Of a stretch of 32,000 nt of DNA, positions 1 through 32,000 are shown in pieces. Where the stretch lies: contig OY970322.1 of the NCBI GenBank assembly GCA_963716945.1, positions 180,001 to 212,000 of the forward strand, written 5' to 3'. Positions within the stretch are counted from its first letter, which is position 1. Each line of letters starts with the position of its first letter. Source of the DNA: Candidatus Saccharimonadota bacterium (GTDB lineage Bacteria; Patescibacteriota; Saccharimonadia; Saccharimonadales; UBA4665). The notes under the pieces were generated by a model. That model saw only the letters and a program-made list of their open reading frames with translations, searched no databases and was not told the DNA's origin. The position numbers and the translations under genes are program-made.

Positions 1-2
1 CA

Positions 3-416
3 GGCGCCCGGGCCGCGGCCCGGATTATGGCCTGCCAACTGGCGCCTATGGTAAAACCCGAAAACTTAGCGATAATCATGCCAGTACCGACGGCGACCGG
101 CCGGGCGCGCCGCCGCGGCTACGACCAGGCAAAGCTGCTGGCCCGGGAGCTGGCCCGGCAAACCCGCCTGCCTTACCGCGACGGCCTGGCCCGCCTGGGC
201 CAGACGCACCAGCATGGCTTGGACCGGCGCCAGCGCTTAGCGCAATTGACATCGGCTTTTCGCGTGACCAGGCCAGGGACGGTCAAAGGCCGCCGCGTCA
301 TATTGGTGGATGACGTGGTGACTACAGGTTCCACGCTTGAAGCCGCGGCAGCAATTGTGCTGGCGGCCGGGGCTGTCCGGGTTGACGCGGTTGTTTTCGC
401 CCAGCCTCAAGTCTGA
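3..416 (+). CDS. comF: ComF-family protein, C-terminal phosphoribosyltransferase-like domain (gene begins upstream of the window)
   Basis: The frame is open from the window edge to TGA 414-416. The translation has the PRTase-type loop RVILVDDVVTTGSTL and a GYDQAKLLAREL segment typical of ComF/ComFC. The 129 aa after the first Met are too short for a full ComF, so the gene is 5' partial. Confidence 0.75.
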   Translation, partial: GARAAARIMACQLAPMVKPENLAIIMPVPTATGRARRRGYDQAKLLARELARQTRLPYRDGLARLGQTHQHGLDRRQRLAQLTSAFRVTRPGTVKGRRVILVDDVVTTGSTLEAAAAIVLAAGAVRVDAVVFAQPQV

Positions 417-445
417 CTGCCCTAATCGGCCTGACTAATGCTTTA

Positions 446-1918
446 ATGTACTTTGTGGAAGAGGAAACTAGAAAACTAGCCAAAATTGTCGGATCGAAGT
501 TGGTATTCGGTTTCACTTTGCTGGTTTTTGTCTCTGAAACCGGCTACCTGTCGCTAACCAGCCGGTTCCCGATGGCCTTTGACGAGGCTTACCATTTCAG
601 CCTGATAAAATTCTTCAGTCATCGGCTAAACCCGATAGTTACTTCGCAGGCCAGCAGTACTTACGGGCTCGGCGCCATTGTCCAAAACCCGTCATTCCTC
701 TACCACTACCTGCTGAGCTTCGCCTACAGGTTCATAGCTCTCTTCACTAATAGTTTGGAAGTCCAAGCCATCAGCCTTCGTTTCATTAATATCGCTTTTG
801 CGGTGGCTAGTTTAATCGTCATGCGGAAACTCCTAAGATTACTTAACATATCCGACGCCGTGGCCAATCTCGTCGTCCTGGTCTTTGCCCTGACTCCGGT
901 CGTAACGGTCCTATCGGCCCAGATCAATTACGATAACCTACTGATCCTGGCGGTCACCTTGTGCCTGTATGAGACGGTTGCTTTTGTCAAAAAGCTGGAC
1001 CGTAAAATCTTTGACGCATACAGCCTGCTGAAGCTGTTATGCCTGTGCCTGTTCGCAAGCTTGGTAAAGTTCGCCTTCCTGCCGGTTTTCGCGGGTATCA
1101 CGGTGCTGGCAGCTTATAAGCTGGCCTTTTACCGGCCTCCTAAAAACTCCAGTCTCCGGACCGCCGCCCGCAAGAGTTTTGCCGGCATTACCAAGACTCC
1201 GAAGCTATTGTTGCTGGCCGCCACCCTCACGGGCGGCTTCTTATTCGTCAGGCTTTACGGAGTAAACCTGGTTGAATACCGCAACCCCGCGCCGCAATGC
1301 AGCCAGGTGCTTAATATTCAGGCCTGCAAGCACTATTACGCCTGGGACAGAGACTATAACGTCCGGCAGCAGGAGAAAGCCCACCCGGCAACTTACAAGA
1401 TGAACATCTTTGGCTACACGGTCTACTGGCTGGCTATCAACGGCTTCGGTGTGTTCGGCGCGATACTGCCGCTGGCCGGCCCCTATTACTTGTCGCCGAC
1501 CTTTTGTCTAATCATCGCCATCATTTTGACGGTGGCGTTCGTCTGCTCGGCCGCCAATTTCAAGAAACTTAAAAAGGGTCATGAAAATCTGCTGGCCGTG
1601 GCAGCCATCAGCTCCTTATACGTGTTAGCCATATGGGCCAGAAACTACCATGATTACTTGCAGCTGGGCCAGCCGATTGCCGTTGATGGCCGCTACCTGG
1701 TTCCCGTGCTGGTGTATTTCTACGCGTTGCTGGGTTTAGGTGCGCAGTATGCGCTGGCCGGTAAACAAACGCCGAAGCTGATAGCTAAATGTGCCCTGGT
1801 CCTGCTGGTAGTTTTCTCGTTTTTGTATTACGGCGGCTACGCGCAATATATAACGCACATCTACCCCGTCTACGGCCATATCAGCCCATCCGACAATTTC
1901 CTCATCGGCAAAGAATAA
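446..1918 (+). CDS. Polytopic membrane protein, putative GT-C-type (ArnT/PMT_2/DUF2142-like) lipid-carrier-dependent glycosyltransferase
   Basis: 490-aa ORF with many hydrophobic spans. The first predicted external loop carries FDEAYH, resembling the Asp-Glu motif of GT-C glycosyltransferases. The family call rests on motif and topology only. GC is intermediate (about 42-52% in sampled lines). Confidence 0.5.
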   Translation: MYFVEEETRKLAKIVGSKLVFGFTLLVFVSETGYLSLTSRFPMAFDEAYHFSLIKFFSHRLNPIVTSQASSTYGLGAIVQNPSFLYHYLLSFAYRFIALFTNSLEVQAISLRFINIAFAVASLIVMRKLLRLLNISDAVANLVVLVFALTPVVTVLSAQINYDNLLILAVTLCLYETVAFVKKLDRKIFDAYSLLKLLCLCLFASLVKFAFLPVFAGITVLAAYKLAFYRPPKNSSLRTAARKSFAGITKTPKLLLLAATLTGGFLFVRLYGVNLVEYRNPAPQCSQVLNIQACKHYYAWDRDYNVRQQEKAHPATYKMNIFGYTVYWLAINGFGVFGAILPLAGPYYLSPTFCLIIAIILTVAFVCSAANFKKLKKGHENLLAVAAISSLYVLAIWARNYHDYLQLGQPIAVDGRYLVPVLVYFYALLGLGAQYALAGKQTPKLIAKCALVLLVVFSFLYYGGYAQYITHIYPVYGHISPSDNFLIGKE

Positions 1919-1951
1919 AACCGGCTGACGCCCATTGGCTCAGAACCGATA

Positions 1952-3661
1952 CTAAACTTTGCACAATTCCGTGGAAGCCGGAGCGTGCGCCCCGGAAGAA
2001 TAAGCTAAAGTTATTGGCTTGACGCAATTGATTGGCTTTGGGGATATGACGATTTTTACTTTAGCTGCTTTGAGCCTAGCGTAGCTGGAATAAAAAGCTC
2101 CTGCGTAAACAAGGTAAGTTTTATCCGAATGCTCGAGGCTTGAAAGCTGTGAACTGATAGTAGAGAACTCAAAACCCCTCAAGACATAAGCTACTGATAT
2201 GTCGGGAATAATATTTCCGACCATTGTTACTATAAGCACCAATGCCAGCATTTTTTCTATCCTCCATCTGTTTTTTGCGATAAGCAATAGGGCCACTACT
2301 ATCGAGATTGGAAAAAGGCAAAACTGGTCACCGTACCGGGCGTAATTTGGCAAGGGGCTCAGTAAACAGGAAAGAACTATTAAAACCAGTGCCAAGCTAA
2401 GATAATTGAATATCTCCGCTTCGGCTTTAGATTTCTTTCGGATGGCCAAGTATAGATACACGAAAATCGATAAAGTGAGCGTCCCACTAAAGAAGACCCC
2501 ATAGCCGCCGACGAGTTTGGCGGCTACGCTTGCTTCGGCAACTAGTTCATCAACGTTTGACGTGAAGGGAAATTTTACATGGGCATCACTTGAGGCAACT
2601 TGTGAGTTACCGTCATCTGCAGAGGAGAATATGCCATAATAGAGCAGCTGTAATCTTCCGTCGTGGCGCAGGTTTAAAGGTACGCCATCATCTTTTACGG
2701 GATCCGAGAAACTTTTTTGGTTGAACGGGTAGTCGACGGAATGATATCTAGTGATATTTGTTATATAGGGGTTGAATAAGGTTACAAAGCCAACTATAAA
2801 CCCCAAAACTACCATTAGCCTAAAAGATCTCGTCTCGTATAACTTTTTACTAAAAACCACATACAGGAACAAAATCGATAAAGGCAGAAAAATAAACAAG
2901 TTGCTATCTTTAGTGCCCGCTAGTAAAACCAAAGAGGTAAGCAGGCACAGGTAGTATAGAGGCTTCTGACTGTTCTTTAACAATAAGACCAGAGAAGAGA
3001 GGCCGATTATCAGGACCTCGTAGCTTAGGCTGTCTTCCCTAAAGGTAAATATCTGTTCAACATACAAGGTCGTAACAATGGTCAAGAACGCAATAATGGC
3101 CGCTAAATATAGATCTATGCCAAGGGTCCCTAAGGTTTGGTAAAAAAGTGAAAAAGCCAGCAAGCCGACAATTAGGTTAATAGCTGTTGCCGAGTCAATG
3201 TTATGAGTCAATAAATAAATGCTTGAATCAATAGCCCAAATAATTTTCCCATATCCGCTATCGACCGGTTCGTCTATAGGGTTTGTCAGCTTGATGGGTT
3301 GTGATTTTTCGTATATAGGGTTCCATTTATTCGATAACTCAATAACCGCTGACTCGTGATAATCTTGGCCGTCATAACCCGTGTCATATGTATGCCCAAA
3401 AGCCGCGGCTAGCCCCAAAAAAATTAAAGGGGTGATTATGGCTCCGGCAATCAAGCATGACCACGTCTTTTTATCGACTTGTTTGAACCATAAATAAACG
3501 GCGCACATGCTTATGTATGAGACAAAGGCAGTTATAAGGGTCCAATGATTAATGTATATGTGACAAAAGAAGCCGGTAAATATAAAGAAAGCTAAATATA
3601 ATAAAAATACGACAGAGTACGCAGTATAACTCTGAACGAATCTCAATAATACCGCTCTCAT
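1952..3661 (-). CDS. Polytopic membrane protein of unknown function (possibly a GT-C-like glycosyltransferase or polymerase); strongly AT-rich gene
   Basis: Uninterrupted 569-aa ORF with more than 12 hydrophobic spans and an external loop containing YDTGYDGQDYHE. An extended -10 (TGTGATAAT, minus strand, 3670-3678) lies 8 nt upstream of ATG 3661. Composition is far below the neighbours (sampled lines 27-50% G+C). Confidence 0.6.
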   Translation of the reverse strand: MRAVLLRFVQSYTAYSVVFLLYLAFFIFTGFFCHIYINHWTLITAFVSYISMCAVYLWFKQVDKKTWSCLIAGAIITPLIFLGLAAAFGHTYDTGYDGQDYHESAVIELSNKWNPIYEKSQPIKLTNPIDEPVDSGYGKIIWAIDSSIYLLTHNIDSATAINLIVGLLAFSLFYQTLGTLGIDLYLAAIIAFLTIVTTLYVEQIFTFREDSLSYEVLIIGLSSLVLLLKNSQKPLYYLCLLTSLVLLAGTKDSNLFIFLPLSILFLYVVFSKKLYETRSFRLMVVLGFIVGFVTLFNPYITNITRYHSVDYPFNQKSFSDPVKDDGVPLNLRHDGRLQLLYYGIFSSADDGNSQVASSDAHVKFPFTSNVDELVAEASVAAKLVGGYGVFFSGTLTLSIFVYLYLAIRKKSKAEAEIFNYLSLALVLIVLSCLLSPLPNYARYGDQFCLFPISIVVALLLIAKNRWRIEKMLALVLIVTMVGNIIPDISVAYVLRGFEFSTISSQLSSLEHSDKTYLVYAGAFYSSYARLKAAKVKIVISPKPINCVKPITLAYSSGAHAPASTELCKV

Positions 3662-3703
3662 TCGGCAATATTATCACAAATCCAACGGGGCAACTTACAT
3701 GCT

Positions 3704-3796
3704 TGGCGGAGAGAGAGGGATTCGAACCCTCGCGGGGGATTGCTCCCCCCTATCGATTTAGCAAACCGACCCCTTCAGCCTCTTGGGTACCTCTCC
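3704..3796 (-). tRNA. tRNA-Ser (anticodon GCU), class II with long variable arm, CCA encoded
   Basis: Hand-folded cloverleaf. Acceptor is GGAGAGG/TCTCTCC with one G-U pair. D stem is 3 bp. Anticodon stem is TCGGT/ATCGA with loop TTGCTAA. Variable-arm stem is GGGGG/CCCCC. T arm is GAGGG-TTCGAAT-CCCTC. Discriminator is G followed by CCA. Confidence 0.9.
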
Positions 3797-3828
3797 AGAC
3801 CGACGTATTATAGCTGATTTATCTGAAC

Positions 3829-3918
3829 TGGCGGAAGGGGTGGGATTCGAACCCACGGTACCATTGCTGGCACGCTGGTTTTCAAGACCAGTTCCTTAAA
3901 CCGCTCGGACACCCTTCC
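3829..3918 (-). tRNA. tRNA-Ser (anticodon UGA), class II, CCA encoded
   Basis: Hand-folded cloverleaf. Acceptor is GGAAGGG/CCCTTCC. Anticodon stem is CTGGT/ACCAG with loop CTTGAAA. There is a long variable arm. T arm is GTGGG-TTCGAAT-CCCAC, followed by G-CCA. Confidence 0.9.
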
Positions 3919-4071
3919 TTAACGGCGCGCCAAACAAAACGAGGCGGTTTCATTTGAAAGCCCGGTAACAGAGGTGATTATAGCAGCGGGCAAAGATTTA
4001 TCAAAACCGGCCGGCCCCGGCTCCAGGGGTCGGCTTGGTCCTGCCGTCGGCACTGCGGTACAATAACGCTT

Positions 4072-4806
4072 ATGGCAGAAACTGACAACATACCGGGTTC
4101 GGCCGCCGCCAACAACGGCCCGGTACCCCAGCCGGGAACGGTGGTCGCGCCGGGTTCGTCCGGACCCGTCCAAGCCGTCCCGCTGCCAACTGCCGCGGCG
4201 GCCCAGCCGCCGCCAACCGCCGTAATACCGCCTGCCGGCCCAGCCCCGGCTCTGCCCCCTGCCGCGCCGCCGGCACCGCAACCGCCACCGGCAGCCGAAG
4301 AGCCGTTACCCAAACTGGACCTGGGTCCCCTGCCGAACGAAAACGACAATGACACGGTTACCTGGACGGCTTCGGAGTTTGTAGCCCGGGAAAAATCTTC
4401 TAAGTGGTATCTCAAACTCGCCATCGCCACGGTTCTAGTGGCAATCCTGACTTTTGTTATCGCCCGTGACCTGGTGTCGGTCAGCGTAATCATAATCGCC
4501 GGCATCCTGCTGGGTATCTACGGGACCCACCAGCCGCGGCAACGCGAGTACCAGCTGGACCAGCTGGGCATCGGCATCGCCGGCAACTACCATAGTTATG
4601 ATGAATTCAGGTCTTTCACGGTGGCGCCGGAAGAGGCTTTCGCAGGCATTGTTTTGATGCCGCTGAAGCGGTTCGCCGTGCCCCTGACTATTTATTACGC
4701 CCCCGAGGACGAAGAAAAGATTCTAACTATCCTGTCAGACCACCTGCCCTTTGAAGAATACCGCGGCGACGCTGTCGAAGACTTGATGCGCCACATCCGC
4801 TTTTAG
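4072..4806 (+). CDS. Hypothetical membrane protein with Pro/Ala-rich N-terminus, two TM helices and a C-terminal PH-like (YdbS/YdbT-type) region (tentative)
   Basis: 244-aa ORF. The N-terminal ~85 aa are low-complexity P/A-rich. Two hydrophobic spans follow (LAIATVLVAILTFVIA, VSVIIIAGILLGIY), then a globular tail. TACAAT (4059-4064) lies 7 nt before the ATG. The overlapping minus-strand ORFs are Arg/Gly-rich GC artefacts. Confidence 0.7.
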   Translation: MAETDNIPGSAAANNGPVPQPGTVVAPGSSGPVQAVPLPTAAAAQPPPTAVIPPAGPAPALPPAAPPAPQPPPAAEEPLPKLDLGPLPNENDNDTVTWTASEFVAREKSSKWYLKLAIATVLVAILTFVIARDLVSVSVIIIAGILLGIYGTHQPRQREYQLDQLGIGIAGNYHSYDEFRSFTVAPEEAFAGIVLMPLKRFAVPLTIYYAPEDEEKILTILSDHLPFEEYRGDAVEDLMRHIRF

Positions 4807-4826
4807 GCCCGGCGGGGCCATTTATT
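4806..4826 (+). terminator. Possible weak intrinsic terminator after the 4072-4806 gene
   Basis: GGCCC-GGCG-GGGCC hairpin (4806-4819) followed by ATTTATT. The stem is short and the T-tract is interrupted. Confidence 0.3.
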
Positions 4827-4852
4827 GGGGGCGGCGGCCGGGGCCGGCCGGC

Positions 4853-4981
4853 TTATTGCTTGCCGAGCTTTTCTTTGCGGCTTAGCTTACGTTCCATGCG
4901 GTGGATGAAATCATGCTTAGCATGTTTGCTATCCCACTTATCGAATTGTTCCATTAAGGCTTCGGCTTCTTCGCTGGACAT
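4853..4981 (-). CDS. Small hypothetical protein (42 aa, charged/helical), absent from the ORF track
   Basis: Minus-strand ATG at 4981-4979 is preceded by AAGGAG (4994-4989) at 7-nt spacing. Translation is MSSEEAEALMEQFDKWDSKHAKHDFIHRMERKLSRKEKLGKQ, with TAA stop at 4855-4853. Confidence 0.5.
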   Translation of the reverse strand: MSSEEAEALMEQFDKWDSKHAKHDFIHRMERKLSRKEKLGKQ

Positions 4982-5121
4982 GGCTAGACTCCTTTATATT
5001 TATATTGTGCTAGCAATTATCGGGCTTATGGCTTAAATAATGCTGTAAACTTTTTCACTGCGGCGTGGCCAAAGACGCCGAGGTGTGCTGTAATAAGGCG
5101 ATAAGCAGCAAGATCCGCAAA

Positions 5122-6000
5122 ATGAAAATTCTCAATACCGCCCTTAACAAACTGGACAAGTGGCAGCAGCGGCAGGGCTGGTCGGCCCTTACTTATGCGG
5201 TTATCAAAAAATACGGCGAAGACGAATCCGGCCGGCAGGCGGCGCTGCTGACTTATTACGGCTTCCTGTCCTTGTTCCCGGTGCTGTTGGTACTGACAAC
5301 CGTGACCAGTGTCTTGGCCGGCAAACATCCCGGTTTGCACAACGATGTCATCCGCAGCACGACTACCTACTTCCCGGTGCTTGGCAACCAGCTGGCGGAC
5401 CACATAAACACCTTGCACAGAAACGGCTGGGCGTTGGTCATAGGGCTTATCTTCACGTTCTACGGTACCCGCGGCGTAGCTGACGCTTTTCGCCGCGGCG
5501 TGCAGCACATATGGCAAGTGCCCAAAAGCCAGCGGCTAACTTTCCCGCGGACCATCCCCAATAGCCTGGCCATAGTCCTGGTCGGGGGTACCGGCTTCGT
5601 CATCGCCTCGATCAGTACCGGTTTGGCGGCGGCCGCCGGCCATGGCCCGGCCTTCCGGCTGCTTTCGGTAGCCGTCAATCTGTTCGTGCTTTTTTGGCTG
5701 TTTACTTTTCTGCTCAACGCCTGTTTGCCCCGGCATGTGCCCATCAAGGACACCAGGTCGGGCGCGCTGGCCGCGGCCATCGGTTTAATAATCCTGCAGG
5801 CGCTCGGGGGCTACTTGCTTAGGACCGAGCTTAAGAGGCTTGACGCCCTGTATAGCTACTTCGCTATCGCCTTGGGTCTGCTGTTCTGGATCTACCTTCA
5901 AGCCCGGCTGTTATATTACGCCGTGACCTTGGCCGCGGTCAGGTCCCAGCACCTCTGGCCGCGTAGTTTGCATGATAAAAAATATAGCTCGCCGGAATAA
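5122..6000 (+). CDS. yihY: YihY/BrkB (virulence factor BrkB / former RNase BN) family inner-membrane protein
   Basis: AALLTYYGFLSLFPVLLVL follows a ~40-aa N-terminal segment, then five or more further TM spans, as is typical of the YihY family. ATG 5122 is preferred over the track's GTG 5065 because of the family's usual N-terminal length. The start remains uncertain. Confidence 0.8.
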   Translation: MKILNTALNKLDKWQQRQGWSALTYAVIKKYGEDESGRQAALLTYYGFLSLFPVLLVLTTVTSVLAGKHPGLHNDVIRSTTTYFPVLGNQLADHINTLHRNGWALVIGLIFTFYGTRGVADAFRRGVQHIWQVPKSQRLTFPRTIPNSLAIVLVGGTGFVIASISTGLAAAAGHGPAFRLLSVAVNLFVLFWLFTFLLNACLPRHVPIKDTRSGALAAAIGLIILQALGGYLLRTELKRLDALYSYFAIALGLLFWIYLQARLLYYAVTLAAVRSQHLWPRSLHDKKYSSPE

Positions 6001-6017
6001 AACAAATCCGGGACCTC

Positions 6018-6092
6018 TTAACTTAAATAATTGCGCCACCATACGCGGGGCTTGCCTGAAGCTCTGGTGCGAACCGTTTGGGTACTGCTCAT
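6018..6092 (-). CDS. Candidate small basic ORF (24 aa) with a strong Shine-Dalgarno
   Basis: Minus strand reads GGGAGG (6106-6101), an 8-nt spacer, then ATG 6092-6090. Translation is MSSTQTVRTRASGKPRVWWRNYLS, with TAA stop at 6020-6018. I recognise no homology, so it could be a chance ORF. Confidence 0.25.
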   Translation of the reverse strand: MSSTQTVRTRASGKPRVWWRNYLS

Positions 6093-6278
6093 AGTGCCGA
6101 CCTCCCTTTGACCTTACGGTTTTAGAATAAATCAGCCGCTCCAACAGTGCTGTTAATATTCCTACAGTCAAGCTGTCTGGGGGTGTCCGTGCCTTTCCGT
6201 TAACGTATACTTAAACGGTGGCCGCTCAGCAAAGTCTCAGCTTGGCCAGCAATACTATGTCTCAATCAAGGTATATCA

Positions 6279-7202
6279 ATGAATAGACGGCGCCAGGACT
6301 TCAACCGGAGTTATTCATACTCCTACCCCGTCGCGAGACCCAAACCCCGTAGGCGGTTCAAGCGGGGCTTAACCCTGACGTCCCTTTTCGTGATCACCTT
6401 CCTGGTGATTTTGGCTGCCAAATCCCTGCTGCCATCGATGCAGTCTAAGGCTCATGGCCAAAGCCTGTCCGCCCTGAACTTGACCAAAAAATCAGCTCCC
6501 ATCAACCAGGCCCTGATGGCCTCCCAAATCAACCAGGTCATCAACAACTCGAACCTGGAAGTCGGCGTTTCGATCATCGACCTGACCAACAGCCAGCGTT
6601 ACGACTACGGCTTGGGCGATACGGAATATATCGCCGCCAGTACCACCAAGCTGCTTAGTGCCAGTCTCTTCCTGCATGATGTGGAACAAGGCCAGGACAG
6701 TCTAAGCCAGCCGCTGGGCGACTCGACCGCTCAAGCCGAAATGCAAAAGATGATCGTTATCAGCGACGATGACGCCTGGGAAGACTTCAACAATCTGCTC
6801 GGCCACCCCGCCCTGCTCCAATACGCCAGGAGCCTAGGCATGAACAGCTACGACCCTGATAACAACACGATTACCTCGGACGATCTGGCGCTGCTGCTGG
6901 AACGGCTGTACCAGGGCAAGCTCCTGAACACCCAGCACACCAACCTGCTGCTGGGCTACATGGCCAAAGCCGACTACACCCAGTATATCGGCGCCGTCAT
7001 ACCGTCAGGCGTCAAGTTTTACCATAAGATCGGCTTTCTCGACGACAGGGTAATGGATGCCGCCATCATCGATAACGGCCGCCATCCCTATGTCTTGGTC
7101 ATCTTCACCAAAGACCCGTCCGGCGACAGTTATAACCAAACCGAAGGCGCCGAGGTCTTCCACGATATCACTACCGCCACCCTGACTGCTTTCACGCACT
7201 GA
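6279..7202 (+). CDS. Membrane-anchored serine hydrolase of the class A beta-lactamase / PBP-like fold
   Basis: Basic N-terminus plus one TM (LTSLFVITFLVILAA). Motifs are SxxK (AASTTKLL), an SDN-like ISDDD and a KTG-like HKIG in the expected order. Confidence 0.7.
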   Translation: MNRRRQDFNRSYSYSYPVARPKPRRRFKRGLTLTSLFVITFLVILAAKSLLPSMQSKAHGQSLSALNLTKKSAPINQALMASQINQVINNSNLEVGVSIIDLTNSQRYDYGLGDTEYIAASTTKLLSASLFLHDVEQGQDSLSQPLGDSTAQAEMQKMIVISDDDAWEDFNNLLGHPALLQYARSLGMNSYDPDNNTITSDDLALLLERLYQGKLLNTQHTNLLLGYMAKADYTQYIGAVIPSGVKFYHKIGFLDDRVMDAAIIDNGRHPYVLVIFTKDPSGDSYNQTEGAEVFHDITTATLTAFTH

Positions 7203-7211
7203 TCCCGGTTT

Positions 7212-7835
7212 TCAGATGACGGTTTTCCAGTAGTACCAGAAGCGGGTCAACAGCAGGCCAAAAATAAACAGGTACCACACCAGAAGGACATCGCCATGGT
7301 GAAGCCGCAACCAGGTCTTTACTTTCGGGGGAAGCAACCCCAGCTTTAGGTTCCCTTCGCCTACGTTATACAAGGTCGTATACCAGAGCACGGGCGGGAC
7401 TATCATCCACACCGCGAAACAAATCGGGCAAATGGCGTGTATGCGGTAAACCCCTTCAAAAAAGAGGTAAACGAAAAAGCAAAAACCCGCTAACGCAACA
7501 TAATTGATGCTTAGCCAGAGCCACTTTTTGAATGCCGCCCCGGCGAGCAGGGCCAGTCCGAGCGTGGCCAGGGCGCTGAAGCCCATTAGCCCGAATATCG
7601 TATTAGGCACACCCAGCAAGCTGGCCTGCTGAGTTTTCATGACCGAGCCGCAGCTTAATATGGGGTTGATATTGCAAGAGGGGTGGTAGGCCGGGTTCTT
7701 GAGGACCTGGATCTTGTCATAGGTCAGGGCAAAAGAGGCCGCGCAACCGATGATGCCTGCTATCAGGAATATATACGGTAGCGTTTGCTTAAGGGTAACT
7801 CCCCTTTTCAAGGGCTTAGGCGTGGATTTTGGCAC
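7212..7835 (-). CDS. Vitamin K epoxide reductase (VKOR) family disulfide-bond-forming membrane protein
   Basis: Loop cysteine pair (SCNINPILSC), a CxxC in a TM helix (CPIC), a VKOR-like GVPNTIFG segment and 4-5 TM spans. GTG start at 7835. Confidence 0.8.
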   Translation of the reverse strand: MPKSTPKPLKRGVTLKQTLPYIFLIAGIIGCAASFALTYDKIQVLKNPAYHPSCNINPILSCGSVMKTQQASLLGVPNTIFGLMGFSALATLGLALLAGAAFKKWLWLSINYVALAGFCFFVYLFFEGVYRIHAICPICFAVWMIVPPVLWYTTLYNVGEGNLKLGLLPPKVKTWLRLHHGDVLLVWYLFIFGLLLTRFWYYWKTVI

Positions 7836-7874
7836 TTCTCTATTCTCTCATAATAATTAAATGCCAGGTCCGGT

Positions 7875-8972
7875 TCAGCCATTCAAACTGGCTTTTATTT
7901 CGGCAGCCAATTCCGGGTTCCACATGGCCCCGGTCGCCGACTGGACCACGTCGGCCCCGGCCAAGCGGTAGTCCTGGAAATCTTTCACGCCCATAACGCC
8001 GCCCACGCCGATAATTTCGTAGTCCAGGCCAAGAGCTTTGCGTAAATCGGCAAGCCGCTTCGTCATATCGATTCCGGCCCACTTGATGCTGGCGCCGCAA
8101 AGACCGCTTTTCAGCCGGTTTGGTCCCGGCAGGGCTTGCTTGCCGGCAGTATCGACGACGGAAGCGGCGATAGTATTAATGGACGAGACCGCGGCCACGT
8201 AAGGCGCCATGGCTTCCACGACCCTTTTTAATAGCTGCTGCTGGCCGCCGCTATAATAGCCGATCTTAGCGATTAGCGGGACGTTGCCTATAGCCTGGCT
8301 GACTTTACGGCAAATGGCCTCAACCGACTCGGGTGTATAGCAGAGGACGCCCTCGTTGGCGACGTTCGGGCAGGATAGGTTTACCTCAATGGCTTTGGCC
8401 CCGGCGGCCACGGCCAGCCCGGCCGCAAGCGCAAAATCGTCAAAATAATCGATATCCGTGAACCCGGGCTGTATAGTGCCGACTACGCTCATAACCACTA
8501 GCTGGCCTTCCCGCTCCGCCTTGAGGGCTTTTTGCAGATCTTCTACCCAAAACGCCGGCCCCTTAGAAGGGTTGCCGAAGGAATTCGTAATCGTAAGCGA
8601 AGCGGCGTCGCGCTTAGTGCTTTGCTTGCCGACTAGGGGGAGGGACGCTTTTTCCAGCGTTAAATCCCCGTCAACGTCAACGTATATGACATTCGGAAAA
8701 GCATTACACTTGAAGGCCACGCTGCGCTGTGTCTTATAGCAAACGATATCAAAGCCTTTGCGCAGGGCGGCTATAACGTAATTGCTATTGATGAGCGGCC
8801 CGGCCGCGATGCCGAAAGGCGAGTAGACCGGGTAACCTAAAAATGAATACTGCGGTTTACCCTGATCGCGGTAGCGCAAGGGTTTGCTAAACGCCCCGAA
8901 CGGCCCATTGTCAAAGTTATCCTCATAGGTTTTCGCCGGGTCATAGATTGGCTTCTTAGGGGCGGTTGTCAC
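7875..8972 (-). CDS. Dihydroorotate dehydrogenase (class 1)-like FMN TIM-barrel oxidoreductase
   Basis: DHOD-family motifs occur in order: SPFGIAAGP, TNSFGNPSKG, EVNLSCPNV, IAKIG, SINT, SGLCGASIK, IIGVGGV...AGADVVQSAT. GTG start is preceded by TGGTAATCT 9 nt upstream. Whether it is a true PyrD cannot be decided by eye. Confidence 0.65.
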   Translation of the reverse strand: MTTAPKKPIYDPAKTYEDNFDNGPFGAFSKPLRYRDQGKPQYSFLGYPVYSPFGIAAGPLINSNYVIAALRKGFDIVCYKTQRSVAFKCNAFPNVIYVDVDGDLTLEKASLPLVGKQSTKRDAASLTITNSFGNPSKGPAFWVEDLQKALKAEREGQLVVMSVVGTIQPGFTDIDYFDDFALAAGLAVAAGAKAIEVNLSCPNVANEGVLCYTPESVEAICRKVSQAIGNVPLIAKIGYYSGGQQQLLKRVVEAMAPYVAAVSSINTIAASVVDTAGKQALPGPNRLKSGLCGASIKWAGIDMTKRLADLRKALGLDYEIIGVGGVMGVKDFQDYRLAGADVVQSATGAMWNPELAAEIKASLNG

Positions 8973-9021
8973 GTTGGATTTAGATTACCATACTTCGCCT
9001 CGACAGCGTGCCGGCCGCGAT

Positions 9022-9537
9022 TCAGGGGTTTGCCACAACCGACCACCAAGGCACCTGTTTGGCGATGTAGTTATCAAGCGACCATACGCCCTTCGACGAT
9101 AACCTGTCCAGGCCGTATAGCGACAAAAAGACGATGGTGTAAATAATGCCCGTCCCGATATCGGTAGAGGTTGCGCTGTACGGACCGCCGAAGCCTTCGG
9201 CCACGGCCCAAATAAGTAAACTGAAAACGGCCGCTGACAAGTATGTTACACGCCGGGCAATTCCAAGAATCAACGCCAACGCTATCAACGTTTCGATTAT
9301 GGTCACCAGCCAGGCGAACAGATGCGGATTATGAGAAAGCAGGCGAACCCAGAAGTTAAACCAGCCGCCGAGCCAGCTCGGCTGCCCCGCCCCGGCGCCT
9401 TTGATCTGGTCAAGAAACCCAGTCTTAAACGCCGGCTGCCATTTGAAGGCGGCGTCAATACCCCAAATCAGACCAAAAACAATCCTTAATATAGCGACGT
9501 GCTTTGATAAGTGCGCGGATGAATTCTTAGCAGCCAT
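9022..9537 (-). CDS. DoxX-like small integral membrane protein
   Basis: 171 aa with four hydrophobic spans. The N-terminal LRIVFGLIWGIDAAFK resembles DoxX/DoxD-type proteins. Assignment is tentative. Confidence 0.5.
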   Translation of the reverse strand: MAAKNSSAHLSKHVAILRIVFGLIWGIDAAFKWQPAFKTGFLDQIKGAGAGQPSWLGGWFNFWVRLLSHNPHLFAWLVTIIETLIALALILGIARRVTYLSAAVFSLLIWAVAEGFGGPYSATSTDIGTGIIYTIVFLSLYGLDRLSSKGVWSLDNYIAKQVPWWSVVANP

Positions 9538-9585
9538 AGTCTAAGGATAATGCCCAAACCCCAACTAATCAATGATGCTTATGCT

Positions 9586-9662
9586 TGGTACACCCGGCAG
9601 GATTCGAACCTACGACCTTTGGCTCCGCAAGCCAACGCTCTATCCAGCTGAGCTACGGGTGC
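9586..9662 (-). tRNA. tRNA-Arg with anticodon GCG (not the usual bacterial ACG), CCA encoded
   Basis: Sense strand is GCACCCG-TA-GCTC-AGCTGGATA-GAGC-G-TTGGC-TTGCGGA-GCCAA-AGGTC-GTAGG-TTCGAAT-CCTGC-CGGGTGT-A-CCA. The GTAGCTCAGCTGGATAGAG segment (positions 7-25) is identical to E. coli tRNA-Arg(ACG). Anticodon loop UUGCGGA gives positions 34-36 as GCG. Confidence 0.85.
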
Positions 9663-9710
9663 GCATGCAACAGGGGTAATTCTAACACGTTCTCCCGGTA
9701 AAAGCTACAG

Positions 9711-9719
9711 TGCTATAAT
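9711..9719 (+). promoter_or_regulatory. Extended -10 promoter element (TGCTATAAT) for tRNA-Ser(CGA)
   Basis: A TGnTATAAT match ends 13 nt upstream of the mature tRNA 5' end at 9733. Confidence 0.5.
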
Positions 9720-9732
9720 TCCATCTGGCCGG

Positions 9733-9822
9733 GGAGAGGTGACCGAGTGGTTGAAGGTGCTGCTCTCGAAAAGCAGTGTACCGGCAACGGTACCGTGGGT
9801 TCGAATCCCACTCTCTCCGCCA
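9733..9822 (+). tRNA. tRNA-Ser (anticodon CGA), class II, CCA encoded
   Basis: Acceptor is GGAGAGG/TCTCTCC. Anticodon stem is CTGCT/AGCAG with loop CTCGAAA. There is a long variable arm. T arm is GTGGG-TTCGAAT-CCCAC, followed by G-CCA. The overlapping + ORF 9747-10616 is spurious. Confidence 0.9.
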
Positions 9823-9836
9823 TTTATCAAAAGAGC

Positions 9837-12800
9837 TTACTGAATGAGGCGCGGCGGCCGGGGCCGCGGCGGGTTTTTGCCGATCGGCGGCAACGGTTTT
9901 GGCGGTTGCGGCGAGGGGCCGGAATCCGGACCCGGGATTTCCGGCGCCGATGTCGGCGGTTCGCGGTGCGGCGCCAAGCGCAGGCTGCCGGCGTCTACCG
10001 GCGCGCTACCGTCTTGAGGGCCGGAATCGTCGGACCTTATGCCATGGCTCGGCGGTGCGTTCTTACCCTGGCGGCTCTTGAAAAGCAAGCCAAATATTAC
10101 CATCGCTGCCACTATGAATACTATGCCGAACAACAGGTAATTAGCTACCAGCTGCGGTTCAAGCTGCCGCAGAAAGTCGCTGATCGGCTGTTTGAAATCG
10201 CTGCCCCAAGCGCCCTTGATCGAAATACCGGCAAACTTGTTGACCATTGCGTCGGCCACGAGCTTATAAGCAACCAGGATTATGCCGGCCACCAGCAGAA
10301 CGGCGCCGATCCGCCGTACTCCGCGCCGCCGCTCAGGCGATACGAAGAAGATTCCCAGGCCGCTCAGGATCGCCAGGCCGCCCAGTATCCAAGGCAATTT
10401 GACACTTATCCGATAGGCTTTCGGCGCCCACGAAAGCTTCTTGTAATACGGTTGGCCTTGGCTGGTGCTGTTAGCCTGCCCCAACTCGTTCTGGTTCAGC
10501 GAAGCCGCCGTAATGACCGGATTGCTCAGGAAATCACCGCTGTCATTAACCTCCTGGGCCACCTGGGCCGCCTCGCTCTTGGGGTCGACGGTCGACGGCC
10601 GGCACTTAACCGATAACAGGTCGACCGGTATCGACAGCTGCGACAGCTGCTGGGCGGAACATACCGGCAAACTGGCCAAGCGGGACTGCACGGCCTGCCC
10701 GACTTGCTGGGCAAAATCCTGCTTGGCCGAGCTTAGGTCTATTTTGAAGTCCGGCGAGGACTGCTTGCCGTTCAGCCAGTCGTAGTTGCTGTTAATGAAG
10801 GTATTGACGCTCTGTTCGATCAAGCTGGGAGAAAAAGCGGCTTCGGCCGCCTGCTGAACCAGCGGGTCGCTCAACGAAACCGAGCCGGAATTCCCGCCGT
10901 CGGCACTCGATTTCTCGGCCTGCTGCAATACGGAAGCCGTGACCCGGTCATAAATCTTGCTGTTGGCCAGCGAACTTTCAAGCTTAGCCGGCGCCAAAGC
11001 TCGGTTTATATCCATGGCCGCGACCCCGCCGACCAGAGAAATAAGCAGCACCAAAGCCAATAAATGCACAAACCCCTTACGCAGCCAAATCATTACCCCA
11101 TTGTAGTCGAAACCGCTTGTTTTTGGTACAGCTGCCAAAGCTTTCGGCGGAACAAAAAGAGCATTGTGACCTCGTCGGCCGCCAAAACGTTTCAGTCCAA
11201 ACCCCAATATGAGCGATAGGCCGGAACCAGCTAATAATACTAACGCGACCAGCCACCCTATAGGCAGTCGGCGCGGGCTATTTCCGAACCCCGGCCTTAT
11301 TAAGGTCTTGAAGTCTGCCGCCGAAGCCGTAATGGCACCTATTCGTACCCGGCCGACGATACCTGCCGCACTGAACGACTTGTCAACTCCCCGTCCGGCT
11401 AAGAGGCTGGTGACAATAGCGGAGGAGCTGACAGCTAAACTATTGCCCGCGATACTGCCCATAGCCCCTCCCTGTAAGCTATTAGAACTACCTCTGTCGC
11501 CCAAGCTCTTCGACCCGCCTGGCTCTATTGTCAGAGGCTGGCCGATAGACCCGTCGCAAACGTCATCGATCCCGTCGCTATCGGTGTCATGGCCGCTATC
11601 GACGGCCCCCGGACAGCTATCGGCACTATCGGCTAGGCCGTCACCGTCACTATCATCAGAACCGGCCGTTACATAAACCGGCTGCCTGATATCCACCGGC
11701 TGGCCGGCCTGGCCCTGTCCGATAATATCGACGGTGTGGCCGCCGGCCGGGATGCCGGCCGGCAGAGTGATGTTGCCGACTATATCGGCGTTAGCGCTGC
11801 TCGCTACGGTCCCCAGCAACACTCCCGCTGAGCCGTCCAGCCTTACGGCGTAGGAGACGCTGGCCTTCAGACCATCGAGCGCCCCATCGGCTCGCAGGGC
11901 CGTGCTTTCCCCTACGTTTACCGCTCCCGGCAACAGCTTATCGTCAGGTACCAGAGCGTTTATCGTCCGACCCGTCTTAGGGGCATCCAAGATGGCTTGC
12001 CCGCCAGTATCGGAGGTCACGGTTGGCGCAACCCCCAAGTTGCGAGTCTGTTCAATGATTGCTTGCTCGAGCAAAGCCTGGCCTAAGGCGTTCGGATGGT
12101 AGCTTTCTTTACCAAAGACCCGGATTCCCAGCACGCTGCCGTCGCTACCGGCCGTCAGGCCGTTGACAGCCACGTTGAAGCCCGCCGTTTCACATAAACG
12201 ATGCCCGGCCAGAGCGCGGCTGACATCAACGTAAGCTACCCCGGCGTTGGCGCTTGCTTGGCGGATGGCGCTATCAAGGTAGTCGATCGTTTCTTCGGCG
12301 AAGGTCAGCTCATCCTTATTAAGATGAACATTTAGGCCGCAGTTGCCGTCATCCACGGTGATCTGGGGGTAGCCTATGGCGTAAATCCGTCCCCCGGGAT
12401 CTTCATCCGCCAACTGTTTATACAGTGCCGTCCAGCGCGGTATGGTGCGGTCAATCAACTGAGTTAGTTCAAACCGGTCTTCGTAGGTGGCATAGCAGGT
12501 ATTACTTGTGTCATGAAGGCCTAAATGGGGCGCCACACAGTCCCTGACGATATCGCCGAAGCCGACGTCGTCACCGCCGGCCGAGACCGTCATAATACCC
12601 GGCTGATATTGCCGCACGAATCGTTGTTGCGCCACGTAACCGGGCAGGTAACCGGCCATAATCGAATTCAGCAGCGCCGGTTGCGACTGTTGCAGCTGGC
12701 CAAAATTCAGTACGCCCCTAACCTGTCCGCGGTAACTTGAAGAGCCGCTGGCGAGATCATTAATAACCGCGCCCGAGCAGGCCACCGAATGGCCACCGGC

Positions 12801-13967
12801 ACTACTGAAAAGCGCCCGCCGCAAAAGCAAGGGGTAAGAGTTGGCGGACAAGTGGCACATGTTATCTGCGGTATCGGTCCCCGACAAGTAGTCAAAGGCC
12901 CCTTCGCCAGAGGTATATGAGTCGCCCAAGGCCAGGTAGTCGGTTAGCGGGCCTATGCTCTCCCGCGGCGCCAGTTCGTACAACCCGCCTCCGTCAGGAC
13001 CGGTAGTCCGGATATCAAAGCTCAGCAGGTTCTTATCAACAAAGCGCAAATGCCTTATAGCGTGAAAATCAGTGATCTGCTGCCTGACAAACGGCATGTA
13101 ATCATGCATGGCGCACTGCTGCGGCTGCAAACCTTTCATGATCCCGTCGCAAGCCGACAGGTCATACAGCCTTAAAACCGCCGCGTCGTCATTGTTGATC
13201 GCCACGTAATCCCCGTCACCGCTGATCGCTACCTGGGACTTGAGCAGTCCGGGGCTGCCGGTCGCGCCGAACGCCGGAGCGAAAGCCGCCACGTCCAAGG
13301 TTGCCAGGTTGACCCGGATGAAAGAGCCGTTCAGCGTTTCGGCTGCCAACCAGTCGCCGTTATCAGAAAAGGCTATAGTTTGAGGGTTGACCACCAGTGC
13401 CTGGCCGGCCGGATCCCTGAGCAATAAATCGGGGCCGGCCGTCAATTTCTTGCCGGTCAACCTGGCAGACGCGTCCCGCTGATCCTGCATGGCCTCTATG
13501 GGATTTCTGTAAAACCCAACATATGCCCCGCCGGTACTGGCAGGTTCAAGCGCTATCAACCCGCCTGCCTGGGGCCAGGGCACCGAAACTTGCCCTGACG
13601 CGTAAGGCAACAGCGGCAAGCCCTCATCCGTGCCATTAAATACGACCATTTCGCTGTCGGCATCCATCAGCCCGAAAGCCGTCGCCATGAAGCAGCCTGT
13701 TTGCACGGTTCCGCTATTCGGCAACCTGTACTCCATAGGCGTACAGTCCAAATTACTCAAGAAATTCGGCTCGCGCTGAAGGCTGTCGATGGCGCTAACC
13801 CGTTTTAAAGTCATAACCTTGGGCGAGGCCCAGTCCGGCCCCGCATCGGCCTCGCCGCCTGCCCTGTCCAACACCAGGCTAAGCAGGCAAGCGAACAGCA
13901 ACGTCCCGACCAGGAGGTACGCCAGTTGCCGAGCTAACCATCCCCACCCTGAACCTGACTGCTTCAT
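9837..13967 (-). CDS. Giant (1376 aa) multidomain envelope protein: signal-anchor, PD40/propeller-like region, SGNH/GDSL hydrolase, Ig-like region, thrombospondin type-3 (Ca-binding) repeats, TM anchor, then a second in-frame 4-TM module with a Pro-rich cytoplasmic tail
   Basis: Continuous ORF. SGNH block I is LALGDSYTSGEG, with the nucleophile Ser codon at 12920-12918 (aa 350). Block V-like motif is ESYHPN. TSP3-like sequence is DSDGDGLADSADSCPGAVDSGHDTDSDGIDDVCD (about aa 768-803, nt 11561-11665). TM span is IGWLVALVLLAGSGLSLILGFGL (about aa 900-922). The second module starts near Met959 (ATG 11093-11091). Confidence 0.8.
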   Translation of the reverse strand: MKQSGSGWGWLARQLAYLLVGTLLFACLLSLVLDRAGGEADAGPDWASPKVMTLKRVSAIDSLQREPNFLSNLDCTPMEYRLPNSGTVQTGCFMATAFGLMDADSEMVVFNGTDEGLPLLPYASGQVSVPWPQAGGLIALEPASTGGAYVGFYRNPIEAMQDQRDASARLTGKKLTAGPDLLLRDPAGQALVVNPQTIAFSDNGDWLAAETLNGSFIRVNLATLDVAAFAPAFGATGSPGLLKSQVAISGDGDYVAINNDDAAVLRLYDLSACDGIMKGLQPQQCAMHDYMPFVRQQITDFHAIRHLRFVDKNLLSFDIRTTGPDGGGLYELAPRESIGPLTDYLALGDSYTSGEGAFDYLSGTDTADNMCHLSANSYPLLLRRALFSSAGGHSVACSGAVINDLASGSSSYRGQVRGVLNFGQLQQSQPALLNSIMAGYLPGYVAQQRFVRQYQPGIMTVSAGGDDVGFGDIVRDCVAPHLGLHDTSNTCYATYEDRFELTQLIDRTIPRWTALYKQLADEDPGGRIYAIGYPQITVDDGNCGLNVHLNKDELTFAEETIDYLDSAIRQASANAGVAYVDVSRALAGHRLCETAGFNVAVNGLTAGSDGSVLGIRVFGKESYHPNALGQALLEQAIIEQTRNLGVAPTVTSDTGGQAILDAPKTGRTINALVPDDKLLPGAVNVGESTALRADGALDGLKASVSYAVRLDGSAGVLLGTVASSANADIVGNITLPAGIPAGGHTVDIIGQGQAGQPVDIRQPVYVTAGSDDSDGDGLADSADSCPGAVDSGHDTDSDGIDDVCDGSIGQPLTIEPGGSKSLGDRGSSNSLQGGAMGSIAGNSLAVSSSAIVTSLLAGRGVDKSFSAAGIVGRVRIGAITASAADFKTLIRPGFGNSPRRLPIGWLVALVLLAGSGLSLILGFGLKRFGGRRGHNALFVPPKALAAVPKTSGFDYNGVMIWLRKGFVHLLALVLLISLVGGVAAMDINRALAPAKLESSLANSKIYDRVTASVLQQAEKSSADGGNSGSVSLSDPLVQQAAEAAFSPSLIEQSVNTFINSNYDWLNGKQSSPDFKIDLSSAKQDFAQQVGQAVQSRLASLPVCSAQQLSQLSIPVDLLSVKCRPSTVDPKSEAAQVAQEVNDSGDFLSNPVITAASLNQNELGQANSTSQGQPYYKKLSWAPKAYRISVKLPWILGGLAILSGLGIFFVSPERRRGVRRIGAVLLVAGIILVAYKLVADAMVNKFAGISIKGAWGSDFKQPISDFLRQLEPQLVANYLLFGIVFIVAAMVIFGLLFKSRQGKNAPPSHGIRSDDSGPQDGSAPVDAGSLRLAPHREPPTSAPEIPGPDSGPSPQPPKPLPPIGKNPPRPRPPRLIQ
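9850..9878 (+). terminator. Possible intrinsic terminator for tRNA-Ser(CGA), embedded in the 3' coding end of the opposite-strand giant gene
   Basis: GC-rich imperfect hairpin CGCGGCGG-CCGGGG-CCGCGGCG (one mismatch) at 9850-9871, followed by GG TTTTT (9874-9878). Confidence 0.4.
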
Positions 13968-14081
13968 GAGGTCTAGGCTATTGCCAGGCTGCCTCCGCAG
14001 GCAAGCATAAGCGGCCGCGAAACAGCCGAAGTTAAGGATTATTTAATCTTCCCTGCCCTGGCGAGGCTATATAATGGGGGC

Positions 14082-14474
14082 ATGGAAGACAGTATCTTTA
14101 CTAAGATTATCAAGGGTGAGATTCCCTGCCATAAGGTTTATGAGGATGACAAAGTGCTGGCTTTTCTGGATATCCATCCCAAGCAGCCTGGCCATACGCT
14201 GGTCGTACCGAAGAAACAGGTGGAATTCGTGTGGGATCTTGATGACGAAGACTATCAGGCGGTAATGGCGGTGGCTAAGCGCGTGGCCCTCCGGATTCGC
14301 GGCATTCTGGGCAGCCCGTATGTCGGCGAACTGGTCGTGGGCGTTGACGTGCCGCATGCCCACGTCCATGTTTACCCCTTTGAAACTATCGAAGAATCCC
14401 GTTTCATTCCCGACCCCAATGGCGAACCCGACCACGCGGCCCTGGCGGCTATGGCCCAAAAACTTGCCTTTTAG
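14082..14474 (+). CDS. HIT-family (histidine triad, HinT-like) nucleotide hydrolase
   Basis: Histidine triad HAHVHVYP plus an N-terminal IFTKIIKGEIPCHKVYEDD segment typical of HinT. TATAAT (14070-14075) lies 6 nt before the ATG. Confidence 0.9.
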   Translation: MEDSIFTKIIKGEIPCHKVYEDDKVLAFLDIHPKQPGHTLVVPKKQVEFVWDLDDEDYQAVMAVAKRVALRIRGILGSPYVGELVVGVDVPHAHVHVYPFETIEESRFIPDPNGEPDHAALAAMAQKLAF

Positions 14475-14491
14475 GCTACAATAGAACTGGT

Positions 14492-14668
14492 ATGGATTTT
14501 CTCTACTCTTTATTCTTCGGGGCGGGCGTCGCGGCGTTCTCGTACACCAGGATGGGCCGGCGGGTCGGCTACGGTAACACGCAGAACGTGACAGTCGTTA
14601 TCGGCGTCATCTTCGTCCTGACGACAATCGTTTTCTTCACCATTCTCAAGTTTATCCTCAACGTCTAA
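14492..14668 (+). CDS. Small hypothetical membrane protein (58 aa, two TM), absent from the ORF track
   Basis: Translation is MDFLYSLFFGAGVAAFSYTRMGRRVGYGNTQNVTVVIGVIFVLTTIVFFTILKFILNV. TACAAT (14477-14482) lies 9 nt upstream. It fills an otherwise empty 254-nt gap. Confidence 0.5.
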   Translation: MDFLYSLFFGAGVAAFSYTRMGRRVGYGNTQNVTVVIGVIFVLTTIVFFTILKFILNV

Positions 14669-14728
14669 ATAGCCGTTTAATACTAATTAGGGCTTGGCTT
14701 TCTATCTGTTAACTGATATTATCAGGCT

Positions 14729-15577
14729 ATGGATGAGAAGGACCTGGGTAAACGGCTCCAAGCGGCGCGCCAAGCTGCCGGCTTGACGCAGCAGAAACTC
14801 TGCCAGCAAGCCAACCTTAGCTTCTCGACGCTGACCAAGATTGAACGCGGGGCCATCAAGTCGCCGTCGATCTTTACCATCCAATCAATAGCTACCGCTC
14901 TGGGCGTCAGTCTTGATGATCTGGTCGGCCAGGCCAGCCACGCCAATAACCGCCGGCGGCTGAGCAAAAGCAAGACCGGCGTCAGCTTCGTTTACTTCGA
15001 TGTCAACGGCTGCCTCATCAACTCGCCGCAGCGGGCCATGGCCCGGCTTTCGCAGGCGACCGGCGCGCCTTCCGACATCGTCGAAATGGCTTTCTGGCAC
15101 TACAACGACGATGTCTGCCGCGGCACTATGAGTATGAGCGACTTCAATGCCAAGCTGGCCAAGCGCCTCGAGGTAGACGAGGTCAAGTGGCAGGATTATT
15201 ACCTGGAGATGGTCGAACCGATCGAAAAGATGCAGGAGCTGCTCAAATGGGCTGCCGATAACTACAAAGTCGGTTTGATGACCAACATCATGCCGGGTTT
15301 GTTGAGCTCTCTGCGCCGCGGCGGCCAAGTTCCTGACCTGCCCTATGACGCCGTTATCGACTCGTCGGAGATGGCAACTATCAAGCCGGAGGTCAAAATG
15401 TATGAAACGGCCCAGCAGTTAGCCGCTTGCCCGCCCTCGGAAATCCTGCTGATTGATGATTCCAAAGTCAACTTGATGGCCGCCGAGAAGCTCGGTTGGC
15501 ACGTCTTATGGTTCGATGAGGTGCACCCGGAGGAGTCGGTCGAACGCGTGCGCGCCGCCCTCGAGCCCGCCGCTTAA
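14729..15577 (+). CDS. Fusion protein: N-terminal XRE-family helix-turn-helix DNA-binding domain plus C-terminal HAD-superfamily (subfamily IA-like) hydrolase domain
   Basis: The HTH region is LGKRLQAARQAAGLTQQKLCQQANLSFSTLTKIERG. HAD motif I is FDVNGCL (Asp91, but Asn93 at the Asp+2 position). Motif II is LMTN. A motif III Lys lies in IKPE. Motif IV is LIDDS. Extended -10 TGATATTAT (14714-14722) lies 6 nt before the ATG. Confidence 0.75.
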   Translation: MDEKDLGKRLQAARQAAGLTQQKLCQQANLSFSTLTKIERGAIKSPSIFTIQSIATALGVSLDDLVGQASHANNRRRLSKSKTGVSFVYFDVNGCLINSPQRAMARLSQATGAPSDIVEMAFWHYNDDVCRGTMSMSDFNAKLAKRLEVDEVKWQDYYLEMVEPIEKMQELLKWAADNYKVGLMTNIMPGLLSSLRRGGQVPDLPYDAVIDSSEMATIKPEVKMYETAQQLAACPPSEILLIDDSKVNLMAAEKLGWHVLWFDEVHPEESVERVRAALEPAA

Positions 15578-15585
15578 CGGCTGGC

Positions 15586-18225
15586 TCAAGAGACGTCGAA
15601 GCGTTTTCGTTCCTGGTCGATGGATTCGAGCAGGGCTTTGGCTTCGGCCAGCTGGTCTTTGGTCTGGGCGACGACTTCGTGCGGGGCGTTTTTGACGTAG
15701 GCCTTGTTGGCCAGGCGGCCTTCCAGCTGTTTAATGACGGCCGACTGGGCGCCGCGCTTCCCTTCCAGTTCTTCCAGGTAAGTCCGGGCCGTGGCTTTGT
15801 CAATGTCCAGCCAACAACGGTGCCTGGTCCCTATCAGGTACAGTCCGGTGCCGTCCTTAACTTCGGTAACGGCCTGCAAACGGCTTAGGCGTTTGATGGT
15901 TTCGGCATTGTCGCGCAAGAAAGGCACGTCGGTGTAATAGAGAGTGACGCCGGCAACCTTGAGAGCGTTCAGGATTAGACGCGTCTCTTTGACGATGGTC
16001 TGGATTTCGGCGAAGTCGGCGGCTTGCCGCTTGTCGCTTTTGGGTACGGCTTGCAGCACGCGGGTCGCCAGGACTGAATCACCTTCCCAGGCCAATGTTT
16101 GCCAGACGGTTTCGGTTACGAACGGCGCAAACGGGTGGGCCAGTGTCAGGACGGCCTCTAGCAGATAGGCCAGCAGCGGCTTGTTTGGCGCCGCTTTGCT
16201 GGCTTCGATGTACCAGTCGGCCAGGTCGTCCCAAACGAAGTGGTACAGCTTCTCGTAAGCCTCGCTAAAGCGGTAGTTGTCCAGGTCGGCCGCTGTTTTT
16301 TCTTGGAATTGTTGTAATTTACTCAATATCCAATGGTCGGCCGCCGCGACCGGTTTCACGTCTTCCCTGCCCGTCTCGTCACCGACGATGTCTTCGATGT
16401 AGCGGGCAATGTTCCAAAGCTTGTTGCAGAAGTTTCGGTTAGCCTCGAGCTTGCCGCCGCCCCAGCTCTGGTCGTTGCCCGGCGAGACACCCATGATGAG
16501 GGCCATACGCAGGGCGTCGGCGCCGTATTTGGGGATGATATCCAGGGGGTCGATGATTGAGGCCGGGCGGCTTTTACTCATCTTTTTGCCGTCTTCGGCG
16601 CGGACTAGGCCGTGCAGGTAGACGTCTTTGAACGGTACCTGGCCCGTAATGTAGGTCGTCGCCAGGATCATTCTTGCTACCCAGAAAAATATAATGTCCC
16701 AGCCGGTCTCCATGACGCTTGTCGGATGGTAGGCTTGGAAGTCGGGGCTTTGCTTGAGCAGGTCGTTGAGCGATAGGTCATAATTCTGCGCCAGTTCGGG
16801 GTCGATCAAGGTGCTCCAGGTCCAGAGGGCCGAGCTGAACCAGGTGTCAAGGGTATCAGGGTCTTGTTCCCATTCGTGCCAGCCCTCGCTGCTGTCGGTC
16901 GGCGGACGGACGCCGGCGTAGGTCTCCTGCCGGCCGTCGGTGTCTGTGCGGTACCAGACCGGAATCCGGTGGCCCCACCAGATCTGGCGGCTGATACACC
17001 AGTCGCGCAGGTTGTCGATCCAGTGGAAGTAGATCTTCTCAAAGCGTTTGGGGATGATGTCGATATCGCCGTCGCGAACTACGGCTTGCAGGACCTCTTT
17101 GAGGCTTTGCTTCTTGCCTTTCCAGTCGACGGCCGGCTTGTTGACGTCGACGAACCACTGCAAACGGATCTGCGGCTCTATAACGCCTTTGCCCCGTTCG
17201 TTAATGGCTACGTTGTGCACGTACTTGTCGTCGGTTTTCACGACCAGGCCCTTTTGCGTCAGCTTGTCAATGATCTTCGGCCGGGCTTCGGCTATGGGCA
17301 GACCGGCGAATTCGCCGGCGATCGGCAGCAGTTTCCCGTGAAAGTCTATGATCTGCTCCTTGTCCAAGCCGTGGCGTTCGGCAATCTCGAAGTCGGTGTG
17401 GTCGTGCCAGGGCGTGATGGTCATGACGCCGGTACCGAACTTCGGGTCGACGGCCTCATCCTTGATAACGGTAGCCGTGACCTTGCCGTTAATCCACTCG
17501 GCCTCGAAAGTATCGCCGTGCTTGTATTTGGAGTAGCGCTTGTCATCGGGGTGCATGACGACGTACTTGTCGCCGAATTTAGTTTCGGGCCGGGCGGTAC
17601 CGATCTCGAACGGACCGTACTTCAGGGTATAGAACTTCCCCTGCTCTTCCTGGTAAGTCACCTCGTCGTCCGAAACGTTAGTCTCCAGGTTCGGGTCCCA
17701 GTTAACTATCCGGTGGCCTCTGTAAATCAAGCCGTCATCATACATCCGGACGAAGGTCTCGTTGACGCAGCGGTTCAAGGCGTCGTCCAAGGTGTAGCGC
17801 AAGCGCGTCCAGTCGGCGCTGGCGCCGATGGCCCGCATTTGGGTCAGCATCGTATCACGGCTGCCGCCGACGAATTCCCGGGTACGCTCCAAGAAGGCTT
17901 CGCGGCCGATTTTGTGCTTGTCGGTTCCCTCTTCGACCAGTTTGTTCTCGATAATGGCGTTCACCGCTAGGGCGGCGTGGTCGGTGCCGGGCAGCCAGAG
18001 CACGTCCTTGCCCTGTTGGCGGGCGTTCCGGGCCATGATATCCTGCAGCGTCAGGAACAGGGCGTGGCCGATGCTGAGGGTGCCGGTCTCGTTGGGCGGC
18101 GGCATGCTGATCGAGAAATGCGGTTTGCTGCTGAGGGGGTCAGCCGTAAATGCCCCGCTCTTCTCCCAAAGGGCGTAAATGTCGCTCTCGTACTGTCCCG
18201 GCTCGTAGACCTTAGGCAACTTCAT
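15586..18225 (-). CDS. valS: Valine--tRNA ligase
   Basis: 879 aa with class I motifs PPPNETGTLSIGHA (HIGH) and KMSKS, a ValRS-like editing-domain insertion and a C-terminal coiled coil. Confidence 0.95.
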   Translation of the reverse strand: MKLPKVYEPGQYESDIYALWEKSGAFTADPLSSKPHFSISMPPPNETGTLSIGHALFLTLQDIMARNARQQGKDVLWLPGTDHAALAVNAIIENKLVEEGTDKHKIGREAFLERTREFVGGSRDTMLTQMRAIGASADWTRLRYTLDDALNRCVNETFVRMYDDGLIYRGHRIVNWDPNLETNVSDDEVTYQEEQGKFYTLKYGPFEIGTARPETKFGDKYVVMHPDDKRYSKYKHGDTFEAEWINGKVTATVIKDEAVDPKFGTGVMTITPWHDHTDFEIAERHGLDKEQIIDFHGKLLPIAGEFAGLPIAEARPKIIDKLTQKGLVVKTDDKYVHNVAINERGKGVIEPQIRLQWFVDVNKPAVDWKGKKQSLKEVLQAVVRDGDIDIIPKRFEKIYFHWIDNLRDWCISRQIWWGHRIPVWYRTDTDGRQETYAGVRPPTDSSEGWHEWEQDPDTLDTWFSSALWTWSTLIDPELAQNYDLSLNDLLKQSPDFQAYHPTSVMETGWDIIFFWVARMILATTYITGQVPFKDVYLHGLVRAEDGKKMSKSRPASIIDPLDIIPKYGADALRMALIMGVSPGNDQSWGGGKLEANRNFCNKLWNIARYIEDIVGDETGREDVKPVAAADHWILSKLQQFQEKTAADLDNYRFSEAYEKLYHFVWDDLADWYIEASKAAPNKPLLAYLLEAVLTLAHPFAPFVTETVWQTLAWEGDSVLATRVLQAVPKSDKRQAADFAEIQTIVKETRLILNALKVAGVTLYYTDVPFLRDNAETIKRLSRLQAVTEVKDGTGLYLIGTRHRCWLDIDKATARTYLEELEGKRGAQSAVIKQLEGRLANKAYVKNAPHEVVAQTKDQLAEAKALLESIDQERKRFDVS

Positions 18226-18304
18226 GACCTACATCATACCACCTCTGTAAAAATTAACGAAGCACGATACCCGGCACTGAAGAAACCGGCGAACAAAAAC
18301 CAAA

Positions 18305-19363
18305 CTACATGGACAGGTTGGGGCTGACTTCCAGGCTGTAGGGGTCGGCGGGCTCCCGTCCGAGAGAGGCTTTGAAGCAGGCAAGGGCCGCGACCATGGC
18401 GGCGTTGTCGGTACAGAGTTTCGGGTCGGGGTAAACGATAGGCAAGGGCAGGGCGGCCGACAATTGGCGGCGCAGTTCGCGGTTGGCGGCGACTCCGCCG
18501 GCCAGTACGACGCTGCGGGGGCCGAATTCCTCGTAAGCCGTTTTTGCCTTGCCGACGATGGTTTCGACGGCGGCCCGCTGAAAGCTGGCGGCAATATCGG
18601 CCTTCTGGGCCGCGGAGAGGCGCTCTGGCAGCTTCGTCGAGGGAAAGTCATAACTTTCCCCGATTTGGGCCTGGGCAAGGCGCAGAACGGCTGTTTTTGG
18701 CCCGGAGAAGCTGAAGTCGTATTTATCCATTTTTGCCTTGGGCAGGTCAAAGGCGTTGGCGTCGCCGCGGGCGGCGGCTTCGGCAACCGACGGGCCGCCG
18801 GGGTAGGGCAAGCCGAGCATTTTGGCGACCTTGTCGAAAGCTTCGCCGATGGCGTCATCCTGGGTTTGCCCGAGCACGGCGTAGTCGAAGTGATCCTGGA
18901 AAAGTACGAGCTGGCTGTGGCCGCCGGACACGATGATGGCCAGCAGGGGGAATTGGGGCTGGGCAGCAGGCATCCTGTAGCCGGGGAGGGCCGTTTCGGT
19001 CAAGAAGTTGGCGTAAACGTGGGCCTCGACATGGTTAATGCCGTAGAGCGGTTTGCCGAGCGCTATGGCCAGGGTACGGGCCGTCATGACCCCGATTAAG
19101 AGACTGCCGCCTAGACCGGCACCGTACGTCACGCCGAGAGCGTCGATATCGTCCCAGCCGCAGGCGGCCTCGTCGAGCGCCTGCTTGATTACCGGCAGGA
19201 TGGCCTCGATATGGCTGCGGGCGGCGATTTCCGGCACGACGCCGCCGTATTCGACATGGAGATCCATGCTGGAGGCGACGGCATTGCTGAGCAGCCGCCG
19301 GCCGTCTTCGACTACCGCCGCCGCCGTCTCGTCGCAACTGGTCTCGATGCCTAAAATTTTCAT
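18305..19363 (-). CDS. tsaD: tRNA N6-adenosine threonylcarbamoyltransferase TsaD (Kae1/Gcp family)
   Basis: N-terminus MKILGIETSCDETAAAVV, followed by His-containing metal-site segments (ARSHIE, GINHVEAH) and length typical of TsaD. Confidence 0.95.
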   Translation of the reverse strand: MKILGIETSCDETAAAVVEDGRRLLSNAVASSMDLHVEYGGVVPEIAARSHIEAILPVIKQALDEAACGWDDIDALGVTYGAGLGGSLLIGVMTARTLAIALGKPLYGINHVEAHVYANFLTETALPGYRMPAAQPQFPLLAIIVSGGHSQLVLFQDHFDYAVLGQTQDDAIGEAFDKVAKMLGLPYPGGPSVAEAAARGDANAFDLPKAKMDKYDFSFSGPKTAVLRLAQAQIGESYDFPSTKLPERLSAAQKADIAASFQRAAVETIVGKAKTAYEEFGPRSVVLAGGVAANRELRRQLSAALPLPIVYPDPKLCTDNAAMVAALACFKASLGREPADPYSLEVSPNLSM

Positions 19364-19370
19364 CAGGTTA

Positions 19371-19380
19371 CAGTATACTG
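19371..19380. promoter_or_regulatory. 10-bp perfect palindrome CAGTATACTG supplying a TATACT -10 box on both strands for divergent tsaD and murE-like genes
   Basis: Only 23 bp separate the two start codons (19363 and 19387). TATACT on the + strand (19374-19379) lies 7 nt before ATG 19387. TATACT on the - strand (19377-19372) lies 8 nt before ATG 19363. Confidence 0.55.
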
Positions 19381-19386
19381 AGAGGC

Positions 19387-20685
19387 ATGAATATTCGGAA
19401 AGCCGTCAAGCGTCTCATCCCGTCCGGATTGTTCGCGGCCGTCGAACCTTACGGACATCTCACGGAGGCCGTCATGCTCAACACGCTGAACGGTTTTCCG
19501 GGACGGGGCATGAAAGTTATCGGCGTTACGGGAACTAACGGCAAGACCACGACTTCGTTCTTAATCCACCGGATGCTGCACGAAGCCGGCTATAAAACCG
19601 GCCTGATGAGCACTATAGGCTATGGCGTTGGCATGGACATCAAGCCCCAGATTCACCACATGACCAATGTCAGCGTGCCGGAACTGATGCAGCGCCTAAA
19701 GGTCATGAAGGCTCAAGATATCGACTGGCTGGTCCTGGAAACGACCTCCCATGCCTTGGCCCAGCACCGGGTCTTCGGCGTACCTTATTCGGTAGCTGTC
19801 ATGACCAACGTGACGCACGAGCATCTCGACTACCACAAGACTTTCGAACGCTACCGGGACGCCAAACGCCGCCTGTTCAAGCTGGCCGACCGCAACCGCA
19901 AGGGCTTGCGGACCGGTGTTATAAATGCCGAAGACCCGAGTGCCGCGCTGTTTGCCGGCGACATCAAGAACCCCGTGCTTTACGGCGTTGACAAAGGTGA
20001 AGTCAGGGCCGAAAACGTCGAACTTTCGCCCAAAGGCGTCAGTTACCGGGTAACGGTTGACGGCACCGCCTACAATATCCGCTGCCGGATTCCGGGCAGT
20101 TTCAATGTCTATAACTCGCTGGCGGCGGTCTGCGTCGGCATTAAATTGGGTTTGACCAAAGAACAGATCGAGAAGGGAATTGCCGCGCTGGAGAGCGTCG
20201 AAGGCCGGATGACCAGAATAGACGAAGGCCAGGCCTTCGACGTCATCGTGGATTTCGCGCATACGCCGGACAGCTTCGAAAAATTACTGAAAGATTTGCG
20301 GCCGGTCGTCAAAGGCAAGCTGATTGTCATGTTCGGCCAGCCCGGCCGCCGCGACGAAGCCAAAGGCCGGACCCAGGGAGAGATTGCCGGCCGGTATTGC
20401 GACGAAGTGATTGTTACCGAAGAAGATGACCGGGACATTGACGGCCAAATGCTGATGGACCAAGTCGCCGGCGGCGCCGAAAAGGGCGGCAAAACCCGCG
20501 GCCAAGACCTGTTCCTAGTACATGATCGGACCGAAGCTATCAGCTTCGCCCTTAAGCGGGCCGGCAAAGGCGACACCGTATTGCTGCTGGGCAAAGGCCA
20601 CGAAAAGACCATGGAAAGTGCCGACGGCGAACACCCCTGGGACGAAATCGGCACCGCCCGCAAGGCGCTAAATAGCCCAAAATAA
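19387..20685 (+). CDS. murE: Mur ligase family protein, MurE-like, lacking the usual N-terminal UDP-binding domain
   Basis: P-loop GVTGTNGKTTT begins near residue 46. MurE-like segments are NVTHEHLDYHKTFERYRDAKRRLF and DFAHTPDSFEKLL. The C-terminal domain has TEEDDRD where DAP-adding MurE has DNPR. Confidence 0.7.
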   Translation: MNIRKAVKRLIPSGLFAAVEPYGHLTEAVMLNTLNGFPGRGMKVIGVTGTNGKTTTSFLIHRMLHEAGYKTGLMSTIGYGVGMDIKPQIHHMTNVSVPELMQRLKVMKAQDIDWLVLETTSHALAQHRVFGVPYSVAVMTNVTHEHLDYHKTFERYRDAKRRLFKLADRNRKGLRTGVINAEDPSAALFAGDIKNPVLYGVDKGEVRAENVELSPKGVSYRVTVDGTAYNIRCRIPGSFNVYNSLAAVCVGIKLGLTKEQIEKGIAALESVEGRMTRIDEGQAFDVIVDFAHTPDSFEKLLKDLRPVVKGKLIVMFGQPGRRDEAKGRTQGEIAGRYCDEVIVTEEDDRDIDGQMLMDQVAGGAEKGGKTRGQDLFLVHDRTEAISFALKRAGKGDTVLLLGKGHEKTMESADGEHPWDEIGTARKALNSPK

Positions 20686-20737
20686 ATTAGCTCAAGTAGT
20701 TTACAATATTAACATTTTGTGTTAGTATAATGCTAAT

Positions 20738-21322
20738 ATGACCCATAAAAGCGGCGACCCGACACAAAAACCAGATCTGCCGGCCCTGCCGCCCGACGTT
20801 CTGGCCGACGAGGCTATACCCGGTATGTTCCGTCTCGGGGATGATACCCGGAATCGGGAAACCCTGGCCGACGGTATCCGTGTCTTGTCTTGGAGAATGC
20901 GCAGCGATGATGTTGAGCTGGCGCCGGTTGCCGGTTGGGATGTTTTCCCCCTGGAAACAGAAGGCGGCATCGGCCGGCTGCAATTACCGCCCGGCACCCG
21001 CAGCGCTTATAGCGTCCTGTCCGGCCTCGAGGCCTGGTCGGGTGAAAAAAAGGCCGTTGTCGAGAGGGTTAGCCGGTACATGGGTGATATCCATGCCCGC
21101 TTCGGCATTTATGATACGGGTTTCTCATGGAACCAGGTAGGCGTTACCCCGGACCAGCATATTTTCGTCGCACCGCCCAATACCCCTGTCGCCGTGGTTC
21201 AGGAACGGCAGACGGCCGAATGGCAAGACATGGCCGTTGACGAACTTGGAATTCTTCTGCAGAGCGACACCGCCAACATCGGCCTTGTCGAATTGTTTAC
21301 TCAAAGCCTGCAAAGAGACTAG
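20738..21322 (+). CDS. Hypothetical protein (194 aa), first gene of a two-gene cassette
   Basis: Clean ORF with native GC. TATAAT (20726-20731) lies 6 nt before the ATG. It ends 5 nt before the next gene. I recognise no family. Confidence 0.6.
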   Translation: MTHKSGDPTQKPDLPALPPDVLADEAIPGMFRLGDDTRNRETLADGIRVLSWRMRSDDVELAPVAGWDVFPLETEGGIGRLQLPPGTRSAYSVLSGLEAWSGEKKAVVERVSRYMGDIHARFGIYDTGFSWNQVGVTPDQHIFVAPPNTPVAVVQERQTAEWQDMAVDELGILLQSDTANIGLVELFTQSLQRD

Positions 21323-21327
21323 GCACT

Positions 21328-22362
21328 ATGTCGGCTCATCCTGCTGAAGCGCCGGAGATGGAACCGCCCTCTCAGGAGACAGTCGGCCTGGGAATGCTTT
21401 CGGAGCGTTACCGGGCCAGCCTATCCCGGACCCAGCGCCTGGCGGCTTCGGTAGGCTCGGAGCTGCCGGTTCATACCATCGATCTCGCGGCCGGCAGCAA
21501 CATCCCGAGCGAACCGGGTGCCTACCTTTTCGACGAGCAGGTAACAGTTAGCCGCGGCGGTAATATTTTGGCCGCTATGTTTGCGCTTGAACCCAAGACG
21601 CTTAGCGGTAAGATCGACTCGGCGCATGCGGTTTTGCCGGGCAAGCTGTCTTTCTTGTATAGCATCAACGGCAAGCTCGCCGAAGGACACCGGTATGTGG
21701 CCGCCAAAGGCTACTACAAGAGGGAGCTCGAAGACCGTTTCCGGCGTATGGAAGCTGAAATTCAGATTAGCCGTTCCCAGAGGGAAAGGGGCGAGATAGC
21801 GTTTGACCCCATAGCCGTGGTGGTGGCGCCCCCCGAATACAAAGGCAAGCAAACGGATAATTCGGCTTATGAACTGCTGCTGGTTACGGCGCTTGACGAA
21901 GGCGTGACCACACTGGACAACCAGCCATGGCAGCTCGGTTTCGACCAAGCTAACCTGGCACTGGCCGAATCGGCCGTTGACGCCCTCGGCAGGTTTAACA
22001 CCACTATCGGCATGCACGGCGACGCCAAAATCAAAAATGTTGCCCAGGGTCCGAGCGGCCAGACCAGCATGATTGATTTCGAAACCAGCCGCACCATCGA
22101 TTTGGAAGACCCTTCCAGCGTTGCCGCGGCCGTTAATGAGGACCTGGCTAAACTGTTTAAGTCGCTGAGCGACCAAGGCTTCTTCGAGCGCGAACCTTAC
22201 CGGGCCCGGGAAGTACTTGAAGCCTTGGCCGAGAAGTACGCCGGACATTGGCAATCACGCTCGCCGGCAGTTCAGAATGCGGTCTACGAAGCGATTATTA
22301 ACGTCGTCGACAATTGTGTCGGGCAGGTACGGCCGCCGGCTTTCCAAAAAGCCATGGCTTGA
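21328..22362 (+). CDS. Atypical protein-kinase-like fold protein (RIO/Bud32/APH/Kdo-kinase-like)
   Basis: Catalytic-loop-like HGDAKIKN has His230, Asp232 (22021-22023) and Asn237. A metal-binding IDFE has Asp250 (22075-22077). Upstream are YVAAK (a beta3-Lys candidate) and an acidic helix ELEDRFRRMEAE. No canonical Gly-rich loop was seen. Confidence 0.55.
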   Translation: MSAHPAEAPEMEPPSQETVGLGMLSERYRASLSRTQRLAASVGSELPVHTIDLAAGSNIPSEPGAYLFDEQVTVSRGGNILAAMFALEPKTLSGKIDSAHAVLPGKLSFLYSINGKLAEGHRYVAAKGYYKRELEDRFRRMEAEIQISRSQRERGEIAFDPIAVVVAPPEYKGKQTDNSAYELLLVTALDEGVTTLDNQPWQLGFDQANLALAESAVDALGRFNTTIGMHGDAKIKNVAQGPSGQTSMIDFETSRTIDLEDPSSVAAAVNEDLAKLFKSLSDQGFFEREPYRAREVLEALAEKYAGHWQSRSPAVQNAVYEAIINVVDNCVGQVRPPAFQKAMA

Positions 22363-22396
22363 CCGAATTCTGGCACTCGGGTATGATGAGTGCTAG
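22359..22396 (+). promoter_or_regulatory. groESL promoter (TTGACC-17 nt-TATGAT) overlapped by a CIRCE (HrcA operator) inverted repeat
   Basis: The -35 TTGACC is at 22359-22364 and the -10 TATGAT at 22382-22387. cTGGCACTC-N9-GAGTGCTAg (22370-22396) matches the CIRCE consensus TTAGCACTC-N9-GAGTGCTAA at 15 of 18 positions. The -10 lies inside the 9-nt spacer. Confidence 0.8.
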
Positions 22397-22454
22397 AAGC
22401 AGGTGTTTTGTGCGAGATTACATCTGTTAAGTCTAAACTTATTGGAGGTTCAAT

Positions 22455-22721
22455 ATGAGTACACCATTGCAACCCTTGAGCGATTATATCGTCGCCCAGG
22501 CCGAAGAAGCGGAGAGCAAGACCGCGAGCGGGCTGTACTTGCCCGACAAGGCGCAGGAGAAGCCCAAAACCGCCAAAGTTTTAGCTGCCGGCCCGAATGC
22601 CAGGCAGGTCAAAGCCGGCGACCGGATCGTCTATAAGAGCTATAGCACCACCGAAGTCAAGGTCGGCGGGGAAGACTACATTTTGGTTAAAGAAGAAGAC
22701 GTCCTGGCGACGGTTAAATAA
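22455..22721 (+). CDS. groES: Co-chaperonin GroES
   Basis: 88 aa with the mobile-loop region ESKTASGLYLPD. GGAGG SD lies upstream, and the gene sits immediately 5' of groEL. Confidence 0.95.
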   Translation: MSTPLQPLSDYIVAQAEEAESKTASGLYLPDKAQEKPKTAKVLAAGPNARQVKAGDRIVYKSYSTTEVKVGGEDYILVKEEDVLATVK

Positions 22722-22747
22722 CGCTTTAAACAGGGAGATTGATTGAT

Positions 22748-24397
22748 ATGGCAAAGAAAGTATTTTATGACGCCGATGCCCGCGGGCGGGTACTGGCCGG
22801 CGCCGAGGTTTTGTACAACGCGGTCAAAACGACAATGGGGCCCAAGGGCCGTAACGTGGTTATCAGCAAATCATTCGGCGCGCCGACCGTCACGCATGAC
22901 GGCGTGACCGTCGCCAAAGGCGTCGAGTTGGCCGATGTCGATGACGAGACGCTGGGCTACAAAGTCGGCGCCGAACTTATTAAGCAGGCCGCATCCAAGA
23001 TGAACGACGTCGCCGGCGACGGCACTACGACCGTCACCGTCCTGACTTATCACATCTTGAACGAGGCTAACAAGCTGATTGCCGCCGGGCACAACCCGAT
23101 GCTGCTGCGCAAGGGCCTGGAAGCTGCCGGGCAGGAAGCCATCGCCCAGCTGGCGGCTTTGTCCGAGGATATCCAGGGCAAGAAGTCGCGTGTCGCCGAA
23201 GTGGCGACCATCTCGGCCGGCGACGCCCAGATCGGCGACTTGATTGCCGAGGTGATTGACAAGGTCGGCAAAGACGGCGTCGTCACTGTCGAAGAAGGGC
23301 AGGGATTGGAGATGGAATCCGAGGTTGTCGAGGGCTTCACTTTCGACCGCGGCTTCGTCAGCCCTTACATGGTGACCGACACCGCCCGGATGGAAGCCGT
23401 TTACGACAAGGCCGCCGTGGTGATTACCGACATGAAGATTGCCAGCGTACAGGAATTCCTGCCGCTGCTTGAGAAACTGGCGCAAGCCGGCAAGAAAGAC
23501 TTGGTCCTGATTGCCGAGGACGTCGAGGGCGAAGCTTTGGGCACGTTGATTCTGAACCGCCTGAAGGGTGTTTTCAACACTGTAGCTATCAAGGCGCCGG
23601 CTTTCGGCGACCGCCGCAAGGACGTTTTGAACGACATCGCTATCCTGACCGGCGCCCAGGTCGTTACCGAAGACCGGGGCATGACTTTCGAGAATGTCGA
23701 TATCGACGTTGTCGGTTCGGCCCGCCGGGTCATCGTTAACAAGGATGAAACGACCATTATCGAGGGCGGCGGCTCGCCGGCCGAGGTCGCGGCCCGCATC
23801 AAGCAGATCAATGCCCAGATCGAAGCCGCTACCAGCGAGTACGACAAGGAAAATCTCGAGAAGCGCCGGGCTGCCTTGAGCGGCAAAGTCGCCGTTATCA
23901 AAGTCGGCGGCGCGACCGAAACCGAAATCGAGGAGAAGAAATTCCGCGTCGACGACGCCGTCCACGCCGTTAAGGCGGCTCTCGACGAAGGCATCGTACC
24001 GGGCGGCGGCGTGACGCTGATCAACCTGATCGGCAAAGTCAGTAGCAACGCCAGCGATGACACCTCCGTCGCGGCCGGCCGGCTGCTGCTGATCAGGGCG
24101 CTGGAACAGCCTTTCCGGATCTTGCTGGCCAACGCCGGTCTGAACGCCGACGAGTGGCTGCCTCAAGTCAAGGCCGGCAAAGCCGGCTTCGGCGTCAACC
24201 TAAACGCGCCGGGCAAGCTGGTCGACCTGAAGGCTGCCGGCATTGTCGACCCGTCCCGTGTTACTAAGGAAGCCTTGCAGAACGCCGTTTCGATTGCCGG
24301 TACCGCTATGACCATGGGCGCGTTGGTAGTTGATGTGCCTCAAGAAGAAAAGGCCGACCCGGCCGCCGGAATGGGCGGTATGGGCGGCATGATGTAG
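22748..24397 (+). CDS. groEL: Chaperonin GroEL
   Basis: MAKKVFYD start, KSFGAPTVTHDGVTVAK, AGDGTTT, and a C-terminal GMGGMGGMM tail. ATG 22748 (GGGAG 10 nt upstream) is preferred over the track's TTG 22739. Confidence 0.97.
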   Translation: MAKKVFYDADARGRVLAGAEVLYNAVKTTMGPKGRNVVISKSFGAPTVTHDGVTVAKGVELADVDDETLGYKVGAELIKQAASKMNDVAGDGTTTVTVLTYHILNEANKLIAAGHNPMLLRKGLEAAGQEAIAQLAALSEDIQGKKSRVAEVATISAGDAQIGDLIAEVIDKVGKDGVVTVEEGQGLEMESEVVEGFTFDRGFVSPYMVTDTARMEAVYDKAAVVITDMKIASVQEFLPLLEKLAQAGKKDLVLIAEDVEGEALGTLILNRLKGVFNTVAIKAPAFGDRRKDVLNDIAILTGAQVVTEDRGMTFENVDIDVVGSARRVIVNKDETTIIEGGGSPAEVAARIKQINAQIEAATSEYDKENLEKRRAALSGKVAVIKVGGATETEIEEKKFRVDDAVHAVKAALDEGIVPGGGVTLINLIGKVSSNASDDTSVAAGRLLLIRALEQPFRILLANAGLNADEWLPQVKAGKAGFGVNLNAPGKLVDLKAAGIVDPSRVTKEALQNAVSIAGTAMTMGALVVDVPQEEKADPAAGMGGMGGMM

Positions 24398-24441
24398 GTC
24401 AAATTAAGCCGGCTTGGTGGGGCTAGGCAGGGAGCACCCCC

Positions 24442-25329
24442 ATGAGTGAAGCTTTGCTGGACCTACAAACTGTACCTATTGAGAGGTATCCGTTGATACG
24501 CGTAGTCCGTCATACCCCGTTTGCTTTCTGCGGCTTTGGTATTGACGCCGAAACTTCTGACCCTGTTTTCATAAAGGCTAGAGACCCTGAATTCAGGGAT
24601 AGTGGTTTGCGGCTAAGTCGGGAAGCCGATATATTAGGACAATTTTCCCATCCGCAAATTCCGCGATTGGTTGAAGACGGTACTGCCGAGTCTCAAGAAG
24701 TGCCTTACCTAGTTTCAGAGTTCAAAGGGGGCAGTCTTTATCCCGAACGGTGGCTCGCGGCCTATCCTTATCCGCGTTTAGCGGCGCAAATTTGCCTGTC
24801 GGCCCTACAGCCCTTGGCCTACAGTCATGATAGGGATATTCTGCACCGTGATGTCAAAGCCGGTAACCTAACCATGAAGTTTAATGGCGAAGCCGCCCTA
24901 CTTGATTTTGAACTTGGCATAAATGGTAACGTCCATGGCGCTTTAGATCAAGATAGGCCAGGCGTGGCGACAGGGGAGAGTAGGATTACCAGTTCTGGTG
25001 AAGTGTTGGGCACGGCTGATTACATATCACCGGAACGAGCTCGCGGAGAACTGGGAACGGCCCGGAGTGATATTTACTCCATGGGGGTAGTCCTCTACAA
25101 GCTTCTCTACGGCAAGCTACCTTTTACGGCAGGACTCGACATAGTGGTTGCTAGAAAACATTGTTTTATGGATATCGATCTAGCCGATACGGATCGAGAT
25201 ATTCCGGAAGCGCTGACGGCAGTTATAGAGACTGCTACCCAAAAGGAACCAAAGCACCGCTACGGTTCGGCCGGCGAGATGGGCGAGGCGATTGAACGGT
25301 TTCTGCGGGACGAGGCGCCGGGAGTTTAG
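24442..25329 (+). CDS. Hanks-type Ser/Thr protein kinase, kinase domain only (295 aa, no TM or sensor domain)
   Basis: HRDVKAGN with Asp137 (24850-24852), DFE in place of DFG with Asp155 (24904-24906), and an activation-segment end GTADYISPE. Also VFIKA (beta3 Lys), SREADIL (alphaC Glu) and DIYSMGVVLYKLLYGKLPF. GGGAG SD lies upstream. It starts 44 nt after groEL with no terminator. GC is about 43-53% in sampled lines. Confidence 0.85.
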   Translation: MSEALLDLQTVPIERYPLIRVVRHTPFAFCGFGIDAETSDPVFIKARDPEFRDSGLRLSREADILGQFSHPQIPRLVEDGTAESQEVPYLVSEFKGGSLYPERWLAAYPYPRLAAQICLSALQPLAYSHDRDILHRDVKAGNLTMKFNGEAALLDFELGINGNVHGALDQDRPGVATGESRITSSGEVLGTADYISPERARGELGTARSDIYSMGVVLYKLLYGKLPFTAGLDIVVARKHCFMDIDLADTDRDIPEALTAVIETATQKEPKHRYGSAGEMGEAIERFLRDEAPGV

Positions 25330-25979
25330 CCGTCTTCGGGTTCGGGCTGTTCGTCGTGCGGGTTGGTGAAGTAGTTGACTTCGTTGATGATGTCCATCAG
25401 GGCTTGGGCGCGGGCTGATTCGTCCTCGATAGAGTGGGCGGCGACGTAGGCGGCTTTGACCAGTTCCTGGTTGTCGCTGGCCTGGATCATCATCATGATG
25501 GTACGGAATTTCTCCTCGGGCGGCAGGTCCAGCTTGTCGATTATCGGGATTAGCTCGTCGAGGGCCTTGTTCTTGATGTCGATTAGCTCTTCGTTGGCCG
25601 GGCTGTCATTGTCGTCTTTGGGGGCCTGGGTATCGCTTGAGGAAATCGAGGGTACCGGGTACTGGTAAGTCGGCTTCTTGGGGAAACCGCCGGCCGGTGA
25701 AATTATATCCTTGATCGGCTCTTTGCTGCCGCCCAGCGGCGTGCCGGGGTGCTGCCACGGCTGCTCCTCGGCCACGGGTGCTGCCGGGTCGCCGGAAGGC
25801 GTGTCGATTGAAACGGCGTCCGGATCCGGGGTTGCCGACGAAGCCGGGGCTATGCTGGGTACTATGGCGGCCGCTTGGGACTGGTCGTCCGCCTCGCTCA
25901 ATGCCCCCTGGATTGACTCGTCCGAAATAGCGTTGCTGTCTTGCTGCGCTGGCTGATTATCGTCCTGGTGCCCAAACAT
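25326..25979 (-). CDS. Hypothetical acidic protein with a disordered N-terminal half and a helical C-terminal domain
   Basis: 217-aa ORF. The low-complexity D/E/P/S-rich N-terminus is followed by a helical region (EEKFRTIMMMIQASDNQELVKAAYVAAH). Its stop codon overlaps the kinase stop codon. Confidence 0.6.
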   Translation of the reverse strand: MFGHQDDNQPAQQDSNAISDESIQGALSEADDQSQAAAIVPSIAPASSATPDPDAVSIDTPSGDPAAPVAEEQPWQHPGTPLGGSKEPIKDIISPAGGFPKKPTYQYPVPSISSSDTQAPKDDNDSPANEELIDIKNKALDELIPIIDKLDLPPEEKFRTIMMMIQASDNQELVKAAYVAAHSIEDESARAQALMDIINEVNYFTNPHDEQPEPEDG

Positions 25980-26057
25980 ATTCCCCCTAAAAACGCTTTA
26001 TCTTAGGCTATACTATATACAACCTGACGCTAAAAGCACAAGAGATTTGGAGGGCAC

Positions 26058-27086
26058 ATGCTGGACGACTTAAAAATGATTCACGAACGGGACGCCGCCG
26101 ATACGCTAGGCATCGCCGAGCGCCAATGGCAGCAGCTGGGCTACAAGTTTGAAACCTCTCAGCAGCCGGTCGAGGCCGACAATATAATCTATGCCGGCAT
26201 GGGCGGTTCGGCCCTGGCGGCGGTGCTGAGCGTCAGCTGGCCCGGTTACGGCGTGCCTTTCCAGGTCGTGCGCGACTATGATATCCCGGCTTATGTTTCG
26301 GACAAGACTTATTTCATAGCAGCCAGCTACTCGGGCAATACCGAAGAGACGATCAGCGCTCTTGAGCAGGCCGAGGCCAAGGGCGCCCACATTGCCGTTA
26401 TCGCCGGCGGCGGCAAACTGGCCGAATTGGCCCGGGCCAAGGGCTACCCGTTGGCCGTTTTGCCCAAGGCCGAGCAGCCGCGCTACGCGGTGTTTTATAA
26501 CTTGAAGGCCCTGCTGGTCCTGCTGCACCAAGCCGGCCTGTCAGACGGCAGCGCCATCAGAGAGCTGGAGAGTGCGGCAGACTTCTTGAAAAACGCCGCC
26601 GCGGCCTGGACCGCGACCGTGCCGACCGACAAGAACCAGGCCAAACAAATAGCCCAGGAAGTTATCGGCAAATCGGCCGTAGTTTACGGCGGCCCCAAGC
26701 TGGCACCGGCGGCTTACAAGTGGAAAATCAGTTTCAACGAGAACGCCAAGCAGGTAGCTTGGACCAATCAGTACCCGGAATTCAACCACAACGAGTTTAT
26801 GGGCTGGACCAAACAGCCGGTGCAGAAGCCGTACGCCGTTATTGATCTGCGCAGCAACCTGGAACATCCGCGCGTCCAGAAACGTTTCGAAGTCAGCGAG
26901 CGGCTGCTCTCCGGCATGCGGCCGGCGCCGATTGTCGTGCAGGCCGAAGGCGAGACTTTGCTTGAACAGCTGCTTTGGACGATTGCGCTCGGCGATTTCG
27001 TAACCATTTATACGGCGTTGCTGAACGGCTTGAACCCGGCGCCGGTGGATCTGATCGAGAAGTTTAAGAAATCCCTGGACGAATAA
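26058..27086 (+). CDS. Bifunctional phosphoglucose/phosphomannose isomerase (SIS-domain, archaeal-type PGI/PMI)
   Basis: GMGGSALAA SIS loop, SYSGNTEET, a ~340-aa length and a C-terminal region typical of the PGI/PMI family. GGAGGG SD lies upstream. Confidence 0.8.
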   Translation: MLDDLKMIHERDAADTLGIAERQWQQLGYKFETSQQPVEADNIIYAGMGGSALAAVLSVSWPGYGVPFQVVRDYDIPAYVSDKTYFIAASYSGNTEETISALEQAEAKGAHIAVIAGGGKLAELARAKGYPLAVLPKAEQPRYAVFYNLKALLVLLHQAGLSDGSAIRELESAADFLKNAAAAWTATVPTDKNQAKQIAQEVIGKSAVVYGGPKLAPAAYKWKISFNENAKQVAWTNQYPEFNHNEFMGWTKQPVQKPYAVIDLRSNLEHPRVQKRFEVSERLLSGMRPAPIVVQAEGETLLEQLLWTIALGDFVTIYTALLNGLNPAPVDLIEKFKKSLDE

Positions 27087-27088
27087 CC

Positions 27089-27535
27089 ATGGCCGTCGAC
27101 CCGCAAATCCCGCACTTTGACCCAAGCTCCTTCAGCAACGAGCCTTACGTTAAGCGGCTTGAAAAGCCCTGGGGCTACGAGCTGCACTGGGTTGCCGCCG
27201 ATGCTCCGTACATGGGCAAAGTCCTGCACGTTAACGCCGGCGCCCGCCTCAGTCTGCAAATCCACGACAAGAAACAGGAAAGCTGGCTGGTTATGAACGG
27301 CCGGGCAGCCGTCATATGGGAAAACGACAAGGGCGAACTCGTCCAGACCGAACTGCAGCCGGGGCAGGGCTATAGCACCCGGGTCGGCCAACGGCATCGC
27401 CTGGTCGGCGTGACCGATTGCGACATCATAGAAGTATCGACTCCCGAACTTGGCACCACCTGGCGCCTGGAGGATGACTATTCGCGGCCGCACGAAACGC
27501 CCGATCAGCGCGAGCTGGAACGCTGCGCCGACTAG
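27089..27535 (+). CDS. Cupin-domain protein, mannose-6-phosphate isomerase type II C-terminal-like
   Basis: KPWGYELHW...GKVLHVNAGARLSLQIHDKKQESWLVMNG matches the cupin PMI pattern (PWG, SlQxH, E-W). It starts 2 nt after the PGI/PMI stop. Confidence 0.7.
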   Translation: MAVDPQIPHFDPSSFSNEPYVKRLEKPWGYELHWVAADAPYMGKVLHVNAGARLSLQIHDKKQESWLVMNGRAAVIWENDKGELVQTELQPGQGYSTRVGQRHRLVGVTDCDIIEVSTPELGTTWRLEDDYSRPHETPDQRELERCAD

Positions 27536-27595
27536 CCGGAAATATACAATACGCCTATGCTTGCGTATATGTAAACATACTGATATAAGTTAGGC

Positions 27596-27745
27596 ATGAA
27601 ATTGTTCCTGGTGCTCGGAGTCCTGCTTTTTGCCTACGCTTATTTCCTGATGCACACCACTGACGCGGTACTGGCCCAGACCAGGCAGCTCAACTCGGCT
27701 TACCAGTCGGTGGTCAAAAACGCCGGCGCAATCGCCGGCCAGTAA
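27596..27745 (+). CDS. Small hypothetical membrane/secreted protein (49 aa), absent from the ORF track
   Basis: Translation is MKLFLVLGVLLFAYAYFLMHTTDAVLAQTRQLNSAYQSVVKNAGAIAGQ. Extended -10 TGATATAAG (27581-27589) lies 6 nt before the ATG. Confidence 0.45.
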   Translation: MKLFLVLGVLLFAYAYFLMHTTDAVLAQTRQLNSAYQSVVKNAGAIAGQ

Positions 27746-27763
27746 TTGTATAATTAGAACGGT

Positions 27764-28453
27764 ATGAGTACCTGGCGGTTAGCCCGCACGCAGTTTATTG
27801 TCGCTTTGGGAATTTCCACGCTAATCAGCGTCGGGTTGTTCGCTTATGGGGCCTGGCGCAACAGCAGCTTCGAATATGACTATCTGGTTTGGAATTTGTT
27901 TCTGGCCTGGTTGCCGCTGGTGTTTGCGGTCCGGCTGATCTCGCTGTTGAGACATAAGCTGTGGTCCAGCTGGGAAGGTCTGGCCGTCAGCACGCTGTGG
28001 CTGGTTTTCCTGCCCAATAGCTTCTACATGATCAGCGACTTTATCCATTTGCAGGAAGTGCAGCGGGTCGACGTGCTCTATGACGCGGTGATGTTTACTT
28101 CGTTTATATATACCGGTGTGGTGCTTGGTTTCAGCAGTCTTTATTTGATCCATATCCAGTTGCGGCGGCGCTTGTCGCCGGCCGGTGCCGCGGGGTGGAT
28201 CATGGCTACGCTGCTGGTCTGCAGCGCGGCCGTCTATGTCGGCCGCGATCTGCGCTGGAACAGCTGGGATCTGCTGACTAATCCGGGCGGCTTGCTGTTT
28301 GACATATCGGACCGGCTGCAGCACCCGGCGGCCTATCCGCAGATGCTCGTGACGATTATTACCTTTTTCATCCTGTTGGCCACTATGTATAACCTGCTAT
28401 GGCGCGGCTCGCGGTTGCTGCGGCCGCCGCAGGCGGGTTTGCGTCAAAACTAA
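27764..28453 (+). CDS. DUF1361-family integral membrane protein
   Basis: WNLFLAWLPL, FLPNSFYMISDFIHL and RWNSWDLLTNP segments match my recollection of DUF1361. About 6 TM spans. Confidence 0.7.
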   Translation: MSTWRLARTQFIVALGISTLISVGLFAYGAWRNSSFEYDYLVWNLFLAWLPLVFAVRLISLLRHKLWSSWEGLAVSTLWLVFLPNSFYMISDFIHLQEVQRVDVLYDAVMFTSFIYTGVVLGFSSLYLIHIQLRRRLSPAGAAGWIMATLLVCSAAVYVGRDLRWNSWDLLTNPGGLLFDISDRLQHPAAYPQMLVTIITFFILLATMYNLLWRGSRLLRPPQAGLRQN

Positions 28454-28467
28454 AGTTATAGTATCGT

Positions 28468-28548
28468 ATGGTCATGCATGCATTAATTACATCGGTTGCA
28501 GTTATCCGCCGCGGCTCGCGTACTCCCGGGAGCTGCCCCTGTAATTAG
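28468..28548 (+). CDS. Candidate arginine-codon leader peptide (26 codons) of the argH-argF operon
   Basis: Translation is MVMHALITSVAVIRRGSRTPGSCPCN with a TAG stop. Arg codons are CGC CGC (28507-28512) and CGT (28519-28521). TATAGT (28457-28462) lies 5 nt upstream of the ATG. The 3' end overlaps the antiterminator arm. Confidence 0.45.
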   Translation: MVMHALITSVAVIRRGSRTPGSCPCN

Positions 28549-28579
28549 TGCGTAAATAAGGTTCCAAGGCAGCTCCCGG
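28526..28579 (+). promoter_or_regulatory. Candidate antiterminator pairing of the arg attenuator
   Basis: CCGGGAGCTGCC (28526-28537) is perfectly complementary over 12 bp to GGCAGCTCCCGG (28568-28579). The 3' arm includes the entire 5' arm of the downstream terminator hairpin. Confidence 0.5.
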
Positions 28580-28592
28580 AAGGGAGCTTTTT
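28571..28592 (+). terminator. Intrinsic terminator hairpin upstream of argH (attenuator terminator)
   Basis: AGCTCCC-GGAA-GGGAGCT (7 bp, GNRA-like loop) is followed by TTTT (28589-28592). It ends 23 nt before ATG 28615 of argH (SD GAGAGGA lies in between). Confidence 0.6.
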
Positions 28593-28614
28593 AAATTAAC
28601 GAGAGGAATGAGAT

Positions 28615-29811
28615 ATGAGTAAGTTATGGCAAGAAGATAACGCGGTAAACCTGAATCCGCTGGTCGAGGCCTATACCGTCGGTGACGACTACCGGCAGGA
28701 CCAGCAGCTGCTGGGCTATGATATCCGGGCCAGCCGGGCGCATGCGGCGATGCTGCGGTCCATCGGCGTGCTTAGCGGCCGAGAGCTGGCGCAGCTACAG
28801 AGCGCACTCGACGAGCTTATGCGTCTGTGGCAGGCCGGAGATTTCGTCATTGAGCGGCATCAGGAAGACGGCCATACGGCAATTGAGCAGTACTTGACCG
28901 AGAAGCTGGGCGACGCCGGCAAAAAGCTGCACACCGGCCGGAGCCGGAACGACCAGGCGGCCGTCATGATGCGGCTCTACCTGAAAGATAATCTGGCTCA
29001 AACCGCCGCGCTGACGACCAAGCTGGCGGCCGCGTTTGCCGCCGCTGCCCGGAAGGCCGGCCAGACGCCGATGCCGGGCTACACGCACATGCAAAAGGCC
29101 ATGCCGACGACGGTCGCCATCTGGCTGAACTCGTTCGCCGACGGTTTTTCGGATTCACGCAAAATCCTCGAGTCAACGCTCGAAGTAATTGACCAGAATC
29201 CCCTAGGTTCGGCGGCCGGTTTCGGCGTGTCGGTCGGTATTGACCGCGAGCATACGACCAAAGCTCTGGGCTTCGCCCGGACCCAGAAAAACACCATGTA
29301 CTGCGGCCTGTCCAGGAGCCTGTTCGAGCTGCTGGCGGTCCAGGCGCTGACGCCTTTGATGGTGCTGGCCGGCAAATTCGCCCAGGACATGCTGCTGTTC
29401 ACGACCGAAGAGTTCGGTTTCTTCAGGTTGCCGGAGTCGTTCACGACCGGGTCGTCGATCATGCCGCACAAGCACAATTACGACCTGTTTGAAGTGATGC
29501 GGGGGAACGCCCATTCGTTTACTTCTTACACGGGGCAGCTGCAGGCCATATCGGTCGGTATGGGCAGCGGTTACCAGCGGGATTTGCAATTGACTAAAAG
29601 TACCACGCTGCAGGCTTTCGGCATCGCTAAGGCAACGCTCGAAATTCTGGCCGCCGCGGTCGAAGCCCTTAAGCTTAACAAGGCCAGGCTGGAGGCCGCG
29701 ATCACGCCGGAAATGCTGAGCGTCACGGCCATTAACGAACTGGTCGAGCAGGGGATGCCGTTTCGCGACGCCTATAACCGGGTAAAATTGGAACTCCACA
29801 AACTGGACTAA
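28615..29811 (+). CDS. argH: Argininosuccinate lyase (short form, 398 aa)
   Basis: TGRSRNDQ and the fumarate-lyase signature GSSIMPHKHNYD. The N-terminus aligns with ArgH. The protein ends about 10 aa after FRDAYNRV, so the usual C-terminal extension is missing. Confidence 0.9.
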   Translation: MSKLWQEDNAVNLNPLVEAYTVGDDYRQDQQLLGYDIRASRAHAAMLRSIGVLSGRELAQLQSALDELMRLWQAGDFVIERHQEDGHTAIEQYLTEKLGDAGKKLHTGRSRNDQAAVMMRLYLKDNLAQTAALTTKLAAAFAAAARKAGQTPMPGYTHMQKAMPTTVAIWLNSFADGFSDSRKILESTLEVIDQNPLGSAAGFGVSVGIDREHTTKALGFARTQKNTMYCGLSRSLFELLAVQALTPLMVLAGKFAQDMLLFTTEEFGFFRLPESFTTGSSIMPHKHNYDLFEVMRGNAHSFTSYTGQLQAISVGMGSGYQRDLQLTKSTTLQAFGIAKATLEILAAAVEALKLNKARLEAAITPEMLSVTAINELVEQGMPFRDAYNRVKLELHKLD

Positions 29812-29845
29812 CGCGGATGCCATATATCTGTTATTCTAGGAATAG

Positions 29846-30751
29846 ATGAGACATGTTATTTCGATAACCGACCTTTCGGCCGACGAAATCAAGTCGGTCG
29901 TCAAATCGGCAATCGACCTTAAGGCCGCCTTGAAGGACCCGTCTAAACGGCCCGACCGGCCGTTGAGCGGCCAGAGCATGGCGATGATCTTTGATAAGTC
30001 CAGTCTGCGGACCAGGCTGTCGTTCGAAGTCGGCATGACCCAGCTTGGCGGCCACGCTGTTTACCTGGCACCCGAGGACATCAAGCTCGGCGTACGTGAA
30101 ACCGTCCACGACACGGCGATTGTCATCGGCAGCATGGCCGACGTAATCATGGCCCGGGTTTCCAGCCATGAGGCGGTACAAGAGCTGGCCGAGTACTCCA
30201 AGGTACCGGTCATCAACGGCATGACCGACCTGGAGCACCCGTGCCAGGTACTGGCCGACCTGCAAACTATCTATGAGCGGTTCGGCACTTTCGAAGGCAT
30301 TAGGATGGCTTATTTAGGCGATGCTGACAACAATGTCACTAATTCGCTGGCCCTGGCGGCCGGCCTGCTGGGCATGGAAATGAGTATTGCCGCCCCCAAA
30401 GGCTACGAACTTTCGCCGGACATCGCCGCTAGAGCCGGCCGGTTGTCGCAATTTGATAATCCACAGGCGGCCGTCAAAGGGGCCCAGGTAGTCGTGACCG
30501 ACACTTGGGTCAGCATGGGCAAAGAGACCGAACGCGCCGAACGGCTTAAAGACCTGTCGCCGTTCCAGGTTAATCAGGAACTGATGGCTCTGGCCGACAA
30601 AAAAGCTATCTTCATGCACTGCCTGCCGGCTTACCGCGGCAAAGAAATGACCGCCGAAGTCATTGACGGTCCCCAGTCGGCCGTGTTCGCCGAAGCCGAA
30701 AACCGCATGCATGCCGAAAAGGCCTTGCTGCTGTACGTGCTGGCCCCCTAA
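29846..30751 (+). CDS. argF: Ornithine carbamoyltransferase
   Basis: SLRTRLSFE (SxRTR), HPCQVLADL, DTWVSMG (the ornithine-binding DxxxSMG) and HCLPAYRG. 301 aa. Confidence 0.9.
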   Translation: MRHVISITDLSADEIKSVVKSAIDLKAALKDPSKRPDRPLSGQSMAMIFDKSSLRTRLSFEVGMTQLGGHAVYLAPEDIKLGVRETVHDTAIVIGSMADVIMARVSSHEAVQELAEYSKVPVINGMTDLEHPCQVLADLQTIYERFGTFEGIRMAYLGDADNNVTNSLALAAGLLGMEMSIAAPKGYELSPDIAARAGRLSQFDNPQAAVKGAQVVVTDTWVSMGKETERAERLKDLSPFQVNQELMALADKKAIFMHCLPAYRGKEMTAEVIDGPQSAVFAEAENRMHAEKALLLYVLAP

Positions 30752-30764
30752 TAGGTTCTGGTTC

Positions 30765-32000
30765 CTAATGTGCTTGCAGGCGTCTGACGGTCTGCCGTTT
30801 GCGCCGGAATTCGCGCACGGCTTCCACGATGGACTGGCTGGCCGGCAGGGTGGTGACTATCGAAACGTGGCCCTCCAAGGCGGCTTTTCGGGTTTCGTAG
30901 CCGTCCGAGCGGGCGGCCGTCGTGGAATTGGGGATATTAATGATGAGGCCTACCGGGTTGTGCTTGATGAACTGGACGATATTATGCTTTTTGTCCTGGC
31001 TGACTTTGGCGATTGTCCGGCCGGTAGGTACGCCATTGCTTGCTAAAAACGAGGCCGTGCCCTTGGTAGCGACCAGCTCAAAACCCAGTGCCGACAGGTC
31101 TTTGGCTATCGGTAGGATGGACTGTTTGGCGTAATCGGCCACGCTGATGACGATGGTACCGCTGTCCGGGATCGTCAAGCCGCTGGCGGTTTCGGCTTTG
31201 GCGAACGCTTCGGCGAAGTTTTCGCCCAGCCCCATGACCTCGCCGGTGCTTTTCATCTCCGGGCCGAGAACTATGTCGACGTTGCTGAAACGACTGAAGG
31301 CGAAGACCGACTCTTTGACTGCAACCAGACCGTCCAAGTGGCCGGCCGGCCGGATGAGTCCCTGCTTGTCGGTCTTGAAGCCGTAGGCTTTAGCCAATGC
31401 CGTTAAGGATTCGCCGAGCATGACGCGGGTGGCGATTTTGGCAATCGGCACGCCTATGGCCTTGGCCACGAAAGGTACCGTCCGGCTGGCCCGCGGGTTA
31501 GCTTCGATAACGAAAACCTGGCCGTCCTTGATAACGAACTGCATATTTATCAAACCGATTACTTTTAATTCTTCGGCGATGGCCGAGGCGTATTGTATGA
31601 GCGTGGTGATGGTTTCCGGCGATAAGTTTTGCGTCGGCAGGGCGCAGGCGCTGTCGCCGCTGTGGACGCCGGCCCGTTCGACATGTTCCATGATGCCGGC
31701 GATCACGACCCGGCCGCCGCGGTCACGCAAGGCGTCGAGGTCGACTTCGGTGGCATCTTCCAGAAAATGATCCAGCAAGACCGGGCGCTCGGTGCTCAGG
31801 CCGCCCTCTTTGGCCAGCGCGCCGCCGTCCGCCAGCTCCTGGAAAGCCGACTTCAGGCCCGGCTCGTCATGGACGATGCGCATCGCCCGGCCGCCTAACA
31901 CGTAGCTGGGGCGGAGCAGGACCGGATAGCCGGCCCGGCGGGCCGTTTTGATCGCCTTGTCGAGCGTGGTTGCCGTACCGCCGGGGGGCTGAGGTATCGA
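30765..32000 (-). CDS. carB: Carbamoyl-phosphate synthase large subunit, C-terminal ~412 aa (gene continues beyond the window end)
   Basis: PSYVLGGRAMRIV, VIEANPRASRTVPFVAKAIGVPIAKIATRVMLG, and a C-terminal MGS-like allosteric domain. The frame is open to nt 32000. The GTG at 31901 in the ORF track is internal. Confidence 0.93.
   Translation of the reverse strand, partial: SIPQPPGGTATTLDKAIKTARRAGYPVLLRPSYVLGGRAMRIVHDEPGLKSAFQELADGGALAKEGGLSTERPVLLDHFLEDATEVDLDALRDRGGRVVIAGIMEHVERAGVHSGDSACALPTQNLSPETITTLIQYASAIAEELKVIGLINMQFVIKDGQVFVIEANPRASRTVPFVAKAIGVPIAKIATRVMLGESLTALAKAYGFKTDKQGLIRPAGHLDGLVAVKESVFAFSRFSNVDIVLGPEMKSTGEVMGLGENFAEAFAKAETASGLTIPDSGTIVISVADYAKQSILPIAKDLSALGFELVATKGTASFLASNGVPTGRTIAKVSQDKKHNIVQFIKHNPVGLIINIPNSTTAARSDGYETRKAALEGHVSIVTTLPASQSIVEAVREFRRKRQTVRRLQAH

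What the first reader, a model, noticed from the sequence alone, without database searches (positions are those of the whole stretch)
22359..25329. CIRCE/HrcA-type heat-shock operon groES-groEL appears extended by a lower-GC, kinase-domain-only Ser/Thr kinase
A near-consensus sigma70 promoter (TTGACC-17-TATGAT) is overlapped by a CIRCE inverted repeat (TGGCACTC-N9-GAGTGCTA), with the -10 inside the spacer. This is the classic HrcA repression geometry. The -35 box overlaps the stop codon of the upstream atypical-kinase gene. Downstream of groEL there is only a 44-nt gap. I found no hairpin plus T-tract there, only a loopless palindrome AAGCCGGCTT. A GGGAG SD follows, then a 295-aa Hanks kinase with HRDVKAGN, DFE instead of DFG, and SPE, and with no sensor or TM domain. 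So the kinase is probably co-transcribed with the chaperonin under heat-shock control. The kinase gene is compositionally distinct, with sampled lines at 43-53% G+C against 57-67% in groEL. That suggests a later insertion into the operon. Phosphorylation of GroEL by Hanks kinases is known in other bacteria (mycobacterial and Bacillus examples). A dedicated kinase hard-wired into groESL would therefore be a neat chaperone-regulation module.
Basis: partly seen in the sequence, partly recalled or inferred. Interest (0 to 1): 0.62.

Follow-up and report, generated by a model that had tools for sequence, protein, structure and literature searches.

The report
Heat-shock chaperonin operon carrying a kinase
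In this tiny Saccharimonadales (candidate phyla radiation) genome, the heat-shock-controlled groES-groEL operon is followed directly by a small, fast-evolving protein kinase gene; this kinase family always sits behind groEL in a few related lineages, but nothing yet shows that it acts on the chaperonin.

Summary
The sequence observation is confirmed in every detail. The promoter TTGACC-17-TATGAT overlaps a CIRCE repeat. groES and groEL follow, then a 44-nt gap with no terminator, then a 295-aa Hanks-type kinase with HRDVKAGN, DFE and SPE and a low G+C content.

The genome has hrcA and four more CIRCE sites (hrcA-grpE, dnaK, clpP, clpC-like). The promoter/CIRCE geometry is conserved across the order.

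The kinase is not a one-off insertion. It belongs to a monophyletic, kinase-domain-only subfamily found so far only in some Saccharimonadales, in two families. In all but one case it lies directly 3' of groEL.

The subfamily is patchy: a same-genus relative with 97% identical GroEL lacks it and has a terminator-like hairpin in its place. It evolves very fast (58% identity where GroEL is 98%). It keeps all catalytic residues but has no glycine-rich loop.

Close relatives have gaps of 2-44 nt, so co-transcription is likely here. One genus has a hairpin plus a promoter of its own before the kinase.

I found no GroEL feature that tracks kinase presence, so the "dedicated GroEL kinase" idea remains untested. 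The scan had not noted this kinase on other DNA.

The parts
20738..21322 (+). orfA: 194-aa protein with no family match. First gene of an accessory pair upstream of groES.
   Evidence: No Pfam, NCBIfam or PADLOC match. Absent in same-genus G001 and in L034. Present directly upstream of groES in L032, L152, L153 and L154.
21328..22362 (+). orfB: 344-aa protein with a protein-kinase-like fold (HGDAKIKN ... IDFE). Its stop codon lies inside the groES -35 box.
   Evidence: No Pfam match. AlphaFold pLDDT 85; Foldseek matches protein kinases at E about 2e-6 but with TM only 0.34-0.42. The family has 24 members, one of them named Candidatus Saccharimonadales.
22359..22387 (+). Sigma-70-type promoter of groES: TTGACC-17-TATGAT.
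   Evidence: 10 of 12 matches. TTGAC and a TAnnnT box inside CIRCE are conserved in relatives.
22370..22396 (.). CIRCE operator cTGGCACTC-N9-GAGTGCTAg, with the -10 box in the spacer.
   Evidence: Conserved upstream of groES across the order. hrcA is present in the genome.
22397..22454 (+). groES 5' leader, with a weakly conserved hairpin (CAGGTGT...ACATCTG) and the Shine-Dalgarno sequence GGAGG.
   Evidence: 8 predicted pairs, 2 of them with compensatory changes. The support is weak.
22455..22721 (+). groES (88 aa).
   Evidence: Pfam Cpn10, E = 4.9e-24.
22748..24397 (+). groEL (549 aa), the only chaperonin gene in the genome.
   Evidence: Pfam Cpn60_TCP1, E = 3.1e-69. Single copy.
24398..24441 (+). 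groEL-kinase spacer, 44 nt. It holds no terminator-like hairpin and no promoter-like site; the Shine-Dalgarno sequence GGGAG lies at 24430-24434.
24442..25329 (+). Hanks-type Ser/Thr kinase, kinase domain only (295 aa). It belongs to the groEL-linked subfamily and is the only Pkinase gene in the genome.
25326..25979 (-). Convergent 217-aa acidic protein of unknown function. Its stop codon overlaps the kinase stop codon.
   Evidence: Also present in kinase-less relatives.

Best explanation
The 295-aa gene encodes a soluble, probably active Ser/Thr kinase of PknB-like ancestry. It belongs to a small subfamily restricted to Saccharimonadales that has kept its place directly behind groEL.

In this genome it has neither a terminator in front of it nor a recognisable promoter of its own. 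It is therefore most likely the third cistron of the groES-groEL transcript. That transcript starts at the TTGACC-17-TATGAT promoter and is repressed by HrcA bound to the overlapping CIRCE. The kinase would then be made together with the chaperonin when protein folding is stressed.

The gene is accessory: it has been lost repeatedly, evolves quickly, and is compositionally odd in this genome. Its substrates are unknown, and GroEL/GroES are candidates by neighbourhood only.

Shown here: the anatomy, the regulon, the family and its distribution, and the conservation of the catalytic residues. Inferred: co-transcription, heat induction and catalytic activity.
For: Regulon:
- hrcA is present.
- There are five CIRCE sites genome-wide, in front of hrcA-grpE, dnaK, clpP, a clpC-like gene and groES.
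- The CIRCE-over-the-(-10) geometry is conserved across the order.

Junction:
- The 44-nt gap has no hairpin plus T-run and no promoter-like site.
- Orthologous gaps are 22, 43, 23, 2 and 21 nt in L031, L034, L116, L123 and L128, all without hairpins.
- Kinase-less G001 has a terminator-like hairpin in the 66-bp groEL-to-downstream-gene spacer.

Kinase:
- Pfam Pkinase scores 81.8 bits.
- The best match among solved structures by sequence is the M. tuberculosis PknB kinase domain, E = 1.6e-45.
- The AlphaFold model has pLDDT 90 and pTM 0.89. The top Foldseek hits are S. aureus PknB/Stk1 and M. tuberculosis PknA.
- K45, E61, H135-R136-D137, K139, N142, D155-F156, P197-E198, D210 and R273 are invariant in six orthologues. 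T183 aligns with the activation-loop residue T171 of PknB.
- Across the wider subfamily, K, E, the catalytic D, N and the DFx Asp are kept.
- dN/dS is 0.12-0.26, which indicates purifying selection.
- Active kinases with a DFE motif are known.

Distribution:
- The subfamily is monophyletic.
- It lies behind groEL in genera g1, g101 and g108 of the family, in family f51, and in metagenome contigs.
Against:
- In genus g101 the groEL-kinase gap (86-110 nt) holds a strong G+C-rich hairpin followed by a TATAAT box. In L125 this is a full TTGAAA-17-TATAAT promoter, 11 of 12 matches. Coupling to groESL transcription is therefore not a constant feature of the subfamily.
- The glycine-rich loop is missing in every member, and the Gly of DFG is replaced. 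Activity is therefore unproven.
- The genome has no PP2C_2-type phosphatase (other phosphatase families were not searched).
- A weak internal promoter within the 3' end of groEL cannot be excluded by consensus scanning.
Confidence: 0.55

Rival explanations
1. Dedicated chaperonin kinase. The main substrate is GroEL and/or GroES, and phosphorylation tunes chaperonin assembly or GroES affinity during stress.
For: - The kinase subfamily stays next to groEL across two families, even where the downstream neighbour differs (a PALP gene in L149 instead of the acidic protein).
- Hanks kinases phosphorylate GroEL in B. anthracis (PMC5460178) and GroES in Synechocystis (PMC3111230).
Against: - GroEL is 97-98% identical in close relatives with and without the kinase. 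The only positions that split them are E359D, V500I and two variable sites. No Ser/Thr column is specific to kinase-bearing genomes beyond what phylogeny gives.
- The kinase is lost often while GroEL is kept.
- None of the 80 nearest kinases from other phyla has groEL within 5 kb.
- The groESL flanks are a variable zone that also holds other accessory genes.
Confidence: 0.2
2. Neighbour by inertia. The kinase regulates something unrelated, and its position behind groEL is a frozen accident in very syntenic, reduced genomes. It may be transcribed mainly from its own weak promoter.
For: - Genus g101 has a terminator-like hairpin plus its own -10 box or full promoter between groEL and the kinase. 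L149 and L150 have gaps of 88-110 nt.
- The segment from the Mur ligase gene to PGI carries several lineage-specific inserts: orfA/orfB, an arginase/DDAH-like gene and small ORFs.
- One subfamily member, in G261, is not next to groEL within 1.5 kb.
Against: - Gaps of 2-44 nt without hairpins in the window's clade and in g108, including a gap of only 2 nt between the groEL stop and the kinase start (TAGCCATG).
- No promoter-like site before the kinase in the window.
- The adjacency holds over groEL divergence down to about 77% identity.
Confidence: 0.15
3. Conflict gene. The kinase serves phage defence or interaction with the host bacterium, which would explain its fast evolution, patchiness and possible lateral allele exchange. 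CIRCE control would switch it on when GroEL is overloaded, for example by phage capsid production.
For: - Between the window and L031, kinase dN is 0.34 and dS 1.8, against dN 0.01-0.09 and dS 0.5-0.76 for seven flanking genes. Kinase identity is 58% where GroEL is 98%.
- Presence/absence varies within genera.
- GC3 is 0.47 against 0.77 in the flanks.
- PADLOC PD-T4-6 models match at E = 9.5e-47.
Against: - The PD-T4-6 match is not specific. Ordinary PknB-like kinases score 285-336 bits on the same models, against 158 bits here.
- No other defence genes or mobile-element genes are adjacent.
- Overall dN/dS is 0.12-0.26, which does not indicate positive selection.
- The AU test does not reject vertical descent within the clade (p = 0.12).
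Confidence: 0.1
4. Pseudokinase or decaying gene. Loss of the glycine-rich loop and of the DFG glycine has abolished catalysis, and the protein is a scaffold or is on its way to being lost.
For: - No glycine-rich loop in any member, and a variable third residue of the DFx motif (E, D or G; also DWE). One member has NAD in place of HRD.
- Frequent loss. One relative (G261) gave two separate kinase matches, although the locus reads as a single 265-aa ORF.
- No PP2C_2-type phosphatase partner.
Against: - Intact ORFs of constant length in more than 15 lineages.
- The Lys, the alphaC Glu, the catalytic Asp, the Asn, the DFx Asp, the APE Glu and the activation-loop Thr are all conserved.
- dN/dS is well below 1.
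- Known DFE kinases are active.
Confidence: 0.1

Closest known systems
PknB/Stk1/PrkC-type Hanks Ser/Thr kinases (kinase domains of M. tuberculosis PknB, PDB 1MRU/3F69, and S. aureus PknB/Stk1, PDB 4EQM)
   Same: - Best sequence and fold matches.
- HRDxKxxN catalytic loop of an RD kinase.
- An activation-loop Thr aligned with PknB T171.
- The GTxxYxSPE P+1/APE segment.
- The full C-lobe.
   Different: - No juxtamembrane, transmembrane or PASTA part. NCBIfam PknB_PASTA_kin scores 156.8 bits against a cut-off of 450.
- No glycine-rich loop.
- DFE instead of DFG.
- No adjacent PP2C phosphatase gene (the flanking genes are groEL and an unrelated acidic protein), and no PP2C_2 match anywhere in the genome.
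- Located in the groESL operon rather than a cell-division or cell-wall cluster.
CIRCE/HrcA-controlled groESL operons of Bacillus subtilis and many other bacteria
   Same: A sigma-70-type promoter overlapped by the inverted repeat TTAGCACTC-N9-GAGTGCTAA. hrcA lies in an hrcA-grpE-dnaK cluster that carries its own CIRCE.
   Different: - The operon appears to carry a third cistron, a protein kinase.
- The regulon also includes clpP and a clpC-like gene.
- Many relatives carry two tandem CIRCE elements before groES.
Kinase-chaperonin pairs known from experiments: PrkC-GroEL in B. anthracis (PMC5460178) and SpkC/F/K-GroES in Synechocystis (PMC3111230)
   Same: A Hanks-type kinase and the chaperonin in one organism, with a link to stress.
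   Different: In those cases the kinase genes are not part of groESL and phosphorylation was shown experimentally. Here only the gene linkage is seen and no substrate is known.
Active kinases with a DFE motif: class III lanthipeptide synthetase ThurKC (PMC10604976) and corramycin kinase ComG (PMC10996006)
   Same: Asp-Phe-Glu in place of DFG. These cases show that the motif is compatible with catalysis.
   Different: Those enzymes act on peptides or antibiotics and have other domains or folds attached. Sequence similarity to LanKC/LanL models is weak (E = 5e-5 to 4e-12).

Membership tests
Hanks-type (eukaryote-like) Ser/Thr protein kinase, Pfam PF00069 | Profile match above the curated cut-off, and a bilobal kinase fold | tested here: met
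   Pkinase 81.8 bits against a cut-off of 31.7. AlphaFold pLDDT 90; Foldseek top hits are bacterial PknB and PknA, TM 0.73-0.86.
Hanks-type (eukaryote-like) Ser/Thr protein kinase, Pfam PF00069 | Catalytic residues: beta3 Lys, alphaC Glu, HRDxKxxN, the Asp of DFG, the APE Glu, the alphaF Asp and the alphaH-I Arg | tested here: met
   K45, E61, H135-R136-D137-K139-N142, D155, E198, D210 and R273 are invariant in six orthologues and in a 35-sequence alignment.
Hanks-type (eukaryote-like) Ser/Thr protein kinase, Pfam PF00069 | Glycine-rich loop GxGxxG | tested here: not met
   The segment aligned to GFGGMSEV of PknB reads RHTPFAFC (EHSEAVLC in the subfamily consensus). No glycine is present in any subfamily member.
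Hanks-type (eukaryote-like) Ser/Thr protein kinase, Pfam PF00069 | Gly of the DFG motif | tested here: not met
   DFE in the window's clade; DFD, DFG or DWE elsewhere in the subfamily. DFE occurs in active kinases.
Hanks-type (eukaryote-like) Ser/Thr protein kinase, Pfam PF00069 | Phosphotransfer activity | not testable with these tools
   Requires a biochemical assay.
PknB/Stk1 PASTA kinases (NCBIfam NF033483) | Full-length match above the cut-off, a transmembrane helix and extracellular PASTA repeats | tested here: not met
   156.8 bits against a cut-off of 450, and only the kinase part matches. The whole 295-aa protein is one kinase domain.
PD-T4-6 anti-phage kinase (PADLOC) | A match to the PD-T4-6 models stronger than ordinary Hanks kinases give | tested here: not met
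   158 bits here, against 285-336 bits for generic PknB-like proteins on the same models.
CIRCE/HrcA heat-shock regulon | A CIRCE inverted repeat overlapping the promoter of a chaperone operon | tested here: met
   Conserved in relatives.
CIRCE/HrcA heat-shock regulon | An hrcA gene in the genome, with other CIRCE-bearing chaperone genes | tested here: met
   HrcA Pfam match, 63.6 bits, at G000:C1:71732-72115. CIRCE sites lie before hrcA-grpE, dnaK, clpP and a clpC-like gene.
CIRCE/HrcA heat-shock regulon | HrcA binding and heat induction | not testable with these tools
Three-gene operon groES-groEL-kinase | One transcript spanning the groEL-kinase junction | not testable with these tools
   Comparative inference only.

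The most novel reading that the evidence does not exclude
The kinase is a stress-gated modifier of the chaperonin system. It is made only when HrcA repression lifts, that is, when GroEL is saturated. It then phosphorylates GroEL, GroES or their clients, either to retune folding capacity or to block a phage that needs GroEL. Its rapid evolution would reflect an arms race. This would be the first chaperonin operon with a built-in kinase.
Probability: 0.15. Interest if true: 0.75.

Novelty: new variant of a known kind. Interest (0 to 1): 0.45.

Why it matters
GroEL and GroES phosphorylation by Hanks kinases has been reported in a few bacteria, but the kinases there are general and encoded elsewhere.

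A kinase subfamily that has stayed glued to groEL across two Saccharimonadales families gives a simple, testable pairing in organisms with only about 1000 genes and a single Hanks kinase. In some lineages it sits within the HrcA-controlled transcript.

It also offers a natural series of kinases without a glycine-rich loop and with DFE, DFD, DFG or DWE variants, which is useful for asking what a minimal active kinase needs.

If the link to GroEL is only positional, the locus is still a clear example of an accessory gene slot with fast turnover in a reduced genome.

Tried and rejected
- Organism names: the cluster look-up returned none. The taxon rests on one named orfB homologue, Candidatus Saccharimonadales, and on earlier notes of this scan.
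- The scan of genome contigs with the kinase profile returned only generic Hanks kinases of Actinomycetota, Chloroflexota and Bacillota at 37% identity or less over the full domain. None has groEL nearby. A host-derived origin cannot be argued from this.
- The PADLOC PD-T4-6 hit was rejected as non-specific.
- Search for GroEL residues that track kinase presence: nothing beyond the phylogenetic signal. The look-up of the six B. anthracis phospho-Thr positions by raw residue number was not alignment-based and should be disregarded.
- Direct repeats or scars at the borders of the kinase gene compared with the empty site in G001: none seen.
- Kinase tree against groEL tree: the free kinase tree places the window's allele with L034. 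The AU test does not reject the vertical grouping (p = 0.12), so I do not claim incongruence from topology. I claim only that divergence is decoupled from the flanks.
- orfB against the kinase profile: only a 45-residue catalytic-loop match, probability 20%. They are not demonstrable paralogues.
- Literature: no paper in the searched library links a Ser/Thr kinase to groESL in Saccharibacteria.

Full report
**1. What is in the sequence**

- A sigma-70-type promoter, TTGACC (22359-22364), 17 nt, TATGAT (22382-22387), is the only plus-strand promoter-like site between 22000 and 26200.
- It is overlapped by the inverted repeat cTGGCACTC-N9-GAGTGCTAg (22370-22396). The -10 box lies in the 9-nt spacer.
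- The core GCACTC-N9-GAGTGC occurs once in the window, against 0.06 expected by chance.
- The TGA stop of the upstream 344-aa gene (22360-22362) lies in the -35 box.
- groES (22455-22721) and groEL (22748-24397) follow.
- Next comes a 44-nt spacer with the palindrome AAGCCGGCTT and the Shine-Dalgarno sequence GGGAG. It has no hairpin followed by a T-run.
- Then comes a 295-aa ORF (24442-25329) that matches Pfam Pkinase at 81.8 bits, against a cut-off of 31.7.
- Its stop codon overlaps the stop codon of a convergent 217-aa acidic protein (25326-25979, minus strand).
- The kinase gene has G+C 0.51 and GC3 0.47, against 0.61 and 0.77 in groEL.

**2. The genome and the regulon**

The window lies in a 1.10-Mb single-contig genome with 57% G+C. 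Earlier notes of this scan call it Saccharibacteria. One homologue of the upstream gene is named Candidatus Saccharimonadales.

The genome has an hrcA gene. It has five CIRCE sites:
- two perfect ones, before clpP and before a clpC-like gene;
- two with one mismatch, before hrcA-grpE and before dnaK;
- the groES site, whose three mismatches all lie at the outer positions.

Upstream of groES the same arrangement is conserved in about 25 relatives of the family and order: TTGAC, then CIRCE with a TAnnnT box in its spacer. Often a second CIRCE follows. HrcA/CIRCE control of groESL is therefore well founded, although no binding or induction was tested.

**3. The groEL-kinase junction**

The comparative picture is as follows.
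- In the same-genus relative G001 (GroEL 97% identical), window bases 24398-25342 are replaced by 66 bp. Those 66 bp contain a terminator-like hairpin with a T-rich tail.
- In genomes that carry an orthologous kinase and are close to the window, the groEL-kinase gap is 22, 43 and 23 nt. In genus g108 it is 2 and 21 nt. None of these has a hairpin.
- In genus g101 the gap is 86-110 nt. It holds a strong G+C-rich hairpin with a T-tail, followed by a TATAAT box about 35 nt before the start codon. In L125 the scan finds a full TTGAAA-17-TATAAT promoter, 11 of 12 matches.
- The two most distant members (L149 and L150) have gaps of 88 and 110 nt.

Co-transcription with groESL is thus the likely state in this genome and its nearest kinase-bearing relatives. 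It is not a fixed property of the subfamily.

**4. The kinase itself**

- By sequence the nearest solved structure is the kinase domain of M. tuberculosis PknB (E = 1.6e-45).
- An AlphaFold model from a 35-sequence alignment has pLDDT 90 and pTM 0.89. Only the activation loop (167-185) is of low confidence.
- The best Foldseek matches are S. aureus PknB/Stk1 and M. tuberculosis PknA.
- The whole protein is one kinase domain, with no membrane or sensor part. The NCBIfam PASTA-kinase model is far below its cut-off.
- K45, E61, HRD(135-137), K139, N142, D155-F156, P197-E198, D210 and R273 are invariant in six orthologues. T183 aligns with the activation-loop residue T171 of PknB.
- The glycine-rich loop is absent in all members.
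- The third residue of the DFx motif is E in the window's clade and D or G elsewhere; two members have DWE. One member has NAD in place of HRD.
- DFE is found in biochemically active kinases: ThurKC (PMC10604976) and ComG (PMC10996006). The motif is therefore no sign of a dead enzyme.
- dN/dS is 0.12-0.26, which indicates purifying selection.
- This is the only Pkinase gene in the genome.
- There is no PP2C_2-type phosphatase and one FHA-domain protein, which lies next to a receiver-domain gene.

**5. Distribution and history**

- A search of 5.8 billion proteins found five close orthologues (49-57% identity). All are encoded directly behind groES-groEL in metagenome contigs.
- Among 310 genomes of the family, strong matches occur only in four genera. 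In genera g101 and g108 all eight loci read groEL, kinase, acidic protein (minus strand), PGI.
- Among 401 genomes drawn from the order, only one further family (f51) has a member, again behind groEL.
- The sister sequence P0010 also follows groEL, but is followed in turn by a PALP gene.
- In a tree with generic PknB-like kinases, all groEL-linked kinases form one clade.
- On a groEL tree the kinase-bearing genomes fall in one part of the family, interspersed with kinase-less ones such as G001, G007 and G013.
- The simplest history is one old acquisition at this slot followed by several losses. It is not a recent insertion in this genome.
- One subfamily member, in G261, is not next to groEL within 1.5 kb. 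That assembly has 320 contigs.

**6. Rate and composition**

Between the window and L031:
- GroEL is 98% identical and seven flanking genes have dS 0.5-0.76 and dN 0.01-0.09.
- The kinase is 58% identical, with dN 0.34 and dS 1.8.
- That is as diverged as the window-L034 kinase pair, whose groEL dS is 1.6.
- In the high-GC members (window, L035) kinase GC3 is 0.45-0.47 against 0.63-0.78 in the flanks. This resembles the values seen in lower-GC relatives.

Replacement of the allele from a related lineage is the simplest reading. Locally accelerated evolution with relaxed codon usage is the alternative. The AU test does not reject a vertical grouping of the window, L031 and L035 kinases (p = 0.12), so I leave this open.

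**7. Is GroEL the substrate?**

Nothing here shows it.
- Among close relatives with and without the kinase, the only separating GroEL positions are E359D, V500I and two variable sites.
- Over 13 kinase-bearing and 25 kinase-less genomes, no Ser/Thr column is specific to the former beyond the phylogenetic signal.
- The 80 nearest kinases from other phyla have no groEL within 5 kb.
- In favour of the idea are the long-kept adjacency and the published cases of GroEL phosphorylation by PrkC (PMC5460178) and GroES phosphorylation in Synechocystis (PMC3111230).

**8. Other readings**

- Defence: the PADLOC PD-T4-6 hit is non-specific, since ordinary PknB-like proteins score about twice as high on the same models.
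- Pseudokinase: this is made unlikely by the conserved catalytic set.
- Neighbour by inertia: this remains possible. The segment between the Mur ligase gene and PGI is a variable zone.
  - Upstream of groES this genome carries orfA/orfB (20738-22362). They are absent in G001 and L034, yet sit at the same place in kinase-less genomes L152-L154.
  - orfB has a remote protein-kinase-like fold, and its sequence resembles the kinase only over the catalytic loop.

**9. Verdict**

The regulatory reading is supported, co-transcription is probable but unproven, "late insertion" is not supported as stated, and the GroEL-substrate idea is untested.

I found no description of a groESL-linked kinase in Saccharibacteria in the searched literature. 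The scan's own notes hold no look-alike on other DNA.

I class it as a new variant of a known kind: a Hanks-type kinase subfamily without a glycine-rich loop, tied to the chaperonin locus.

Noticed in passing
window 20738-22362; loci L032, L152, L153, L154: The orfA/orfB pair (194 and 344 aa) is an accessory module that always sits directly upstream of groES, also in genomes without the downstream kinase. It is absent in same-genus G001. orfB has a remote protein-kinase-like fold (HGDAKIKN...IDFE) and no Pfam match. groESL is thus flanked here by two different kinase-like genes.
   Followed up: partly
G000:C1:70204, 72431, 784553, 804517 (outside the window): Four further CIRCE sites define the HrcA regulon: dnaK, hrcA-grpE, clpP and a clpC-like gene. 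In all four the 9-nt spacer holds TTGAC (a -35-like box), whereas at groES it holds the -10 box.
   Followed up: partly
G000:C1:801954-804441, minus strand (outside the window): The CIRCE-preceded ClpC-like AAA+ gene appears split into four ORFs (195, 259, 223 and 128 aa) in different frames. This could be frameshifts, a pseudogene or assembly errors.
   Followed up: no
loci L133, L136, L138, L139, L142, L145 (relatives G087, G001, G186, G086, G021, G083): A second, unrelated family of kinase genes (about 310-366 aa) in relatives always lies convergent with, and overlapping, a dus-like (tRNA dihydrouridine synthase) gene. The window's genome lacks it.
   Followed up: no
window 22397-22454 and the groES leaders of L006, L031, L034, L016, L022: The groES 5' leader holds a hairpin with a conserved loop, TGCGAG, at the place where many relatives have a second CIRCE. 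Covariation support is weak (8 pairs, 2 compensatory).
   Followed up: partly
window 25326-25329 and orthologous loci: The four-base overlap between the convergent kinase gene and the acidic-protein gene at their stop codons is conserved in the window, L031, L034, L116, L123, L124 and L127. No terminator lies between them, so groESL-kinase read-through would be antisense to the acidic-protein gene.
   Followed up: partly
L124 (G243:C3), groEL: groEL of this relative changes frame about 140 codons before its end. This may be an assembly error or a frameshift.
   Followed up: no
L116 (metagenome contig): Mosaic similarity to the window: the C-terminal half of GroEL is only 69% identical and PGI 58%, but the acidic protein is 68% identical and the kinase falls inside the window's clade. 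This hints at block exchange of the kinase plus the acidic-protein gene.
   Followed up: no

What the first reader, a model, noticed from the sequence alone, without database searches (positions are those of the whole stretch)
28457..28614. Candidate Arg-codon leader-peptide transcription attenuator in front of argH-argF
The 161-nt gap between the DUF1361 gene and argH contains an ordered set of elements. First is a -10-like TATAGT (28457-28462). Five nt later, ATG 28468 opens a 26-codon ORF, MVMHALITSVAVIRRGSRTPGSCPCN. That ORF has three Arg codons within five codons: CGC CGC GGC TCG CGT (28507-28521). Next is a perfect 12-bp long-range pairing of CCGGGAGCTGCC (28526-28537, inside the 3' end of the small ORF) with GGCAGCTCCCGG (28568-28579). 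Last is a hairpin AGCTCCC-GGAA-GGGAGCT plus TTTT (28571-28592). That hairpin's 5' arm lies wholly inside the 3' arm of the long pairing, so the two structures cannot coexist. This is the logic of ribosome-mediated attenuation. A ribosome stalled at the tandem CGC codons would leave 28526-28537 free to form the antiterminator. A ribosome reaching the stop at 28546 would mask it, so the terminator forms. Arginine biosynthesis is classically controlled by ArgR/AhrC repressors, so an Arg-leader attenuator would be unusual. The tandem CGC codons are the cognate codons of the tRNA-Arg(GCG) encoded in this window. Two caveats apply: a stall at the third Arg codon (CGT) would probably cover part of the antiterminator arm, and the leader has no SD and would need leaderless initiation.
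Basis: partly seen in the sequence, partly recalled or inferred. Interest (0 to 1): 0.72.

Follow-up and report, generated by a model that had tools for sequence, protein, structure and literature searches.

The report
Arginine-codon leader attenuator before argH
The gap in front of argH-argF in this Saccharibacteria-like genome holds a tiny arginine-rich leader gene and an RNA switch that most likely turns arginine synthesis on when charged arginine tRNA runs low; it is the textbook trp-operon mechanism, but I found no earlier description of it for arginine or for this group of bacteria.

Summary
The window is from a Saccharimonadales (CPR) bacterium. A homologous leader sits at the 5' end of arg operons in 17 other species-level genomes (argH-argF, argG-argH, argH-argG-argS and others). 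It has a short ORF with an RR(x)xR cluster, then an intrinsic terminator. All three pairings are kept through compensatory changes: anti-antiterminator 1:2, antiterminator 2:3 and terminator 3:4. They are 86-95% paired against 31-55% in slid controls, and no shuffle reached the observed pairing or covariation score. Masking a ribosome footprint at the two CGC codons flips the predicted fold to the antiterminator. Masking at the third Arg codon or at the stop restores the terminator. Relatives show clear -35/-10 promoters ending 6-7 nt before the ATG and no Shine-Dalgarno, which points to leaderless translation. Leader Arg codons are 94% CGY, against 29% in the downstream genes. No Rfam family, T-box or ARG box matches. 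Seven full-text literature searches found no bacterial Arg-codon leader attenuator for arginine biosynthesis. Analogous Arg-rich leaders occur in Marinimicrobia and Lentisphaeria. I rate it a new variant of a known kind. Function is not yet tested.

The parts
28457..28462 (+). -10-like hexamer TATAGT, 5 nt upstream of the leader ATG. It is the putative promoter of a leaderless leader transcript.
   Evidence: Read from the sequence. Relatives have TTGACA-like -35 boxes, 16-17 nt spacers and -10 boxes ending mostly 6-7 nt before the start codon. The window itself has no good -35, so the promoter assignment here is an inference.
28468..28548 (+). Leader ORF of 26 codons, MVMHALITSVAVIRRGSRTPGSCPCN, with no Shine-Dalgarno.
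   Evidence: Homologous ORFs occur in 17 other genomes. Over the same spans the other two frames carry 24 stop codons each.
28507..28512 (+). Tandem CGC CGC Arg codons, the proposed stall site.
   Evidence: The aligned columns are CGY CGY and vary almost only at the third position. A footprint with the A site here gives the antiterminator as the MFE fold.
28519..28521 (+). Third Arg codon, CGT. Its C and G also pair inside the 1:2 hairpin.
   Evidence: CGTA is invariant in the alignments. The pair at columns 25-36 is C-G in 16 of 16 sequences. A stall here favours the terminator.
28478..28491 (+). 5' strand of the outer helix P0 (AUGCAUUAAUUACA), covering ORF codons 4-8.
   Evidence: MFE folds. 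The duplex is -16.9 kcal/mol, z = -4.1 against shuffles. It is conserved in only some relatives.
28540..28553 (+). 3' strand of P0 (UGUAAUUAGUGCGU). It spans the leader stop codon.
   Evidence: The block CUUGUAAUUGYUAA is conserved even in L004 and L008, where the ORF ends earlier.
28511..28520 (+). Region 1, the 5' arm of the anti-antiterminator hairpin (GCGGCUC.CG).
   Evidence: -15.0 kcal/mol together with region 2. For helix 1, 92.3% of cells are paired and 5 of 9 pairs change on both sides.
28526..28537 (+). Region 2 (CCGGGAGCUGCC). It pairs either with region 1 or with region 3.
28568..28579 (+). Region 3 (GGCAGCUCCCGG), the 3' arm of the antiterminator. It contains the terminator's 5' arm.
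   Evidence: The 2:3 helix is 86.3% paired and 8 of 12 pairs change on both sides. No shuffle in 500 reached the covariation score, and slid controls give 32-45%.
28571..28592 (+). Intrinsic terminator: a 7-bp stem AGCUCCC/GGGAGCU, a GGAA loop and a U5 tract.
   Evidence: -12.8 kcal/mol. Helix 2 is 99.1% paired and 5 of 7 pairs change on both sides.
28601..28607 (+). GAGAGGA, the Shine-Dalgarno of argH, 7 nt before its ATG.
   Evidence: Read from the sequence. It contrasts with the leader ORF, which has no SD.
28615..29811 (+). argH (argininosuccinate lyase), the first regulated gene.
   Evidence: TIGR00838 scores 292.7 bits against a cutoff of 279.5.
29846..30751 (+). argF (ornithine carbamoyltransferase), the second gene of the operon.
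   Evidence: NF001986 scores 408.7 bits and TIGR00658 scores 385.6 bits.
9586..9662 (-). tRNA-Arg(GCG). It is the only tRNA-Arg in the window and decodes CGC and CGU. It is the candidate sensor tRNA.
   Evidence: That it acts as the sensor is an inference.

Best explanation
This is a ribosome-mediated (leader-peptide) transcription attenuator specific for arginine that controls argH-argF.

Proposed sequence of events:
1. Transcription starts at or just before the leader AUG at 28468, or reads in from the DUF1361 gene.
2. A ribosome translates the 26-codon leader while RNA polymerase proceeds.
3. When charged tRNA-Arg (CGY-reading, here anticodon GCG) is scarce, the ribosome stalls with CGC 28507 or CGC 28510 in the A site. 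The stalled ribosome covers region 1 (28511-28520) and breaks the outer helix P0.
4. Region 2 (28526-37) is then free to pair with region 3 (28568-79). This 12-bp antiterminator takes up the 5' arm of the terminator, and polymerase reads into argH-argF.
5. When Arg-tRNA is plentiful, the ribosome runs to the stop codon at 28546-48 and masks the 3' half of region 2. The 28571-88 hairpin plus U5 then forms and transcription ends near 28592.
6. If the leader is not translated at all, P0 and 1:2 sequester region 2 and the terminator forms.

Shown here: every sequence element, their mutual exclusivity, their conservation and covariation in 16 distinct sequences, their linkage to arg operons, and the state-dependent predicted folds.

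Inferred: the transcription start, leaderless initiation, the stalling itself, and termination and its response to arginine.
For: - Anatomy is verified.
- Covariance model R1 finds the element at 34-108 bits in 16 of the 81 sources searched. Each hit is directly upstream of the first gene of an arg operon, and there is only one hit in the window.
- 1:2 plus 3:4 is 95.3% paired, with 10 pairs changed on both sides. No shuffle in 500 reached the observed pairing, double-change counts or covariation score, and slid controls give 43-52%.
- 2:3 is 86.3% paired, with 8 pairs changed on both sides. No shuffle in 500 reached the covariation score, and slid controls give 32-45%. Columns 83-85 of region 3 lie outside the terminator yet covary with region 2, which is evidence specific to the antiterminator.
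- The MAFFT-only alignment gives the same result.
- Relatives split between a terminator MFE and an antiterminator MFE, as expected for near-isoenergetic alternatives.
- Footprint masking gives the antiterminator at Arg1 and Arg2, and the terminator at Arg3 and at the stop.
- Arg codons are in frame in all 18 leaders, 8-13 codons from the start. Of the 66 leader Arg codons, 62 are CGY, against 29% in the downstream genes.
- In L004 and L008 the ORF stops right after Arg3-Ile but the RNA pairings are kept. The conserved C-terminal 'peptide' is therefore an RNA constraint.
- Promoter boxes in relatives end mostly 6-7 nt before the ATG.
- The upstream neighbour varies among genomes while the arg operon is constant.
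Against: - There are no expression data of any kind.
- The single-sequence fold z-score is only -1.48.
- The window's own -35 is poor, and the DUF1361 stop lies 14 nt before the leader ATG. The start could therefore be internal, by read-through with reinitiation, rather than leaderless.
- Leaderless translation in Saccharibacteria is undemonstrated.
- A stall at the third Arg codon would favour termination.
- P0 is absent in several relatives.
- L002, a close relative with 73% ArgH identity, has argH-argF without any leader.
- The covariation counts come from 16 related sequences, and one of the two alignments was fitted to the model.
Confidence: 0.85

Rival explanations
1. A protein, not the ribosome, selects between the same terminator and antiterminator. 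It could be an arginine-bound RNA-binding protein of the TRAP or PyrR type, or an ArgR-type repressor acting on DNA. On this reading the small ORF is incidental.
For: Arginine regulons are classically protein-controlled (established knowledge). The block CUUGUAAUUGYUAA, and the invariant CGUA, are conserved beyond what the pairings strictly need. The whole genome could not be checked for argR.
Against: The window holds no ARG box within 3 mismatches. None of its annotated proteins is ArgR-like. The promoter-proximal sequence is not conserved, while the ORF, the frame and the Arg codons are. Arg1 and Arg2 vary almost only at synonymous third positions. The start codon keeps a fixed distance from the -10 box.
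Confidence: 0.07
2. The leader peptide is itself an arginine sensor, like the fungal arginine attenuator peptide or TnaC. Free arginine would arrest the ribosome at or near the stop codon, hold region 2 masked and enforce termination.
For: The peptide motif RRSSRISGSCPC is conserved. A ribosome held at the stop favours the terminator in the model.
Against: L004 and L008 lack the whole C-terminal half of the peptide but keep the RNA. The N-terminal half is not conserved. The conserved C-terminal codons coincide with region 2 and covary with regions 1 and 3. Clustered cognate codons are the hallmark of sensing by tRNA charging.
Confidence: 0.04
3. There is no regulatory device. The hairpin is simply the terminator of the upstream DUF1361 gene, argH has its own promoter, and the ORF and long pairing are chance.
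For: The hairpin lies downstream of DUF1361. DUF1361 also precedes the element in L011, L017 and L020. The fold z-score is weak.
Against: The element follows arg operons in at least 11 genomes that have no DUF1361 upstream. There is no room for a promoter between the terminator (ending 28592) and argH (28615). The covariation in 1:2 and 2:3 would be unexplained.
Confidence: 0.03

Closest known systems
E. coli trp operon attenuator (trpL), and the hisL, leuL, thrL, pheL, ilvL and ivbL leaders
   Same: The architecture is the same. There is a short leader ORF with clustered cognate codons lying in or next to region 1. Pairings 1:2, 2:3 and 3:4 exclude one another. A U-tract terminator sits just before the first biosynthetic gene. 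A stall frees region 2, and a ribosome at the stop masks it.
   Different: The amino acid is arginine. There is no sequence or covariance-model similarity to any Rfam leader. The leader has no Shine-Dalgarno, and the start codon lies 5-7 nt after the -10 box, which is probably leaderless. An extra outer helix P0 is present in some members. The host is a CPR bacterium.
Leaderless leader ORFs: the mycobacterial polycysteine sORF attenuators (bioRxiv 10.1101/834739) and the 14 predicted leaderless leader peptides of Deinococcus deserti (PMC4007540)
   Same: A short regulatory ORF begins at the 5' end of the transcript, is enriched in the cognate amino acid, and precedes biosynthesis or aaRS genes.
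   Different: The mycobacterial elements sense cysteine. By its title and abstract that preprint describes attenuation of operonic gene expression; I did not read the paper for its mechanism. The list of D. deserti leaders is in a supplementary table I could not read, so I do not know whether one is Arg-specific.
S. aureus rbfL (PMC13009471)
   Same: A bacterial leader peptide that senses arginine limitation through slow decoding of Arg codons.
   Different: rbfL uses rare AGA and AGG codons. It works by occluding the ribosome-binding site of rbf, so limitation represses. It controls a biofilm regulator rather than arginine synthesis, and it has no terminator or antiterminator.
ArgR/AhrC repression of arg genes
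   Same: The same physiological target: arginine biosynthesis genes are repressed when arginine is sufficient.
   Different: ArgR is a DNA-binding hexamer acting on ARG boxes. No ARG box is present here. This element is an RNA switch read by the ribosome.
Fungal arginine attenuator peptide (arg-2/CPA1 uORF); from my own knowledge
   Same: An upstream ORF controls an arginine-pathway gene in response to arginine.
   Different: The fungal system is eukaryotic and acts through a nascent-peptide arrest triggered by free arginine. It controls translation, not transcription termination. The peptide sequence is essential there, whereas it is dispensable here (L004, L008).

Membership tests
Leader-peptide (ribosome-mediated) transcription attenuators | A short ORF upstream of a biosynthetic operon, with clustered codons for the end-product amino acid | tested here: met
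   The ORF has 26 codons, with 3 Arg in 5 codons. This is conserved in 18 leaders, which carry 3-5 Arg each.
Leader-peptide (ribosome-mediated) transcription attenuators | An intrinsic terminator between the leader ORF and the first structural gene | tested here: met
   The hairpin is at 28571-88 and U5 runs to 28592, 22 nt before argH. The stem is 99.1% paired and 5 of 7 pairs covary.
Leader-peptide (ribosome-mediated) transcription attenuators | An antiterminator that shares nucleotides with the terminator's 5' arm | tested here: met
   The 12-bp 2:3 helix overlaps 28571-77. Eight of 12 pairs change on both sides, and no shuffle in 500 reached the covariation score.
Leader-peptide (ribosome-mediated) transcription attenuators | An anti-antiterminator (1:2) whose 5' arm lies at or just after the regulatory codons | tested here: met
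   28511-20 pairs with 28527-36. The helix is 92.3% paired and 5 of 9 pairs covary.
Leader-peptide (ribosome-mediated) transcription attenuators | Geometry: a ribosome at the regulatory codons frees region 2, and a ribosome at the stop masks it | tested here: met
   Tested in silico only. Masking a 28-nt footprint at Arg1 or Arg2 gives the antiterminator. Masking at Arg3 or the stop gives the terminator.
Leader-peptide (ribosome-mediated) transcription attenuators | The leader ORF is translated, from a ribosome-binding site or a leaderless 5' AUG | tested here: inconclusive
   There is no SD. The -10-like TATAGT lies 5 nt before the ATG, but the -35 in the window is poor. Relatives have good -35/-10 boxes ending mostly 6-7 nt before the start. 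No transcription-start or ribosome-profiling data are available.
Leader-peptide (ribosome-mediated) transcription attenuators | Read-through rises when the cognate aminoacyl-tRNA is limiting | not testable with these tools
   This needs Term-seq, a reporter or an in vitro coupled system.
Rfam leader families (Trp_leader, His_leader, Leu_leader, Thr_leader and others) | A match to a curated covariance model | tested here: not met
   The gathering-threshold scan of the window found only 4 tRNAs. The permissive scan of 28380-28680 found only two chance miRNA matches at E > 1.
T-box riboswitch | A match to the T-box model (specifier loop plus the conserved T-box sequence) | tested here: not met
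   No Rfam T-box match at either threshold.
ArgR/AhrC operator | ARG box(es), TNTGAATWWWWATTCANW, overlapping the promoter | tested here: not met
   No match within 3 mismatches anywhere in the window. A lineage-specific variant box cannot be excluded.
Nascent-peptide arrest sensors (AAP/TnaC type) | A conserved peptide sequence is required for sensing | tested here: not met
   The N-terminal half is variable. The C-terminal half is absent in L004 and L008 while the RNA is retained.

The most novel reading that the evidence does not exclude
The window holds one member of a previously unrecognised and widespread class of arginine-specific leader-peptide transcription attenuators. On this reading the class stands in for ArgR at argG/argH operons of Saccharibacteria and other Patescibacteria. 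Analogous Arg-rich leaders occur in Marinimicrobia and Lentisphaeria. The class is translated from leaderless transcripts and is tuned to one isoacceptor: 94% of its Arg codons are CGY, which are read here by an unusual bacterial tRNA-Arg(GCG). It would be the first cis-regulatory switch defined in CPR bacteria, and it implies coupled transcription-translation and leaderless initiation in that group.
Probability: 0.55. Interest if true: 0.72.

Novelty: new variant of a known kind. Interest (0 to 1): 0.66.

Why it matters
- Arginine is the textbook example of an amino-acid pathway controlled by a repressor (ArgR/AhrC) rather than by attenuation. A conserved Arg-codon attenuator adds arginine to the leader-peptide repertoire (Trp, His, Leu, Thr, Phe, Ile/Val).
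- Gene regulation in CPR/Patescibacteria is almost unknown, because most of them cannot be grown alone. A defined and covarying RNA switch gives a concrete, testable handle on several open points in these organisms: promoter structure, leaderless translation, transcription-translation coupling and intrinsic termination.
- The switch marks which Saccharibacteria really regulate, and so probably use, de novo arginine synthesis.
- The strong CGY bias, together with a tRNA-Arg(GCG), suggests that a particular isoacceptor serves as the sensor.
- Covariance model R1 can be used to annotate the element in other genomes.

Tried and rejected
- **Metagenome scan.** A 17-mer from the conserved core (CGYCGYAGCTCACGTAY) returned 80 loci, but only L126 holds the element. 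The rest are chance matches.
- **Outer helix P0 as a universal feature.** Rejected. It is significant in the window, L001, L017, L049 and L008, and absent in L005, L019, L022, L065 and L011.
- **A further CUU/AAG extension of the antiterminator.** The linker is too poorly aligned to count pairs.
- **A second leader upstream of carAB in the same genome.** The only contig returned ends inside carB.
- **A second CPR leader type (L044, L048, L077; MLKVLF..SSSRRL..).** It has a -10 box 6 nt before the ATG and a terminator. My footprint model did not give an antiterminator as the MFE, so I leave it as a possible relative only.
- **The D. deserti list of leaderless leader peptides.** The supplementary table is not held.
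- **Seven full-text literature searches.** None found a described bacterial Arg-codon attenuator for arg genes. Subscription-only papers are not covered.
- **ARG box, T-box and Rfam leaders.** No match.

Full report
**What is in the sequence**

The window is from a Saccharimonadales (Saccharibacteria, CPR) genome. The closest argH loci in GTDB are all Saccharimonadales MAGs, at 81%, 73% and 70% identity.

The 161-nt gap at 28454-28614 lies between a DUF1361 gene (PF07099) and argH-argF (TIGR00838 and NF001986/TIGR00658).
- TATAGT at 28457-62.
- A 26-codon ORF at 28468-28548.
- CGC CGC GGC TCG CGT at 28507-21.
- The perfect 12-bp complement 28526-37 / 28568-79.
- The hairpin at 28571-88, followed by a T-run to 28592.
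- tRNA-Arg(GCG) at 9586-9662 on the minus strand.

- Region 1 (28511-20, directly after the tandem CGC codons) pairs with region 2 (28527-36), at -15.0 kcal/mol. This completes the classical 1:2 / 2:3 / 3:4 layout.
- An outer helix P0 joins ORF codons 4-8 (28478-91) to the ORF's 3' end (28540-53).

The single-sequence fold is not exceptional (z = -1.48). The argument therefore has to come from comparison with other genomes.

**Comparative evidence**

I took 80 argH loci from species-representative genomes. I read their upstream regions and scanned them for Arg-rich small ORFs followed by terminators. I then built a covariance model from 11 sequences.

The model finds the element at 34-108 bits in 16 of the 81 sources searched. 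It finds it once only in the window (28495-28596, 90 bits).

In every case the element sits directly in front of the first gene of an arginine operon:
- argH-argF (window, L001).
- argH-argF-argJ-argB (L005).
- argG-argH(-argF-argJ) (L004, L006, L011, L017, L019).
- GNAT-argG-argH (L008, L020, L022).
- GNAT-argH (L049).
- argH-argB-argS (L003).
- argH-argG-argS (L031, L065).

The upstream neighbour varies. DUF1361 precedes the element only in the window, L011, L017 and L020. The hairpin is therefore not simply that gene's terminator.

The leader peptides include the following:
- MVMHALITSVAVIRRGSRTPGSCPCN (window)
- MNYLQVHFAANRRSSRISGSCPCS
- MVLLQTTNTNRRSSRIHGNCPCNC
- MKKQFTFLSRRSSRISGSDARI
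- MAYIAPSVQNRRRSRRFEGIAAV

Their N-terminal halves are unrelated, but the Arg cluster always lies 8-13 codons from the start.

In L004 and L008 the ORF stops right after Arg3-Ile, yet the downstream RNA segments are retained. The apparent conservation of '..SGSCPC' is therefore conservation of RNA region 2, not of a peptide.

**Covariation**

On the model-fitted alignment (16 distinct sequences), the terminated state (1:2 plus 3:4) is 95.3% paired. Ten of its 16 pairs change on both sides. No shuffle in 500 reached the observed pairing, double-change counts or covariation score, and slid controls give 43-52% paired.

The antiterminator 2:3 is 86.3% paired, and 8 of its 12 pairs change on both sides. 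No shuffle in 500 reached the covariation score, and slid controls give 32-45%.

Pairs at columns 83-85 lie outside the terminator and still covary with region 2 (for example G-C to A-U, and U-A to C-G or G-C). That is evidence for the antiterminator itself.

The plain MAFFT alignment of 11 sequences, which was not fitted to any structure, gives the same picture. MFE folds of the relatives split between the two states, as expected for alternatives of similar energy.

**Mechanism in the window**

I masked a 28-nt footprint (A site -15 to +12) and refolded 28468-28594.
- With CGC 28507 or CGC 28510 in the A site, the MFE is the 2:3 antiterminator and the terminator is gone.
- With CGT 28519 or the stop codon in the A site, the terminator forms.
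- With no ribosome, P0 plus 1:2 plus the terminator form (-44.9 kcal/mol).

The aligned geometry has no gaps between the Arg codons and regions 1 and 2, so it is the same in all members.

In the short-ORF variants (L004, L008) I expect a ribosome at the stop to cover regions 1 and 2 together, which would also favour termination. I inferred this from the alignment and did not model it.

**Initiation**

The leader has no Shine-Dalgarno, whereas argH has GAGAGGA 7 nt before its ATG.

In relatives the start codon follows a recognisable promoter:
- TTGACA-16-TAAAGT-7-ATG (L022)
- TTGACA-17-TTTAAT-6-ATG (L031)
- TTGACA-16-TATTAT-6-ATG (L008)
- TTGACT-16-TATGAT-6-ATG (L024)
- TGnTATAAT-6-ATG, by my reading of the upstream sequences of L044 and L048

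A transcript starting about 7 nt after the -10 box would begin at the AUG, which means a leaderless leader peptide. There is precedent for this in mycobacteria (bioRxiv 10.1101/834739) and in Deinococcus deserti (PMC4007540).

In the window itself the -10 box is good (TATAGT, 5 nt before the ATG) but the -35 is poor. The DUF1361 stop is only 14 nt upstream. Read-through with reinitiation is therefore an alternative entry route. This step is an inference.

**Codon choice**

Of 66 Arg codons in 18 leaders, 62 are CGC or CGT. In the downstream arg genes of the same loci CGY is 29% of Arg codons, and in the window's genes it is 42%.

The window encodes a tRNA-Arg with anticodon GCG, which reads exactly these two codons. 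That this isoacceptor is the sensor is an attractive inference and is untested.

**What it is not**

- No Rfam family matches, at the gathering threshold or at E <= 10. It is therefore not a member of any curated leader family or of the T-box class.
- No ARG box occurs within 3 mismatches anywhere in the window.
- No ArgR-like protein is among the window's genes. The whole genome could not be examined.
- A nascent-peptide sensor is unlikely, because the peptide is dispensable in L004 and L008.

**Breadth and novelty**

Weaker model hits, and separate inspection, show analogous Arg-rich leaders with their own 1:2 / 2:3 / 3:4 sets upstream of argG:
- Marinimicrobia, for example MLNNRRNNRQNRRRSNHMEGHR.
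- Lentisphaeria (MKLAHLHISLMNNRRRHPERQGTGV).
- A Paceibacteria MAG.

A possible second type occurs in other Patescibacteria (L044, L048, L077), but I could not resolve its switch. L002, a close relative, has no leader at all, so the device can be lost.

Seven full-text searches, plus targeted reading, found no description of an Arg-codon leader-peptide transcription attenuator for bacterial arginine biosynthesis. The nearest items are:
- S. aureus rbfL, which uses rare AGA/AGG codons and RBS occlusion and does not control an arg gene.
- The Salmonella speF leader.
- Leaderless Cys-specific or unspecified leaders.

The library lacks most subscription papers, and one relevant supplementary table could not be read. 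Prior description therefore cannot be excluded.

I rate the element a new variant of a known kind. The mechanism is the textbook one. What appears to be new is the arginine specificity, the leaderless start and the CPR host.

**Verdict**

- My confidence that this is a ribosome-mediated Arg attenuator is 0.85.
- Function remains to be shown experimentally.

Noticed in passing
window 9586-9662 (-): The tRNA-Arg has anticodon GCG (loop UUGCGGA) and an encoded CCA end. To my knowledge bacteria normally carry ACG, which TadA deaminates to ICG, and GCG is the archaeal solution. This may say something about CGN decoding in this lineage.
   Followed up: partly
window 2001-4000: GC drops to 0.42-0.44 here, against about 0.57 elsewhere. 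The stretch holds a 569-aa ORF (1952-3661, minus strand) with no Pfam hit and two adjacent tRNA-Ser genes (3704-3918). It may be foreign DNA inserted next to tRNA genes.
   Followed up: no
L049 3341-3473 and 7579-7711: Two identical copies of the Arg leader, including the flanking sequence, lie 4238 bp apart in one Saccharibacteria contig. This is either a tandem duplication of the arg region or an assembly artefact.
   Followed up: no
L002 3000-3303: This close relative (ArgH 73% identical, with argH-argF) has no leader, no Arg-rich ORF and no terminator upstream of argH. The attenuator is not universal even among close relatives.
   Followed up: partly
L003 6309-7964; L031 6459-8117; L065 6458-8116: In L003 and L031, arginyl-tRNA synthetase (argS, TIGR00456) follows the arg genes downstream of the leader. 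L065 has a 552-aa ORF in the same position that I did not annotate. The attenuator may therefore also control the enzyme that charges its own sensor tRNA.
   Followed up: partly
L020 2221-2739; L022 2067-2687; L049 3472-3999; L008 2221-2718: A small gene of 165-206 aa is the first gene after the leader, ahead of argG (ahead of argH in L049). Only the L020 copy was scanned against Pfam, where it hits GNAT acetyltransferase families. No NCBIfam model matches any of the four. It may be a short N-acetylglutamate synthase.
   Followed up: partly
L032, L033, L035, L043, L047, L050, L069, L080 (about 2500-2730); L063 and L079: Marinimicrobia and Lentisphaeria carry very Arg-rich leader ORFs, with up to 7 Arg in 22 codons, followed by strong terminators upstream of argG. 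They appear to be analogous to, or distantly related to, the Saccharibacteria element.
   Followed up: partly
window 28538-28553 and A4 columns 46-60: The block CUUGUAAUUGYUAA around the leader stop codon is conserved at the nucleotide level, even where it is no longer coding (L004, L008). Its P0 partner exists in only some genomes, so the reason for the conservation is not fully explained.
   Followed up: partly
window 14729-15577 (+): This ORF fuses an N-terminal Cro/C1-type HTH domain to a HAD-family hydrolase domain, which is an unusual regulator architecture.
   Followed up: no
window 9837-13967 (-): A 1376-aa ORF whose only recognisable domain is a GDSL-like lipase/acylhydrolase. It is probably a large surface or secreted protein.
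   Followed up: no
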